Shown in pieces: positions 1-64,000 of a stretch of 64,000 nt of DNA. How positions within the stretch are numbered: position 1 is the first letter of the stretch; every line of letters begins with the position of its first letter. Position numbers and translations under genes: made by a program. The notes below the pieces were generated by a model, which did no database searches, was not told where the DNA came from, and was given only the letters and a program-made list of their open reading frames with translations. The DNA is taken from the NCBI GenBank assembly GCA_018897295.1, contig JAHILA010000014.1:3390-67389 (forward strand). Direction: 5' to 3'. Origin of the DNA: Patescibacteria group bacterium. Its GTDB lineage: Bacteria > Patescibacteriota > Minisyncoccia > RBG-13-40-8-A.

Positions 1-1
1 A

Positions 2-1699
2 TTGATTGATCCAGCTGTTTTAAATAGCTTGGAGAAAGAAGCTGTGGAAACGAATAAGAATCTGGAAGAAATTATTTTAGGAAGAGAACTGATTAACGAA
101 ACAAAATTTTACGAACTTAAAAGTCAATTTTTAAAAGTTCCTTTTAAGGATTTGACTGATTATAAAGTTGAGCCAGAAATTTTTAAAATCGTTCCATTAG
201 AAACTGTCCAGCATTACCGCTTTGTTCCCATTAGTGTTGATACAAAGAAAAAAATATTAGAAGCAGGTATGCTTAATCCGGATAATATTGACGCTAAAGA
301 GGCATTAAAGTTCGTTGCCCACCGCAATAATTTAACGCCCAAAATTTTTATTATTACTCTCACCGATTTTAAGAATATCCTTAAAGAATATTCAAGTTTG
401 AAGGGCGAAGTTAAGGAAGCATTAGATGAGCTTAAAAAGGAAATAGAAGAAGAGAAAAAAAATGTTCCTGAAAAAACCGGAAAAGAAGAAATAGAAAAAA
501 TCGCTGAAGATGCGCCAATTACCAGAGTCGTGGCGCTGATTATTAAGCATGCAATTGAACAAAGGGCGTCAGATATCCATATTGAGCCAGAAGAAAAATC
601 AACCAGAGTCCGTTTTAGGGTAGATGGAGTCTTAAAGATTAACCTGATTTTGCCTTTGCGCATTCATCTAGCTATTATTTCAAGGATAAAAATTCTTTCC
701 AATCTAAAAATAGACGAAACCAGAAAACCGCAGGATGGAAGATTTTTTACCGAAACTATGGGGAAGAAAATTGATTTCCGTATTTCTACTCTGCCTACTT
801 ATGCTGGGGAAAAAGTGGTGATGAGAATCCTTGATCCTACAGTGGGATTGAAAAGCTTGGCGGATTTAGGCCTTGAGGACAGAAATTTGGAAATTATTAA
901 TAGGTCAATTAAGAAACCGAATGGATTAATTCTCGTAACTGGTCCGACTGGCTCCGGAAAAACAACCACTCTTTACAGTATTTTGCATCTTTTAAATCAG
1001 GAAGGAGTGAATATTATTAGTTTAGAAGATCCTATTGAATATTATATTGACGGTATAAGCCAGTCCCAGGTTAGGCCGGAAATCGGTTATACTTTTGCCA
1101 ATGGCCTCCGTTCTATTTTGCGCCAGGACCCCGATAAAATCATGGTCGGAGAAATTCGCGATGGTGAAACAGCAGCTCTGGCAGTCCATGCAGCCCTGAC
1201 AGGACATTTGGTTCTGGCGACTTTGCATACCAATGATGCTATGGGTGTGATTCCGCGCTTGATTGATATGGGAGTTGACCGCTACCTGATTCCGCCGACC
1301 CTGATTGTAGCCATAGCTCAAAGATTGGTTCAAAGATTATGCCCAGAAAGCAGGAAAGAAGTTAAGCCGTCAGCAGATATTATGGGATTGATAGATGAAG
1401 AACTCTCAGGCGTCAATGTAGAAACTTTAAAACGATTTAACATTAAAAAACCCTATACTCTTTACGAACCTCAGCTTTCCAAAGAATGTCCCAGGGGGAC
1501 GAAGGGTCGAGTTGGAGTTTTTGAGATAATAGAAATGACTAGCCAGCTGGAAGAAATTATTTTAAAAGACCCGTCTGAAACCAAGATTAGAGAAGAGGCA
1601 AAAAGACAAGGCATGACTACTATGCTTCAGGATGGAGTCATAAAAGCACTCAGAGGATTAGTTGGTTTAGAAGAAGTGAGAAGAGAGGTTGAGGATTAA
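2..1699 (+). CDS. pilB: Type IV pilus assembly ATPase, PilB/GspE family. The 5' end is cut by the window edge.
   Basis: Walker A GPTGSGKTTT and a Walker B/His-box region (LATLHTND). An N-terminal GspII_E_N-like region is present. It precedes the pilT and pilC genes. Confidence 0.9.
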   Translation: MIDPAVLNSLEKEAVETNKNLEEIILGRELINETKFYELKSQFLKVPFKDLTDYKVEPEIFKIVPLETVQHYRFVPISVDTKKKILEAGMLNPDNIDAKEALKFVAHRNNLTPKIFIITLTDFKNILKEYSSLKGEVKEALDELKKEIEEEKKNVPEKTGKEEIEKIAEDAPITRVVALIIKHAIEQRASDIHIEPEEKSTRVRFRVDGVLKINLILPLRIHLAIISRIKILSNLKIDETRKPQDGRFFTETMGKKIDFRISTLPTYAGEKVVMRILDPTVGLKSLADLGLEDRNLEIINRSIKKPNGLILVTGPTGSGKTTTLYSILHLLNQEGVNIISLEDPIEYYIDGISQSQVRPEIGYTFANGLRSILRQDPDKIMVGEIRDGETAALAVHAALTGHLVLATLHTNDAMGVIPRLIDMGVDRYLIPPTLIVAIAQRLVQRLCPESRKEVKPSADIMGLIDEELSGVNVETLKRFNIKKPYTLYEPQLSKECPRGTKGRVGVFEIIEMTSQLEEIILKDPSETKIREEAKRQGMTTMLQDGVIKALRGLVGLEEVRREVED

Positions 1700-1704
1700 A
1701 ATTT

Positions 1705-2775
1705 ATGAAAGATTACAAACCACAACTCGACGAATTGTTGCAGGCAGCAGGAAAACATAGTGCCTCGGATATTCATATTTCTGTAGGTAGGTATCCGACT
1801 TTGAGAATTGACGGCCGGCTAGTAGCTTTAGATAAATATCCTGTTTTGACTGGTGAAAATACAGAGGGGCTAATTTATACTTTACTTTCTGAACAACATA
1901 AGCAAACCCTGCTAGAGAAAAAAGAAGTTGATTTTTCCTATAATTATGAAGATAAGGCCCGTTTCAGAATAAATGCATATTTTCAAAGAGGGTATCTTTC
2001 AGCTGCCTTGCGATTTTTCCCGCCAGAAATAAGGACAATAAAACAATTAAATCTTCCTCCGATTTTAGAAACATTTGTTAAATTATCACAGGGATTATTT
2101 TTGGTGACCGGTCCTTCGGGGCATGGCAAAACCACAACTCTGGCTGCTTTGATTGATTTAATAAACCATACCCAGACAAAACATATTATTACCATTGAAG
2201 ATCCGATTGAATATATGCTTGAGCAAGATAAAAGCATCATTGACCAAAGAGAGGTAGGCAATGATACATTAAACTTTAAAAGAGCTTTGCGCGCTGCCTT
2301 AAGGCAGGATCCTGATGTGATAATGATAGGAGAAATGCGGGACCTGGAAACAATTTCAACAGCATTAACTGCGGCTGAAACTGGGCATTTGGTTTTGGCA
2401 ACTTTACATACTAACAGCGTTTCCCAAACCATTGACAGGATAATTGACAGTTTCCCGCCTAGGGCCGAGAAGCAAGTAAGAACCCAGCTGGCTTCTGTGC
2501 TTATAGGCGTTGCTTCCCAGCGTTTGATACCGAAGCCCGGCGGAGGAAGAATACCGGCAGTAGAGGTAATGATAGCCAATCCTGCAATTCGCAATTTAAT
2601 TCGTGAAGATAAAGTTTTCCAGATAGATTTAGTAATAGAAACCAGCGTCGAGGAAAAAATGATTTCTTTAAACAGATCTTTGGCAGATTTAGTTCACAAA
2701 GGAATGATTTCCATGGAAGACGCAGAAACATATTCTCTGAACCGGTCAGATTTAAAGATGTTGCTAGGAGCATAA
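1705..2775 (+). CDS. pilT: Twitching-motility (retraction) ATPase PilT
   Basis: 356 aa with Walker A GPSGHGKTTT and an ATLHTNS motif. The size and layout are typical of PilT/PilU and the gene sits directly downstream of pilB. Confidence 0.85.
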   Translation: MKDYKPQLDELLQAAGKHSASDIHISVGRYPTLRIDGRLVALDKYPVLTGENTEGLIYTLLSEQHKQTLLEKKEVDFSYNYEDKARFRINAYFQRGYLSAALRFFPPEIRTIKQLNLPPILETFVKLSQGLFLVTGPSGHGKTTTLAALIDLINHTQTKHIITIEDPIEYMLEQDKSIIDQREVGNDTLNFKRALRAALRQDPDVIMIGEMRDLETISTALTAAETGHLVLATLHTNSVSQTIDRIIDSFPPRAEKQVRTQLASVLIGVASQRLIPKPGGGRIPAVEVMIANPAIRNLIREDKVFQIDLVIETSVEEKMISLNRSLADLVHKGMISMEDAETYSLNRSDLKMLLGA

Positions 2776-2781
2776 TTTATT

Positions 2782-3990
2782 ATGAAATTTAATTATCAAG
2801 CCAGAACCAAGGAAGAGAAAACCCAAACTGGAATAATTGAAGCGGGAAGCAGGGAGTCAGCCATTGAAATTCTTCAGCGGCTTGATTTGGTTGTAATTTT
2901 TTTGGAGAAAACCTCTGCCATTCCTTTTTATGCCCGTACATTAAAAATTTTCCAAAAAGTAAAAGTAAAAGAACTGACACTTTTCTACCGCCAGTTGTCA
3001 ATTCTTTTTGAAGCAAATGTTTCACCACTAGATTCTCTGGGGATTCTGGCTAAACAAATTATCAATCCGCTTTTTAAAGAGGTGATATTGCAGGTGGAAG
3101 GTGATGTTAAGGGGGGAGAATCGCTGTCCCAGGCATTGGGAAAACATCCGAAAGTTTTTTTCTCTTTTTATGTGAATGTAGTGAAAGCTGGCGAAGCAAC
3201 AGGAAATCTGTCCGATGTTTTAAAATATCTGGCTGACCATGCTGAAAGGGAATACAATTTAACCAGTAAAGTAAAAGGAGCATTTACTTATCCCATAGCG
3301 ATATTTGCTATGTTTTTGGTGGTTGGGACTTTAATGATGATTTTCGTTGTCCCTCAGCTGACATCAATGATTCAGGAATTGGGGCAAGAGCTGCCTATGC
3401 CGACTAGGGTTTTAATTTTCGTGAGCAACATACTACGTTCTTGGCTTTGGCTTGTTGTTTTGATTATCATTGGTTTGGTTGTAGCAATAGGGAGGTTTGT
3501 AAGGACGCCAAATGGTCGTTTTATTCTTGATACTGCAAAATTAAAAATCCCGATTTTTGGCGAACTTTTTAAGAAAATATATTTGGCAAGATTTTCAGAA
3601 AATTTAAGAACTCTTTTAAAGGGAGGAATTTCCATATTAAAAGCATTAGAGATTACCGGAGCGGTTATCGGAAACAAAATTTACGAAAACATAATTAAAG
3701 AAGCCAGAGAAAAAGTGAGAATCGGAGAAACGATAAGTATTGCTTTATCAAATTATCCAAAAGAAATTCCTCCGATGGTTACGCAAATGGTTTCAGTGGG
3801 AGAAAAGACAGCTCAATTGGATATTATTTTGGATAAGGTTGCCAATTTTTACCAGCAGGATGTTGATAGGATGGTTAACAACATGACTCAGCTTATTGAA
3901 CCGATAATGATTTTAATTTTAGGCGGCGGCGTAGGATTTTTAATTACCTCAATTTTGATGCCCATTTATAACATGACATCGGGAATGTGA
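2782..3990 (+). CDS. pilC: Type IV pilus inner-membrane platform protein PilC/GspF
   Basis: 402 aa polytopic membrane protein with two GspF-like repeats. It lies in the pilB-pilT-pilC order. Confidence 0.85.
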   Translation: MKFNYQARTKEEKTQTGIIEAGSRESAIEILQRLDLVVIFLEKTSAIPFYARTLKIFQKVKVKELTLFYRQLSILFEANVSPLDSLGILAKQIINPLFKEVILQVEGDVKGGESLSQALGKHPKVFFSFYVNVVKAGEATGNLSDVLKYLADHAEREYNLTSKVKGAFTYPIAIFAMFLVVGTLMMIFVVPQLTSMIQELGQELPMPTRVLIFVSNILRSWLWLVVLIIIGLVVAIGRFVRTPNGRFILDTAKLKIPIFGELFKKIYLARFSENLRTLLKGGISILKALEITGAVIGNKIYENIIKEAREKVRIGETISIALSNYPKEIPPMVTQMVSVGEKTAQLDIILDKVANFYQQDVDRMVNNMTQLIEPIMILILGGGVGFLITSILMPIYNMTSGM

Positions 3991-3996
3991 TATAAT
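3988..3996 (+). promoter_or_regulatory. Extended -10 element (TGaTATAAT) in front of the major pilin gene. It overlaps the pilC stop codon.
   Basis: The sequence gTGaTATAAT was read directly about 55 nt upstream of the pilin ATG. Confidence 0.35.
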
Positions 3997-4048
3997 ATAA
4001 TTAAGAAGAAAAGGTCGATTAAAAACGATAAAGTAACAAATTACTTCT

Positions 4049-4504
4049 ATGAGAAAATCTAAAGGTTTTACCCTAATCGAACTTTTGGTTGTTATTGCTA
4101 TTATCGGTATTTTATCAACCATTGTTTTGGTATCATTGAATTCTGCTAGGCAGAAGGCCAGAGATACTCGTAGGCTTGGCGACATAAGACAAGTGGCATT
4201 GGCTTTGGAAATGTATTACGATGATAATGCTTCTTATCCTTCTGTAACCGGCTGTACAGCAGCCAATTGGACCGGGACCCTGGCAACAGCCATTCGGACG
4301 GGCGGTTATATGACTGCACTTCCAATTGATCCGCTGAATTCCGGCAACAATGTTTATATGTTCGGCAGCATTGGCACAAATTACGCATTAAAAGCAACAC
4401 TGGAAAATAATAATGTCGCCTTAAAAGCCGATGTTGACGGTACGGCCATATCCTGTACTTGCAATGATTCGATACCGCCATATTATTATTGCATCCAGCC
4501 ATAA
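4049..4504 (+). CDS. Type IV pilin, major pilin candidate. It has a class III prepilin signal (KGFTLIELLVVIAIIGIL).
   Basis: A short basic leader is followed by G|FTLIE with Glu at +5 and an N-terminal hydrophobic helix. The 151 aa product has C-terminal cysteines. Confidence 0.85.
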   Translation: MRKSKGFTLIELLVVIAIIGILSTIVLVSLNSARQKARDTRRLGDIRQVALALEMYYDDNASYPSVTGCTAANWTGTLATAIRTGGYMTALPIDPLNSGNNVYMFGSIGTNYALKATLENNNVALKADVDGTAISCTCNDSIPPYYYCIQP

Positions 4505-4512
4505 TTTATGTT

Positions 4513-4578
4513 TTAGCTTAACAAACACATTCTGGTTCGATGTTACATCGGACCAGAGAAGTTTGCTAAGCTAATTTT
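4513..4578 (+). terminator. Nested hairpin followed by a T-run between the pilin gene and pilD. It may act as an attenuator or partial terminator.
   Basis: The outer stem is TTAGCTTA with TAAGCTAA. The inner stem is CTGGT(t)CGATGT with ACATCGGACCAG. It is followed by TTTTGT. Confidence 0.4.
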
Positions 4579-4583
4579 GTAAA

Positions 4584-5348
4584 ATGGTATTATTTTATAT
4601 TTTGATTTTTGTTTTTGGGGCAATTATTGGCAGTTTTTTGAATGTTATTATTTGCAGATTGAATACAGGAGAATCAATTTTAAAAAATCGCTCCCATTGT
4701 CCTTTCTGCAATAAAAAATTGGTCTGGTACGAATTGATTCCAATCATAAGTTTTATTATTCAGTTGGGAAAATGCCAGAATTGCCACAAAAAAATTTCCT
4801 GGCAATATCCATTAGTGGAATTTTTTACAGGAATAATTTTTTTCTCAATACTTATTACTCAATATTCGTTACTTAATACTTTGTTCTTGCTTCTTATTTC
4901 ATGTTTTTTAATAATTATTTTTGTTTACGACTTTAAGCATTATCTGGTTGCTGATATAATCATCTATCCAGCTATCATTGTCGCCTTTTTATACCAGCTC
5001 CAATTTCCAATTTCCAATTTCCAATTTCCAATTTTCAATTATTTGTTAGCCGGACTAATAGCTGGGGGATTTTTTCTGGCAATTGTTCTGATTTCTAAGG
5101 GTAAATGGATGGGGGTAGGCGATGTTAAAATCGGGGTTTTAATGGGATTGATTTTCGGGATGCCATGGGTGTTTATTGCTTTATCTCTGGCATTTTTCAT
5201 TGGGGCCATTGTTTCTGTGGCATTATTGGCGCTTAAAAAGAAGACGCTTCAATCAGAGATTCCTTTTGGTCCATTTTTGGTTCTCGCTACTTTTGTCGTT
5301 ATTTTTTGGGGAGATATTTTATTAAATTGGTATTTGAATCTATTTTAA
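4584..5348 (+). CDS. pilD: Prepilin peptidase / N-methyltransferase PilD (peptidase A24)
   Basis: An N-terminal GSFLNV motif and a CPFC...CQNC tetracysteine zinc site are present. The protein is polytopic and located in the pilus operon. Confidence 0.8.
   Translation: MVLFYILIFVFGAIIGSFLNVIICRLNTGESILKNRSHCPFCNKKLVWYELIPIISFIIQLGKCQNCHKKISWQYPLVEFFTGIIFFSILITQYSLLNTLFLLLISCFLIIIFVYDFKHYLVADIIIYPAIIVAFLYQLQFPISNFQFPIFNYLLAGLIAGGFFLAIVLISKGKWMGVGDVKIGVLMGLIFGMPWVFIALSLAFFIGAIVSVALLALKKKTLQSEIPFGPFLVLATFVVIFWGDILLNWYLNLF
5001..5035 (+). repeat. Heptanucleotide tandem repeat inside pilD: (CAATTTC)x3 followed by two degenerate units.
   Basis: Read directly as caatttc caatttc caatttc caatttt caattat. 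It encodes QFPISNFQFPIFNY. Confidence 0.7.
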
Positions 5349-5351
5349 TTT

Positions 5352-5909
5352 ATGAAAAGATTTAAAGGCTATGCCTACCGGCAGGCAGGATTTACGCTTA
5401 TTGAGGTATTGGTAATAATGTTTATTATTTCCACGCTTTCCACTGTGCTTGTGGTTAATTGGCGTAAGAATGAAAAGCGTTATCAGCTTCAGCGTTCAGC
5501 CCAGACAGTTGTTCAAAACTTCAGAAAAGTTCAAAGTATGTCTTTGGCAGGCAAGAATTTGTGTGATCAGGACTCTCCTTGCATCCCTCGGAATTATGGA
5601 GTTCATTTTGGGAAAACCACTTTAACCTCTTATGTCATTTTTGCCGATAAAAATAACAATGGTAAATATGCCAGCGCAGTGGAGACCAATGAACATATAG
5701 AAACAATCTATCTTGAGTCCGGCATAGAACTTTCGTTATCTGTGGACTTAGATGTTGTTTTCTCGGTTCCGGACGGATTCGTTATGATTAATGCGAAACC
5801 GCTGACTACTGAAGCATCTCTGACTATTAAGCGAAGCGGAACAACTTGCCCTTCTTCTAACTGTAAGATCATAATAATAAAGAAAAGTGGCCAAATAACA
5901 ATACAATGA
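5352..5909 (+). CDS. Minor pilin / pseudopilin (GspH/FimT-like)
   Basis: The prepilin N-terminus reads AGFTLIEVLV. The leader is unusually long (MKRFKGYAYRQAG). Confidence 0.7.
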   Translation: MKRFKGYAYRQAGFTLIEVLVIMFIISTLSTVLVVNWRKNEKRYQLQRSAQTVVQNFRKVQSMSLAGKNLCDQDSPCIPRNYGVHFGKTTLTSYVIFADKNNNGKYASAVETNEHIETIYLESGIELSLSVDLDVVFSVPDGFVMINAKPLTTEASLTIKRSGTTCPSSNCKIIIIKKSGQITIQ

Positions 5910-6415
5910 GAAAAATCATATTTGCCAATAAACGAGGTTTTACATTAATGGAAGTGATTGTTGCTGTGGCAATAATTATTACTGCATTGATTTCCTCGTT
6001 AGCATTAATCACTAGCAGTATTTCGAGCATCAGAGAAAATAAGTCAAAAATTATCGCAACAGGCCTTGCCCAAGAGGGCTTGGAAGTTGTTAGAAATATC
6101 AGAGACAATAATTGGCTTATTTATAAAAGAAAAGCTAATGACTGGAGAGACGGATTGTCAGCAGGAAATTATCGGGTTCAATTTGATCAAGAGAGTTTGC
6201 TTTCATTTAGTTCGGTGCCTTTAAAAATAAATACCACAGATGGACGTTATCAGTATTCCAATGGGAATAATACTATTTATTACAGAAAAATAATAATTCA
6301 GGATATAGACGTTGACCAATTTAAAGTAGTCGCTGAAATCAGTTGGCGAGAGGCGGGAAGAGATAATTTAATCAGCGCCGAAACCAGATTTTATAATTGG
6401 TTAAAAGAAGAGTGA
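5906..6415 (+). CDS. Minor pilin (PilV/GspI-like)
   Basis: The N-terminus reads RGFTLMEVIVAVAII. The gene is translationally coupled to its neighbours. Confidence 0.7.
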   Translation: MRKIIFANKRGFTLMEVIVAVAIIITALISSLALITSSISSIRENKSKIIATGLAQEGLEVVRNIRDNNWLIYKRKANDWRDGLSAGNYRVQFDQESLLSFSSVPLKINTTDGRYQYSNGNNTIYYRKIIIQDIDVDQFKVVAEISWREAGRDNLISAETRFYNWLKEE

Positions 6416-6416
6416 T

Positions 6417-6914
6417 ATGAAAAAGGCCATGCCTGCCGGCAGGCAGGGTTTTACATTAATAGAGCTTCTTGTTTCGATGTCCATATTCATAATAGTGATT
6501 ATGGTAGTTTTGGGTTTGTTTTCTGCAGCTATAAAAGCGCAGAGAAAAGCATTTGCTATGCAAGACGCCCAAGAAAATGCTAGATTTTTAATGGAATTTA
6601 TGGCTAAAGAAGTAAGGATGAGTGTAATTACTAGTAGTAATGGAACTTCACCCAATTTGACGCTTACGCGCTCTGACGGCGATAGTGTTACTTATAGTAT
6701 CAGTAGTAATAAAATTTACAGAAATAGTATTCAGGTAAGTTCTGATGAAGTTTATATTTCCGGAACTTTTTACACAGAAGGAGTTGGTTCTGAAGACGGC
6801 TTACAGCCAAAACTGACAATTGCGTTGAAGATTAAGACAACAGGCACTAAAGTCGAGGAAAGGGCCGAGATTAATATCCAAACTACTCTTTGCCAGAGAA
6901 ATCTTGATTTATGA
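6417..6914 (+). CDS. Minor pilin (PilW/GspJ-like)
   Basis: The N-terminus reads QGFTLIELLVSMSIF. The leader is long (MKKAMPAGRQ). Confidence 0.7.
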   Translation: MKKAMPAGRQGFTLIELLVSMSIFIIVIMVVLGLFSAAIKAQRKAFAMQDAQENARFLMEFMAKEVRMSVITSSNGTSPNLTLTRSDGDSVTYSISSNKIYRNSIQVSSDEVYISGTFYTEGVGSEDGLQPKLTIALKIKTTGTKVEERAEINIQTTLCQRNLDL

Positions 6915-7258
6915 AAAAATTAAAAAATAATAAAAAAGGGGCATCACTTCTTCTTGCGCTGTTGATTATATCAGCGGTTTTAAGTATTGCTTTCGGCATT
7001 TCGGAATTAAGTTTAGGAGAAATAAAGATTTCCCGCGATGCGCCTAAATCATTAATTGCTTATTATGCTGCTGATGCCGGAATTGAATGCCAAATGTTTG
7101 CCGACAGATTAAGCAAACCTAATTGTTCAAGCGCCTGCATAGATGTTAATTCTAAAATTTGTTATAAAATAACTATTTCTGGTGTTAGCCCAAAGAGAAC
7201 AATCAAATCTTCTGGCATATATCAGGATATAATAAGAGCTATCGAATTAACATATTGA
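6911..7258 (+). CDS. PilX-like minor pilin / pilus assembly protein
   Basis: A hydrophobic N-terminus and an AYYAADAGIE motif resemble the PilX_N signature. Confidence 0.55.
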   Translation: MKKLKNNKKGASLLLALLIISAVLSIAFGISELSLGEIKISRDAPKSLIAYYAADAGIECQMFADRLSKPNCSSACIDVNSKICYKITISGVSPKRTIKSSGIYQDIIRAIELTY

Positions 7259-8151
7259 TAAACATGATCAAACCAATTAAGAGTATTTTAAAAATCATTA
7301 AAAAACCGATTGTGGCTGCAATTTTAGTTTCTCTGATTATTGGTTTTATTGGCGGTTTTATTGGCGGATTTTTAGGCAAAGATTTTGTTTTTGGCAACAA
7401 ACAGGAAATTCCCGAAAGAGTTTTAAAAACAATTCCTGAAGTGGTTAAAGAAGTTTCACCAGCGGTAGTGAGTGTGATTATCAGTAAATATGTGCCGATT
7501 TTAGTACAGGAATATTACAATCCTTTTGGAGAAAACAGTCCTTTTAACATTATGATTCCGAGGATAGTTGAAAAAGGCAAAGAATTAAAAGAGGTCGGTG
7601 GGGGCAGTGGATTTATTGTTTCTTCTGACGGTATGATTGTGACTAATAAGCATGTGGTATTGGACGAAAAAGCCCAGTATACAGTTTTGGTCAATGACGG
7701 CAACAAGTATTCGGCCAAAGTTTTGGCCCGCGACCCAAATCAGGATATAGCAATTATAAAAATTGAGGCCAATGGCTTATCAACAGTTAATCTTGGTGAT
7801 TCTGACAGTATTGAGATAGGGCAAAGCGTGATTGCCATTGGCAATGCTTTGGGTGAATTCAGAAATACAGTCAGTGTAGGAATTATTTCTGGTTTAATGA
7901 GAACCATTACTGCTGGCGGAGGCGGGTTTGAAGAAAAATTGGAAGAAGTTATTCAGACAGATGCAGCAATTAATCTGGGAAATTCCGGCGGGCCATTGCT
8001 CAATCTTTTTGGCGAAGTAATCGGAATGAATACTGCTATGGCGACTGATGCGGAAAATATCGCTTTTGCAATTCCAGTAAACAAAATCAAGAAAGATATC
8101 TCAGACGTAGAAGCCACAGGAAAAATCAATAGTGAAAACAAAACAGAATAA
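7255..8151 (+). CDS. Membrane-anchored trypsin-like serine protease (S1C / HtrA-like) without a PDZ domain
   Basis: The His (TNKHVV), Asp (DIAIIKI) and Ser (GNSGGPL) catalytic triad motifs occur in the canonical order. An N-terminal TM segment is present. Confidence 0.75.
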   Translation: MINMIKPIKSILKIIKKPIVAAILVSLIIGFIGGFIGGFLGKDFVFGNKQEIPERVLKTIPEVVKEVSPAVVSVIISKYVPILVQEYYNPFGENSPFNIMIPRIVEKGKELKEVGGGSGFIVSSDGMIVTNKHVVLDEKAQYTVLVNDGNKYSAKVLARDPNQDIAIIKIEANGLSTVNLGDSDSIEIGQSVIAIGNALGEFRNTVSVGIISGLMRTITAGGGGFEEKLEEVIQTDAAINLGNSGGPLLNLFGEVIGMNTAMATDAENIAFAIPVNKIKKDISDVEATGKINSENKTE

Positions 8152-8222
8152 ATCAGTGTTTATGTTTATTGTTTATGTTTATTGCGGTTTATTACATTTA
8201 TATATCCTGTATTTGTATACAT

Positions 8223-8250
8223 TTCTTCACGATCGAGAAAAAGTGTATAT
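8223..8250 (+). promoter_or_regulatory. Copy 1 of a 28-bp motif, TTCTTcACGATCGaGAAAAagTGTATAT
   Basis: It is near-identical to the motif at 8900-8927 and contains the palindrome CGATCG and a TGTATAT(A) -10-like end. Confidence 0.5.
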
Positions 8251-8280
8251 TTTTTTAAAATAATATGTTATGATGTATTT

Positions 8281-8841
8281 ATGAAATATAAATTACCGTT
8301 TACTGAAAAATTACTTTGGGATTTATATAATTTCAGCCATAAGACAGGAAGATTAATACTTAAAGCGCTTCCTAAAAAACATGGGTTGCCTTTTTCTAGT
8401 TTTAATATATTTAGAGATGAATGGACGAGTGAAAATAAGAATAAATATCTAAGAAAACAAAGTAGGAAAAAATTTGCCCTTTTAGTTTATCGACTTAAAA
8501 AGCAAGGGTATCTAAAAAAATTAAAAATTAAAGATAATTCAGCAATTGCGATTACTCAACAAGGACTAGATAAGATTTTAAGGATTAATTTTAAATTAAT
8601 GGATAAAAAAATCAGAAAAGATAATAAGTGGCAGATGGTTTTATTTGATATCCCTGAGGATAAGAGAAGAGGTAGGGATTTGTTTAGAAATGAATTAAAG
8701 TATCTAGGGTATAAAATGCTTCAAAAAAGTATTTGGGTTTGCCCATATGACACATTAAAAGAAACTAAGGATTTGATTAAAAGATATAATTTAGGAATTT
8801 GGGTAGAATTGCTTTTAGTTAATAAAATTGGGTTAAAGTAG
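8281..8841 (+). CDS. Winged-helix + Cas2/PaaX_C-fold protein; putative transcriptional regulator
   Basis: The C-terminal segment WQMVLFDIPEDKRRGRDLFRNELKYLGYKMLQKSIWVC matches the Cas2 / PaaX_C core pattern (hydrophobic-YD-...-R...-G-Q-SV-C). Start is taken at the internal Met (MKYKLP) rather than the track start 8182. Confidence 0.5.
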   Translation: MKYKLPFTEKLLWDLYNFSHKTGRLILKALPKKHGLPFSSFNIFRDEWTSENKNKYLRKQSRKKFALLVYRLKKQGYLKKLKIKDNSAIAITQQGLDKILRINFKLMDKKIRKDNKWQMVLFDIPEDKRRGRDLFRNELKYLGYKMLQKSIWVCPYDTLKETKDLIKRYNLGIWVELLLVNKIGLK

Positions 8842-8899
8842 TTTGGATATTAATTTAATGTGTGAATTATATATACAGATTCTTACGATCGCGAAAATT

Positions 8900-8927
8900 T
8901 GTATATAATGAATATTGTTTTTTATTG
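8900..8927 (+). promoter_or_regulatory. Copy 2 of the 28-bp motif, TTCTTACGATCGcGAAAAttTGTATATA
   Basis: It is a direct repeat of 8223-8250 with 24 of 28 positions identical. Confidence 0.5.
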
Positions 8928-8948
8928 TTGTTTTTCGGTCAATTTTTC

Positions 8949-8977
8949 TTGACAAGATTTTTATTTGGGCGCATAAT
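8949..8977 (+). promoter_or_regulatory. Sigma70-like promoter: TTGACA, 17-nt spacer, CATAAT
   Basis: Read directly. It lies about 75 nt upstream of the ATG at 9052. A strong RBS (AAAGGAGG) follows. Confidence 0.55.
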
Positions 8978-9051
8978 ACCAATATACCCTAAAAGGGTAC
9001 GCAATTCCGCAAGGAATATGCACTTTATAAAAAAAAGGAGGAACAACTATA

Positions 9052-9735
9052 ATGAGTAGAACAACCTTTTCCATTCCAGGATGGTATGTGGAGTTTCGGT
9101 CCAGCGTATTGCGGCAATTGCCGCGGCCAGGAGATGGTCTCCAAAACATCGACCAGATTACAGCAGGGGGCTGGGTTAAAAATCAGGCAGCTTTGAAAAA
9201 TGTGTTGGCTCAAACTCTGATTCCGCCAAAATCTGTGTCTCCGGAGAAGTTCGGCCTGTTCATTGATCTCGGCATTATCACGGTGCCGGACAACTATGTT
9301 CACGATACCCAACTGGCCTCGTTTGAGAAAAAGAACCACGACAAGTTCCGTTTCTACGACGATGACATTACCGACAAGAATTTCGCCAAGGTTACGACAA
9401 AACTCGTGCCTGGCCAAAAGTTTCACGTCAAGGTCTTTAAGCTTATAGGAGCCACGACCGTCAAGGAACGTCTGGCGTTTTACAAAAGTCAAAACGCGGC
9501 TCTGGTCGGAGCCCAGGGTATCTCTCTTATATTCGAGCAGAAGAGGAATCTGTTGTCCAGGGGACTCTCATATTACTCTTTTAATGAGAAGGAAGCTCTC
9601 TGGATAGATACTGACGGTCATTACAGAATGCCATTTCTTGATCTGGATTTGATCGGGAACTGGGGTATTGGTCTTGATTACCTCAATTATGATTGGTCCA
9701 ACAAATGCTTGATTTGTTGTTTCTACCTAATTTAG
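9052..9735 (+). CDS. Hypothetical protein encoded by a GC-rich gene that is probably horizontally acquired
   Basis: It has a strong SD (AGGAGG) and a clean rho-independent terminator. GC content is visibly higher than in flanking DNA (about 45-50 % against about 33 %). No domain was recognised. Confidence 0.6.
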   Translation: MSRTTFSIPGWYVEFRSSVLRQLPRPGDGLQNIDQITAGGWVKNQAALKNVLAQTLIPPKSVSPEKFGLFIDLGIITVPDNYVHDTQLASFEKKNHDKFRFYDDDITDKNFAKVTTKLVPGQKFHVKVFKLIGATTVKERLAFYKSQNAALVGAQGISLIFEQKRNLLSRGLSYYSFNEKEALWIDTDGHYRMPFLDLDLIGNWGIGLDYLNYDWSNKCLICCFYLI

Positions 9736-9748
9736 TTTTTGAACGACA

Positions 9749-9778
9749 GGGGCCCTTGGTGGGCCCCATTTTTTTTAT
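9749..9778 (+). terminator. Rho-independent terminator
   Basis: GGGGCCC, loop ttggt, GGGCCCC, followed by a T8 run. Confidence 0.85.
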
Positions 9779-9787
9779 TTAATATTC

Positions 9788-9815
9788 TTGACAAGAAAAT
9801 TCTACTTGCTATAAT
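9788..9815 (+). promoter_or_regulatory. Canonical sigma70 promoter (TTGACA, 16 nt, TATAAT) for clpB
   Basis: Both hexamers are perfect. Confidence 0.7.
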
Positions 9816-9819
9816 TAAA

Positions 9820-9846
9820 TTAGCACTCTCGTATAGAGACTGCTAA
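9820..9846 (+). promoter_or_regulatory. CIRCE-like HrcA operator: TTAGCACTC, N9, GACTGCTAA
   Basis: It matches the CIRCE consensus TTAGCACTC-N9-GAGTGCTAA with one mismatch. It lies between the -10 element and the clpB start. Confidence 0.65.
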
Positions 9847-9854
9847 TTAAATAT

Positions 9855-12476
9855 ATGCGGTTGGATAAATTCACAACTAAAGCGCAGGAGGCATTGCAGG
9901 ATGCTCATGGCATTGCTTCGGAAAAAGGACAGCAGCAGGTTGATGCGCTTCATTTATTAAGAGCCCTACTCATACAGGAGGGATCTTTGGTTTTAGCTGT
10001 GTTCCAAAAATTAGGGAACAATATTGAGAAATTGGAAAAAGATATTGATATTGGATTAACAAAACTTCCCCATATTGCCATTGCAACTCCTGGAATGTTT
10101 CAGGCATATCTAACCCAGGAACTGGGAAAGATTTTAGAACAATCATTTAAAGAAGCGGAAAAATTAAAAGATGAGTTTGTTTCCACGGAACATTTTCTTT
10201 TGGGTATGCTTTTAATTCCCTCCAAAGTTAAAGATGTTCTGGAAAGCAACGGCTTAAATTATGATAAAGTTTTGAAAGTTCTGGCTGAACTTCGTGGAGG
10301 AGAACAAGTGACTGATATGGAGCCAGAAACCAAATATCAGGTTTTGGAAAAATATACCCGCAATTTAACTGAATTATCACGTCAGGAAAAACTAGACCCG
10401 GTTATTGGTCGGGACAATGAAATTAGGAGAGTAATGCAGGTTTTAAGCAGAAGAACAAAAAATAATCCGGTTTTAATCGGCGAAGCAGGCACAGGTAAAA
10501 CAGCTATTGTTGAAGGCCTTGCGCAGAGAATTGTCAGTTCTGACGTGCCAGAAACATTAAAGGAAAAAGAAATTATTGCTCTAGATTTGGGTAGCATGGT
10601 TGCAGGCACGAAATTCAGAGGAGAATTTGAAAGCAGATTAAAAGCTGCTTTAAGGGAGATTGACCGCGCAAAAGGCAAATTTATTTTATTTATTGATGAG
10701 CTTCATACTTTGGTTGGCGCTGGGGCAGCCGAAGGAGCGATTGATGCTTCTAATATGCTCAAGCCAGCCTTGGCCAGAGGAGAGCTTCATGCTATCGGCG
10801 CCACTACTTTAAAAGAATATCAGAAGTATATTGAAAAAGATCCTGCGTTGGAAAGAAGATTCCAGCCGATTTATGTCAAAGAACCGTCAGTTGAAGATGC
10901 TGTTGCTATGCTACGCGGAATCAAGGAAAAATACGAGGTCTATCATGGAGTGAGGATTACTGACCCGGCAATTATGGCTGCCGTAAACTTGTCTTCACGA
11001 TATATTTCTGATCGGTTTCTGCCGGATAAGGCAGTGGATTTAATGGATGAAGCAGCTTCTGCTTTGAGAATGGAAATCGACAGCATGCCTATTGAATTGG
11101 ACCAGATGAAAAGAAAGCAGATGAAACTGGAAATTGAAGCCAGGGCGCTAAAAATGGAAAAAGACGCTGATTCTAAAGAGGGATTAAAAGCAATTAAGCG
11201 AGAAATCGCCGAATTGAAAGAACAAAGCAGGGAAATGGAAATTCAGTGGAAAACAGAAAAAGATATTATTTCCAAAATCAGGCAGAATCAAAAACAAATG
11301 GAATCTTTAAAACAGGAAGCGGATATTACTGAAAGAAAAAGCGACTTACAAAAAGTAGCTGAAATCAGATATGGTAAAATTCCCCAATTAGAAAAAGAAA
11401 TCAAAGAAGAACAGAAAAAACTTTCTGGAATCCAGAAAAATAGACAGATTTTAAAAGAAGAAGTAAATGTTGAAGATGTGGCAAAGGTAGTTTCTCGCTG
11501 GACAGGAATTCCGGTTTATAAAATGCTGGAAGAGGAAACTTCCAAATTATCGCATATGGAGGATGAATTGGGAAGGCGAGTACTTGGACAGGATGAAGCA
11601 ATTTCTATTGTTTCTAATGCCACCAGGAGAAGCAGGGCAGGGATTTCTGAAGAGAACAGGCCAATTGGTTCATTTATGTTTCTCGGTCCCACAGGAGTGG
11701 GTAAGACCGAGTTAGCTTTGGCATTGGCTGAATTTATGTTTAATACTGAAGATGCAATTGTGCGTTTAGATATGTCCGAGTATATGGAGCGCCATACTGC
11801 TTCCAAGATTATTGGCTCCCCACCAGGCTATGTTGGCTATGAAGAAGGCGGGCAGCTGACCGAAATTGTCAGGCGTAGGCCATACAGCGTGATTCTTTTT
11901 GATGAGATTGAAAAAGCCCATCCTGAAGTTTTTAATATTTTATTACAGATTTTAGACAGGGGACGGCTTACTGATGCCAAGGGCCGGTTGGTTAATTTTA
12001 AGAATACAATTATAATTTTAACTTCCAATGTAGGCAGTGAAATGCTTCAGCAAATGGCAGAATTCGGTTTTTCTCATTCTGGAGAAGCGAAACAGAAAAA
12101 GCACGATGAAACAAAATCCAGAATTATGGAATCATTGAAAAACCAGTTCAGGCCGGAGTTTTTGAATCGTTTGGACGAGATTATTATCTTCAATGGCTTG
12201 GGCATTGAAGAGGTAAGGAAAATTGTTGATTTGCAGTTAAATTTAGTTGAAGAACGGTTGAAGCACAAGAAAATCAAAATTAATGTTTCGATTACTGCCA
12301 AGAATTTATTGGCTGAAAAGGGTTTTGACCCTGATTACGGAGTCAGGCCGTTAAAAAGAAAAATTCAGCAACTGGTCTTAGATCCATTAGCCAAAATGAT
12401 TGTTGAAGGAAAAATCAAAAACGGAGATAAGATTAAAGTAGATACGAAGGGGGAGAAAATAACCATAAACGCTTAG
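9855..12476 (+). CDS. clpB: ATP-dependent chaperone / disaggregase ClpB
   Basis: 873 aa. It has a Clp_N region, two AAA+ modules (GEAGTGKT and GPTGVGKTE Walker A) and a long coiled-coil middle domain. Confidence 0.95.
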
Positions 12477-12486
12477 TTGCCCACTA

Positions 12487-12515
12487 TTTACAAATTTTTA
12501 AAATACTGCTATACT
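12487..12515 (+). promoter_or_regulatory. Promoter-like element: TTTACA, 17 nt, TATACT
   Basis: Read directly. It is upstream of the 12554 ORF, which has a strong RBS. Confidence 0.4.
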
Positions 12516-12553
12516 AAAAATTCTGTTCATTTTATTAAATAAAGGAGAAAAGA

Positions 12554-12964
12554 ATGAAAAAATTAATTGTCAGTGAAGTGATTTCAGTTATTCTGGTTCT
12601 TGGAATTTTTCTGCTTATCTTTACCTTTCTTGACGGTTGGGAGAAGATTGGTTGGGAAAGATATGAAGTTGCTGTTGTCGCTGCTTTTACTGCTGCTGCT
12701 CTTGCTGTTTTTGCTGCTCTTGCCATTACTGTTGCTGTTTTTATTGTTGCCGCTGTTGCTACTCTTTTCGCTACTGTTGTTGCCGTTGCCATTCTTGCTG
12801 TTGCCGCTGATGCTTTCACTACTTTTGCTGTTGCTGCTGTTGCCGTTGTTGCTACTTTTGTTGTTCTTATTGTTATTATTGGTGACGAAAAGGACAAGTT
12901 TTCTTTAAGGGTAGAAGCAGTGGCTATAGTTATTCCTATTGTTCTGATTACCTTTTTTCACTGA
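12554..12964 (+). CDS. Small hydrophobic Ala/Val-rich low-complexity protein, probably membrane-embedded
   Basis: RBS AAGGAG is 6 nt before the ATG. The repeat region is read as NNT codons (GCT/GTT/ACT/ATT/CTT/TTT), which gives strong triplet periodicity in this frame. Confidence 0.4.
   Translation: MKKLIVSEVISVILVLGIFLLIFTFLDGWEKIGWERYEVAVVAAFTAAALAVFAALAITVAVFIVAAVATLFATVVAVAILAVAADAFTTFAVAAVAVVATFVVLIVIIGDEKDKFSLRVEAVAIVIPIVLITFFH
12660..12890 (+). repeat. Cryptic (GYT)n trinucleotide low-complexity tract
   Basis: Runs of gct/gtt/gcc/act were read directly. It produces ORFs in three frames. Confidence 0.8.
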
Positions 12965-12999
12965 ACATTTGACCATTTAATTTAAAAAAGGAGGAGAGA

Positions 13000-13218
13000 A
13001 TGATAAAAGCTGTTTTGAGAGAGAGGGGAATAATTCAATTAGTGCCAGGAAACGATGCAGAGGAAGAGCGAGTTAGGGTATTCGCTCTAGAAAAAGGTAT
13101 TGACGAGGACGATTTTTGCGGAAAAGTAAGTATAAGTCTATCGCCACCAATTATTTGTCGAGGCAGAAGGGTAAAGAGGAGAACTCTTAATATCCGTCTA
13201 CTTTGTCGAAGGCGTTAA
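13000..13218 (+). CDS. Hypothetical small protein (72 aa) with an Arg-rich C-terminus; an ncRNA cannot be excluded
   Basis: It has a strong RBS (AAAAGGAGGAGAGA-ATG) and is followed by a clean terminator. The region is locally GC-richer and no homolog was recognised. Confidence 0.3.
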   Translation: MIKAVLRERGIIQLVPGNDAEEERVRVFALEKGIDEDDFCGKVSISLSPPIICRGRRVKRRTLNIRLLCRRR

Positions 13219-13233
13219 AAAAAAGAAAGAAAT

Positions 13234-13275
13234 GGGGCAACAACCGAAAGGATGTTGCCCCTAATTTTTTTATTT
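13234..13275 (+). terminator. Rho-independent terminator
   Basis: GGGGCAACA, loop accgaaagga, TGTTGCCCC, then TAATTTTTTT. Confidence 0.8.
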
Positions 13276-13295
13276 GATATATTTAAATAGACAGT

Positions 13296-13856
13296 ATGGA
13301 TAACATTCCAACAATTGACAGAGAAAAAGAATTGCTTTCTCAGATTGCTTCGGGGGATAAAGAGGCCTTTGGCCAACTTTATGATTTATACGCCCCGAGG
13401 ATTTTCCGTTTCATCCGACTAAAGGTCGGTTCGCAGGTTTTGGCAGAGGACTTATCATCAGAATCTTTCTTAAGAATCTGGGAATATCTTAAAAACCCGG
13501 AGATAAGAATAGAGGAGACATTCCAAGCGCTTTTATATAAAGTTGCCAGAAATCTGATTATTGATTATTACAAGAAAAAAAGCTCGCAGGAGGTTCTTAT
13601 TGGCGATGATTTCCATTTATTTTTAAATGAGGAGCCGGCTAAAGATGAGATTGCTTCCAAAGAAACATCTGACCAGATTCACAGGGCAATAATACGCATC
13701 AAAGAAGAGTATCAGGATGTCTTAATCTTGTATTATATTGATGGGCTTTCAGTACCACAAATCGCCAAAACAATGGATAAATCGCAGGGCGCAATCAGGG
13801 TGTTGATTCATAGAGGTTTGAAGTCCCTAAAAGAGCATTTATCAGAAGAGGAGTAA
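13296..13856 (+). CDS. RNA polymerase sigma-70 factor, ECF (sigma-24) subfamily
   Basis: 186 aa with a region-2 pattern (FRFIRLKV...) and a region-4 HTH (LSVPQIAKTMDKSQGAIRVLIHRGLKSLKE). Confidence 0.85.
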   Translation: MDNIPTIDREKELLSQIASGDKEAFGQLYDLYAPRIFRFIRLKVGSQVLAEDLSSESFLRIWEYLKNPEIRIEETFQALLYKVARNLIIDYYKKKSSQEVLIGDDFHLFLNEEPAKDEIASKETSDQIHRAIIRIKEEYQDVLILYYIDGLSVPQIAKTMDKSQGAIRVLIHRGLKSLKEHLSEEE

Positions 13857-13940
13857 GGGGTGTAATGAAAGTGTAACAAAAGGGGGTAGTTATTCGTCTT
13901 ATATAGTAGAGCGAAACCAGAGCGATTGGAGGGATGATCT

Positions 13941-14714
13941 ATGGATGAATTTATTGTCAAACAACTGAAAAATTTAAGAAAGGTTAGGCCGTCCACTTCT
14001 TGGCTGGAAAGTCAAAGAAGTTTTTTGCTATCTAAAATAGCGCAAAACAAACCAGAGGAAAAGAAAAGCATTTTTACTTTTCCTATTTTTAATATTTCAA
14101 AACTATTCAGGCCAGTATTCGTGGTAGCTATGGTTCTGATTGTTTTTGCAAGTTCGTTGGGAACCATTGGCGTAATCAGCGCTGCCCAGAATAGTTTGCC
14201 TGGAGACGCATTATATGTCTTGAAAACAACATTTGAAAAAACCCAAATGACCTTTGCTTACGGCGACCAGAACAAGGTTGAACTTTCAATAAAATTTGCC
14301 ACCCAGAGAATGGACGAATTTGCGCAAGTGGCAAGCAAGCCGGAAAAAAGAGATGATATTGAAAAAACAGTTCAAAATTTAAATGCGCAGTTAGTTACTG
14401 TTCAGGAAAATATGGATAAATTAAAAGACAAGAACTCCGAGAAAGCAGCTGAAGTGGCGAGATTAATCAGCAACCAAACTAATTCTTATAAAGAGACATT
14501 AATTAAAACAAGTAATCAATTGGCTTATCTGATGCCGGAAGAAAGCAAGAAAATAAAAGCAGAAATTGACCAAGCATTAATTGAAGTTGACAAAACACAG
14601 GAAAAAGCGGAACAGATAATCAAGACAGAAGAAGATAAAACAGAAGAAACGCCCGTAGAAGAAACAATTATTTCACCTTCTTCAAGCTTTGAAGAAGTTA
14701 ACGAAATAAAATAA
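13941..14714 (+). CDS. Putative anti-sigma / sigma-associated single-pass membrane protein (DUF5667-like)
   Basis: It lies directly downstream of the ECF sigma. It has one TM helix, a PGDALYVLK motif and a coiled-coil, acidic C-terminus. Confidence 0.5.
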   Translation: MDEFIVKQLKNLRKVRPSTSWLESQRSFLLSKIAQNKPEEKKSIFTFPIFNISKLFRPVFVVAMVLIVFASSLGTIGVISAAQNSLPGDALYVLKTTFEKTQMTFAYGDQNKVELSIKFATQRMDEFAQVASKPEKRDDIEKTVQNLNAQLVTVQENMDKLKDKNSEKAAEVARLISNQTNSYKETLIKTSNQLAYLMPEESKKIKAEIDQALIEVDKTQEKAEQIIKTEEDKTEETPVEETIISPSSSFEEVNEIK

Positions 14715-14749
14715 AGGTCGAAAAAAATAACAAATTAAAAAAACTTAAA

Positions 14750-17700
14750 ATGAAAAAATTATTATCGATTACATTAGCTATCACGACAATTGTTTGGCTG
14801 GCTGGTTCATTTATATATGTCCCAGCTGCTCACGCTGCTGTTGTTGATGGCGACGTTGTAAGCCCTGATGCCACATTTGTTGACGCTGATGGAAACACAT
14901 ACTATCCGTATGATGTTTTTATTGTCAAAATAATTGGCACCAAGACCTTCAAACGTTTAGTTTTAAACCCGCAAGTTTTTGAAAGTTACGGCCACTTAAA
15001 GTGGAGTAATATCAAAACAATCTCAGCTGAGACCGTTAAAGGTTATACTACATCTGCTCTAGTAAGAGCGATTGATGATAGCCCTGTTTATGTGCTCGCT
15101 CCGAATGGAGACAGTGGTACAAAGCAGTGGGTTGATGATTTAACTTGCTTCAATTCAAAGAGTTATGACTGGGATTCAGTTTATACGATTAACGCAACAG
15201 ACAGAGACAATTACTCAACTACAACAAGTTTGTGCGGAACAGGTGGCGGAGCTTTGACGCTTTCATTAGCTTCAGACACACCAGCTGCTTCCACACTTCC
15301 TAACACTGCTCAAGGTGTAACCTTTGTCAAATACAATTTAACAGGTTCAGGAACATTAAACCAGATTGTATTCAAAAGAGATGGAGCTGGCGCTGTTGCA
15401 GATTTTGACGACCTCTACATTTACAAAGATGGAGTTCGTTTAACATCGGGCAGGTCAATTACCACTTCAACCAGTAAGGTTACCTTTATTAATTTAGGAA
15501 TTGTTGCTCCAGCTACATTTGAATTAGTAGCTGACATCAGCGGAACAGCTGGTAATGTTAACTATTTCACTGTTGAAATTGCTTCTGATGTTGTTGCTGA
15601 CACAACTGTTAGCGGAACATTTCCAATTAAGAGTAACACAATGGGAATCAGCGGTACTGCTGCTGGCACAATAACTGTTGCCAGGACTGGCTCTGCTACA
15701 AAAAATGTCACCATTGGCGCCTTAGAACAAGAGATTTCTCAATTTAAGGTAACTGTTGCCACTGAAGGAGCTAATGTCTACAGAATTCAATTATTCAACG
15801 GTGGGACAGCAGACAATAATCTAATTACTAATCTTAAACTTAAAGACAATACAGGAGCAACTGTAGCCACAGCCACAAGTATTGGCTCTAGTGGTTATGT
15901 TTCTTTTGTTTTCAGCACACCTTATTATATTCTAAAAGGTGAAAATGAAATTTTCCACATTTATGCTGATATTGGCGCAACAAAACCAGACAGAACAATT
16001 ATTCTCTATCAGGAATTGGCAACCGATATTTTGGCAAAAGGAACTACTTATGGTTATGGCATGACAGCCACTATTACTAGCTTTGATGCTACTGGTGATG
16101 CTGTTACTGTTACTTGTAAGGGTGGTGACTTAACCTTAAACAAAGTTGGTCCAAATGCCACAAGCATTGGAACTACAACTTCTGACACTGTATTCCTTGA
16201 ATACACAATGTCAGCAGCTGCTGACATTACCATTAAAAGAACAGAATTGATATTCTGTGAGGACACTGATGGCAATGGCACATACAATAACGCTTCCACT
16301 AGTGCTGGCGCTGACATTGAAGATATTAAGATAAAAGAAAAAGACAGCGGAGCCATTGTAATTGGTCCAAAAGACGGAACTTCGTTTAATGACGGTGTCA
16401 GGGCTTCTTGTCCTGGAAGTGTTAACGGTCTTTACGAAGCCTATACTGACACTATTGATTTAGCCGCTGGCACAACAAGAACTTTCCAGGTAACTGCTGA
16501 TATTAAGACCTCTAACACTAATAGTGGTCAACACATAGTGGCTAGTTCCAGAATTAAATTTATTCTTTACAGCTATGCTACAATGATTGGCACTACAGGT
16601 AATGTAAGTTATGTGAAGTATGCCGGAACAAGCGATGCTGTTGATGATTCGGCAATTGCTCCGTCAGGAGATATTGCTGGAGAAGAAATGACTATTGCCG
16701 CAGCAAGCTTAGCTATTACCTTGTCGGCAAGTCCATCAGGAGGTGATGTTACTGCAAATGAAAAAGTATATATCAAGGGCCAGGGCGGAGTAGAAGCAGC
16801 TGGATTCGTATTCACTGCTGGTTCGGCTTCTGATATTACAATCAGCACGATTCAGTTGACTGCTTATACAACAGAAAACACTGCAGTTGCATTGATTGCA
16901 GGAAAAGATACTAATTATGTTAAAGATACTGTTGGCAGTGTTTATATCTATGATAAAGACACTGGAGCAATGGTTCCTGGTTCATCCGCAAAAGGATTCA
17001 CCAGTGGAACAAACTATGAAAATGTTGATTTTACTGGTTTGAGTTGGACAATCACAGCCGGGAACTCCAAGACATTATTGGTAAAAACCGATATTTCTTC
17101 AGCTGCTCCAGCCAGCGCGTCTACAGCAGACACCTGGATTGGATTTGACATTCTTGATGTCAGCGCTGATGTTTCAGCTGTTGACGTAGATGGCAATTCA
17201 GTTGACGGAACAGGCGATGCTTCAAACCCATTAGCTGCTACTGTTAACTACGGTGTTGCTGAATATGGCTCATTGGCAGTTGTCGTTGCTTCTGACACGC
17301 CAGATAAAAGTTTGGCGGTTATGGGCACTACTGATAACGAGGTTTCCAAGTTCAAGCTTACTGGAACTAATGAGGCCTGGTACATTGAGACATTCTCAAT
17401 TGTGCTTGACGATGGCCAAGACGTTAGCTTAGACGACACAGATAACTTCAGCGCACTTAAGCTTAAGTACCAAACCCAAGCTCAGTGGGGTTCAAGTGAC
17501 TGGACAATCAGCACGGGCAAGACCTTTGCGAGTACAGCCAGTTTAGCTTTTTCCTTTACTGGTACTGATAGGATTTATATTCCTAAAGATGATAATTCCT
17601 TTGTCACTGTTTTAGCTAGTATTGATAGCTATGATGGTGGTTCTGGAGGAAAGTCAAAAGTTCCTTTTAGAATGTATCCTATTTCCGGTAGCACTAACTC

Positions 17701-18391
17701 ATTCAAGGTCTATGGCGCTCAATCAGGCAAGCAGTTGTCCACGTTTACTGATCCAACTAGCACAGATTACAATCTGCACTTCGTAACTCGCTCTAAGCCG
17801 GTGTTTGCTAAAGTATCAAGCACTGCTACAAACGAGTTAGCCAGATTTACCATCACTGCTGTTGGTTATGATGTTGTCTTTGACGGAACAGCAGGTACCG
17901 AGATAGACATTGCTAGCGCATGCTTGAGGTTTGATGTTGTTGCTTCAACAACTGACGATGCCACTGTTAATCTTTATCTTTATGACTGGAATGAAAATAT
18001 CGTTGCCAGTAGAGAAGCATTGGGTAGTTTAACCGGAAGTGTAACTAGCGTTTCCTTCGTATTTGAAGAGAAAGATGTTACTATTCCGAGTGGCACAACT
18101 AGAGAACTTCACGTTGACTTGGCTGCAGCAGATGCAAGTACTGACTTCTTAAAGACAGACGAATTCATCTATTTGCAGTTGAGAAATGATGATGGAGGCA
18201 ATTTGGCCACTGGTTCAATGGGCTTCGGAGAAAGAGATATTGTTTGGCACGATAGTACAGCCGAAGAAGGTATAAGTACTGTTGATGGAGATGCAAGCGC
18301 CGAGAGCAGATATGGTATGCCATCTCTGATTAAGAACATTGGCCCATTGCCAATTACTTTCACAATCTTGAGAGGAACAGCAACTCCATAA
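14750..18391 (+). CDS. Giant secreted surface protein (1213 aa) with a shared N-terminal 'KRL-x-LNP' module followed by long Thr/Ser/Gly/Ala-rich beta-rich repeats; S-layer or adhesin-like
   Basis: It has a signal peptide ending in AHA|A. The N-terminal roughly 120 aa are homologous to modules in the 18594, 23076 and 59011 proteins. The rest is low-complexity and Ig-like. Confidence 0.7.
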   Translation: MKKLLSITLAITTIVWLAGSFIYVPAAHAAVVDGDVVSPDATFVDADGNTYYPYDVFIVKIIGTKTFKRLVLNPQVFESYGHLKWSNIKTISAETVKGYTTSALVRAIDDSPVYVLAPNGDSGTKQWVDDLTCFNSKSYDWDSVYTINATDRDNYSTTTSLCGTGGGALTLSLASDTPAASTLPNTAQGVTFVKYNLTGSGTLNQIVFKRDGAGAVADFDDLYIYKDGVRLTSGRSITTSTSKVTFINLGIVAPATFELVADISGTAGNVNYFTVEIASDVVADTTVSGTFPIKSNTMGISGTAAGTITVARTGSATKNVTIGALEQEISQFKVTVATEGANVYRIQLFNGGTADNNLITNLKLKDNTGATVATATSIGSSGYVSFVFSTPYYILKGENEIFHIYADIGATKPDRTIILYQELATDILAKGTTYGYGMTATITSFDATGDAVTVTCKGGDLTLNKVGPNATSIGTTTSDTVFLEYTMSAAADITIKRTELIFCEDTDGNGTYNNASTSAGADIEDIKIKEKDSGAIVIGPKDGTSFNDGVRASCPGSVNGLYEAYTDTIDLAAGTTRTFQVTADIKTSNTNSGQHIVASSRIKFILYSYATMIGTTGNVSYVKYAGTSDAVDDSAIAPSGDIAGEEMTIAAASLAITLSASPSGGDVTANEKVYIKGQGGVEAAGFVFTAGSASDITISTIQLTAYTTENTAVALIAGKDTNYVKDTVGSVYIYDKDTGAMVPGSSAKGFTSGTNYENVDFTGLSWTITAGNSKTLLVKTDISSAAPASASTADTWIGFDILDVSADVSAVDVDGNSVDGTGDASNPLAATVNYGVAEYGSLAVVVASDTPDKSLAVMGTTDNEVSKFKLTGTNEAWYIETFSIVLDDGQDVSLDDTDNFSALKLKYQTQAQWGSSDWTISTGKTFASTASLAFSFTGTDRIYIPKDDNSFVTVLASIDSYDGGSGGKSKVPFRMYPISGSTNSFKVYGAQSGKQLSTFTDPTSTDYNLHFVTRSKPVFAKVSSTATNELARFTITAVGYDVVFDGTAGTEIDIASACLRFDVVASTTDDATVNLYLYDWNENIVASREALGSLTGSVTSVSFVFEEKDVTIPSGTTRELHVDLAAADASTDFLKTDEFIYLQLRNDDGGNLATGSMGFGERDIVWHDSTAEEGISTVDGDASAESRYGMPSLIKNIGPLPITFTILRGTATP

Positions 18392-18450
18392 TCTACTGAT
18401 TTTGACCTGAGCTATTTATCCTTGTAAGATAGCGTTCAGGAAAACTTGAA

Positions 18451-18480
18451 AAGCCCCGCATTTGCGGGGCTTTTCATTTG
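18451..18480 (+). terminator. Rho-independent terminator
   Basis: GCCCCGC, loop attt, GCGGGGC, then TTTTC. Confidence 0.8.
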
Positions 18481-18507
18481 GGGTTGCTTTGTTTGGTTTG
18501 TAAATTA

Positions 18508-18516
18508 TGTTATAAT
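18508..18516 (+). promoter_or_regulatory. Extended -10 promoter element: TGtTATAAT
   Basis: Read directly. It is about 80 nt upstream of the 18594 ATG. Confidence 0.4.
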
Positions 18517-18527
18517 CTGGATATATG

Positions 18528-18553
18528 CCAGCCTACGGCTGGTCACCCGTAGG
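18528..18553 (+). promoter_or_regulatory. Two mutually exclusive hairpins in the 5' leader of the 18594 gene
   Basis: Hairpin A is CCAGCC-tac-GGCTGG. Hairpin B is CCTACGG-ctggtcac-CCGTAGG. They share nucleotides and are followed by an A-run. Confidence 0.35.
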
Positions 18554-18593
18554 GTGAAAAAAAATAAAATTTAAAATTAAAAAATTTATATTT

Positions 18594-19961
18594 ATGAAAA
18601 AGTTATTTTTAGCAATATTAATAATCCTTTTGGTTTCTTTTTGGTTTATCCCTTCAAATGTTTCAGCCGCAATTATTATTGATGGCGACTTAATTAAAAC
18701 ATCCGACAATCCGGATGTTTATATTGTTAAACTTGTGGATTCCTTAAAATACAAACGTCTGATTCTAAATCCCGAAATTTTCAACCAATACAGCCATCTG
18801 AAATGGGAGAATATCAAAACAGTCAGCCAAACAGAATTAGATGAATATACAATTTCTGATTTGGTTAGGGCAGTTGGCGATGAAAAGGTTTACAAATTAT
18901 ACTCCAATGGCGATACAGGAGAAAGAAGATGGATAAAAACAGCGGAAGATTTTAATGGCTTTGGTTATAAATCAAATGCTATTTATGAAATTAATTCTTA
19001 TGAATGGAACTTTTATGCTACTGGGTTGGATTTAGCATATCAGTCCCCGGAAGCCCCAAAAACGCCAATAATCCCGATACCCCCAACAAGAACAGAAAAT
19101 ATCACTATAAAAGTTCCTGCTGATTATGCCACTATCCAGTCCGCTTTAGACGCTTCAATTAACGGAGACACGATTTCTGTTTCCAAAGGAACTTATAAGG
19201 AAAATATAGTAATTAGCAAAAATGTAAAACTGATTGGCGAGTCAGCCAATTATGTGACTATTGACGGGCAAGGCAATGATTCGGCCATAGTTATTAATGG
19301 CGCAAGTGATTTTTCAATTCAAAGATTTATCATCAAAAGCCAAGACCAAAAGGCAGTTTATTGCGTTGGTAATAGTAAAACCAAAGGAGTGATTAAAAAT
19401 ATTATTTTTAAAGATTCAAAATGGGGAGTATACACTGAAAACGATTGCGAATTAGTGATTCTTAATAATATTATTTACAATAATCGCGCATTGGATAACA
19501 AAGACGGCGGAGGAATTTTTATTAAAGATAATCTTTCCTATGGCATTACCATTGAAATTCGCAACAATACTATTGATGATAATCACCATGGCATCTGGAT
19601 GGACAATTCTAAGGTTAAAACCATAAATAATATCGTCAGTTCAAACATGGGCAGCGGGATAAGTACGGGCATATATTTAAAAAGCGGCGAGATAAACAAT
19701 AGTTACAGCGATATTTGGGGCAATGGCGCTAATTCTTTTGGTGGAGTGGGATTTGGCGATGGGGGTATTTCTTTGGATCCGCGTTTTGTCAGTACCAGGG
19801 AAAGAAACTATCGCTTGATCTGGGGTTCTGGGGATGTTTCGCCTTGTATTGATGTTGGAAGCCCAAATACCAGTTATAATGACGGAAAGCTTTTTACTGG
19901 CACTAATTACAGAAGCGATATGGGCGCTTATGGCGGATCGGATAATGGCGGCTGGGAATAA
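18594..19961 (+). CDS. Secreted protein with the shared N-terminal module plus a right-handed parallel beta-helix (PbH1) repeat domain
   Basis: It has a signal peptide and a module homologous to the 14750 N-terminus. Repeats of the form NNxI.NN / IRNNTIDDNHHGIWMD are typical of pectate-lyase-fold beta-helices. Confidence 0.65.
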   Translation: MKKLFLAILIILLVSFWFIPSNVSAAIIIDGDLIKTSDNPDVYIVKLVDSLKYKRLILNPEIFNQYSHLKWENIKTVSQTELDEYTISDLVRAVGDEKVYKLYSNGDTGERRWIKTAEDFNGFGYKSNAIYEINSYEWNFYATGLDLAYQSPEAPKTPIIPIPPTRTENITIKVPADYATIQSALDASINGDTISVSKGTYKENIVISKNVKLIGESANYVTIDGQGNDSAIVINGASDFSIQRFIIKSQDQKAVYCVGNSKTKGVIKNIIFKDSKWGVYTENDCELVILNNIIYNNRALDNKDGGGIFIKDNLSYGITIEIRNNTIDDNHHGIWMDNSKVKTINNIVSSNMGSGISTGIYLKSGEINNSYSDIWGNGANSFGGVGFGDGGISLDPRFVSTRERNYRLIWGSGDVSPCIDVGSPNTSYNDGKLFTGTNYRSDMGAYGGSDNGGWE

Positions 19962-19968
19962 CAAGAAA

Positions 19969-21027
19969 ATGGATATTAAGAAAAAAATACTTTTTTTGGT
20001 GACTCAATCCGAGTTTGGCGGAGCCCAGCGCTTTATTTATAATTTGGTAACCAATTTAAATCAGGATAAATATAGTATTGCAGTCGCAGCAGGATTAGAA
20101 GGTGATAATGAAAACGGACTTTTATTTGCTTTAGAGAAAAAAGGGATTGATACAGGACATTTAAGATATCTTAGACGGTCAATTAATCCTTTTTTTGATT
20201 TCTTGGGCGTTATTGAGATTTTAAAATTGATAAAAAAAGAAAAGCCGGATATCTTATTTTTATGCAGTTCCAAAGCAGGATTTTTAGGGAGTTGGGCAGG
20301 AAAAAACAAAATAAAAAAAGTAATTTACAGAATCGGTGGATGGACTTTTAATGACCCTTGGCCAAAATGGAAAAAGAAATTGTATATTTGGATAGAGAAA
20401 ATAAGCGCTGGATGGAAAGATTACATTATCAATAATGCTGAATCAGACAAACAGCAGGCAATAAAAATAGGTATTAAGCCACAAAGGGGAATCTTAACCA
20501 TTTACAATGGAATTGATGCAGATAAACTGAAATTTTTGAATAAAGGAGAAGCAGGAAATTTCCTGCGATTAAATAATTCGGATTTCGTTGTTGGAACTAT
20601 TGCCAATGATTACCCGACTAAGGGATTAAAATACCTAAGAGAAGTCGAAGGAAAATTACAGGATATTAAGCTTGTAATATTGAGCAATATTCCTGACGCG
20701 TATAAATATTTAAAGGCATTTGACATCTTTGTTCTGTCGTCTGTAAAAGAAGGGTTTCCTTGGGTAATTTTAGAAGCAATGTCTGCCGGAGTGCCAATTA
20801 TTGCTACAAAAGTTGGAGCAATACCGGAAATTATCCAAAACAATGAAAATGGCATCTTGATAGAGCCAAAAAGCCCGAAAGCAATTATTGATGCAGTAAA
20901 GTTGTTAATGGATAATAAAGATTTAATGAGGAAATTAGCAATTAATGGCAGAAAAACAGTTATAGAAAAATTTAATCTGGAAAAAATGATTAATAGATAT
21001 GTAGAATTATTCGAATCTACGAATTGA
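19969..21027 (+). CDS. Glycosyltransferase family 4 (GT-B, retaining)
   Basis: The C-terminal EGFPWVILEAMSAGVPIIATKVGAIPEI motif fits the EX7E signature region. Start is set at ATG 19969, just after the upstream stop. The track ORF 19834 is an in-frame upstream extension that overlaps the previous gene. Confidence 0.8.
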   Translation: MDIKKKILFLVTQSEFGGAQRFIYNLVTNLNQDKYSIAVAAGLEGDNENGLLFALEKKGIDTGHLRYLRRSINPFFDFLGVIEILKLIKKEKPDILFLCSSKAGFLGSWAGKNKIKKVIYRIGGWTFNDPWPKWKKKLYIWIEKISAGWKDYIINNAESDKQQAIKIGIKPQRGILTIYNGIDADKLKFLNKGEAGNFLRLNNSDFVVGTIANDYPTKGLKYLREVEGKLQDIKLVILSNIPDAYKYLKAFDIFVLSSVKEGFPWVILEAMSAGVPIIATKVGAIPEIIQNNENGILIEPKSPKAIIDAVKLLMDNKDLMRKLAINGRKTVIEKFNLEKMINRYVELFESTN

Positions 21028-21094
21028 TATGCGAATCTACAAATAATTCGTTGATTCGGATAAATATTCGTATCATTCGGATAATATATTTATG
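21011..21094 (+). repeat. Copy A of a recurrent intergenic cis-element of about 85 bp; forward orientation
   Basis: CGAATCTAC direct repeats with about 20-bp spacing and ATTCGGATA direct repeats with 21-bp spacing. Near-identical copies occur at 21945-22036 (inverted), 26586-26673, 27074-27120 and 28838-28884. Confidence 0.85.
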
Positions 21095-21895
21095 AGGACT
21101 TGTTTTCTCTCAATTGATGTTGAATCCTCCTACGCCCGGACTAAAGTCGGGGCTTCGAAGGACAAGAATCCGTTTGAGTCAGTAGATAAACTTGACTGTA
21201 TTCTTGATATTTTCAGAAAACATAATGTTCCGGCTACCTTGTTTGTGACTGGCGAAGTTTTGGAATATTGCCCTGATTTAGTTAAAAAATGGTCCAAGGA
21301 TTTTGAAATCGGATGCCATAATTATTGGCACGTCCAGCTGGATAAAATTGATTTAGTAGAAAGGGAGAGGCAGGTTAAAAATTTCGTTAATTTATACAAA
21401 GGTATTTTCGGGTTTTCGCCAAAAGGATTCAGGGCGCCGAGAAATGTGATTGATAACCAGCAATTCCCGATTTTAGAAAGATATGATTTTATTTATGATG
21501 CCAGTGTTTTTCCGCGTTACCCCTGGCGTATCGGAGCATATGTCGGATACAGAGGCAGAGCGCCAATTGCGCCGTATTGGCCGAGCAGAAAGAATTACAG
21601 GGAAAAGGGGGACATAAAGATTCTCGAAATTCCCGAAAGTCCGGCTTTGTTCGATGTTCCGTTTGTCGGAACATGGTTAAGGAAACTGGGCGTGAAGTTT
21701 TTTAAATTTATTTTTAAAATAAAAAAGCCGGAATTTATTAGTTTTAGTATGCACTCTTGGGATGGAATTGAGTTTGAAAACGGCAAGAACAGCGGTAAAA
21801 AATATTTAAAACAACTTGATGAAATGCTGGGATTTTTAAAGAAAATAGGGTATAATTTTAAGAGCGGAGAGCAAATTTCATCTGAAATTGCTTGA
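21092..21895 (+). CDS. Polysaccharide deacetylase (carbohydrate esterase family 4, NodB-like)
   Basis: CE4 motifs are present: SIDVE (motif 1 variant), CHNYWH (HxxxH) and FRAPRN (RxPY-like). Confidence 0.65.
   Translation: MRTCFLSIDVESSYARTKVGASKDKNPFESVDKLDCILDIFRKHNVPATLFVTGEVLEYCPDLVKKWSKDFEIGCHNYWHVQLDKIDLVERERQVKNFVNLYKGIFGFSPKGFRAPRNVIDNQQFPILERYDFIYDASVFPRYPWRIGAYVGYRGRAPIAPYWPSRKNYREKGDIKILEIPESPALFDVPFVGTWLRKLGVKFFKFIFKIKKPEFISFSMHSWDGIEFENGKNSGKKYLKQLDEMLGFLKKIGYNFKSGEQISSEIA
21127..21166 (+). repeat. Degenerate in-frame copy of the GC-rich element family inside the CE4 gene
   Basis: cctacgcc...ggggcttcg..gg.caag shares its 5' and 3' signatures with the 62401 copy. Confidence 0.4.
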
Positions 21896-21944
21896 CAGGT
21901 TTTTTTATGCTATAATTAAAAGGTAATAAATAATAATATATTAT

Positions 21945-22036
21945 CCGAATGATACGAATATGTATCCGAATCAACGAATTATTTGTAGATTCGCATATCA
22001 ATTTGTAGATTCGAATAATAAATTCATAAATTTATG
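21945..22036 (-). repeat. Copy B of the recurrent cis-element, reverse complement of copy A. Copies A and B form an inverted repeat of about 80 bp flanking the CE4 gene.
   Basis: The reverse complement matches copy A with about 2 mismatches over about 78 bp. It ends at the ATG of the 22034 gene. Confidence 0.85.
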
Positions 22037-23032
22037 AAAAACAATAAACAATTTCTTAGCGTATTAATAAGCGTTTTAATCTGCGTGTTTGTGTTTGGGG
22101 TAATTGTTTATGCCACAACAACAATCGGAGACAATATTTCCGCAGGCGGGACTTTAAGCGGAACCAATTTTTCAACAAATGATACTTATTACAACACGTT
22201 TGTAGGTACGGGGATAGAAACAACAACCACAGCCAGCTACAATGTATTTGTCGGTTATCGAGCAGGATATTCAAATGATGATGGAGCAGCAGATAGTAAT
22301 ACGGCCGTTGGTTATAATGCCCTTAACCTTAACACCACTGGTGATTCTAATTCGGCAATAGGTTTTTCTGCTCTTGGGAAAAATACTACCGGTATTGCGA
22401 ATTCAGCAATAGGAGTGGGTGCTCTTGGAGGTAATACTATAGGAGGTTATAATACTGCTGTTGGATATATGGCGGGTTATGCTGGAGTTGGAGAATACAA
22501 TAATAATACTCTTGTAGGTTTTAGGGTGGGTTATGGTAGTAGTGGTGTGTTTTCAAATAATACCGTAATGGGTTATGATGCAGGATATAATCTTACAGGA
22601 AATAATAATATTCTTTTTGGATATCAGGCAGGAGACGATTTAACGGCAGGAAGGAATAATATCGTTATTGGATATGATATTGATACTCTTTCTGCCACAG
22701 CAGATAATTATATGAATATTGGAGGATTATTATTTGGAGATTTATCTACTGCCAGCGCCAAGTATCTGGGCATTCTTGATTCTTCGCCCGCTTACACTCT
22801 TTCTGTTGACGGCACTGCATCTGTTTCGGGAACTACATATTTAGGCGATACTTATTTTAGCGGTGTGGTTTCTGCGTCTGATGCGAATGGTATGTTAGTG
22901 GGGGAAGGAATAAGTATCAAGACTGGAATTGCCTCGCCGAGCGGGGCCTGTGGTACAGCTGGAAGTCTTTATCTGGATACAACAGGGGGTATAAGTAGCT
23001 GTGGCACAGATAATAAGTGGGATCCTAAGTAA
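22034..23032 (+). CDS. Secreted repeat protein with Hep_Hag / tail-fibre-like Gly-Asn-Ala repeats; paralogue of the 60837 gene
   Basis: It has a signal peptide and repeats of the form NTAVGYNAL..NTTGDSNSAIGFSALG. The N-terminal about 65 aa and C-terminal about 60 aa are almost identical to the 60837 protein. Confidence 0.7.
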   Translation: MKNNKQFLSVLISVLICVFVFGVIVYATTTIGDNISAGGTLSGTNFSTNDTYYNTFVGTGIETTTTASYNVFVGYRAGYSNDDGAADSNTAVGYNALNLNTTGDSNSAIGFSALGKNTTGIANSAIGVGALGGNTIGGYNTAVGYMAGYAGVGEYNNNTLVGFRVGYGSSGVFSNNTVMGYDAGYNLTGNNNILFGYQAGDDLTAGRNNIVIGYDIDTLSATADNYMNIGGLLFGDLSTASAKYLGILDSSPAYTLSVDGTASVSGTTYLGDTYFSGVVSASDANGMLVGEGISIKTGIASPSGACGTAGSLYLDTTGGISSCGTDNKWDPK

Positions 23033-23075
23033 TTAGGAACTATAAGTTATTAATTTAATTTAATTTGTTTAATTT

Positions 23076-24368
23076 ATGCGCAAAAAAACTTTAACAATAG
23101 TATTTCTCTTGATTTTTACAGTAAGTATAATCAGCTGGCCATTATTGGCTTTAGCTGCTGATGAAGTTAGTTTTAGCGCTGACACTACAATTTTATTAGG
23201 TAATGGTGTATATTTAACCATATTAAATACAGGGGTCTGCGATGCAATCGTCGTTGGCACAAGTACTTTAACCGTTTCTCTTTCTACTAACTCTTCTTTA
23301 GAAATAAGATCATATAGTAAGTACGTATTGAACAATTCCTTGTTTACAACTGATTGCGAGCATAGCCAGAGTTATTCTCGATTAGTACTTACTGGACAAG
23401 CCGTAGCTACGGATTTGGTGATTACTCCCAATACTTCCGCAACCTGTCCTTCTTGGGGAAGTAGTGGCGGTGGAGGTGGCGGGGCTACTACGACTTCTGC
23501 TCAGCCAACTACAACTACTGGTCAAGTAACTGCCACCGCTTCTGGCGGAGGAAAGACAACTTTTATTACCACTGAAACTGCTACGGCCACAGTTGATTTA
23601 CCGGCAAGCGCGGTTACTTCATCTACAAATATAGCAATATCAATAGAAACCAAGGCAACGGTTACGTCTAGTAAACCAGTGCCATCAGGACAAAATGTGG
23701 TGGGCGGATATATCTATAATTTTACTGCTACTGCTGGGAGTACTGCAATAACTACATTTTCCAAAGACATTACACTGACCTTTACTTATACCGATAGCCA
23801 GGTAACAGGGTTAAATGAAGATACATTAAAGGTTTATTATTGGGACGGAAGTAAATGGGCAGCTTTAACTGGAACACTGAATAAAACGAATAACACGATT
23901 ACTGTTTTAACAAATCATTTTACCTATTTCGCAATATTGGGAGATTCGGGTACAACATCAACAACAATGGCTAAACCAGAAGATTATGGATTAAAAGAAG
24001 GAGATTTAATCAGGGCTCAAGGGGATTTTGACATCTTTATTATCAGCCAGTATGGCTATAAAAGATTATTCCTTAATCCGACTATCTTTAATATGTACGG
24101 CCATCTTAATGGAGGATGGAATGCAGTAAAAACCGTATCTACGGCAACCAGAGATGCGTTTATTACTTCTACTCATTATCGCTTTGTAGATGAAGATAAA
24201 GTATATCATCTGGAAGTAACGGGCGAGGATACTGGTACTTTGCATTGGCTGAATATGACTGGAGAGAATTTTTTGGCTCAAGGAGGAAAATCTGAGGATA
24301 TCTTCACTATTAATAAATCAGAATTGGACTGGTATTCTAAAGGCGCTGATATAACTTCCTTAAAATAA
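23076..24368 (+). CDS. Secreted surface protein with a Thr/Gly-rich linker and the shared module at its C-terminus
   Basis: It has a signal peptide, a low-complexity GGGGGATTTSAQPTTTTGQ linker and a C-terminal 125 aa region about 75 % identical to the 59011 protein C-terminus. Confidence 0.7.
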   Translation: MRKKTLTIVFLLIFTVSIISWPLLALAADEVSFSADTTILLGNGVYLTILNTGVCDAIVVGTSTLTVSLSTNSSLEIRSYSKYVLNNSLFTTDCEHSQSYSRLVLTGQAVATDLVITPNTSATCPSWGSSGGGGGGATTTSAQPTTTTGQVTATASGGGKTTFITTETATATVDLPASAVTSSTNIAISIETKATVTSSKPVPSGQNVVGGYIYNFTATAGSTAITTFSKDITLTFTYTDSQVTGLNEDTLKVYYWDGSKWAALTGTLNKTNNTITVLTNHFTYFAILGDSGTTSTTMAKPEDYGLKEGDLIRAQGDFDIFIISQYGYKRLFLNPTIFNMYGHLNGGWNAVKTVSTATRDAFITSTHYRFVDEDKVYHLEVTGEDTGTLHWLNMTGENFLAQGGKSEDIFTINKSELDWYSKGADITSLK

Positions 24369-24428
24369 CATTGATTTGGACCTTCGCTTCTTCCTTGTAG
24401 GAGTTGAGAAGGAATAAAGAGAAAAATA

Positions 24429-24456
24429 TCCCGACATGGGTCGGGACATTTTTCAT
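24429..24456 (+). terminator. Rho-independent terminator
   Basis: TCCCGAC, loop atgg, GTCGGGA, then CATTTTTC. Confidence 0.8.
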
Positions 24457-24507
24457 TGTTTTGGGGTTGTTTTTTTGCTGTGAAAATGCTATTCTTAATA
24501 CAAATAT

Positions 24508-25527
24508 ATGGGTAATTTCCAAGAGCTAAATAAGCCCGAATTTAAGGCATTATTGGATAAAACGCTTTTTAAGACGTTTTTTCATTCTATAGAATGGCAT
24601 GAATTTTTGGAAAAAGAATTTAAGTGGCTAAAATTTGAATATTATTTGTATAAGTATGATGAGGCAATATTGGTTTTTGGGCGGATAAAAACCTGCCTGT
24701 CAACAGGCATGGAAAAGTTAATTTCTTTGCCTTTTTGTGAATATGGCGGACCACTACCACTAAAGGGAAGTATTATGTGGGAAGAATTTACAAGAGATAT
24801 TTTTAAAGAATTTGGTGATAATATTAAAATTAAAATTCATCCGCGGATTTCAGAAATTTTAGGTAATCCGCGCTCTTCAAGTAATTTATCAAGCTATTGG
24901 TTATATCTGGAAAATAAATCAGAACAGGAAATCTGGGAATCTTTACGTAAAACTTTGAGGCAGGAAATCAGAAATGCCAAGGAGCAAGGTTTGGAAATCA
25001 GGGCTTATAAAAACCCAAAAGAACTGAAGAAATTCTACGATTTATATGCGGCTAATTTGAGACAAAAGAAGACCATTCCTTATCCATGGCCCCTGATTCA
25101 ATTTCTATGTCAAAACCCGTCTAGCGAGCTGTTATTGGCCTCTTATAGGGGTAAAATCGTGGGGGGTGCCTTGTTTCTGAAATATAGCTCGCCTCGCGGC
25201 GAAGCGGGTGGATTTATCCATTATTTCTTGAGCGCCTCGGATTACAAATACCATAATTTCGGCATAGCGCACCTTATTTTATGGGAAAAGATAAAGGGTC
25301 TAATTGGCAAAAATATTACTCTTGATTTAGGCGCTTCGCCACAAGGTTCGGATTTGGAAATTTTCAAGCGCGGGTGGGGAGGAACAGAGTGGCCAATTTA
25401 TCAGATTGGAATAAAAAGAACGGAAGAATCTTTCCGTTCATCAAAAATAATCAGATTTATTTGGGGATTATTGCCGAATTTTATAATTAAAAAACTTAGC
25501 CCATACTTGATAAAATACCGTCTGTAA
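24508..25527 (+). CDS. FemAB-family / GNAT (Acetyltransf_6-like) aminoacyl- or acyl-transferase
   Basis: About 340 aa with a FemAB-like tandem-GNAT architecture (IRAYKNPKELKKFYDLYAANLRQKKTIPYPWPLIQFL). This call rests on pattern recognition only. Confidence 0.4.
   Translation: MGNFQELNKPEFKALLDKTLFKTFFHSIEWHEFLEKEFKWLKFEYYLYKYDEAILVFGRIKTCLSTGMEKLISLPFCEYGGPLPLKGSIMWEEFTRDIFKEFGDNIKIKIHPRISEILGNPRSSSNLSSYWLYLENKSEQEIWESLRKTLRQEIRNAKEQGLEIRAYKNPKELKKFYDLYAANLRQKKTIPYPWPLIQFLCQNPSSELLLASYRGKIVGGALFLKYSSPRGEAGGFIHYFLSASDYKYHNFGIAHLILWEKIKGLIGKNITLDLGASPQGSDLEIFKRGWGGTEWPIYQIGIKRTEESFRSSKIIRFIWGLLPNFIIKKLSPYLIKYRL
25187..25210 (+). repeat. Degenerate GC-rich element copy inside the FemAB-like gene
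   Basis: gcctcgcggcgaagcgggtg compares with gcctcgccggcaggcgggtg in the 31489 copy. Confidence 0.4.
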
Positions 25528-26578
25528 TTTTATTAATATCTTTTTCAGTAAACCAGTTTTGAAGAGGGAAATTAATAATGCGTTTTGCAGTTTCGGCAGT
25601 ATTAGGGAATTCGTTAAATAATGGTTTTTGCCAGATACGCGAACAGAAAATCCCTTTCTTTCTTAATTTATTGAATAATTCGTCGCGGTTTGTATTTTTA
25701 GGCACAAGCGCAGATAAATAGGTAAAAGTATTATTTTCAGATTCCTGCTTGTCTGCCGATGAGGCAGGCACCTCAAAACCTATTTCTGTTAATTTCTTTT
25801 GAAAGTATTTTGCCAAGTTGATTCGTTTATTGAGATTGGTTTCAAGATTATCCAGATAGTAATTTACAATTTTTAAACATCCTTTTGATGCCTTTCTTGT
25901 CTCGTCGTAGCCCCGTAGATGCAGGGGCGAAGGCGGATTAATTCTCCTAAACAATTCCGACAATCCAGCCAGCATTGGAAACAACCTCAAAAATTTTACA
26001 ATATTAAATAATCTTGATTTATATTTTGGCAATTCTAATTCGATTTGATTTTTACAAATCAGCATTCCTCCGTTTATAACAGGAAACAATTTAGCAAAGC
26101 TGAAAAATAAAGCATCCCCGAATTTTTCAGGGGACATCGGTGGCGCAATATGCGCGCAATCCTCAATGATTTTTAAATTATATTTTTTGGCGATTCCCAG
26201 GATTCTATCCATTTCAATTGGCAGTCCGTAAGTGTGGCAGATTAAAATAGATTTAGTCAGTGGAGTAATCTTTGACTCAATATCAATAGAATCAGCATGA
26301 AAAGTTTTGAGATTCGTATCCAGATAAACCGGCTTAATATTATATTTTTCTAAAATCGGTTTTAAAATATCACAGATATAGGCAGGCATAATCATTTCAG
26401 AGTTTTCTAGATTCAGCTGTTGTATTGCTAGCCGGAAAGCAGACCTGCCAGAGTTAGTGAAAATAATTTGGTAATCAGGAAAAATCTTAGCTAATTTATT
26501 TTTTAAATCAGCTTCAGAAAATTTTCTGAAGAATACTCGTAAGGGGAATTTTTTAAATTGTGGATGCGCAAAATACAT
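25496..26578 (-). CDS. DegT/DnrJ/EryC1/StrS-family PLP-dependent sugar aminotransferase
   Basis: About 360 aa with a fold-type I layout. A putative PLP lysine sits in FSFAKLFP. It shows the typical DegT N-terminal substrate region and lies in a glycan locus. Confidence 0.6.
   Translation of the reverse strand: MYFAHPQFKKFPLRVFFRKFSEADLKNKLAKIFPDYQIIFTNSGRSAFRLAIQQLNLENSEMIMPAYICDILKPILEKYNIKPVYLDTNLKTFHADSIDIESKITPLTKSILICHTYGLPIEMDRILGIAKKYNLKIIEDCAHIAPPMSPEKFGDALFFSFAKLFPVINGGMLICKNQIELELPKYKSRLFNIVKFLRLFPMLAGLSELFRRINPPSPLHLRGYDETRKASKGCLKIVNYYLDNLETNLNKRINLAKYFQKKLTEIGFEVPASSADKQESENNTFTYLSALVPKNTNRDELFNKLRKKGIFCSRIWQKPLFNEFPNTAETAKRIINFPLQNWFTEKDINKITDGILSSMG
25901..25937 (-). repeat. 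Degenerate GC-rich element copy inside the DegT gene
   Basis: The reverse complement, ccgccttcgcccctgcatctacgggg, shares the 11-mer ccgccttcgcc and cctgc with the 31489 copy. Confidence 0.4.
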
Positions 26579-26585
26579 AATTTTA

Positions 26586-26673
26586 TTATCCGAATCTACA
26601 AATTAATATGCGAATCTACAAATAATTCGTTGATTCGGATACATATTCGTATCATTCGAATAATATATTTATG
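26586..26673 (+). repeat. Copy C of the recurrent cis-element (forward), in a divergent promoter region
   Basis: It is near-identical to copy A and lies between the divergent DegT (-) and GxxExxY (+) genes. Confidence 0.85.
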
Positions 26674-27069
26674 GAAAAAGTTTATAAAGATGTTTTATAT
26701 CCCGAATTATCATATAAAGTTTGTGGTTTATGTTTCAGAATTCATAATGAATTGGGGCGATTTTATAATGAATTGCAATATGCTGATGCGCTCGAGAACT
26801 TATTTAAAATAGAAAAAGTTGAATATAAAAGAGAGATACCATTGCCGCCGTCATTCAATGGTGAAAACGAAAGAAGAAACATTCCAGATTTTATAATACA
26901 AGAAACGATTATTTTAGACTTAAAGGCTAAACGCATTATTACTAAAGACGATTATTATCAAATGAAGAGATATTTGAACGCTTACAATAAAGAACTTGGA
27001 TTAATTGTAAATTTCAGAGAATATTATTTAAGTCCCAAAAGAGTTTTAAGTAAAAATAATTTAAATTAA
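26671..27069 (+). CDS. GxxExxY-family protein
   Basis: 132 aa. The N-terminal LSYKVCGLCFRIHNELGRFYNELQYADAL matches the family signature. This family is often found in exopolysaccharide loci. Confidence 0.6.
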   Translation: MEKVYKDVLYPELSYKVCGLCFRIHNELGRFYNELQYADALENLFKIEKVEYKREIPLPPSFNGENERRNIPDFIIQETIILDLKAKRIITKDDYYQMKRYLNAYNKELGLIVNFREYYLSPKRVLSKNNLN

Positions 27070-27073
27070 TAAG

Positions 27074-27120
27074 CATTCGTTGATTCGGATACATATTCGT
27101 ATCATTCGGATAATACCATG
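27074..27120 (+). repeat. Copy D (right half only) of the recurrent cis-element
   Basis: cattcgttgattcggatacatattcgtatcattcggataata lies immediately upstream of the 27118 ATG. Confidence 0.8.
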
Positions 27121-28278
27121 CGTATTTTGATGCCAATTTTACATTATCCTCCAATAATCGGCGGCTTTGAGATTTTCTCTCAGAATATTGCCGAGAGAAT
27201 CGGCAAAACCGATAATGTTTTTGTTATTACCAGCAGGGTTGCGAATGCGCCCAGCAAAGAAATAAACAACAATTTAAGAATACTCAGAACCTCGCCCTGG
27301 TCGCTGAAAAACCTGTCTTATAGCAAGCCATGGTTTATTGTTGGGGCAATGATATGGATTTTTTTTAAGTCAATTAAATTGATTAAAAAAGAGAAAATAG
27401 AGCTAATCCATGCTCAAGGGTTTTTGAGCGGAATTATCAGTTTGATATTAAAAAAACTGACAAAAGTCCCATATTTACTTACTATTCAATCGGCTGATTT
27501 TAGTGTATACCATCCACGCTTGAATATCAATATCATTAAGGCGATTTATAAAAAGATGGAAAAGGCGGTTTTTAAAAATGCTGATTATTGCCACGCAGTA
27601 AGCAATTATTTGGCAGACCATATAAGGCAATACTATGTGCAGAAAGTTGAGATGATCCCGAATGGAGTTAATTGGGAAAGATTTAGGCCGGATGTTGATA
27701 AATTAAAAACCAGAAAAGAACTTGGGTTTGATGCGGAAAATTTAATTGTTTGCGTTTCGCGGCTGGAGCATAAGAATGGAACGCACGATTTAATTGAATC
27801 GGTAAAATATCTTCAGGATTTTGATTTTAAACTAATGATTTGCGGCAGTGGTTCAGAAAAAGAAAAATTAGAGAAAATGATAAAGGATTTTAACTTGGAA
27901 GACCGAGTTTTCCTTTTGGGGGATATTCTCCATAGTGAATTACCCAAATATGTTGCTTGCGCGGATATTTTTGTCAGGCCGTCTTTAGCAGAGGGATTCG
28001 GGATAGTTTTTTTGGAGGCAATGGCATGCAGTGTTGCGGTTATCGGAACTCCTGTGGGCGGGATACCCGATTTTTTAAAAGATAGAGAAACGGGTCTTTT
28101 CTGTGAGCCGGGAAATCCGAAGGATATTGCCGAAAAGATAAAAAAACTTTTAGCAGACAAAGAATTATATCAAAAACTGACAGTAAATGGTTTGAAAATG
28201 GTTAGGGAAATATATAACTGGGATCAGGTAGTGAGGAAATTAAAAGAGTTATATACTAAAACAATAAATAATAATTAA
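27118..28278 (+). CDS. Glycosyltransferase family 4
   Basis: An AEGFGIVFLEAMACSVAVIGTPVGGIPDFL motif is present. Confidence 0.8.
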   Translation: MRILMPILHYPPIIGGFEIFSQNIAERIGKTDNVFVITSRVANAPSKEINNNLRILRTSPWSLKNLSYSKPWFIVGAMIWIFFKSIKLIKKEKIELIHAQGFLSGIISLILKKLTKVPYLLTIQSADFSVYHPRLNINIIKAIYKKMEKAVFKNADYCHAVSNYLADHIRQYYVQKVEMIPNGVNWERFRPDVDKLKTRKELGFDAENLIVCVSRLEHKNGTHDLIESVKYLQDFDFKLMICGSGSEKEKLEKMIKDFNLEDRVFLLGDILHSELPKYVACADIFVRPSLAEGFGIVFLEAMACSVAVIGTPVGGIPDFLKDRETGLFCEPGNPKDIAEKIKKLLADKELYQKLTVNGLKMVREIYNWDQVVRKLKELYTKTINNN

Positions 28279-28283
28279 GAAGT

Positions 28284-28316
28284 AACCCGCCGCAAGCGCG
28301 AAGCGCAAGCAGGCGG
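28284..28316 (+). repeat. Intergenic GC-rich hairpin element related to the in-frame GC-rich elements
   Basis: cccgccgcaagcgcgaagcgcaagcaggcgggcaag. A CCCGCC...GGCGGG stem encloses GCGC-GAA-GCGC, and the 3' end ggcgggcaag is shared with the 31489 and 62401 copies. Confidence 0.5.
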
Positions 28317-28325
28317 GCAAGAAAT

Positions 28326-28862
28326 ATGAAAAAAGTTATTCCATTTTTAGCAATAGCTTTTGTGGTCATCGGAGCAGCGCTGAGATTTGCTCCGCATTTT
28401 CCGAATTTTGCGCCAATTGCGGCAATGGCATTATTCGGCGGAGTTTATCTTAATAAAAAATATGCCTTGATCGTTCCGATAGTTGCGATATTTGTCAGTG
28501 ATTTGTTTATTGGTTTTTACGATGCCAAATTAATGGCAGGGGTATACTTAAGTTTTATTTTGGTTGGTTTAATCGGATTATTTATTAAGAAACATAAAAA
28601 TATAGGCACAATAATCGGCGGAACTGTTTTAGGTTCTGTTTTGTTTTTTCTGATTACCAATTTTGCTGTTTGGGCGTTCTATTCGTGGTATCCGCACACT
28701 TTAAATGGCTTAAGTCAGTGTTTTACAATGGCATTGCCATTTTTCAGAGGTACGTTAATTGGTGATTTGTTCTATGTCGCAATTCTATTTGGAGTTTATG
28801 AAGTGGTTATAGCTTCGGTTAGAAAAAAACATTTATTAGTAGATTCGAATATTAATTTGTAG
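28326..28862 (+). CDS. Integral membrane protein with 5-6 TM helices; possibly a small-substrate transporter component
   Basis: It is polytopic and hydrophobic with a FAPHFPNFAPIAAMALFGG N-terminus. Its function is not recognised. Confidence 0.3.
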   Translation: MKKVIPFLAIAFVVIGAALRFAPHFPNFAPIAAMALFGGVYLNKKYALIVPIVAIFVSDLFIGFYDAKLMAGVYLSFILVGLIGLFIKKHKNIGTIIGGTVLGSVLFFLITNFAVWAFYSWYPHTLNGLSQCFTMALPFFRGTLIGDLFYVAILFGVYEVVIASVRKKHLLVDSNINL

Positions 28863-28884
28863 ATTCGAATAATATATTTATATG
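28838..28884 (-). repeat. Copy E of the recurrent cis-element (left module inverted, fused to the conserved AATAATATATTTAT end)
   Basis: gtagattcgaatattaatttgtagattcgaataatatatttat lies upstream of the 28882 ATG. Confidence 0.75.
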
Positions 28885-29940
28885 AAAATCGTAATTGCAT
28901 CAGGAATATACCCGCCGGATATTGGCGGACCAGCAACATACTCGCAAACTACTGCGCGGGAATTTACTAAACAAGGAATTAATGTCTCTTTGATTTGTTA
29001 TTCGGATAAAAAACAAGAAGATAATGAAAATTTTAAAATTGTCAGAATTTTAAGAAAAAATAAATTATTCAGATATTTATTGTATTTTTGGAACCTTTTG
29101 AAATTAGCCAGAAATTGCGATGTAATTTATGCCCAAGGTCCATTAGCAGCTGGTTTGCCAACAATGTGGGTGAGTAAAATTTTGAGAAAGAAATTTGTGA
29201 TTAAAGTTGTTGGTGATTATGCCTGGGAACAAGGGGTAAATCAATTTGGCGTTAAAGAATTAATTGAAGAATTCCAAAATAAAAAATATAATTCCAGAAT
29301 TGAAAGAATAAGAAGAATTCAGAAAAAAGTTTGTAAAAGCGCGGACAAAATTATTGTCCCGAGCGAGTTTTTAAAGAAAATAGTAAAAGGCTGGGGGATT
29401 AATGAGAATAAAATTAAGGTTATTTATAATGCTTTTTCGGGAATTGAAAATTGGAAATCGGAAATTGAAAATTTGAATTTAGATGGCGATATAATTATTT
29501 CAGCTGGTAGGCCAGAGCCATGGAAAGGATTTGATACTCTAGATGAGATAATGTCGGATTTGCTAAAAGAAAATCCGAAATTCAAATTGGTTATAGCGAC
29601 TAAATTATCTCATAATGAACTAATGGCGTATTTTAAGACAAGTATGATTTTCGTACTGAATTCCGGGTATGAAGGATTTTCGCATATCCTTTTGGAAGCA
29701 ATGGCTTGCGAATTGCCTGTGATTACAACCAATGTTTGTGGGAATCCCGAAATCGTCAGAAACAGTTATAATGGATTATTGGTTGAGTATAATAATAAAG
29801 AGCAAATAAAAAATGCTATTTTAAGATTATGGAAAGATGAAAATTTGCGAAGAAAATTTATTGAGAACGGAAAAAAGACATTAGAGAAATTTAAATTAGA
29901 AATAATACTGGAAGAAACATTAAACGTTTTAAGACCATGA
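28882..29940 (+). CDS. Glycosyltransferase family 4
   Basis: A YEGFSHILLEAMACELPVITTNVCGNPEIV motif is present. Confidence 0.8.
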   Translation: MKIVIASGIYPPDIGGPATYSQTTAREFTKQGINVSLICYSDKKQEDNENFKIVRILRKNKLFRYLLYFWNLLKLARNCDVIYAQGPLAAGLPTMWVSKILRKKFVIKVVGDYAWEQGVNQFGVKELIEEFQNKKYNSRIERIRRIQKKVCKSADKIIVPSEFLKKIVKGWGINENKIKVIYNAFSGIENWKSEIENLNLDGDIIISAGRPEPWKGFDTLDEIMSDLLKENPKFKLVIATKLSHNELMAYFKTSMIFVLNSGYEGFSHILLEAMACELPVITTNVCGNPEIVRNSYNGLLVEYNNKEQIKNAILRLWKDENLRRKFIENGKKTLEKFKLEIILEETLNVLRP

Positions 29941-31373
29941 TAGTTTTAATCCAAATTAATTATTCCAAAGACCATTCCGAAGTTACCTTGCCTTTGGGAA
30001 TTTTATCTGTGGGCAGCGCTCTGAAAAAAGCAGGGTTTGAAGTGAAACTAATTAATATTAACGAGAAAATCATTGATAAGGCAGCTGATAAAATTGTCGG
30101 GATGCATCCGGAATTTGTCGGTATTTCGGTAATGACAGGAATGCAAACCAAACACAGCGCGGAATTAAGTAAAAAAATAAAAGAAAAAAATTCACAGCTT
30201 CCGATTACCTGGGGCGGGATCCATCCGTCTCTTCTGCCTGAACAATGCCTAGAAGAAGATTATATTGATTATGTTGTTATTGGCGAAGGAGAAGTAACAA
30301 TCATAGAATTTGCTAATAAATTGAAAAATGGTGAAAGCTTTGATAATATAGCGGGTCTGGGGCACAAAAAAAACAAGAAAATAGTAATCAACCAGCCACG
30401 GGAATTCATAAAAAATCTGGATGATTACAGGTTGGATTTCAGTTTGGTTGATATTGAAAAATATCTTTTCCGGTTGAAAGGCGCAACGCGGACAATAGCT
30501 TATAAAGCAAGCCGTGGATGCACTTTTAATTGCGCTTTTTGTTATAACAGGGCATTTAATAAAAACAGATGGAGGGTTTGGTCAGTAAATTCAGTTGTTG
30601 AAGACGTCAATTTTTTAAAAAAAGAATACGGAGTTGATGCGATAAAATTTTATGATGATAATTTTTTTATTGATAGTCAAAGAGCATTGGAAATATTGGA
30701 AAAAATTGACATACCAGCGCATACAGAAATCAGAATTGATATGATTACTGATGATTTGGCGAAAAGATTAAAAGAATTAAAAGTCAGCGAACTGCTTATT
30801 GGCATAGAATCGGGCAGCAACAGGATGCTGAAATTAATCAATAAAGGTTATACAGTTGATAAAATAAAAGAAGGTGTAGAGATATTGGCGAAGCATGATC
30901 TTTACGTCACTTATTCTACAATAGTCGGATTACCCACAGAAACAAAAGAAGAATTTAATAAAACTCTTGATTTGATGTCTTGGGTTCACAAAATACATGC
31001 TAGGGCAGGATTTACGCTTGGGGCATATTTGCCCTATCCTGGCTCATTGATGTATAAATTTGCAATAGAACAAGGATTTAATCCGCCGATTAAAACAGAA
31101 GACTGGGGAAGCATCGATAGATTTAGAAAAGATTTTTTATCTCCTTGGGTTGATGCCAAAAAAGTGTGGAGAGTCAGGGAGTATTTCAAATTTTTCAGTT
31201 ATAAAATCGGATTTCTAAACAAATGGGTTGAATATAGAATCAGGAAAAAGTTTTTTAAATTCGCCATTGATATACCAGTTATTGAATATTTTGCCGGGTT
31301 GGCAATCGAGGAAAAAGGGTTAATCGGAAAATTTTTAAGAAAAATCCATTCTTTTGTTAAAAAATTCAAGTAA
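29937..31373 (+). CDS. B12-binding-domain radical SAM enzyme (class B)
   Basis: An N-terminal B12-binding Rossmann region (GISVMTG) is followed by CTFNCAFC (CxxxCxxC). It has an ATGA overlap with the upstream GT. Confidence 0.8.
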   Translation: MIVLIQINYSKDHSEVTLPLGILSVGSALKKAGFEVKLININEKIIDKAADKIVGMHPEFVGISVMTGMQTKHSAELSKKIKEKNSQLPITWGGIHPSLLPEQCLEEDYIDYVVIGEGEVTIIEFANKLKNGESFDNIAGLGHKKNKKIVINQPREFIKNLDDYRLDFSLVDIEKYLFRLKGATRTIAYKASRGCTFNCAFCYNRAFNKNRWRVWSVNSVVEDVNFLKKEYGVDAIKFYDDNFFIDSQRALEILEKIDIPAHTEIRIDMITDDLAKRLKELKVSELLIGIESGSNRMLKLINKGYTVDKIKEGVEILAKHDLYVTYSTIVGLPTETKEEFNKTLDLMSWVHKIHARAGFTLGAYLPYPGSLMYKFAIEQGFNPPIKTEDWGSIDRFRKDFLSPWVDAKKVWRVREYFKFFSYKIGFLNKWVEYRIRKKFFKFAIDIPVIEYFAGLAIEEKGLIGKFLRKIHSFVKKFK

Positions 31374-31374
31374 T

Positions 31375-32535
31375 ATGAAACTTTTAATCATTTCAGGCGA
31401 TACAGCCTTGGCTCAGGGCAAAAAAGGGCCATTTTATTATGTGTTGGAAGAATTGTCTAAATATTGGGAGAGGATTGATATTATCTGTCCCCGCCTTCGC
31501 CAACCTGCCTCGCCGGCAGGCGGGTGCTTCGGCGGGCAAGCAAAACCATGTGTTCAAAAATTTTTTAATAACGTATATGTGCATAGTTCTAATTTGCCTT
31601 TAATCCTTCAGCCGTGGTTTATTTTTAAAAAAGGAGCAGAGATTTATAAAGAGCAGAAATTTGATTTGTTCACAATTCATAGCTATCCTCCTTTTTATAA
31701 TGATATTGGCGGATTGTGGCTTTACAATAAAATAAAAACCCCTTACTTTTTAGAAGTAATGCATATCACTGGTTATCCCAAAGCAGGGAATTTTAAGGAG
31801 TGGTTTTATAAAATTTTAACTAAATATTTTATAAATTTTTTTTCAAAGAGAGCTAAAGCAATTAGAGTGATTAATCAGATACAAACACCAGAATTTTTGA
31901 AAAAAGCAGGGGTTGATGAGAAAAAGATAAAAATTGCACCGGCATTTTATATCGATTTTGAAGTATTTAAACCCAATGCCGCAGAAAAAAAATATGACTT
32001 GGTTTTTTCCGGTCGATTAGCGAAGAATAAAGGTATATTTTTATTACTGAAAGCAGTGAGAAGTCTCAAATCACAGATTCCAAACATCAAGCTTGTAATT
32101 ATTGGAAGTGGGCCGTTGGAGAAAAGGATCAAGAAATATATTATAAAGAATAAATTAGAAAATAATGTGGAATTTGTCGGTTGGTTGCCGACCATAAATG
32201 ATTTGGCGAGAATTTATAATCAATCAAAAATTTTAGTTATGCCGTCATTTAACGAAGGTGGACCGAGAGTAACCTTAGAAGCAATGGCTTGTAAAGTGCC
32301 GGTTATTACAAGCAGAGTCGGGGTGATGCTGGATATAATTAAGCATGGTGAAAATGGAATATTTATCAAATGGAATGCCGAGGATATTGCTGAGAAGATA
32401 ATTTTATTATTAAAGGACGACAATCTAAGGCAGAAGATAGCTGAAAACGGCTGCCAAACAATCCAACGATTTGAAAGAAAAAAAGTAATTGAAAATTATG
32501 CAAAAATATATCAAGCTTTGCTACGTTCTGCCTGA
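31375..32535 (+). CDS. Glycosyltransferase family 4 carrying an in-frame GC-rich element insertion
   Basis: A NEGGPRVTLEAMACKVPVITSRVGVMLDI motif is present. Start is set at ATG 31375 immediately after the upstream stop; the track 31354 start overlaps the upstream gene. Confidence 0.75.
   Translation: MKLLIISGDTALAQGKKGPFYYVLEELSKYWERIDIICPRLRQPASPAGGCFGGQAKPCVQKFFNNVYVHSSNLPLILQPWFIFKKGAEIYKEQKFDLFTIHSYPPFYNDIGGLWLYNKIKTPYFLEVMHITGYPKAGNFKEWFYKILTKYFINFFSKRAKAIRVINQIQTPEFLKKAGVDEKKIKIAPAFYIDFEVFKPNAAEKKYDLVFSGRLAKNKGIFLLLKAVRSLKSQIPNIKLVIIGSGPLEKRIKKYIIKNKLENNVEFVGWLPTINDLARIYNQSKILVMPSFNEGGPRVTLEAMACKVPVITSRVGVMLDIIKHGENGIFIKWNAEDIAEKIILLLKDDNLRQKIAENGCQTIQRFERKKVIENYAKIYQALLRSA
31489..31548 (+). 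repeat. GC-rich palindromic element of about 57 bp, in-frame within the GT4 gene. It is translated as [20 protein letters not shown].
   Basis: ccccgccttcgccaacctgcctcgccggcaggcgggtgcttcggcgggcaagc is about 93 % identical to 62401-62457. Confidence 0.85.
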
Positions 32536-33610
32536 TTATAATTCCAAAACAGACAGCCATTTTTTCCATCTGTATGAATTTTTGGAAAAGGCGTCTAAAA
32601 AACTGGACATATTTTTAATCGTAGAAAGAAGTAGTAGCAACAAAGAAGATATCGGGAGTGTTATGCCGGATATAAAATTTATTTATATCCAAAAATTTAA
32701 GTTTATCCCTTTTCGCTTTATTGAGAGTTTTATTGCTGTTTTAATCGCCAGAATTAAAGGATATAAAAACTTTTATACCCATTATTGTTATATCGGCGGA
32801 ACCAACGCCGCAATTATATCCAGGGTTTTCGGCGGGAAGTCGTATTATTGGAATTGTGCCATGAATTGGTTGTTTAAGAAAAAAGATTCTTCAAAAATAG
32901 GATATGAATTGTGCTTGAAATGGTCTCATTATCTGGTAACCGGCAGCGCGGGGATGAAGAAAGGATATATTGAACATTATCATCTGAGTCCGGAAAGAGT
33001 TAAAGTAATGCCTAATTGGATAAACCTGGAAAGATTTAAACCGGGAAACTTCCAGCCCAAGGCTGGTCCGCCTCGGGCGGAAAAGACTTTATTATTTATT
33101 CATTGGCTTTCAAAAAGGAAGGGCGCGGATATGATTGTGCCGATAGCAAAACATTTATCCCAAATACTAAATACAAAATACAAAATATTGGTTGCAGGCA
33201 ATGGTCCGTATGGAGATGATTTATTGAAAGAAATAGAGGAAAACAAATTAAAAAAAATTATCGAAGTTTTGGGAGCCATTCCTAATGAAAATATAATTAA
33301 GTATTACGAAAAGACGGATATATTTATCATGCCGTCTATGGAAGAAGGATTTCCGAGAGTGTTGTTGGAAGCAATGGCAATGGGCGTTCCTTATATTGCT
33401 TCCGATATCGGAGCAGTCAGGGAAATTTCTTCGGAAATCGCTCAAAGATTTCTAGTCAGGTCAGGAGACGCCGAAATGTTTGCCCATAAAATAGAAAACT
33501 TAATATCGGACGAAAGGGTATACGAAGATTTCAGAAAAGAAGAATTGCAAAAAATCAAGGAATATTCAATAGATAAAGTGATTGATATATTTGTAAAATT
33601 ATTTAAATGA
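32489..33610 (+). CDS. Glycosyltransferase family 4
   Basis: An EEGFPRVLLEAMAMGVPYIASDIGAVREI motif is present. The start is either 32489 or 32498, and the gene overlaps the upstream gene. Confidence 0.75.
   Translation: MKIMQKYIKLCYVLPDYNSKTDSHFFHLYEFLEKASKKLDIFLIVERSSSNKEDIGSVMPDIKFIYIQKFKFIPFRFIESFIAVLIARIKGYKNFYTHYCYIGGTNAAIISRVFGGKSYYWNCAMNWLFKKKDSSKIGYELCLKWSHYLVTGSAGMKKGYIEHYHLSPERVKVMPNWINLERFKPGNFQPKAGPPRAEKTLLFIHWLSKRKGADMIVPIAKHLSQILNTKYKILVAGNGPYGDDLLKEIEENKLKKIIEVLGAIPNENIIKYYEKTDIFIMPSMEEGFPRVLLEAMAMGVPYIASDIGAVREISSEIAQRFLVRSGDAEMFAHKIENLISDERVYEDFRKEELQKIKEYSIDKVIDIFVKLFK
33051..33081 (+). repeat. Possible degenerate GC-rich element copy in the GT4 gene
   Basis: cccaaggctggtccgcctcgggcgg compares with ccaacctgcctcgccggcaggcggg. 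Confidence 0.3.
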
Positions 33611-35031
33611 AATTAATTCTTACAACTAGTCCTAGAGCAGAAGGCGACTTGGAAAGAAAGGGTCTGCCGTTTTTGGGCATTGGTTATATTGCCGGCTATA
33701 TGGAAAAATTCAGCCATCATCAGGTTGAGATTTTTGATGCTCATACTTATGGTTTGACCGCGTCTGAAGCAGCTGGGAAAATACTGGCTAAAAATCCGGA
33801 TGTTGTTGGTATACATTCTATTACCGACAACAGATTTAAGGCGATTGCTTTGGCGAAGGGACTAAAAAAGGAAAATAAAAATGTAATTGTTTTAATGGGT
33901 GGCCCGCATTTTTCTTTGACAGCGAAAAATGCTTTGGAATTGGTTCCAGAAATAGATTATATTATCAGAGGCGAGGGTGAAAAAGCAATTGTTCAATTAT
34001 TAGATGTTTTGGAAAATAAAGGGGACATTTCAAAAGTTTCAGGATTGGCTTATAGAGATAAAAATGGCCAGATTATAGAAAAACCATTAACTGATTTGAT
34101 AATGAACTTAGATGAGCTTCCAATGCCCGCTTGGCACCTATTTGACCTTAAAGAGTATAACAAGCCCATAGATGGCACAAACGTTCGTTCTGTAGGCGTT
34201 TTAAGCGCCAGGGGATGCCCAAATGTATGCGTCTACTGCGCTAACGCCAGATCAGTACTGAGATTAAGAAGTCCGAAAAATTTCATTGACGAGGTTGAGT
34301 ATTTGCATAAGACATACGGCTATCACGGTTTTGATTTTTGGGACGACACTTTAACCATGGTGAAAAGCCACGTTACGGCTGTTTGTGAAGAAATTATCAA
34401 AAGGAAACTGGATATAATTTGGTATGCCCGGGCAAGGGTTAATACCGTAGACAAAGAATTACTGCAATTAATGGGAAAAGCAGGATGCATCAGAATCAGT
34501 TTTGGTGTTGAATCTGGGAGTCCGAGAATCATAAAAATTATTAAGAAAAACATCACCGTTGAACAAGTGTTGAATGCCGTGCGATGGTCATCGGAAGTCG
34601 GCATGGTAGTGGTTACCAATTTTATGGTTAATTTGCCGGAAGAAACATTAGATGATTTAAAACAAACAATAGGCCTGATGAAAGAATTGAGCAAGATTAA
34701 AAATTCTTATCCCGCTTACGGCTTCACGGTTATTTATCCAGGCACGGAGCTGGAATTGATGGCAAAAGAACGAGGATTGATGCCGAAAGATTTTTCCTGG
34801 AACAGCCCGTACCAGTCGCCAAAATATAAAGTTGCCGGAACCGATCCATCTTTGTTTTATATGGAATGGCCTGGTGCTGAATTGGAGAAAATAAAAGCAA
34901 TTATGGTAAGAGGCTTGGGAATTAAGGGCAATGTTTTTAAAAAAGGATTTAATAAGCTAAGAAAAATAAAATCATTCGGCGAATTGAAAGAATTGGTTAA
35001 AACGGGAATTGATTATTTTTTTAAATTTTAA
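33607..35031 (+). CDS. B12-binding-domain radical SAM enzyme
   Basis: It has a B12-binding N-domain and CPNVCVYC. It is paralogous to the 29937, 36784, 39804, 46357 and 47746 genes. Confidence 0.8.
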   Translation: MKLILTTSPRAEGDLERKGLPFLGIGYIAGYMEKFSHHQVEIFDAHTYGLTASEAAGKILAKNPDVVGIHSITDNRFKAIALAKGLKKENKNVIVLMGGPHFSLTAKNALELVPEIDYIIRGEGEKAIVQLLDVLENKGDISKVSGLAYRDKNGQIIEKPLTDLIMNLDELPMPAWHLFDLKEYNKPIDGTNVRSVGVLSARGCPNVCVYCANARSVLRLRSPKNFIDEVEYLHKTYGYHGFDFWDDTLTMVKSHVTAVCEEIIKRKLDIIWYARARVNTVDKELLQLMGKAGCIRISFGVESGSPRIIKIIKKNITVEQVLNAVRWSSEVGMVVVTNFMVNLPEETLDDLKQTIGLMKELSKIKNSYPAYGFTVIYPGTELELMAKERGLMPKDFSWNSPYQSPKYKVAGTDPSLFYMEWPGAELEKIKAIMVRGLGIKGNVFKKGFNKLRKIKSFGELKELVKTGIDYFFKF

Positions 35032-35037
35032 ATAAAA

Positions 35038-35682
35038 ATGTCCAAAGAAACTCTTAATAAAATTTATCACTATCATCACACAGCCGAAAAACGAGAAGAT
35101 TTCGTTTCTTTTGGAATAATTAAAGGAAAGTTATTTTCCGAATGGATTGGTCGAGAGAAAAAGGTTTTGGATTTGGGTTGTAGAGATGGTGCTTTAACAA
35201 AATATTTTATTAAAGGAAACGAGGTTTTGGGCGTAGACGTGGATTGCGAAGCTTTAAAAAGATGCGAAGAGAAACTTAATATAAGAACAAAATGGCTTGA
35301 TTTAAATGATGATTGTGATTTATCCAAAGAGTTTGATGTTGTAGTGGCCAGTGAGATATTGGAGCATCTCTATTTTCCCGAAAAGGTTTTAGGAAGAATT
35401 AAAAACATTCTTAAAGAAGATGGATTATTTATTGGTTCGGTTCCCAATGCTTTTAGTTTGAAAAATCGTTTTAGGATTCTTTTTGGCAGGAAAAAAGGAA
35501 CACCATTAAACGATCCTGTACATATTAATCATTTTTCTTATAAAGAACTTAAACAAATTTTAAACAAAGAGTTTAAACAGGTTAGAATTTATCCCGTTAT
35601 TCAGAAAAAGTATAGTTGGCTGGCAAAAATTTTTCCATCGTTAATTTCTTATCAATTGATTTTTAAATGCAAAAATAAATGA
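35038..35682 (+). CDS. Class I SAM-dependent methyltransferase
   Basis: Motif I reads VLDLGCRDGALTKYF and a motif II/III pattern follows. Confidence 0.75.
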   Translation: MSKETLNKIYHYHHTAEKREDFVSFGIIKGKLFSEWIGREKKVLDLGCRDGALTKYFIKGNEVLGVDVDCEALKRCEEKLNIRTKWLDLNDDCDLSKEFDVVVASEILEHLYFPEKVLGRIKNILKEDGLFIGSVPNAFSLKNRFRILFGRKKGTPLNDPVHINHFSYKELKQILNKEFKQVRIYPVIQKKYSWLAKIFPSLISYQLIFKCKNK

Positions 35683-36803
35683 AGCTAATCTATTTAACAT
35701 CTAATCAATTTCCTTCACAAATGGCCAATAGTCAGCAGATTTTAAATACTTCAAGAGGGTTTTATAAGTTATTAAATAAAGATTTTTTGTTGATTATTGC
35801 TAATGCTTTTGAGTCGTTAAAAGGCGTTAATTATAAAGAAGTGGGCTTTAATAAAAAAGGACTGAGAACTTTTTATTATTTTTTTTGGACGTTTAAATTC
35901 TTTTTTAAAAATATTAACAAAAAAGATTATAATATTGTTTATTGTAGGGATTCAAACTTGCTTTTAATATTGAGCCTTTTGAAAAATCTTTTCCATTATA
36001 AAATAGCTTTAGAGTATCATAGATTTGAAAAGACATCAAAAGAAAAATTTATTATAAAACATGTTGATTATTTTATTGTTATTACGAATTATTTTAAGGA
36101 CTTGCTTATAAAAAAATTTAATGTTTCTAAGGATAAAATTATTGTTGTGCCCGATGCAGTTGATTTAAAGGCATTTGAGGCAATTGATATTTCTACACAA
36201 TCCATCCGCCACAAATTAAATTTACCCCTCGATAAAAATCTAATTGGTTTTATTGGCAGGTTTAAAACAAAAGGCCAGGAAAAAGGCATAAAAACAATGA
36301 TAGAATCGCTTCGATTTTTAGACGATTTAGACATAAGTATGTGTTTTGTTGGAGGAACAGAAGACGAAATAGAAGAATATAAAACAATGGCTGATAAATA
36401 TAATTTTGGACATAAGTGCATTTTTATAAAATATCAATTGACAGAAATGGTTCCGTTTTATGCGAAGGCTATGGATATTCTTACTATGCCATTTCCTTGG
36501 ATAGAGCATTATGCTTATTATATTTCACCAATGAAAATGTTTGAATATATGGCCGCCGGGAAACCAATTGTGGCTTCAGATTTACCGTCAATTAGAGAAA
36601 TTCTCAACAATAATAACGCAATCTTAATAGCGCCAAATAACCCCAAAATGCTGGCAGAGGGAATTAAAACCATTTTGAATGATTCATTTTTAGCAGAAAA
36701 GATTTTAAGCCGGGCGTCAGAGGATGTTAAAAAATACACATGGGATAAACGGGCCGAGAGAATAATAGATTTTTTAAAAAAAGATGAAAATATTATTAAT
36801 TAA
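35679..36803 (+). CDS. Glycosyltransferase (GT4-like, GT-B fold)
   Basis: A C-terminal FEYMAAGKPIVASDLPSIREIL motif is present. Confidence 0.65.
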   Translation: MKLIYLTSNQFPSQMANSQQILNTSRGFYKLLNKDFLLIIANAFESLKGVNYKEVGFNKKGLRTFYYFFWTFKFFFKNINKKDYNIVYCRDSNLLLILSLLKNLFHYKIALEYHRFEKTSKEKFIIKHVDYFIVITNYFKDLLIKKFNVSKDKIIVVPDAVDLKAFEAIDISTQSIRHKLNLPLDKNLIGFIGRFKTKGQEKGIKTMIESLRFLDDLDISMCFVGGTEDEIEEYKTMADKYNFGHKCIFIKYQLTEMVPFYAKAMDILTMPFPWIEHYAYYISPMKMFEYMAAGKPIVASDLPSIREILNNNNAILIAPNNPKMLAEGIKTILNDSFLAEKILSRASEDVKKYTWDKRAERIIDFLKKDENIIN

Positions 36804-38118
36804 ACCAAAATCATTTTTCAGCGCCAAGGGGGCTGGTCCACCGCTTAGTTTAATGTATATTGCTTCCTTCTTGAAACAAGGTGGCCATCAGGTGATTTTA
36901 AGGGATTTCATGGTCTTTAAGGGAGATATGAAAGAAGAATTAGAAAAATTAATAAAAGAAGAAAATATCAAAATAGCCGGTGTCACTTGTAATTCTCACG
37001 AGCGATTTGAATCTTTTGACGTTATTAAATTGCTTAAAAAAATTGATTCAAATATAATTACTATTTTAGGTGGACCCCATCCAACCATTTGTCCTCAGGA
37101 AACAATTAAAAATTTACCCGAATTGGATATTTTAGTTACAAATGATGGAGAGAATGCAATGAGAGTAATTATTGATTGTTTGAATAGCAAGAAAGATTTT
37201 GAAAATATTGGAGGCATCATTTATAGAACCAGACAAGGCGCGATTAAAGAAAATCACGTTGGTCGTATAGTAGTAAACCTGGACGAATATCCTTTTCCAG
37301 ATTTTAATTTAATCAATATGGATGATTATCAGCTTACGGTACCCATTAAAGGTAAACCTATGTCAGTACCGATAATTAGTAGCCGCGGATGTCCTTTTAA
37401 TTGCGGTTTTTGTGCTGCCAAAGAAACAAATTATGGTCGAATAAGATTTCGTTCTATTGACAATATAATTGAGGAATTAAAAATTTTATTGCCTAAGTTT
37501 CCCGGTTATCATATTTTCATTTATGATGATCATTTTTTAGTAAATAAAGATAGAATATTGGAGTTTTGTCAAAAAGTTAAAAAGGAAAATTTAAAATTTA
37601 AATGGGCCTGTTATGGCAGAGTTGATTCTATAGATGAAGAAATTGTTACAGCAATTAAAGAGGTTGGTTGTGTTATGATTTCTTTTGGTATTGAATCCGG
37701 CAGTAAAAAAATGTTGAAAAAAATGAATAAATTAATTTTACCCAATCAAATTATAAAGGCGGTTAAAATAGTTAAAAAACATGGTATTTCTGCTCGCGGT
37801 TCGTTTATTTTTAATTATCCAGACGAAAATATTTTTGACGTTATAAAAACTTTTTGGTTGATATTTAGATTAAAATTAACTCCTGAAGAATTTGCTATTG
37901 GGCCTTATACGGTATTATATCCAGGCACTCAATTATTTGCTGATTATAAAAATAAATGCTTGCCAGAAAATTTTAATTGGAATAAAAAATATGAAAATTT
38001 GCCTAATTATAAAGAAGTGCCGATTTATCAACCAATATTTTTTTCTTTACGGCTTTGGTTTATTCATTTTTTAAGGAAAATTCATAAAGCTTTTAATATT
38101 TTAAAATCTAAATTATGA
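36784..38118 (+). CDS. B12-binding-domain radical SAM enzyme
   Basis: It has a B12-binding N-domain and SSRGCPFNCGFCAA. Confidence 0.8.
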   Translation: MKILLIKPKSFFSAKGAGPPLSLMYIASFLKQGGHQVILRDFMVFKGDMKEELEKLIKEENIKIAGVTCNSHERFESFDVIKLLKKIDSNIITILGGPHPTICPQETIKNLPELDILVTNDGENAMRVIIDCLNSKKDFENIGGIIYRTRQGAIKENHVGRIVVNLDEYPFPDFNLINMDDYQLTVPIKGKPMSVPIISSRGCPFNCGFCAAKETNYGRIRFRSIDNIIEELKILLPKFPGYHIFIYDDHFLVNKDRILEFCQKVKKENLKFKWACYGRVDSIDEEIVTAIKEVGCVMISFGIESGSKKMLKKMNKLILPNQIIKAVKIVKKHGISARGSFIFNYPDENIFDVIKTFWLIFRLKLTPEEFAIGPYTVLYPGTQLFADYKNKCLPENFNWNKKYENLPNYKEVPIYQPIFFSLRLWFIHFLRKIHKAFNILKSKL

Positions 38119-39188
38119 CAGTTTGTTTTTTTGGCACATATGAACAAAGTTTTTCCCGAAACGCCGTTTTGATTAAGGGATTAAAAGAAAACGGAGTAGA
38201 GATTATTGAATGTTGTTCCAGATTTTTAGGCTGGAAGAAATTTCCTATTCTTGTTTTCAGGTTAATAAAAAAACATCGGCAAATTAAAGATAAATATGAT
38301 TGTATAGTAGTTGGCTTTCCAGGTCATTACATTATGTTTTTGGCAAAGATTTTAAGCAAAAAACCAGTTATTTTTGATGTTTTTGCTTCTAAATACATTA
38401 CTGAAATTGAAAGGAAAAAACTAGGTACAAATTCTTTAAAAGCCAAATTTTATTATTTTGCTGATTGGTTTTCCTGTAAATTAGCCGATAAGATTTTATT
38501 AGATACAGAAGAACATATTAAATATTTTGTTAAAACTTTTAAATTGCCAAGGAATAAATTCGAAAGAATTTTTGTTGGGACGATTGAGGATGTTTTTTGT
38601 CCTCGACCTCAAATTTATCATGAATGTTTTACGATTCTTTTTTATGCCAAGGTTACTCCAATGCATGGTTTCGAGCATATTATCAATGCGGCAAAAATTT
38701 TAGAAAAAGAAAAAGATATTTGTTTTGAAATAATCGGCAAAGGAAAACTATATGAAGATAAGATAAAAAATTTAGATAATTTAACCAATATTAAATTAAT
38801 TGATCAAATAGCCTATGAGGAATTGCCAAAACATATTCAAGAGGCCGATGTGTGTTTGGGAATTTTTGGTGGAACTCAAAAAGCGATGCTTGTTATTCCC
38901 AATAAAGTATATGAGTCAATGGCCATGGGGAAGCCATTTATTACGGGAGATTCTCGTGCCGTGCGCGAATTGTTGATAAATAAAGAGAGCGTTCTTTTTT
39001 GTAGAATGGCCGATTCGAATGATTTAGCCGACAAAATTATTGAATTAAAACACGAAGAGGCAATGAGAAAGAAAATTTCTTATGGCGCCAGAAAGGTTTT
39101 TGAAGAACGGGCAAGTTCTGTTGTTATTGGAAAACAATTAAAAGAGATTTTATTTTTAATGGTAGACAAAAATGAAAGAAAAAATTAA
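38115..39188 (+). CDS. Glycosyltransferase, GT-B fold (GT4/GT1-like)
   Basis: An E..MAMGKPFITGDSRAVRELL C-terminal motif is present and the N-terminal half has an acceptor-binding Rossmann fold. Confidence 0.6.
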   Translation: MTVCFFGTYEQSFSRNAVLIKGLKENGVEIIECCSRFLGWKKFPILVFRLIKKHRQIKDKYDCIVVGFPGHYIMFLAKILSKKPVIFDVFASKYITEIERKKLGTNSLKAKFYYFADWFSCKLADKILLDTEEHIKYFVKTFKLPRNKFERIFVGTIEDVFCPRPQIYHECFTILFYAKVTPMHGFEHIINAAKILEKEKDICFEIIGKGKLYEDKIKNLDNLTNIKLIDQIAYEELPKHIQEADVCLGIFGGTQKAMLVIPNKVYESMAMGKPFITGDSRAVRELLINKESVLFCRMADSNDLADKIIELKHEEAMRKKISYGARKVFEERASSVVIGKQLKEILFLMVDKNERKN

Positions 39189-39807
39189 AAAAATAATTCC
39201 TAATTTTTATACTAAGGCCAGGAAAACTTATTTTGGTAAAAACTCAAATTCTCTTAGAAGATTTTCTACTTATTGGTATTTGAAACTGAAATACAGTTTG
39301 TTTTCTATAGAAGAGAAAAATATTAAACTGCACCTGGGTTGCGGTCGTCAAAAAAAGGATGGATTTATAAATATTGATTACAATAAAACAAAGATAACCG
39401 ATTATGTATTAAATGTAATTAATTTGCCGTTCCCCCCTGGATCAATTGAGCGAATAGAATGTTATCACTTAATAGAACATTTTTCGATAAAAGAAATTCC
39501 TTATGTTTTTTCAAATTGGTATAAAATTTTAAAACCAGGGGGAGAGTTGGTTATGGAGTTTCCGGATTTTGATAAAAATATAGAAGCATATTTAAAAGAA
39601 GGGGACGAAAAAAGATTATTTAACATTTTTGGCGCCCAAAGATTTTTAGGCGATGTTCATCTTTGGGGCTGGAATTATGAACGTATAAAAACAGAATTAG
39701 AAAAGTACGGTTTTATAGGGATTAAACAAGAAGAACCTAGGGATTACCATATAAAAGAGGAAGATTGTATTAGGGTTGTGGCATGTAAAATAAAACAGAA
39801 AATATGA
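39172..39807 (+). CDS. Class I SAM-dependent methyltransferase (Methyltransf_11/23-like)
   Basis: LHLGCGRQKKDGFINID and ILKPGGELVMEFPD motifs are present. Confidence 0.7.
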   Translation: MKEKIKKIIPNFYTKARKTYFGKNSNSLRRFSTYWYLKLKYSLFSIEEKNIKLHLGCGRQKKDGFINIDYNKTKITDYVLNVINLPFPPGSIERIECYHLIEHFSIKEIPYVFSNWYKILKPGGELVMEFPDFDKNIEAYLKEGDEKRLFNIFGAQRFLGDVHLWGWNYERIKTELEKYGFIGIKQEEPRDYHIKEEDCIRVVACKIKQKI

Positions 39808-41285
39808 AAAAAACAATTTTACTTTTTATGCCTAATCCTTCTGAAGACAGGAAAAGAGAAACCCCGTTGAATCTAATAGCAATTTCTGTGTTTTTAGAAA
39901 AGGAGGGATATGATATTAAAATCTTTCATTCTTTTGATAAGAATCAGGCATTGATGTACGCAGACAAAGCGCTTTGTGTCGGCATAACAGCTATGACGGG
40001 TTATCAAATTTATGACGGATTACAATTCGCCAAATTGGTAAGAGAAAAAAATCCAAACGTGCCTATTGTTTGGGGAGGAATCCATCCTACAATTAAGCCC
40101 ATTCAAACGGTTGAACATCCATTGGTGGATATCGTGGTCAAGGGACAGGGAGAAGATACTTTTACTGAGCTTGTCCATAGATTAAACAACAATGAGAGTT
40201 ATGACGATATTCGAGGGATAACTTTTAAAAAAGACGGGAAAATAATCGATAATCCGACAAGGCCATTTAAAAGTATAAATGATTATCCTTTATTCCCATA
40301 CCATGTTTTGGGCGATAGTATTGAACAATATATTAGGAAAAATAATTATGCCAGCAGAAGTTTGGTTTATATCACCAGCTCGGGATGTGTTTTTAATTGT
40401 GCTTTTTGTTATTTGTCTAATCCTGCTTTTAGCAGGAAATGGGATGCTTATCCGGCCGAAAGAGTAGTTGACGAATTAGAGTATTTAGTTAAAACCTACA
40501 ATATTGATGGTGTAGAAATTAGAGATTCTAATTTTTTCGTAAATAAGCAGAGGGTTTTGGATATCTGTTCTGGATTATTGGAACGCAATATACATTTAAG
40601 CTTTTCTACGGTTAATGGCAGGGCAGACCAATTAGCCGGATATACTGATGATGAATGGAAGCTTTTGCGAAAGGCAGGAATCAGAGAACTTTTAATCGGT
40701 GCTGAATCAGGAGACAAAGAAACGCTAAATTTAATTAATAAGCAACTTTCAATAGACATGGCGATAGAATGCAATAGAAAAGCCCGAAAATATGATATTG
40801 ATATCCTAAATTCATTTATGACCAGTTTTCCCACAATACCACCAAAAAAAGAACTAAATAACACGTTTGAACTAATCTGTAGGATTTTTAAAGTCAATCC
40901 TCTTGCCAAAACTTTCTTATTTTTTTACACCCCCTATCCTGGCACTTCTTTGTATGAGTTAGCTCTTCAACAAGGATTTAAAGAACCAAAAAACCTGGAA
41001 GAATGGGGTGGGTTTGGACTAACTAGCGTAACCACTCCATGGACAAGCAAGTCTCACATTGGGAAAGTCCTATTATTAAAAGATTTATTTGTTTTAAAAA
41101 GGATTATTAGCGAAAACCATCTTAAACTTAAAAAAAGTTGGAAACATTTATTGTTAAAAAAAATGGGCATATACGCATTATTAAATTGGTGGATTGATTT
41201 AAGATTTAAATATAAATTTTATTTTTTTCCAATTGAGCGTATTTTATCTTTTTATCAAAACCGAAAGACACGAGAAGAGAAATAG
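39804..41285 (+). CDS. B12-binding-domain radical SAM enzyme
   Basis: It has a B12-binding N-domain and SSGCVFNCAFCYL. Confidence 0.8.
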   Translation: MKKTILLFMPNPSEDRKRETPLNLIAISVFLEKEGYDIKIFHSFDKNQALMYADKALCVGITAMTGYQIYDGLQFAKLVREKNPNVPIVWGGIHPTIKPIQTVEHPLVDIVVKGQGEDTFTELVHRLNNNESYDDIRGITFKKDGKIIDNPTRPFKSINDYPLFPYHVLGDSIEQYIRKNNYASRSLVYITSSGCVFNCAFCYLSNPAFSRKWDAYPAERVVDELEYLVKTYNIDGVEIRDSNFFVNKQRVLDICSGLLERNIHLSFSTVNGRADQLAGYTDDEWKLLRKAGIRELLIGAESGDKETLNLINKQLSIDMAIECNRKARKYDIDILNSFMTSFPTIPPKKELNNTFELICRIFKVNPLAKTFLFFYTPYPGTSLYELALQQGFKEPKNLEEWGGFGLTSVTTPWTSKSHIGKVLLLKDLFVLKRIISENHLKLKKSWKHLLLKKMGIYALLNWWIDLRFKYKFYFFPIERILSFYQNRKTREEK

Positions 41286-41321
41286 CATAATAAAGATTTT
41301 AAAATCAGGAATAAAATTATC

Positions 41322-41738
41322 GTGGCCATTGCATCAAATACGAAAAAGGATTATATTATAAATATAATGTACAAAAATATATTATTGACCATATTAGTAG
41401 CATTATTTACGATATTTAGTCAGACATTTTTAAAAAAAGGTCTTAAAATAATCGGCGAATTAAAAATAGCTGGTTTTCATGATTTGGGTGTAATTATTTT
41501 AAAATTAATTCAGAACAAGTTTATCATTATTGGTGTACTTATTGCGGCTGGCGGCGCTTTTTTATGGTTGATGGTTATTTCAAAAATGGATCTCACCACA
41601 GCTTTTCCTATAAGTGGAGCTATATTTTTTGTTTTGCTTTTTTTATTCTCCTGGATTTTTCTAGGAGAAACAATAACGGTTGTTAAAGTTTTGGGCGTTC
41701 TTTTAATACTTTCAGGTGCCTACATAATTTTTAAATAA
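41322..41738 (+). CDS. Small 4-TM DMT/SMR-like membrane protein (ArnE/ArnF-like). It may be a flippase subunit for polyprenyl-phosphate sugars.
   Basis: About 120-138 aa with four predicted TM helices and an EamA/SMR-like pattern. The true start may be an internal Met near 41367. Confidence 0.4.
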   Translation: MAIASNTKKDYIINIMYKNILLTILVALFTIFSQTFLKKGLKIIGELKIAGFHDLGVIILKLIQNKFIIIGVLIAAGGAFLWLMVISKMDLTTAFPISGAIFFVLLFLFSWIFLGETITVVKVLGVLLILSGAYIIFK

Positions 41739-42758
41739 ATGAATCCTCTTATTTCAATAATTATTTTGAATTATAACGGCATGCGTTTTTTAGCCACCTG
41801 CCTGAATTCTCTCAGGAAGCAGATTTATAAAAATTTTGAGATTATCCTGATAGACAATGGATCTACGGATGGATCTGTGGAATTTGTAAAAAGTAATTTC
41901 TCTGAAATAAAAATTATAAAAAATAAAGAAAACCCTGGCTTTGCAGAGGCAAATAATCAAGGGATTAAAGTATCCAAAGGAGAATTTATAGTGACGCTTA
42001 ATAATGATACAATGACAGATAAGAATTGGTTAGAGAATTTGGTCGAGGTGGCTCAAAAAGATAGAAAGATTGGTATGTGTGCTTCCAAAATACTGTTGAT
42101 GAGTGGCCAGAATGAGATTGATTCGGTGGGTGTGAATGTTTGCCTTGATGGGATGACGCGTCAAAGAGGCAGAGGTGAGATTGATAAGGGGCAATATGAT
42201 AGAATTGAAGAGGTGATGTTTCCGAGCGCCTGCGCCGCTTTATACAAACGGGAAATGATTGAAGAAATTGGTCTTTTTGATGAATTATTTTTTGCTTATT
42301 GTGAAGATTCTGATTTGGGTTTAAGGGGTAGGTTGGCGGGCTGGAAAGCGGTTCTATCGCCGAATGCAATTGTATACCACTATTATTCGGGCACCGCTGG
42401 CAAGTATTCGTCCTTTAAAGCCTACCTTGTTGAGAGGAATCATATTTGGCTAGTCGTGAAAAATTTTCCATTAGAACTTCTATTTCTTTTCCCGTTTTTT
42501 ACTTTGTTCAGATTTATTTTGCAATTTTATGCGGTTTTGGCCAAAAGGGGAGCATCGTTTCAATTTGTGAAACAGGGTTCAGTTTTCACTACCGTGGGAA
42601 CGATATTCAAGGCTTATTTTAACGCTTTTAAAAAATTACCGCTATTTATAAAGAAAAGGAGAATCATTCAAAGAAATAAAAAATTATCACGGTATGAATT
42701 TTATCCGCTTTTGCGCAAATATCGGCTAAGCTTTAAAGAATTAACTTTCAAAAAATAA
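41739..42758 (+). CDS. Glycosyltransferase family 2
   Basis: A SIIILNYNG...LIDNGSTDGS pattern and a DxD region are present. Confidence 0.8.
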   Translation: MNPLISIIILNYNGMRFLATCLNSLRKQIYKNFEIILIDNGSTDGSVEFVKSNFSEIKIIKNKENPGFAEANNQGIKVSKGEFIVTLNNDTMTDKNWLENLVEVAQKDRKIGMCASKILLMSGQNEIDSVGVNVCLDGMTRQRGRGEIDKGQYDRIEEVMFPSACAALYKREMIEEIGLFDELFFAYCEDSDLGLRGRLAGWKAVLSPNAIVYHYYSGTAGKYSSFKAYLVERNHIWLVVKNFPLELLFLFPFFTLFRFILQFYAVLAKRGASFQFVKQGSVFTTVGTIFKAYFNAFKKLPLFIKKRRIIQRNKKLSRYEFYPLLRKYRLSFKELTFKK

Positions 42759-42762
42759 AGAT

Positions 42763-43641
42763 ATGGTTTCTATTTTCGAAAAATTAAAACCAGATGTTAT
42801 TGTTTGCCCGTTTTGCAAAGAGTTGCTTATAAAGAAGGAAAAATTTTTATTCTGCTTAAAATGTAATAAAGAATATCCAATAATAAATAACGTTCCATAT
42901 TTTTTGATTGAATCCAACAAGTCAGAATATTCTTTGTCTAGTAGAAATTTTGAATTCCGAAGTCGTATTAGGAATTCGAGAATTTTTAAAATATTGAAAT
43001 ATATTTTTGGAGCTGATTTTGTACCCTATGATCCTTTGAAAAAATTTCATAGTATTTTTTTGGGCACAAAAGATGACAGATTTATTGTGCTGAATTTAGG
43101 ATCCGGCTCGAAAAATTACGGAAGGAGGGTTGTAAATCTTGACGTTGAGGCATTTCCTAATATTGATATTGTGGCAGATGGTTGTTGTCTTCCTTTTGCC
43201 GCTGATACCTTTGATGCGGTTATAGCCGAGGCAGTTATTGAGCATGTGAAGTATCCCGATAAATTTACCGCCGAAATTAAAAGGGTTTTGAAAAAAGGCG
43301 GGGCGATTTTTATTGTAGCGCCATTTGTTCATCCATTTCACAGTTACCCGAATGATTATCAAAGATATAGCATTGAAGGATTAAGAGTTCTTTTTGAAGA
43401 TTTTAAAGAGATAGAAAGCGGAGTTTATCGAGGTCCCAGCGTTGCATTTATTGGCATTTTCAGCGATTATCTTGCTGGAATATTTTCATTTTTGTGCCAT
43501 CCCATTCATCTTCTCATGAAGTCGATTTTTACTATTTTAATATTCCCAATAAAATTTTTAGACATCATTTTGGCTAAAGGCAAAAAAAGCTACATACTGG
43601 CGCACTCGGTATATTATATTGGAAAAAAGGTAAATGAATAA
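42763..43641 (+). CDS. Class I SAM-dependent methyltransferase with an N-terminal Trm112-like zinc ribbon
   Basis: It has CPFC...CLKC followed by VLNLGSGSKNYG and VLKKGGAIFIVAP. Confidence 0.65.
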   Translation: MVSIFEKLKPDVIVCPFCKELLIKKEKFLFCLKCNKEYPIINNVPYFLIESNKSEYSLSSRNFEFRSRIRNSRIFKILKYIFGADFVPYDPLKKFHSIFLGTKDDRFIVLNLGSGSKNYGRRVVNLDVEAFPNIDIVADGCCLPFAADTFDAVIAEAVIEHVKYPDKFTAEIKRVLKKGGAIFIVAPFVHPFHSYPNDYQRYSIEGLRVLFEDFKEIESGVYRGPSVAFIGIFSDYLAGIFSFLCHPIHLLMKSIFTILIFPIKFLDIILAKGKKSYILAHSVYYIGKKVNE

Positions 43642-43643
43642 CA

Positions 43644-45731
43644 ATGAAAATATTTAACTTATTGTTTGAATCTAGGATAAAACAAATAAATTCGCATCTC
43701 TTAGTTGATAAACCTTTATTTTTAATTAAGACAGCTTATCGCTATTTTTTAAAATTTGTTTTTAAGAAAGATTTACTCAGAGGGGCGGTTTTCGCATCTT
43801 CCTACCAATGCAATTTTCATTGTTCGCATTGTTACGCATTGAAATTCAGGAACGCCGGGATTAAAGAGCCGGAGTTTTATGAAAAAGCAGCAATAATCAA
43901 GGAATGTCTTAAGGCTGGCGTGATGGCATTTGATTTTGTGGGTGGAGAAATAGGAATAACGCCAGATTTTATAAATTTACTGAAAATTTGTAGGCCGAAG
44001 AGAACTTTTATTTCTTTGGCATCCAACGCCTTTGCCCTTACGAAAGAAAAAGTGAAGGATTTTAAAAAAGCCGGCGTTGATCAGATCAGTATATCAATAG
44101 ACGGCGGGACAGAACAAGAGCACGATGAATTCAGGAGACAGCCCGGATCGTTTAGAAAATGCTTCGAAGCTCTTGATATAATAAGAGAAGAAGGAATGAA
44201 CCCGGTTATTATTACTTGTGTTGCTCGGAGCGGTACAAGAAAAAAACCCTTTCGTGATTTAGTTGATTATGCCATTAAAACGCGAACGCAATTGATTTTT
44301 ACGCCTCTAATTCCATTTGGCGAGTTGGAAGGTAATTTAGACATTCTTTGTGACGAAGAAGATCTTGATTACATGAAAGAAATGCATAAAAAATACCCTT
44401 TTTTAACGAGAGATAACTATGAAAATATGGGAGAGATAGGTTGTCCGGGAGCTAAGCAGGTTATCTATGTATCTGAATATGGCGACGTGATGCCCTGTCC
44501 TTTCTTACATATCTCTTTTGGCAATATAATGACCGAATCCCTCGTTGATATTAGAGAACAAATGCTAAAGTTGCCGGAATTAAAACGATACAATCCTCGG
44601 TGTTTGGCCGGCGAGGAAACTTCATTTATTAAGAATCATTTGGCAAAACTTGCAAATATCGATAGTTATCCGATAACGGCAGAAAAAGTTTTTTCTGAAA
44701 ATAAGGATCTTTTTAGAGCCAAATCTTTTCATAAAAATATTGCAAAAATAGACCGTCCATGTCCTTTATGCGGTTCCTGGGAAAGAGAAGTAATTTCTAG
44801 TGGACGCGAACATGAATTTAAAGATACAACTCAAGACCTTTTTTTTGTAGTGAAATGTAAAAATTGCGATTTAGTCTATCTTAATCCAAGGCCAGATAAA
44901 AAAGAATTAGACATAATTTATCCAAAAAATTATTGTTGTCACAATGAACAGTATTCGGAAATAAATACAAAAAGAAATTTTTTAGTGCGCCTCAAGAATT
45001 ATTTAAATCATTGTCTGGGATTTCCGAGTAGAATCAGGCAAGTTTTAAAACTTATTCCGAAACAAAGTCAAATAAAAATTCTTGATGTTGGTTGCGGTAG
45101 CGGGGGAGCATTAGATGTTTTTAGGGAGAGTTGTCGGGGAGCACTAACGACCGGAATTGATTTCGATGAAAGGGCAATTAATATTACAGCGGCGAAGGGT
45201 CATTCTGTAATAAAGGCGAAAATTGAGGATGTCGAACTAGCGAAGGAAAATTTTGACATAATTTATTCAAGTAATGTCATTGAGCATGTTTCGGATCCCT
45301 TTCAAATGTTTCAAAAAGTAGCCTTTGCCCTCAAACCTTCAGGAATTTTTTTCTGCGAGACCCCGGACTTTGATTCCGTCGATTCCAAATTATTTGCCAA
45401 ATCTGGCCACTGGGGTGGATTCCATTTTCCGAGGCACTGGACTTTTTTTACGCCTAAGACTTTGGAAAAAATAGCGGATAAAGCCGGCTTGAAGTTGGAA
45501 AAAATTAAACATAGTCCGGTCCCAATTTTTTGGATATGGTCTATGCACTCGCTTTTATATCGGGGGCTGAATCGAAAAAAGCTTGCTGATAGACTATTCC
45601 CCCTAATAGAAAACAGGCAGAATTTTTTTATTTCTTTTTTGAATAAAATTATTTTCACGCTTATTGATATTATATTAGAAAAAACGGTTGGTCGAACAGG
45701 GGTAATGTGTGTTGTTTTTCGAAAAAAATAA
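43644..45731 (+). CDS. Fusion protein: radical SAM (CNFHCSHC) with a SPASM-like auxiliary cluster region, a zinc ribbon and a class I SAM methyltransferase
   Basis: An N-terminal CxxxCxxC is followed by a Cys-rich GCPGAK...PCPFLH segment. The C-terminal part has CPLCG...KCKNC and ILDVGCGSGGALDVF. Confidence 0.65.
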   Translation: MKIFNLLFESRIKQINSHLLVDKPLFLIKTAYRYFLKFVFKKDLLRGAVFASSYQCNFHCSHCYALKFRNAGIKEPEFYEKAAIIKECLKAGVMAFDFVGGEIGITPDFINLLKICRPKRTFISLASNAFALTKEKVKDFKKAGVDQISISIDGGTEQEHDEFRRQPGSFRKCFEALDIIREEGMNPVIITCVARSGTRKKPFRDLVDYAIKTRTQLIFTPLIPFGELEGNLDILCDEEDLDYMKEMHKKYPFLTRDNYENMGEIGCPGAKQVIYVSEYGDVMPCPFLHISFGNIMTESLVDIREQMLKLPELKRYNPRCLAGEETSFIKNHLAKLANIDSYPITAEKVFSENKDLFRAKSFHKNIAKIDRPCPLCGSWEREVISSGREHEFKDTTQDLFFVVKCKNCDLVYLNPRPDKKELDIIYPKNYCCHNEQYSEINTKRNFLVRLKNYLNHCLGFPSRIRQVLKLIPKQSQIKILDVGCGSGGALDVFRESCRGALTTGIDFDERAINITAAKGHSVIKAKIEDVELAKENFDIIYSSNVIEHVSDPFQMFQKVAFALKPSGIFFCETPDFDSVDSKLFAKSGHWGGFHFPRHWTFFTPKTLEKIADKAGLKLEKIKHSPVPIFWIWSMHSLLYRGLNRKKLADRLFPLIENRQNFFISFLNKIIFTLIDIILEKTVGRTGVMCVVFRKK

Positions 45732-46360
45732 TGCCTATCGATTATAAAAAAACTTCATCGCTTCTTTATCAAAGAGACCAATACCGAAAAGGTGGCATTG
45801 GTCGTTGGTATTGGGATTGGCGTGATAAAAAAATACTCGATTTTATTAAAAAAAAACATCAGGATATTTTGGATATCGGTTGCGGTGAAGGTATCACGCT
45901 TGAGAAATTAGTAAACAAATACAAAGATAAAAATATTTTAGGCGTTGATGTAATTGTTGAGAATGTTGATATCTGCAAAAAATACAACCTACCAGTCGTT
46001 CTGGGCGACGTTTATGGTTTAAAAATAAAAGAAGAATCGATTGACCTGTGTATCCTTTCAGAGGTGATTGAACATTTGGACAACGTAGGTTTGGCGCTCG
46101 AAAATATAAAGAGGATTTTGAGACCCGGCGGAGATTTAATCATCGTGTTTCCCAATGACACTTTTTTTAAAATAGCCAGAATACTTTTTTTAAAATTCAA
46201 AGAAGCATTTGCCGATTACGGCCATATTAATCATTTTTCGCCATGGAGTATCGAAAAGATTTTGAGTAGGGCGGGTTTCGAGATTATCAAAATCAAAAAT
46301 ACTCCGTTTGGGTTTTGGATTTTAAGTTTGCATTGCTTAGTCTTAGCGAGGAAAAAATGA
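45731..46360 (+). CDS. Class I SAM-dependent methyltransferase
   Basis: An ILDIGCGEGITLEKL motif is present. Start is probably the ATG overlapping the upstream stop (TAATG); the track ORF begins at 45707. Confidence 0.7.
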   Translation: MPIDYKKTSSLLYQRDQYRKGGIGRWYWDWRDKKILDFIKKKHQDILDIGCGEGITLEKLVNKYKDKNILGVDVIVENVDICKKYNLPVVLGDVYGLKIKEESIDLCILSEVIEHLDNVGLALENIKRILRPGGDLIIVFPNDTFFKIARILFLKFKEAFADYGHINHFSPWSIEKILSRAGFEIIKIKNTPFGFWILSLHCLVLARKK

Positions 46361-47736
46361 AAAAAGTTTTATTTATAAGGGCGATAGATCCCATAAGCGA
46401 AGTGGAAACGAGGTATCCGGGTTTAGGATTGGCTTATTTGGCAAGTGCTTTGCGTTCTCATTTTGGAGACGATTATTTTGATTTTCGGATAATAGAGAAT
46501 GGAAATGAGTCTGAAGTAAAAAGACAGATTTCTCAATTTGAGCCGAATATCGTGGGCATAAGTTCGGTTACGCAAAATTTTAATCTGGCAAAAGAATACG
46601 CGGTTTTCGCGCATAATAGAAATATCCCAGTTATAATGGGCGGGATTCATATTTCAATGTTGCCGCAGTCCTTGCCCAACGAAGCGGTTTTGGGCTGTAT
46701 TGGGGAAGGAGAACGGACGATCGTTGATCTTTTTTGTCTGTTCGAAAAAGCGGGCGAGTTTTCCAAAAAAGAATTAAAAAAAATAAAAGGAATCGTGTAT
46801 CGCGATGATGGCGGGCGACTGGTCGTGAATGAACCAGCGCCACTTATAAGTAATTTAGACGAGATAAAGATGTCGGCGCGCGATTTGCTTGAGATAAAAA
46901 AACATTCTTACATTTTTTCTTCGCGAGGATGTCCGTATAGATGCACTTTTTGCGCGTCATCTCGATTTTGGAATAAGGTTCGGTTGTTTTCGGCAGAATA
47001 TGTGGTTGAGGAAATTAAAGAGCTTTATGAACGATACGGCGTTAGGATGATTAGTTTTTTTGACGACCTTTTTATTATTAGTCCGCAGCGGTTGGAAGAA
47101 ATTGTCGTTTTGTTGGAGAAAGAGGGGTTGTTGGGGAAAATAAAATTTACCGGTTCGTGTCGGGCTAATCTGGTTAATAAAGGAGTAGCTAAAATCCTAA
47201 ATAAATTAGGTGTTGTCTCGGTCGGTCTTGGTTTGGAGTCGGGCAACGAGAGGGTGTTGCGTTATTTGAAAGGAGAGACTGCCTCGGTCGAATTCAATAA
47301 AAATGCCGTGGCTATACTAAAAAAATACGGGATTACGGTTAATGCTTCTTTTGTTATTGGTTCGCCCGATGAAACTGAAGAAGAAATGATGGAAACTTAT
47401 CGTTTTATAAAAAATAATCCTTTGGATTTGGTTGATGTTTATGTTTTGACACCACTGCCCGGTACGCCGATCTGGGAATATGCTAAAACCAGAAATTTGG
47501 TTTCGGATGATATGGATTGGTCGAAGTTTAACGTCAATTTTGAAGTCGGCCATAAAGAAGCGATTATTCTTTCAGAATTATATAATGCTGATCAGCTTTA
47601 CCGGATTTATAAAAGATTCAGGCGATTGCGTTTGTATTTAAATGCAAAAAACATTTGGCACAGTCCGTTTTTAATGGATTTACCTAAATATGTAATAAAG
47701 AAAGTTTTTGAGCGGCTAAAATCATTTTTAGGATAG
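46357..47736 (+). CDS. B12-binding-domain radical SAM enzyme
   Basis: It has a B12-binding N-domain and SSRGCPYRCTFCAS. Start is set at MKKVLFI (46357) overlapping the upstream stop; the track start 46315 is an upstream extension. Confidence 0.8.
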   Translation: MKKVLFIRAIDPISEVETRYPGLGLAYLASALRSHFGDDYFDFRIIENGNESEVKRQISQFEPNIVGISSVTQNFNLAKEYAVFAHNRNIPVIMGGIHISMLPQSLPNEAVLGCIGEGERTIVDLFCLFEKAGEFSKKELKKIKGIVYRDDGGRLVVNEPAPLISNLDEIKMSARDLLEIKKHSYIFSSRGCPYRCTFCASSRFWNKVRLFSAEYVVEEIKELYERYGVRMISFFDDLFIISPQRLEEIVVLLEKEGLLGKIKFTGSCRANLVNKGVAKILNKLGVVSVGLGLESGNERVLRYLKGETASVEFNKNAVAILKKYGITVNASFVIGSPDETEEEMMETYRFIKNNPLDLVDVYVLTPLPGTPIWEYAKTRNLVSDDMDWSKFNVNFEVGHKEAIILSELYNADQLYRIYKRFRRLRLYLNAKNIWHSPFLMDLPKYVIKKVFERLKSFLG

Positions 47737-47745
47737 TTTATCCAA

Positions 47746-49116
47746 TTAGATTTTTGTTAGGATTTTCAGCCCTCGTAGATTGTATAATAAATCCTTCAAA
47801 GATTTTATTGAACTTATCCTCTTCCAGATGTATTTCGGTCTGAAATAAAATGATCTATAAGCAGTTTTTAGATAGCGACGAAGCTTGTTAATTGAAACAT
47901 CGGATAAGCTGATAAGTGGTTTTGCGCTTAGAGCATAAAAACTTTTTGACCAATCGTTATTAATCTTTCTTGATTGTTTTGCTATTTCATAAAGTTCTGT
48001 TCCGGGGTAGGCGGTAGCAATAGCAAACTGGACATAGTCTAAATTTAATTCTTTACTAAATTTAATGGTTCGTTTAATTTCCTCCTCGCTTTCGGTGGGT
48101 ATGCCGAGTATAAAGTATCCCAACATTTGAATATTAACCCCTTTTGTTATTTCGACAGTATTTTTTATTTGTTCAATAGTAGTGCCTTTTTTTAGAAAAT
48201 TTAGGACTCTCTGGCTTCCAGATTCAATACCATAAGCAATTAAATAGCAGCCGGCTTTTTTCATTATTTTGAGTAGTTCTTTGTCGACTAAATTAACTCG
48301 GGTTTCGCACTTCCATTGAATTTTTATTTTATTCTCAATGAGTAGTTGGCAGATTTTTAATACTCGCTTCCTGTCTAAGGTAAATGTGTCGTCGTAAAAT
48401 TGGAGTTCTTTAATGCCATATTTATTTTTAAGTAATTCTATTTCCGAAATAATATTTTCTGGACTTCGGGGTCTAAATTTGGTACCAGTAATTGGCTTAG
48501 AGCAGTAAATGCAATGGTGAGGACATCCTCGACTAGTAAAAATAGTGGTGGCTGGTTTTTTAAGACTATTTAAATATTTAGAATATCTTTTTATGTTTAA
48601 TAATTCTCGGGCCGGGAAGGGTAATTCGTCTAAGTTTTCAATAAAATCAGCGTCAGGGGTATTGATAATTTGTTTATTTCTTCGGAAGGTTAACCCAGGC
48701 AGATTCTCGGGATTTTGTTTTTTTAAGATATATTCAACCAGTTTTGGAAATCTTATTTCTCCCTCTCCTCGAAAAACATAATCAATGCTTTCGGTTTTTT
48801 CTAGCACTTCATTTGGTTTAAGAGTGGCATGGGCTCCGCCTAAAATAATAATTTTTTCAGGGAATTTTTTTTTAATTATTTCTGCCAGGTAAAGAGCTTT
48901 TTTTATATTTGGCGTCACAGCAGTTAAGCCAATAATAGAAGCATTTTCTTTTTTTATAAATTTTAATAGTTTTTCTTCTGAAAATTTTTCTAACAAATAA
49001 TCAAGAATAATAACTCGATAATTTAATTTTTGGAGGGTAGCTGCCAAATAAGCCAGTCCCAGCGGTGGACAGACAAGAGACTTTTTACCTGGCGGATTAA
49101 TGAGAAGAATAGTCAT
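47746..49116 (-). CDS. B12-binding-domain radical SAM enzyme
   Basis: It has TSRGCPHHCIYCSK. It converges on the 46357 gene with only a 9-nt gap. Confidence 0.8.
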   Translation of the reverse strand: MTILLINPPGKKSLVCPPLGLAYLAATLQKLNYRVIILDYLLEKFSEEKLLKFIKKENASIIGLTAVTPNIKKALYLAEIIKKKFPEKIIILGGAHATLKPNEVLEKTESIDYVFRGEGEIRFPKLVEYILKKQNPENLPGLTFRRNKQIINTPDADFIENLDELPFPARELLNIKRYSKYLNSLKKPATTIFTSRGCPHHCIYCSKPITGTKFRPRSPENIISEIELLKNKYGIKELQFYDDTFTLDRKRVLKICQLLIENKIKIQWKCETRVNLVDKELLKIMKKAGCYLIAYGIESGSQRVLNFLKKGTTIEQIKNTVEITKGVNIQMLGYFILGIPTESEEEIKRTIKFSKELNLDYVQFAIATAYPGTELYEIAKQSRKINNDWSKSFYALSAKPLISLSDVSINKLRRYLKTAYRSFYFRPKYIWKRISSIKSLKDLLYNLRGLKILTKI

Positions 49117-49448
49117 TTTTTTCTTTTAGAACTATTTTTGAGAGCTATTTCTCTGATAATTTCGGTGATATTAGTTTCGATTTTCTGAAGCTTAATAAAT
49201 ATTCTAAATACAAGATAGAAGAGCAATACTATTGAGAAGTAAATAGCAACATCTACCCCTCTACCAACCCCCAATATTTTAGCAAAAAAAGCAGTAGTTT
49301 GAGGCAACAGAACAGCTATTAAAATTATTATCCAGAGTATTAACCAGAATAACAATCCCTTCAAAGAGATTTCCCCCCTTTTAAAATTTAAAATTATTTT
49401 TATTATAACAGATAAAGCAAAAACAATTATTAAAAATTGGATAAACAT
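49113..49448 (-). CDS. Small 3-TM membrane protein (DUF2304-like), the usual partner of Ppm1-like GT2 enzymes
   Basis: 111 aa and hydrophobic. It is directly downstream of, and overlapping, the GT2 gene. Confidence 0.45.
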   Translation of the reverse strand: MFIQFLIIVFALSVIIKIILNFKRGEISLKGLLFWLILWIIILIAVLLPQTTAFFAKILGVGRGVDVAIYFSIVLLFYLVFRIFIKLQKIETNITEIIREIALKNSSKRKK

Positions 49449-49452
49449 ATTT

Positions 49453-50154
49453 TTATTTAAATAATTTAAGAATTATTAGTTTAACAAAAGTTTTTAAGCC
49501 AAGAATAAAATTTTGTCCCTTAGAAAGTGAATAATCAGTATAAATAGCCTGAATAGGTACCTCCATTAATTTAAGATTGTGAACCTTAATTTCTTTGATT
49601 ATTTCTGAAGAAACCTCCATAGAGTTGGTTTTAAGATTTAAAAGTTGAGCTGTTTTTTTATTAAAGCATCTTAAACCCGACTGGCTATCAGTTGTCCAGA
49701 TTCCAAACAAGAAACGGGTAATTATATTAGCTATTCGGTTAGCTAATTTTCTTGAAAAGGGCATTTTGGAAGGGACCAATAATCGAGAGCCGATTATAAT
49801 ATCAGCCACTCCATTTTTTATAGGATTGACCATTTTTGGAATATCCTGAGCCTTATGCTGACCGTCGGCATCAAATGTTAAAAAAATATCACCATGTTCC
49901 AGTAACGCCCCTTTAATTCCTGTTGTTAGCGCCCCGCCCAAACCCCTGTTAATTATGTGATGATAAATACTAACTTCTTCTTTTTTTGCGGTTTCATAAG
50001 TTTTATCTGTTGAGCCATCGTCTACTACAATAATATTATCAACGTATTTTTTGACTTCTCGAATAACTTGACCAATGGTTTTTTCTTCATTATAAGCCGG
50101 GATTACTACAAATATTTTCTTGCTTTTTGATGATTTTTGATTTATAGTAATCAT
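49453..50154 (-). CDS. GT2 polyprenyl-phosphate glycosyltransferase (dolichyl-/undecaprenyl-phosphate mannose or glucose synthase-like)
   Basis: 233 aa with VVIPAYNEE...VVDDGSTD and FDADGQH motifs, typical of the DPM1/GtrB/ArnC family. Confidence 0.75.
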   Translation of the reverse strand: MITINQKSSKSKKIFVVIPAYNEEKTIGQVIREVKKYVDNIIVVDDGSTDKTYETAKKEEVSIYHHIINRGLGGALTTGIKGALLEHGDIFLTFDADGQHKAQDIPKMVNPIKNGVADIIIGSRLLVPSKMPFSRKLANRIANIITRFLFGIWTTDSQSGLRCFNKKTAQLLNLKTNSMEVSSEIIKEIKVHNLKLMEVPIQAIYTDYSLSKGQNFILGLKTFVKLIILKLFK

Positions 50155-50219
50155 ATAGGATTATATTTAAATCTTATTATAAGGATATAATATAAAGAGT
50201 TTTTTGTCTACCTTGTTTT

Positions 50220-51659
50220 ATGCAAACAATTAAAGAAAATAGATATTTTTTAATTATACTTCTTGGGTTAACTTTGCTAAGTGCCTTGCTTTGGAGTTGG
50301 GGTGATTTTGGTATTCAGCATAAATTGTTTGCCGACGGAACATATACAGATGATGGGGCTCTTTATGACAAGATTGGCAGAAATATAATTGAGAAAGGAA
50401 TATTTAGTGACGATGGTTCTACGAGGGAAAGTTTGATAGAGCCATTATATCCATTAATTATTGCCGGAGTCTATAAATTAGTAGGACCAAACCAGGATGC
50501 ATTAAGAATTTTAAATTTAATAGTTTTCTGTATTTCGATAATTTTGTTTTATTTTCTTGTCCGTTCTTTGTTTAGACATGAAAAAATTGCTAAAACCTCG
50601 GCAATTATTTTTGCTTTTTGTTATCCTTTGGCAAATGAAGTAGGGCAGATACATCGTGAAGTAATTTTTATTTTTCTAACTTTGCTTTTAGCGTTATTTA
50701 TTTATAAAAGTCAAGAAACTGGTAAAAAAAAATGGTTTTTTGGTTCTGGTATTATATTAGGCCTTGCAATTTTGCTTAACGGTGTTGCCCAATTATTACC
50801 ACTATTCATCTTGACCTGGTTTTTTTGTTTCTATAGAAAGCAGTTTAAAACATTGTTTTTTTGGAAGCGGGTTATTCTATTTATTTTAGGACTGTTAATT
50901 GTGGTTAGCCCTTGGATAATGCGGGATTTATTTAAGAAAGGGAAACTTGAATTTGTGTCGCCAAAAGGAGGTTTGATTTTTTCTCGGCGTGTCGAAATAA
51001 TGAATGGTATTAAAAATGATTTTTGGTCCCATTTGGTTGGCCAGACAGTAGGATACTATTTTGTTCAGAAATTTGATCCAGATGTTGATATTAAAAAATT
51101 GTGGAAACATCCTTTAACTATTGATTTGGCAGAAAAAATCGAAAATTCTAAAAAGGAATACGGAGATGTTGAAATCCAACTAATAAAGAATGGTCTAAAA
51201 GAAATTATTAGTAACCCTGTAATGTTGGTTGCCGCTTCATTATTAGATTTTATAAGATTAAATAGCCCTCTTTTACCGGCAAAGAATTTTTCTGTTAGAG
51301 AAGCATCTACTTTATTCGTTCAATATCGTTGGAATCACGTGCCAAATTATATTAAAACCTCATTTCTTATATTTGTTCGTTTAGTTTGGTTATTGTTTTT
51401 TGCTTTGGTTGTTTATGGTATCGTGAAATCTAAAAACAAATTGTCCGTTTTAGCTCCTATTTTATTGTTAATAATTTATTTTAATTTATTTTATAGCTTG
51501 ATTCATGGCATCCCGCGTTATGCCTATCCCATTTATCCTTTTTATATTATGTTTTTTGTGGTGGGGATTTTTGCTTTTTATTCAAAGTTTTTTCGCCGTG
51601 ATAGTCATCATACTAGTCAAGCCGAACTTAGCCAAGAGATGACTCAGGGGTCGAAATAG
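50220..51659 (+). CDS. GT-C fold glycosyltransferase, GT39/GT83-like (PMT / ArnT family)
   Basis: 479 aa and polytopic. The N-terminal region with a DDG/DE loop motif resembles PMT/ArnT. It is transcribed divergently from the GT2 gene. Confidence 0.55.
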   Translation: MQTIKENRYFLIILLGLTLLSALLWSWGDFGIQHKLFADGTYTDDGALYDKIGRNIIEKGIFSDDGSTRESLIEPLYPLIIAGVYKLVGPNQDALRILNLIVFCISIILFYFLVRSLFRHEKIAKTSAIIFAFCYPLANEVGQIHREVIFIFLTLLLALFIYKSQETGKKKWFFGSGIILGLAILLNGVAQLLPLFILTWFFCFYRKQFKTLFFWKRVILFILGLLIVVSPWIMRDLFKKGKLEFVSPKGGLIFSRRVEIMNGIKNDFWSHLVGQTVGYYFVQKFDPDVDIKKLWKHPLTIDLAEKIENSKKEYGDVEIQLIKNGLKEIISNPVMLVAASLLDFIRLNSPLLPAKNFSVREASTLFVQYRWNHVPNYIKTSFLIFVRLVWLLFFALVVYGIVKSKNKLSVLAPILLLIIYFNLFYSLIHGIPRYAYPIYPFYIMFFVVGIFAFYSKFFRRDSHHTSQAELSQEMTQGSK

Positions 51660-52451
51660 CCAACAGAATAGATAAGAAAGAATAAAATTCGTTTTATCAT
51701 TTTTACACTTAAAAACATAATTCAGTGTTTTTAGAAATATTTTCGGATTAGGGTCGAATTCAATCTTTTGTGTTTTGAAACCAGCTTTTTCCAGAAGTTG
51801 ATTTATTGTTTTGGGAGTAAAATGATAAAGATGGCGAGGGCAGTCAAGACCAAACCATTTATTTTTAAATATTTTTGCCGACAAACTGCGGAAATTTGGA
51901 CCGTAAATAATTATTTCTCCATTTGGCTTTAGAAGGTTTTTTAATTGTTGCAGAGTTGTAAGGGGATTATTGAGATGTTCCAAGCTATTATTCAGGTTTA
52001 TAATATCAAAATAATTAAATTTATAATTTGCGTCTTTAAGTTCTCCGCAAAAAATATTTAGTCCTTTCTCTATAGACTGTTTACAAGCATATTCATTTAT
52101 ATCCAAGCCATATAGTGCCCAATTGGGGTGGCTTTTTTTAATTTCTGATAATTGATTTCCGCTCCCGCAGCCAAAATCTAAAAAATGTAATCTACTTTGG
52201 TCTTCTTTATGGTTTACTCCTTTCTTATGTGAAGATGTGTTTATTTTTTTGGACTGATACGTTTTATAATCAGGAGGATAATATTTTTTTAATCCCTCGA
52301 GGGTGGGCTGGGGATTTAAATAGACCAGACCACAATTAAGGCATTTAACAATATTAAACTTAGTATCGTCTACCTTATGAAGCAGATCTTTGCCGGCAAA
52401 CAATTGTTTCGTTTCATCTTTATTACAAATAATGCATTTGATTTGATTCAT
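51582..52451 (-). CDS. Class I SAM-dependent methyltransferase with an N-terminal zinc ribbon
   Basis: It has CIICN...CLNCGLVYLNPQP followed by FLDFGCGSGNQL. Confidence 0.7.
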   Translation of the reverse strand: MNQIKCIICNKDETKQLFAGKDLLHKVDDTKFNIVKCLNCGLVYLNPQPTLEGLKKYYPPDYKTYQSKKINTSSHKKGVNHKEDQSRLHFLDFGCGSGNQLSEIKKSHPNWALYGLDINEYACKQSIEKGLNIFCGELKDANYKFNYFDIINLNNSLEHLNNPLTTLQQLKNLLKPNGEIIIYGPNFRSLSAKIFKNKWFGLDCPRHLYHFTPKTINQLLEKAGFKTQKIEFDPNPKIFLKTLNYVFKCKNDKTNFILSYLFCWLFRPLSHLLAKFGLTSMMTITAKKL

Positions 52452-52456
52452 ACAGA

Positions 52457-53707
52457 TTATTTTGTTTTTTTAAGCAGTGAAGAAGCTAAGCCTAAACCAA
52501 TAAATCTTGCAATCACTCTCGCAATAATTGCGCCCCAGAGGCCATAAAAATAGATGAATAAAAATAGAACAATTATTTGAATAATAGAGCTATAAATATT
52601 GAGCTGATATAGTTCTTTTTTTGCTGATATAGATTGCAATGCAGCAATAGGAAGCATTACGATTGTCGCGATTAAAGAAATAGCATAGATTTGAGAATAA
52701 GATATTGACTCAAGATATTGCGGGAAAAATATTTTGAAGACCAAAGGAGCGACGAGTATATAAATAATAGTTATAACAGATATTACTAATCCAAACTTCA
52801 ACATCTTTTTTAAAATACCCTGTTTAATTTCCTCTATTGTTCTTTGCGAGAATTTGGGCAGGGCTAAAAGATGGATGTTTTTGAATAATCCCTTTATTTG
52901 ATCTATGGGCACGACAGCAAATGAGTAAATTGCTAATTCAATGGCTCCCAAATAGTGAAAAATTAAAATTTTATCTATTTGGCTTGCTATTGCGTCAAAG
53001 ACCCCCATCAAACTCAAATGTTTGCCATAGGAAATTGTTTTTGGATCTTTTTTTTCGTTGGGTTGGAATTTTTTGAGAGTAATTTTTAAAAAAATAAGAC
53101 GAAGCAGCGTATTAGGGACAAAATAGGCAAAGATAACAAGAAAAATATTGTTGGTTAGAAAAAGCGTGACCATCATTATTGCTGCGGCGATGACTTGGGT
53201 AATGATATCGTATTTTGTAGAAAATTTAAAAAGTTTTCTGCCAGTCAACAAAGAACTATAAATAGCCAGAGAATCCATAAAGGGAAGGAAGGCTGCCGCA
53301 ACCAAAAAACATAAAGTTAAAGCAATATCACCATGAAAATAATAATAGCCGGCTAAAACAATACTGATTAATCCTCCGAATAACCCCCATTTAATTTTGG
53401 TTTTTAAGGCGGAAACAAAAGTACCTTCATAACCGCGGGCAACCGCTTGAATAACCGCGGTGTTTATACCAGAAAGAGTAAAGATAGTCAATAGACCTGC
53501 CAATGACAAAATATATTTATAAATACCGTAAATTTCTTTTGATAATAAATTAGCAAATGCGATTGTCAATAAAAAAGAGGCAATCGTAGAAACAATTTTC
53601 CCAAAAGTTAACCAAAAGCCACCTTCTACTAGATATACCATATCAGTTTGAGTGTATTTTTGACTCCAGCGTAGCAGATTGTAAATTTTTGATTTTATTT
53701 TCTGCAT
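52457..53707 (-). CDS. Polysaccharide biosynthesis flippase (Wzx-like, MOP superfamily)
   Basis: 416 aa with about 12 TM helices, in the typical Wzx size and position next to the initiating transferase. Confidence 0.65.
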   Translation of the reverse strand: MQKIKSKIYNLLRWSQKYTQTDMVYLVEGGFWLTFGKIVSTIASFLLTIAFANLLSKEIYGIYKYILSLAGLLTIFTLSGINTAVIQAVARGYEGTFVSALKTKIKWGLFGGLISIVLAGYYYFHGDIALTLCFLVAAAFLPFMDSLAIYSSLLTGRKLFKFSTKYDIITQVIAAAIMMVTLFLTNNIFLVIFAYFVPNTLLRLIFLKITLKKFQPNEKKDPKTISYGKHLSLMGVFDAIASQIDKILIFHYLGAIELAIYSFAVVPIDQIKGLFKNIHLLALPKFSQRTIEEIKQGILKKMLKFGLVISVITIIYILVAPLVFKIFFPQYLESISYSQIYAISLIATIVMLPIAALQSISAKKELYQLNIYSSIIQIIVLFLFIYFYGLWGAIIARVIARFIGLGLASSLLKKTK

Positions 53708-55077
53708 TATCTACCTCCTCCTTTAAGGACGATGTTAATTGTTTTAAGAACTATGCTTGAATCAAAGATGAAGGAACGGTTTTTTATATAATATAAATCG
53801 TATTGAACTTTCTCAAAATTATCTGCAACAGATGAACCATAGCCGTATTTTATCTGCGCCCAGCCAGAGAGTCCTGGCTTTATTAAGTATCTTTCCTGGT
53901 AGAAAGGGATGTGTGCTTTGAGTTCTTGGTGAAATTCCGGTCTTTCTGCCCGTGGTCCCACAAAACTCATTTCTCCTATAATAATGTTCCAAATTTGCGG
54001 TATCTCATCTAATCTTGTTTTTCTTAAAAATTTTCCGAATTTAGTGATTCTGGAATCTTTTTGTGTAGTCATTTTTGGTCCGTCTTTTTCCGCGTCTTTT
54101 ATCATTGAGCGGAATTTTACAATTTTAAATGGCCTGCCACCTTGTCCGACTCTTATTTGTGTATAGAATATTTTGCCTCGCGATTCCAGTTTTACGATAA
54201 TTGCAATTAGTGGCCAAAATGGCAAACTAATTACTAGAAGAAATAATCCGAAAATAAAATCAAATAATCTTTTAGCGACTTCATAAGGTTGTTTTTTCTC
54301 CTGGGATATATTTTCTAGAAACCAAACTTCATTAATTGCCGTAAGTGGAATTTTTTGCGTTATGTTTTCATAGAACTCGGGCAAATTTACAAAGTCAATT
54401 TTATATTTAATGCATTCAAAAAGATTTTGGATTAATTCCTGTGATTTATAAACCTCTGGCGTGACAATCGCTATGTTTACTCTTTCTTGTTGTAATGTTT
54501 CTCTTAAGTTCTTAAATCCTTGTGTTATTTTTATTTCGGGCAATTCGGTTCGGTCGACTTCTTCATGATTCTCAATAATTAATTTCAGTTTGTAGCCCAA
54601 TTGAGGATTTTTGATTATTTCTTTTGCCAACTCAATGGCTTGTGGATTGTAGCCGATAATCGCTATATTGGTTTTTAGTTTTAAAGATCCTGCTAATAAA
54701 TTAAATAAATATCTCCAGCCGTAGAATAAGAATACGAAAAAGACGATATTTAAAAATAGGTTTGTTTTTGGCGTGATTGAAGATATAATGAATCCCGGTA
54801 TGATGTAAAAAAATGCAATTGAAATTAATCCGCCAATAATTAATGCTCGGATTAGGGCCGAAGAAAAAACGATATTATTTTTGGCAATATCTATTTCGTA
54901 GAGATTGTGAATATAAAAAACAATTATCCAGACCAAATAAACAATTGAAAAGGGGATAAAGTGGGCTTGAAAAGTGCCAAAATCAAACTCTTTATAGCGG
55001 ACTATAAGAGCGATGGTCAAAGAAACGTATAAAATAACTAAATCTCCGATAAGAAGGATTAATTTCTTTGTTTTCAT
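53707..55077 (-). CDS. Polyprenyl-phosphate glycosyl-1-phosphate transferase (bacterial sugar transferase; WbaP/PglC-like initiating enzyme)
   Basis: The C-terminal domain has KRLFDFIFGLFLL...KFRSM...PQIWNII.GEMSFVGPRAERPEF, the bacterial sugar transferase signature. Confidence 0.8.
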   Translation of the reverse strand: MKTKKLILLIGDLVILYVSLTIALIVRYKEFDFGTFQAHFIPFSIVYLVWIIVFYIHNLYEIDIAKNNIVFSSALIRALIIGGLISIAFFYIIPGFIISSITPKTNLFLNIVFFVFLFYGWRYLFNLLAGSLKLKTNIAIIGYNPQAIELAKEIIKNPQLGYKLKLIIENHEEVDRTELPEIKITQGFKNLRETLQQERVNIAIVTPEVYKSQELIQNLFECIKYKIDFVNLPEFYENITQKIPLTAINEVWFLENISQEKKQPYEVAKRLFDFIFGLFLLVISLPFWPLIAIIVKLESRGKIFYTQIRVGQGGRPFKIVKFRSMIKDAEKDGPKMTTQKDSRITKFGKFLRKTRLDEIPQIWNIIIGEMSFVGPRAERPEFHQELKAHIPFYQERYLIKPGLSGWAQIKYGYGSSVADNFEKVQYDLYYIKNRSFIFDSSIVLKTINIVLKGGGR

Positions 55078-55119
55078 ATTGGCTTCATTCTATCTCAATT
55101 TATTTTTATTGACAATAGT

Positions 55120-55148
55120 TTGACACGAAATTTATGTAAACATATAAT
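55120..55148 (+). promoter_or_regulatory. Sigma70 promoter: TTGACA, 17 nt, TATAAT. The -10 element is 10 nt from the ATG, so the mRNA may be leaderless.
   Basis: The hexamers and spacing were read directly. The ATG at 55158 lies 9-10 nt after the -10 element. Confidence 0.55.
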
Positions 55149-55157
55149 AATTGTATT

Positions 55158-57392
55158 ATGGTTATTTCTGAAGCTTTTGCGAAAATACTCCGTTGGGGGG
55201 TTTTTATTTCTTTGTTTTTGCCGTTGGTAATTTTCTCTCAATATCTATCGCCGTTTCATTTCGGCAAGGTGATTATTTTTAGAATCCTTGTGGGAATAAT
55301 GGCGGTTTTTTATATTCCGTTAATCATTGTTGATAAGAGATATCGGCCAAAGTGGACAATGATTTTAATCAGTATTTCTGTTTTTGCTTTTCTGTATTTA
55401 TTCAGCGGCTTAGTAGGAAATAGTTTTTATTCCAGTTTTTGGGGGACGATTGAAAGAATGGGGGGAATTTTCAGTTTTTTGCATTATTTGGTCTATTTTC
55501 TAATTTTAATTAGTATTATTAAGAAAGAAGTTGACTGGGATAAAATTTTAAAAGTTTCGCTTTTTGTTGGTTTTCTTTCTATTCTTTTCGCTTATGGTCA
55601 GCGCCTGAAATTGGGCAATTTTTTCGTTGGCTGGCAGCATGGAGATAGGGTAATTGGCACCATTGGCAATCCTGCTCTTTTTGCCGGCTATCTTTTATTT
55701 ATTCTATATTTGGCAATTTTATTTCTCTCTAGAAAAATAACTCGGCCTGCTGAGAAAGGGTTTTTTGCTGCTATTCTTATTTTGGGCGTTCCGGTTTTAT
55801 TGATGACCGCAGTAAGAGGAGCTATTATAAGTTTTTTTGGCAGTCTTTTGCTTCTGGCATTGTTTTTTCTTTTTTTCCAGAAAAGCCGGAGAATAAAGAT
55901 TCTTTTATTGGTAGCAATTATTGTTTTCGTAATTTTTGGTACCATTATCTGGTTAGAGAAGAATAAAGATTGGGTTAAAAATAATAGTTTACTGCAGCGA
56001 ATCACTGATATTTCTTTTAAGAGTGACACTATCCAAACCAGATTATGGTCATGGGAAAGCGCAATCAATGGCTGGAAGGAAAAACCGATTTTCGGATGGG
56101 GTCCGGAAAATTTTACTTTTCTGCATATGAAATATTTTGATTCCCGACATTTTTCCGGCCTGGGGTCCGAAACAATTTGGGACAGGGCCCATAATATAAT
56201 TTTGGAAATGCTTTCAACCATGGGCATAGTTGGTCTTTTAAGTTATATTTTCATTTTTTTCAGCATCTTTTATATTCTGATTAAAAAATTTAAGCAAAAG
56301 CAAATCGAGAATTCTGATTTTGGCATAATTATAGCAATGCTTATTGCCTATATTGGACAGAATTTGTTTATCTTTGACACATTTGCTAATTATTTTTTAT
56401 TCTTTTTGATATTGGGATATATAAATAATCTTCATTTAAAAGAGGAGACCTATTCAATACCGACAAAAGAGCCATCTGTCTTTTTGGCTGCGATTTTATT
56501 GGTTTTTGTCTTAATATTGACATATCAAACCGGAATTAAACCGGCAAAAGCCAATTATGCCTGCACTAGAGCAATTGTAGCTGGCCAAAGGGGAGATGCG
56601 AATGAGGCTTTCCAGTATTACAAAAAAGCATTGAGCTATGATAATCCGCAGGTTAATTATGACATAACCCACAAATTAGCTACTTTTACCATACAGCTTA
56701 TTGAAGCACAGAGACAGAAGAATAAAACCATTGATGTAAATTTGGCGCATTACACAATTGAAGCAGTAAAAAAGAATATCGAAAGATTTTCCCTAGACAC
56801 AACGCCTTATCTTTATGTTGGAAGAATGTATATTCTTTTAATCGATGAGGAGGCGGATACAGCTGGTAAACTGGCAGAAGAATTCATCGGCAAAGCCCTG
56901 GATTTAAATAGAAAGAATCCAAGAATATGGTATGAACTTGGACAAGCGCAATTATCACTCGATAAATATAAAGAGGCCTATGATAGTTTCAAGGAAGCAT
57001 TAAACCTTAATCCGCAGGTAGCCATTTCTTACTGGTTTTTGGGTATGGCTGCTTATGAAAATGGCCAATACGATTCAAGTCATTACCAAGAAGCTGCTCA
57101 ACTTGTTGAAAAGGCGATAGTAATGGGATACAATTACAAAGGCAGTATAAATGATTTAATGCGTTTAGTTCATATTTATGACAAGGTCGGGAATTATAGT
57201 AAAATTGTAGAAGTTTACAAGTTGGCAATATTGAAACAGCCAAGCAATGCTCAACTGCATGCTTCTTTGGCTGCTGCATACGCTAAAATTGGAGATTACG
57301 AAAATGCTAAAAAAGAAGCGCTGAAATCAGCTGAAATTGATCCGAATTTTAAATCAGATGCCGAGAAATTCATTAATTCATTGCCGCGTTAA
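55158..57392 (+). CDS. O-antigen ligase-domain (Wzy_C) membrane protein fused to C-terminal TPR repeats. It may be an O-oligosaccharyltransferase or a ligase.
   Basis: It is polytopic with a WSWESAINGWKEKPIFGWGPENF / RAHNIILEMLSTMGIVG Wzy_C signature. The C-terminal 250 aa carry TPR-like repeats. Confidence 0.7.
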   Translation: MVISEAFAKILRWGVFISLFLPLVIFSQYLSPFHFGKVIIFRILVGIMAVFYIPLIIVDKRYRPKWTMILISISVFAFLYLFSGLVGNSFYSSFWGTIERMGGIFSFLHYLVYFLILISIIKKEVDWDKILKVSLFVGFLSILFAYGQRLKLGNFFVGWQHGDRVIGTIGNPALFAGYLLFILYLAILFLSRKITRPAEKGFFAAILILGVPVLLMTAVRGAIISFFGSLLLLALFFLFFQKSRRIKILLLVAIIVFVIFGTIIWLEKNKDWVKNNSLLQRITDISFKSDTIQTRLWSWESAINGWKEKPIFGWGPENFTFLHMKYFDSRHFSGLGSETIWDRAHNIILEMLSTMGIVGLLSYIFIFFSIFYILIKKFKQKQIENSDFGIIIAMLIAYIGQNLFIFDTFANYFLFFLILGYINNLHLKEETYSIPTKEPSVFLAAILLVFVLILTYQTGIKPAKANYACTRAIVAGQRGDANEAFQYYKKALSYDNPQVNYDITHKLATFTIQLIEAQRQKNKTIDVNLAHYTIEAVKKNIERFSLDTTPYLYVGRMYILLIDEEADTAGKLAEEFIGKALDLNRKNPRIWYELGQAQLSLDKYKEAYDSFKEALNLNPQVAISYWFLGMAAYENGQYDSSHYQEAAQLVEKAIVMGYNYKGSINDLMRLVHIYDKVGNYSKIVEVYKLAILKQPSNAQLHASLAAAYAKIGDYENAKKEALKSAEIDPNFKSDAEKFINSLPR

Positions 57393-57404
57393 AACAATAA
57401 ACAG

Positions 57405-57971
57405 ATGAATAAAAAAACATTAATTATTCTGGTAATATTATTTATTATATTAACAGGATTGGTTCTGGCTTATTTTTTTATTTTTAAAAAGACGCTGCCA
57501 CAGCAAAACGCACAAACCGAAATAAACAAAGACGGCTTCGTTATTGAATTACCAGATGGATGGGTGGAGGTAGAAGCTGTAATGGGTTCTTTTGCAACAG
57601 CAATGAATAATAAAGAACAGATTAACAATGCGGATGCTGCGAAAATAGGTTTTAGGAGTTATTACTCTGTTGTTTACGATACTTTTAATGAAAAAACCAA
57701 TAATGATTATCTGGAGAAAATAGAAACTTCTTTAAAGGGAAATTTTCCAGAAGTAAAAATATCAAAGGAGGAAGGCAGGAATATGGATGGCGAACCAATT
57801 TATTTTATGGAAACAGACATTATTCAGCAGGATATTGATTTTAAAGTTTTATTGGCTGTAAATATTAAGGATAAAGATGTCTGGATAATCTCGTTCAATA
57901 CGCTTGAGGAAAGCTGGGAAGGATACAAAAATCTATTTTATCAAATTGCGGGAAATTTCCAGATTAAGTAA
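57405..57971 (+). CDS. Hypothetical membrane-anchored extracytoplasmic protein
   Basis: It has an N-terminal TM segment. No motif was recognised. Confidence 0.4.
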   Translation: MNKKTLIILVILFIILTGLVLAYFFIFKKTLPQQNAQTEINKDGFVIELPDGWVEVEAVMGSFATAMNNKEQINNADAAKIGFRSYYSVVYDTFNEKTNNDYLEKIETSLKGNFPEVKISKEEGRNMDGEPIYFMETDIIQQDIDFKVLLAVNIKDKDVWIISFNTLEESWEGYKNLFYQIAGNFQIK

Positions 57972-57981
57972 TAAATAAAAT

Positions 57982-58740
57982 ATGGAAGATACAAATAAAA
58001 GTAAAAAGATTAACTGGGCTATAATTGCGCCCGTGATTTTAGCTGTAGTTGTTGCGGCAATTTTCATCTATCTTGATTATAGGAAACCAGGAGATGACCC
58101 AAATTCACCGAATAATTCAACTTCAGAAGAATATAAGCCAAAGCCAGTTTCTCTCAAGGATAACCCAAGGCGTTCTGAAGTAATTACGGATTTCTCCAAA
58201 TATGGATGCGCAAGCCCGGCAACCATTGAGCCCACAATAACAAAAGAACCGGATAAAATATGGACAATACCAAAAGATGGCGGATCTAGTATAGTCAGTT
58301 TGGGCAGATATAAAATCAAAAATTCAGTCAATACGATTTTAGATATACGCAAGCTTTGGCTGTATTTTTTCAGCGACAAATTGAGCGTCAGAGAAGACAA
58401 GGTTTATGCTTTGGAAAAATCATATGTCTCTAAAATGACTTTAGTGGTGAATGGTTATGAGCAGGAAATAAAATTAGGGGGTACAGAATATATGTTGATA
58501 GAACTTTCTGATTATCCTTTAGGTGATATTTATCCCTATGACAGAGAAACGTTTTTGGAGTTTGAGGTTTTAATTGAATTAAAGTGCAATAATCTTCAGA
58601 ATGGAACTTGTCTAAGCAATGAAAATAAATCTTTGGAATTTTTGGACAGAGCTGATATTTCTCCAATGTTCAAGATTTTTGCTCTCGGATGTCAGGAATT
58701 TGATAAAGATATCACTATAGATGCTGAATTTTCTTATTAA
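57982..58740 (+). CDS. Hypothetical membrane-anchored extracytoplasmic protein
   Basis: It has an N-terminal TM segment and a Pro/Ser-rich linker. No motif was recognised. Confidence 0.4.
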   Translation: MEDTNKSKKINWAIIAPVILAVVVAAIFIYLDYRKPGDDPNSPNNSTSEEYKPKPVSLKDNPRRSEVITDFSKYGCASPATIEPTITKEPDKIWTIPKDGGSSIVSLGRYKIKNSVNTILDIRKLWLYFFSDKLSVREDKVYALEKSYVSKMTLVVNGYEQEIKLGGTEYMLIELSDYPLGDIYPYDRETFLEFEVLIELKCNNLQNGTCLSNENKSLEFLDRADISPMFKIFALGCQEFDKDITIDAEFSY

Positions 58741-58744
58741 TACT

Positions 58745-58773
58745 TGACAGCCAATTTTTTACCTGCTAGTATA
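58745..58773 (+). promoter_or_regulatory. Promoter-like element: TTGACA, 17 nt, TAGTAT/TATATA
   Basis: Read directly. It is followed by a GNRA hairpin (TCCC-GAAA-GGGA) and a terminator-like hairpin. Confidence 0.4.
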
Positions 58774-58821
58774 TAAACAGTTGAATGGGTGATCCCGAAA
58801 GGGAAAACTCTATATTTGGGG

Positions 58822-58858
58822 AAAAACGTCTGGCTTTTAGTCGACGTTTTTCTTTCTA
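58822..58858 (+). terminator. Terminator-like hairpin: AAACGTC, loop, GACGTTT, then TTTCTTTC
   Basis: Read directly. It would end a transcript of about 80 nt initiated at the 58745 promoter. Confidence 0.35.
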
Positions 58859-58887
58859 TTTGACACGTATTATTCATTCCAGTTATA
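58859..58887 (+). promoter_or_regulatory. Second promoter-like element: TTGACA, 17 nt, TTATAC
   Basis: Read directly. It is about 125 nt upstream of the 59011 ATG. Confidence 0.4.
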
Positions 58888-59010
58888 CTTAAACTATGGA
58901 TTGTGTTGCTTAAGGAGTTCGGGAACTAGTACCCATTCAACACTAAGTATTGGGGTTTTACTTTCCCGGCTCCTTTGGCAACGCAATTTAGGATATAATT
59001 AATTATAATT

Positions 59011-60813
59011 ATGTTTTTTCCAAAATCTAATTCGATTCAGAAATATAAGAAATTTTTATCAATCCTGCTGGTTTCAGGCGGGATTTTTATTATTTGCAGT
59101 TGTTCTGTTTTTGCTGCTTTTGAAGTTGGCGACAGCAGGGAATTTTTTGTTGATTCATCTTTTGATTATGAAACAAGAACAAAGATAGCAGCTACATTAC
59201 AAAAGGTTTCTGCTAATGCTTATTTTTATGTTGAAGATCCATTTTGGCAGGAATTGTCTCTGGCCCAGCAAAGTTCTTTTCTTGACGGATTAGATGACAT
59301 TGCTGTTCAATTTAATGAGAAAACCTATCCTTCCTTAAGATATATTTTCGGCTCGGAATGGAATCCTGGAATTGATAACGATGAAAGAATTACAATTCTT
59401 CTCACGCAGTTAAAAAAGACAGCAGGAGGATATTTTAATGAAAGAGATGAAGTTGCCAACTTACAGGAACCTACTTCCAATAACAGAGAAATGATTTATA
59501 TCAATGTCAGCCAGGTTGGCACCAGTTTAGTTCACGGTTTGATTGCCCATGAATTGCAGCATATGATTAATTGGAATCAAAAACAAAGACTTAATAATGT
59601 TCAAGAAGATATTTGGCTTAATGAATTGAGAAGTGAATATGCTCCAACAATAGCTGGACTGGATAGCGATTACGTAGGAAGCAATTTAGAAAGGCGCGTT
59701 GAAGATTTTCTTTTCCAGCCATCAGATTCCCTGACCGAGTGGAAAGGCGACAGGTATGATTATCCATCAGTGAATCTTTTGGGCCATTATCTGGCTGAGC
59801 AGTTCGGCGAAGATATTTTTTCTTTAATGATAAAAAACAATAAAGTGGGAATCTACAGCATTGAACAGGCATTAAAAGAAAAAGGATATAGTTCTACTTT
59901 TTCTCAGATATTTAATAATTGGGTAATTGCTGATTATCTGAATGACAAATCAATCTATAGCGGAATATACGGCTACAAAAATCCGTATTTGAAAGGAAAT
60001 GTCCAGATTTCACCAATCACTTACAGCATCGTATCAGCAAGCGTAATTAATATCTCGCAGCAGGTAAAGGATTGGTCGCCCTATTGGTATCGTTTTATTA
60101 ATAAACAGGATGCAAGCACTATTGCTAAAGATTTGGAAATTGAGTTTGAAGGTTTTATGGGACAGGGGGATTTTAATGTTTATTACATCGTTGATTACAT
60201 AGACCAGCAGACAGTAGTTGGAAAATTAACATTAGAAAATCAAAGCGGAGTATTAAAAATACCTGATTTCAAAACAAGAGTTGATTCGGTTACGATTGCT
60301 ATTTCTAATCAATTTAAGAAAAGCGATTTTCAAAGCAATGAACCGACAAATCCTTTTATTCTTTCAGCAGTTACGACTCTCTTTGATGAAATAGTTGAGC
60401 CACCTGGAGAAGAATTGCCCAAGCCAGAGGATTATGGATTAAAAGAAGGGGATTTAATCAGAGCAGTTGGTGATTTTGATATTTTCATCATTAGCCAACA
60501 TGGCTATAAAAGATTATTCCTTAATCCTGTTATCTTTAATATGTATGGCCATTTGACTGGCGGATGGAAAGCAGTTAAAACCGTTAGTCCGGAAGTAAGA
60601 GATGTATTCAAGACATCGAATTATTACCGTTATGTTGATTCGCCCAAGGTTTATAATTTAGAGATTTCCGGCGAGGATACAGGAATTTTAAGTTGGTTAA
60701 ACATAACCGGCGAGAACTTTCTATCTCAAGGCGGAAAACCGGAATCAATATTTATAATTAACAAATCAGAATTGGATTGGTATCCAAAAGGAGAGGATAA
60801 AATGGGGTTGTGA
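59011..60813 (+). CDS. Secreted putative zinc metallopeptidase (HExxH) with the shared module at its C-terminus
   Basis: It has a signal peptide and HELQH within LVHGLIAHELQHMINW. The C-terminal 125 aa are about 75 % identical to the 23076 protein C-terminus. Confidence 0.55.
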   Translation: MFFPKSNSIQKYKKFLSILLVSGGIFIICSCSVFAAFEVGDSREFFVDSSFDYETRTKIAATLQKVSANAYFYVEDPFWQELSLAQQSSFLDGLDDIAVQFNEKTYPSLRYIFGSEWNPGIDNDERITILLTQLKKTAGGYFNERDEVANLQEPTSNNREMIYINVSQVGTSLVHGLIAHELQHMINWNQKQRLNNVQEDIWLNELRSEYAPTIAGLDSDYVGSNLERRVEDFLFQPSDSLTEWKGDRYDYPSVNLLGHYLAEQFGEDIFSLMIKNNKVGIYSIEQALKEKGYSSTFSQIFNNWVIADYLNDKSIYSGIYGYKNPYLKGNVQISPITYSIVSASVINISQQVKDWSPYWYRFINKQDASTIAKDLEIEFEGFMGQGDFNVYYIVDYIDQQTVVGKLTLENQSGVLKIPDFKTRVDSVTIAISNQFKKSDFQSNEPTNPFILSAVTTLFDEIVEPPGEELPKPEDYGLKEGDLIRAVGDFDIFIISQHGYKRLFLNPVIFNMYGHLTGGWKAVKTVSPEVRDVFKTSNYYRYVDSPKVYNLEISGEDTGILSWLNITGENFLSQGGKPESIFIINKSELDWYPKGEDKMGL

Positions 60814-60836
60814 AATAATTAATAAATAAAAAATTT

Positions 60837-61898
60837 ATGAAAAACAATAAACAATTTTTCGGAGTGTTCTTCAGTGTTTTGATTTGTGTGTTTGTATTTG
60901 GAGTGATTGTTTATGCCACAACAACAATCGGAGATAATATTTCCGCAGGTGGGACATTAAGTGGAACTAATTTTTCAACAAATGCCACTTATTACAACAC
61001 GTTCGTAGGTACGGGGATAGAAACAACAACTACGGGTAGTTGGAATACATTTGTTGGTTATCAGGCAGGATATCAGAACGATGATGGAGCGGCTGATCAG
61101 AATACGGCTATCGGTTATGACGCCTTTTATTTAAACAATACAGGACAACGCAACACCGCCGCAGGTACGTATGCTTTATCTAATAGTGTTTCAGGTGACT
61201 ATAATGTTGCGATTGGTAGTTATGCAATGGAACTGAATACAACCGGAGATTACAATGTGGCTGTTGGTGATTCGGCATTAGATTGGAATGAGACGGGTTC
61301 GTATAATGTAGCGATTGGTTGGTCAGCCATGTTAGGAGCCTGGCCTGCTTCTACAGCTAATACAGCTGTTGGATATCGAGCCGGGGACGGCAATAATAGT
61401 ACCGGATATTCATCTTCGAACAATTCAATTTTTGGATATAAAAGCGGATTTAATGTTCGAACAGGTTCAAAGAATATTCTTGTTGGCTATCAAGCAGGAG
61501 ACGCTTTAACCTATGGTTCTAATAATATTGTTATTGGATATGATATAGATACATTAAGTGCTACAGCAGATAATTATATGAATATCGGCGGTCTGATCTT
61601 CGGAGATCTATCTACTGCCAGCGCTAAATATCTTGGTATTCTTGATTCTTCTCCTGCTTATACTCTCTCTGTTGACGGCACTGCCTCTGTTTCCGATACT
61701 ATGTATGTAAAAGATATTTATTTTAGCGGAGTGGCATCTGTTTCAAGCAGCGGCATTCGGTTGGATGATGGAGTAATGATTACTACCGGGATTGCTTCGC
61801 CGAGCGGAGATTGCGGCACATCAGGAAGTTTATTTATAGATAAAGTTAATGCCGGATTATATATGTGTGGCACAGATGCAAGGTGGAATGTTAAATAA
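60837..61898 (+). CDS. Secreted Hep_Hag/tail-fibre-like repeat protein; paralogue of the 22034 gene
   Basis: The N-terminal about 65 aa and C-terminal about 60 aa are near-identical to the 22034 protein at both protein and DNA level. The central repeat region has diverged. Confidence 0.7.
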
Positions 61899-61900
61899 TT

Positions 61901-64000
61901 ATGTTGGAAAAATTATTCGGGGATCCGAATAAAAGATATTTGAATAAAGTCCAGCCGATTGTGGAGAAAATAAATGAGCTCGAAAAAGAATTCGAGCGTT
62001 TTTCTAACGAGGATTTAAAAAATAAAACTAAAGAATTTAGAAAAAAAATAGAAAACTACGGAGGACAGACCTCCGTAGTGCTTGATGATATTTTGCCGGA
62101 AGCATTTGCTGCTGTGCGGGAGGCATCGAAAAGAACTTTAAATCAAAGACATTTTGACGTACAGCTTGCCGGAGGCATTGTTCTGCACCAGGGGAAAATT
62201 GCAGAAATGAGAACCGGAGAAGGAAAAACATTAACCGCAACCCTATCATTGTATTTGAATGCATTAGAGGGAAAAGGCGCGCATCTGGTTACAGTTAACG
62301 ATTATTTAGCCAGAAGAGATGCTGTTTGGATGGGGCAAATATATAATTTTCTTGGATTTAGCGTGGGATGTATAAATCATGAAACTTCTTATATTTATGA
62401 CCCCGCCTACGCCAACCTGCCTCGCCGGCAGGCGGGGGCTTCGGCGGGCAAGCCAGAACTAAAATTAGACAAAGAACGTGATGAGGCGGGTGGGTTCAAA
62501 GTGGTGCAGGAATTTTTGAAACCGTGCAGTAGAAAAGAAGCTTATAGCGCTGATATTTTGTATGGCACTAATAATGAATTTGGGTTTGATTTTTTGCGGG
62601 ATAATATGGCTTATGATAAAAACGAGATGGCGCAAAGAGCTTCTAATTACGCAATTATTGATGAAGTAGACAGTATTCTAATAGATGAAGCCAGAACTCC
62701 TTTAATTATTTCTGCGCCAGATGTGGAATCAGCCCAGCTTTACAAGAAATTTTCCAAAATCGCTCCGCAATTAAAAAAGGACATTGATTTTAAAATTGAT
62801 GAAAAAATGCGCGCGGCAACCTTAACTAATGCAGGCATGGATAAAGTGGAAAAAACCTTGGGAGTCGGGAATATTTATGATGAAGCCGGAATTCAATTAG
62901 TGCATCATTTGGAACAGGCCTTGCGCGCGGAAGTCCTATTTAGAAGAGATAAGGATTATGTGGTGCGCAATGGGGAAGTGATTATTGTTGATGAATTCAC
63001 TGGTAGGTTGATGCCTGGTAGGCGCTATTCCGGCGGGTTGCATCAGGCATTAGAGGCAAAAGAAAATGTGCAAGTACAGAAGGAATCGAAAACTTTGGCA
63101 ACAATTACTTTCCAGAATCTTTTCAGAATGTATAAAAAATTAGCCGGAATGACAGGAACTGCATTAACTAATGCTGAAGAGTTCGACAAGGTTTACAAAT
63201 TGGACACCATAGTTGTGCCGACTAATAAGCCGATGATTAGGAAAGATTTGCCAGATAAGATTTACAAGACCGAGCAAGGGAAATTTAAAGCAATTGTTCA
63301 GGAAATAAAAGAACGCTATGAAAAAGGTCAGCCAGTTTTGGTGGGCACGATTTCAATTGAAAAAAATGAGCATTTGGGAATGCTCTTAAAAAAAGAGGGA
63401 ATACAATGCGAGATTTTAAATGCCAAACAGCACGAAAGGGAAGGCGCGATTATTGCCCAGGCAGGAAGATTAGGAGCTGTGACAGTTGCAACCAATATGG
63501 CAGGTCGTGGAGTTGATATTGTTTTGGGGGGCAACCCTCAAGATCCTGAGCAGGGTCGAAGGGTTTGTGACGTTGGCGGACTTCATGTCCTTGGCACCGA
63601 GCGCCATGAAGCAAGAAGAATTGATAATCAATTAAGAGGAAGGTCTGGCAGGCAGGGAGATCCTGGCTCTACTGAATTTTTTGTTTCATTGGAAGACGAA
63701 TTAATGCAGAGATTCGGTTCTGAGAAGATTAAGACCCTGATGGATGCTTTGAAAATTCCCGAGGACCAGCCAATTGAAAATAAGATGATTTCATCGGCGA
63801 TTGAAAAAGCCCAGGCAAAGATTGAAGGATATAATTTTGATATCAGGCATCATGTTTTGGAATATGACGAGGTGATGAATAAGCACAGGGAAACGATTTA
63901 TAAAATGAGAAAAGAAATTTTATTCCAAGCAACAGATAAAGAGATGCATCAGAAAGTTAAGGAATTAATGACAGAGGACAAGTATAAGCAATATTGTAAT
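61901..64000 (+). CDS. secA: Preprotein translocase ATPase SecA. The 3' end is cut by the window edge. It carries an in-frame GC-rich element insertion.
   Basis: The N-terminus reads [14 protein letters not shown]. Walker A is [13 protein letters not shown] and the DEAD-like motif is [20 protein letters not shown]. The frame stays open to the window end. Confidence 0.9.
62401..62457 (+). repeat. GC-rich palindromic element of about 57 bp, in-frame within secA. It is translated as [18 protein letters not shown].
   Basis: ccccgcctacgccaacctgcctcgccggcaggcgggggcttcggcgggcaagc is about 93 % identical to 31489-31548 but is read in a different codon phase. Confidence 0.85.

Follow-up and report, generated by a model that had tools for sequence, protein, structure and literature searches.

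Two neighbouring candidate RNAs joined by covarying contacts upstream of a secreted HExxH protein gene in a Patescibacteria genome

A 270-nt intergenic spacer of a Patescibacteria genome contains two conserved transcription units, which would give rise to two separate RNAs, A and B, base-pairing with each other in trans. The spacer is part of a 64-kb stretch of DNA, referred to below as the window, with a G+C content of 35%. Unit A (about 58779-58858) would be a small RNA, and unit B (58897-58990) a hairpin at the beginning of the transcript that runs into a gene for a secreted protein with an HExxH motif. The comparison of related loci demonstrates, at the level of the aligned sequences, that both units, their structures and the two helices connecting them are under selection. 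A is most likely, though by no means certainly, a trans-acting antisense regulator of the HExxH mRNA headed by B. In this favoured explanation, the actual transcription of both RNAs and the geometry of their junction are inferred, as are any influence on expression and the direction that it takes. The coordinates of all features are collected in Table 1.

Table 1. Features of the spacer and its surroundings (positions in the window)
Feature	Positions	Strand	Details
Spacer under study, 270 nt			between the 252-aa ORF ending at 58740 and the 600-aa ORF starting at 59011
P1, promoter of A	58744..58772	+	TTGACA 58744-49, 17-nt spacer, TAGTAT 58767-72
Small RNA A (candidate), ~80 nt	58779..58858	+	ends inferred from promoter and T-run
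S1, 5' tail or 'seed' of A	58780..58790	+	GTTGAATGGGT; complement of T1 in the B loop
H1, hairpin of A	58787..58810	+	TCCC-GAAA-GGGA 58793-58804 inside; outer stem GGGT/ACTC
S2, linker of A	58812..58819	+	ATATTTGG (ATACTTGG in most relatives); complement of T2
Intrinsic terminator of A	58818..58858	+	stem GAAAAACGTC 58821-30 / GACGTTTTTC 58843-52, then T-run
P2, promoter of B	58860..58889	+	TTGACA 58860-65, 18-nt spacer, TATACT 58884-89
Hairpin B, 94 nt, imperfect	58897..58990	+	opens the P2 transcript, as leader of the 59011 gene
T1, 5' half of the B apical region	58931..58941	+	ACCCATTCAAC; target of S1
T2, 3' half of the B loop	58943..58950	+	CTAAGTAT (CCAAGTAT in most relatives); target of S2
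Downstream gene, 600-aa secreted HExxH protein	59011..60813	+	ORF and synteny

The original prediction, read from the window, had listed for this spacer two sigma70-like promoters, a GNRA hairpin, a terminator-like hairpin, a long-range pairing and a further stem in the leader. All of these elements are present, some of them with coordinates displaced by 1 to 3 nt. The first promoter, P1, had been placed at 58745 with the composition TTGACA-17-TAGTAT; it starts at 58744, is of the sigma70 type, carries a TG two bases upstream of its -10 hexamer and obtains a consensus-scan score of 10/12. The second, P2, is likewise present, with a score of 11/12. The long-range pairing, proposed as 10 bp between 58782-91 and 58934-43, turned out to be a perfect 11-bp complement between 58780-90 and 58931-41.

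Taken alone, the evidence from the window is moderate, because this AT-rich DNA shows no enrichment of promoter-like sites (34 found vs 31.7 expected) and because, of 1000 dinucleotide-shuffled versions of the spacer, 1.1% contain a perfect inverted repeat of at least 11 bp. Since such sites occur at the chance rate, P1 and P2 count as evidence solely through their conservation in relatives. Within the window, the 11-mer shared by S1 and T1 has no further copy at up to one mismatch, and the whole spacer has no second copy. The comparison with Rfam that had been suggested for the spacer returned no family for A or B: at gathering level Rfam 15 gave no match anywhere in the window, a permissive search of the spacer region yielded noise only (E of at least 1 and at most 21 bits, vs thresholds of 39 to 100), and in ten related loci of both clades nothing was detected at A or B with E up to 0.5. 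On the basis of these negative searches in the window and in the ten loci, membership in a known RNA family was rejected.

The HExxH protein has hundreds of homologues, and homologue loci were taken from genomes and metagenomes. The covariation analysis proposed for homologous intergenic regions was run on them: the paired segments are conserved, and the stems as well as both contacts covary. Among the distinct relatives with an HExxH protein of 56-94% identity, about 24 in number, every one has both A and B. Using nhmmer, B was detected directly upstream of the gene in 27/27 loci of this identity group, and A upstream of B in every locus with enough upstream sequence. Hairpin B and P2 are almost invariant where the HExxH protein is only 68-70% identical. 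Two other loci (L107 and L108) possess the HExxH gene with neither A nor B. In most loci the two units lie in tandem on one strand, 120-185 nt apart; in L020 and L111 a whole gene is located between them.

Both promoters are conserved in position and sequence. The TTGACA of P1 is kept in 16/16 distinct relatives aligned, and its -10 box, of the form TAnnnT with the upstream TG, in nearly all aligned relatives, at a fixed spacing to the seed: S1 starts 7-9 nt after the P1 -10 box. Similarly, the -35 and -10 boxes of P2 are nearly invariant among about 20 distinct relatives, and the stem of B begins approximately 7 nt past the -10 box, a spacing that is also conserved. In distant relatives, a P1-type promoter likewise precedes A and a TATAAT box occupies the position equivalent to P2. 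When the alignments of A and B were joined, 93% of the cells were paired in the intramolecular stems, and double changes were observed in 19/47 pairs; these 47 pairs comprise the inner stem of H1, the terminator of A and the stem of B, the latter contributing 26 pairs, of which 12 are double-sided. On each of the five measures used, all 500 shuffles fell short of the observed value. The earlier statement that this region is not a plain spacer is thus supported by conserved, covarying units.

From 5' to 3', A would comprise a free tail (S1), the hairpin H1 with its tetraloop, the short S2 linker and, lastly, an intrinsic terminator. The RNA of about 80 nt that had been proposed to run from the first promoter to the terminator is supported, as a candidate, by the conserved promoter and the covarying stems. 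Its transcript folds at -28.1 kcal/mol (z = -3.9), and the first 7 nt of S1 are predicted unpaired. The anticipated GNRA hairpin is found in the centre of H1 and is conserved, with a covarying stem (CCC/GGG, GCC/GGC, GTC/GAC). Its tetraloop can be GAAA, GCAA, GTAA, TTCG (L040) or CTCG (L020), and so exchanges between the GNRA and UUCG types. The terminator-like hairpin was also recovered with its T-run, compensatory changes affecting 5/17 stem pairs (ACGTC/GACGT, ACCTC/GAGGT, ACGCC/GGCGT).

Several properties of A are those of trans-acting sRNAs, as judged from sequence: a putative promoter of its own that places the seed at the 5' end, a Rho-independent terminator, and a complementarity to its target that is preserved through compensatory change, the distant clade included. 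The target segments T1 and T2 are situated 60-80 nt upstream of the ATG, from which the lower stem of B separates them, and overlap neither a ribosome-binding site nor the start codon. A coding function of A is disfavoured by frame-shifting indels (lengths not divisible by three) and by the covariation of the stems. Small peptide genes in A or B were rejected, as start codons are unconserved and the frame is broken by indels; in particular, the short ORFs that a type I toxin-antitoxin system would require (ATG at 58785 in A, ATG at 58896 in B) lose their starts or their frame in relatives.

The additional leader stem of the original prediction (GGAGTTCGGGA/TCCCGGCTCC) is present and covaries, as part of the far larger hairpin B. 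This hairpin, whose end is 20 nt upstream of the HExxH protein gene's ATG, folds at -43.9 kcal/mol (z = -6.3), with 0/200 shuffles as good. Applied to the alignment of B, RNAalifold returned 25 pairs, 13 of them with double-sided changes, for example CGGGAA/TTCCCG, CCGGAA/TTCCGG, CTAGAA/TTCTAG and TGGGAA/TTACCA. In three loci (L019, L020 and L021) the ATG is found approximately 10 nt past the hairpin, which leaves no room for a promoter; in the window as in its close relatives, B must hence form the 5' leader of the HExxH mRNA. The covariance model built for B (R1) scores 111.6 bits on the + strand and 37.7 bits on the - strand; together with many G.U pairs that are sensible only in a + strand RNA, these scores designate + as the RNA strand and led us to reject a DNA element. 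A repeat, a MITE or an attC-like DNA element was also rejected, the 11-mer and the spacer being single-copy in the window; for attC, moreover, the arms run GTT...AAC, which is not the attC order. A phage origin was rejected as well, because the core pattern of B was not found in viral contigs.

T1 and T2 are separated by a single nucleotide in the apical loop of B, so that the target would be recognised through an exposed, predicted hairpin loop. The last 7 nt of T1 are predicted mostly unpaired (probability 0.45-0.94) and T2 is largely unpaired in free B (predicted probability 0.3-1.0). The ACCC of T1 also pairs with a GGGT within free B (100% paired, one double change), and A must consequently displace this short apical stem. 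Nearly every conserved base of the B loop is explained by pairing to A.

Two further ideas about B were examined and discarded. Sequestration of a Shine-Dalgarno sequence (AAGGAG at 58912-17 with CTCCTT) was dropped: no Shine-Dalgarno sequence precedes the ATG, such a motif occurs in only about 11/45 long ORFs of the window, and the distant B hairpins do not contain the AAGGAG/CTCCTT pair. The GGGG/GGAG strand freed by A was likewise dropped as a Shine-Dalgarno sequence, since no start codon follows it. Finally, a resemblance of the B loop to loop C of 5S rRNA or to the apex of SRP RNA was regarded as a coincidence, neither Rfam model giving a score.

The first contact between the two units (site 1) joins S1 and T1. 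Over 20 distinct A/B pairs, 95.9% of the cells are paired, and double-sided changes occur at 4/11 pairs (10 cells). No shuffle out of 500 matched either the observed covariation score or the percentage paired, and controls slid to other registers did not exceed 46%. In L027, GTTGAGTAGGG faces ACCTACTCAAC, corresponding to two compensatory changes; in L104, ATTAACTGGGT faces ACCCAGTTATT, with three compensatory changes and one U.U. The other exceptions to perfect pairing are a central U.U mismatch in L034 and L043 and one U.U in L106. The long-range pairing is thus maintained by compensatory changes, and the proposed link between the small RNA region and the leader downstream of P2 is upheld.

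This link is reinforced by a second contact (site 2), between 58812-19 of A and 58943-50 of B, which was absent from the original prediction and was found here while examining distant loci. At site 2, 93.1% of the cells are paired, double-sided changes affect 5/8 pairs (18 cells), and none of five measures attains the observed value in any of 500 shuffles. The covariation is stronger than at site 1, with the matched variants ACTAGG/CCTAGT, ACGACG/CGTTGT, ACTATG/CATAGT, ACTACG/CGTAGT and AACTACG/CGTAGTT. Its weak spots are L109 and the window itself, where site 2 amounts to only -3.8 kcal/mol. For site 1, the S1:T1 duplex of the window reaches -15.9 kcal/mol, vs an opening cost of about 11.6 kcal/mol, and the predicted toehold is unpaired in both RNAs (seven bases at the 5' end of S1 and seven at the 3' end of T1). 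Opening and duplex energies were used for these estimates because RNAcofold is unable to represent the complex, whose intermolecular pairs cross the stem of B.

To be read correctly, the shuffle counts must be set against the phylogenetic relatedness of the sequences, owing to which they overstate independence; counted by eye, the independent compensatory events are about 6 or more at site 1 and at least 5 at site 2. The alignments of the two sites (A6 and A7) are anchored segments of fixed length, chosen after the pairing was seen, a post hoc choice that is mitigated by the slid-register controls and by the independent distant clade.

This distant clade was reached with the covariance model R1, which finds B-like hairpins at loci encoding an HExxH-type protein of only 34-45% identity; with a further model (R2), their number rises to nine. 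There, the HExxH homologue is located upstream of B. The gene that follows B is murB in L094 and L075, and in L094 its ATG directly adjoins the hairpin and T-run. In L096, L093, L048 and L055, A and B are on opposite strands and convergent, no gene following B. In L096, L093 and L055, B is free-standing, with a T-run or terminator of its own and no gene downstream, and a T-run follows the hairpin in 7/8 of the aligned distant B copies, as in a free-standing small RNA with a terminator. Because several distant B hairpins have no downstream gene or precede murB, control of the HExxH gene is not the ancestral or general role of the pair.

All of the 8 distant loci examined have an A-like unit nearby, with TTGACA-17-TAATAT, a seed, a hairpin, a linker and a terminator. 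Although the sequences differ from those of the window, the distant seeds match the B loop of their own locus: the seed/loop pairs are TAGTGAGTGC/GCACTCACTA, TGTGAGTG/CACTCACA, TTAAGTGAGT/ACTCACTTAA, TAGTGAGTAC/GTACTCACTA and GTACTAAGGG/CCCTTAGTAC, the seed pairing of L094 having been read directly from its sequence. Site 2 is kept as well (CTAAGTC/GACTTAG, CTAGGTG/CACCTAG, ATTCTAAAGTC/GACTTTAGAAT).

The favoured explanation can be detailed as follows. S1 and T1 would form 10-11 bp, beginning at the seven unpaired loop bases and then invading the apical ACCC:GGGU stem, and S2 and T2 would form 7-8 bp. As S1, H1 and S2 follow one another in A, and T1 and T2 in B, the complex would have the connectivity of a bimolecular four-way junction made of the B stem, T1:S1, H1 and S2:T2. 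The lower 25 bp of hairpin B are left untouched by the pairing with A. This intact lower stem and the distance of the pairing from the start codon do not suggest a simple translational mechanism; an effect on the processing, the stability or the 5'-end structure of the mRNA is favoured over occlusion of the start site.

A possible but distinctly less probable explanation is that of a bipartite structured RNA, in which the junction complex of A and B, probably bound by a protein, is the functional unit and the position of B before the HExxH and secA genes in this lineage reflects incidental read-through. What is conserved is indeed the A-B pair and not the downstream gene, as seen from the free-standing B copies and from B preceding murB, and the pair persists across proteins of only 35-45% identity. 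The conserved bases of the B loop are nearly all accounted for by pairing with A, and the leftover conserved segments, TAGT and TGGGGTTTTACT, would sit at the junction. However, no Rfam family or described bipartite RNA corresponds to it, no protein gene is consistently adjacent, and A is built like a typical regulatory sRNA. In the clade of the window, B is unavoidably an mRNA leader, which fits regulation more naturally. In a specific form, which we also hold to be unlikely but worth retaining, the pair would be an unrecognised bipartite RNA of Paceibacteria-type Patescibacteria, for example the core of a particle, with the use of B as a leader being secondary. An involvement in cell-envelope or secretion biology would be suggested by the constant neighbourhood of Wzy-like, murB, HExxH-protein and secA genes.

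Somewhat more doubtful is a pair formed by an sRNA and its sponge, in which one RNA titrates the other, the real targets are elsewhere in the genome and the B leader makes operon transcription dependent on how much A is available. The evidence on pairing and adjacency also suits such a pair, the free-standing copies of B could act as decoys, and the distance of the pairing site from the start codon fits too. Yet no other complement of the S1 seed was found in the window, and a two-site pairing with an intervening hairpin is more elaborate than titration needs.

The labels 'cis-antisense' and 'riboswitch-like' of the original prediction were not retained. A and B do not overlap on opposite strands, and their complementarity is limited to 11 + 8 nt, which sets them apart from cis-encoded antisense systems such as CopA/CopT, RNA-IN/OUT and hok/Sok. 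As to a riboswitch, which would control one functional class of genes from a single transcript, no Rfam family matches, the hairpin precedes the HExxH gene, murB or no gene depending on the lineage, and its partner belongs to another transcript. The related idea of a single cis-acting leader, with read-through from P1 turning S1:T1 and S2:T2 into intramolecular long-range helices, is very improbable. It is physically conceivable given the tandem arrangement of most loci 120-185 nt apart, but a conserved, covarying terminator followed by a conserved, independent promoter separates A from B, the downstream genes vary by lineage with no match in Rfam, and single-transcript folding is excluded by the gene lying between A and B in L020 and L111 and by the opposite strands of L096, L093, L048 and L055. 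Least credible of all is a plain spacer in which the hairpin at 58821-52 ends the upstream operon, P2 drives the gene, hairpin B does no more than lend stability to the 5' end of the mRNA, and the complementarity is fortuitous: promoter-like hexamers are at chance frequency, the 11-bp repeat occurs in about 1% of shuffles and the terminator may well serve the upstream gene too, but compensatory changes at two separate intermolecular helices, the conserved spacing of P1 and the seed, and the recurrence of the complementarity with different sequences in distant lineages speak against it.

As a trans-acting regulator, A can be compared with several known antisense systems. In plasmid R1 replication, the stable CopA-CopT complex is described not as a full duplex but as a four-way junction whose two intermolecular helices run side by side (Kolb et al. 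2000, EMBO J 19:5905, RNA 6:311, cited in PMC10798244). CopA-CopT and the predicted A/B complex are alike in that the mRNA leader contains a target hairpin, the loop of which is contacted by a small RNA, and the predicted connectivity of A/B would be a permuted version of the CopA-CopT junction. CopA is cis-encoded, overlapping, fully complementary to its target and carried by a plasmid, whereas A and B are chromosomal and non-overlapping, with two short sites. Unlike CopA-CopT, which meet loop to loop, A would attack with a free 5' tail, and the closed hairpin of the A/B junction would belong to A.

The mode of attack can be compared with that of two systems from mobile elements. In the RNA-IN/RNA-OUT couple of IS10, the single-stranded 5' end of one RNA meets the loop of a long hairpin and the pairing extends into the upper stem. 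The antisense RNAII of pMV158 is reported to bind in a manner dependent on its 5' tail (PMC4485353). In these two systems, as predicted for A/B, a 5' end contacts a hairpin loop and then one side of the upper stem; both are nevertheless cis-antisense RNAs that block translation at the start site, whereas A and B would be trans-encoded neighbours pairing 60-80 nt upstream of the ATG.

Trans-acting sRNAs of the enterobacterial RybB/OmrA type typically act near the ribosome-binding site, on many targets, are Hfq-dependent and are unlinked to their targets. A resembles them in that it has its own promoter, carries the seed at its very 5' end, contains an internal hairpin, ends in a Rho-independent terminator and shows a short, imperfect complementarity to a leader. 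It differs in being always beside its partner, in using two sites and in that the partner is sometimes a free-standing RNA. The sRNA/sponge couple SdsR-RyeA, whose members overlap on opposite strands, is comparable in that neighbouring small RNAs have mutual complementarity as their main conserved feature, and some A/B copies are convergent. A and B never overlap, unlike SdsR and RyeA, and B is part of an mRNA in this genome.

The class to which the pair is assigned, a base-pairing small RNA with a target hairpin, is already known. What is new comprises the two RNA families, the host phylum, the obligatory adjacency of the partners and the depth of the intermolecular covariation, to which is added the predicted two-site junction architecture between trans-encoded RNAs. 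Patescibacteria are mostly uncultivated and have very small genomes; in the literature searched, we found no description of small regulatory RNAs in Patescibacteria (CPR), nor of RNAs resembling A or B. To our knowledge, covariation support for an intermolecular RNA-RNA contact is uncommon. Here, the mutual recognition of A and B is documented by compensatory evolution at two separate helices, in lineages where the adjacent protein retains only 35-45% identity, and this designates exact base pairs that can be tested. A and B would constitute new Rfam families, and the predicted four-way junction would be a chromosomal, trans-encoded counterpart of the plasmid CopA-CopT complex.

Concerning the downstream gene, an alignment of homologues (A3) revealed the invariant residues H180, E181, H184 and E205, the last being a glutamate located 21 residues past the HExxH motif. 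No match to the protein sequence was found in Pfam, NCBIfam or PDB, and it is solely the invariant HExxH and glutamate that suggest calling the product a putative metallopeptidase. In the window, the gene starting at 59011 is followed by a 353-aa gene and then by secA. In many loci secA abuts the HExxH gene (2-25 nt); elsewhere, as in the window, one or two genes intervene. Where secA abuts, the HExxH mRNA led by B may extend into it. A target hairpin on the mRNA of a secreted HExxH protein, with secA downstream, hints at a control of envelope or secretion functions at the RNA level in organisms with few recognisable regulators.

The HExxH gene preceded by the small RNA A and by hairpin B of its leader belongs to a large family, with more than 480 homologues, of secreted proteins of about 600 aa. 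HExxH and E are invariant across the homologues (including P0001-P0120), and the family genes adjoin or neighbour secA. Comparison of the protein sequences with Pfam, NCBIfam and PDB yielded no match. Two lineages, represented by loci L107 and L108, possess the gene without A or B; the L107 spacer is just 40 nt long, with AAAGGT 5 bases ahead of the ATG.

Around the gene start, an insertion carrying TATAAT-like boxes was defined by comparison with the related loci L002, L019 and L021. About 50 nt into the gene, in the signal-peptide region, lies a terminator-like hairpin whose sequence, T-run included, is the same in L002; coding constraint alone may explain it.

Features of the window and of related loci
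Feature	Locus	Coordinates	Position or sequence
HExxH gene	window	59011-60813
A/T-rich insertion, 18-nt	window	58988-59007	between hairpin B and ATG; TTTAGGATATAATTAATT
Terminator-like hairpin + T-run	window	59061-59085	AATCCTGCTGGTTTCAGGCGGGATT TTTATTATTT
GC-rich palindromic elements	window	5378-5389, 6428-6447, 31513-31524, 62425-62436, 63645-63656
GC-rich palindromic elements	L002	3831-3850
GC-rich palindromic elements	L109	~1343-1365
GC-rich palindromic elements	L111	~1335-1355
GC-rich palindromic elements	L112	~1312-1352
Near-identical GC-rich copies (n=2), ~55-nt	window	~31490-31545, ~62400-62455	CCCCGCCTNCGCCAACCTGCCTCGCCGGCAGGCGGGNGCTTCGGCGGGCAAGC
HExxH locus without A or B	L107	1461-1500
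HExxH locus without A or B	L108	1009-1130
Region between convergent A and B	L055	4330-4860

The genome is AT-rich, yet the window carries short GC-rich palindromic elements. CCGGCAGGCAGG (at most 1 mismatch) occurs 6 times versus 0.08 expected, and two copies of the palindrome fall within the N-termini of pilin-like ORFs, immediately ahead of a G/FTLIE motif. In several relatives, related GC-rich hairpins such as CCCCGAGCGAAGTCGAGGGG are inserted between the terminator of A and the -35 box of P2, the promoter ahead of B; the window has no such insertion. The palindromes and these hairpins look like small, insertion-prone elements. Of the two ~55-nt copies, the second falls inside the coding sequence of secA, a location that points to a repeat element having inserted there in frame.

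In the distant-clade locus L055, the approximately 540 nt separating A and B contain several strong hairpins, with no long ORF and no Rfam match, and could be the site of a further non-coding RNA.

Among all window ORFs of at least 200 aa, only ~11 of 45 have a Shine-Dalgarno-like motif near a plausible start and A/T-rich sequence precedes most of the starts; the organism thus seems to initiate translation largely without SD motifs.
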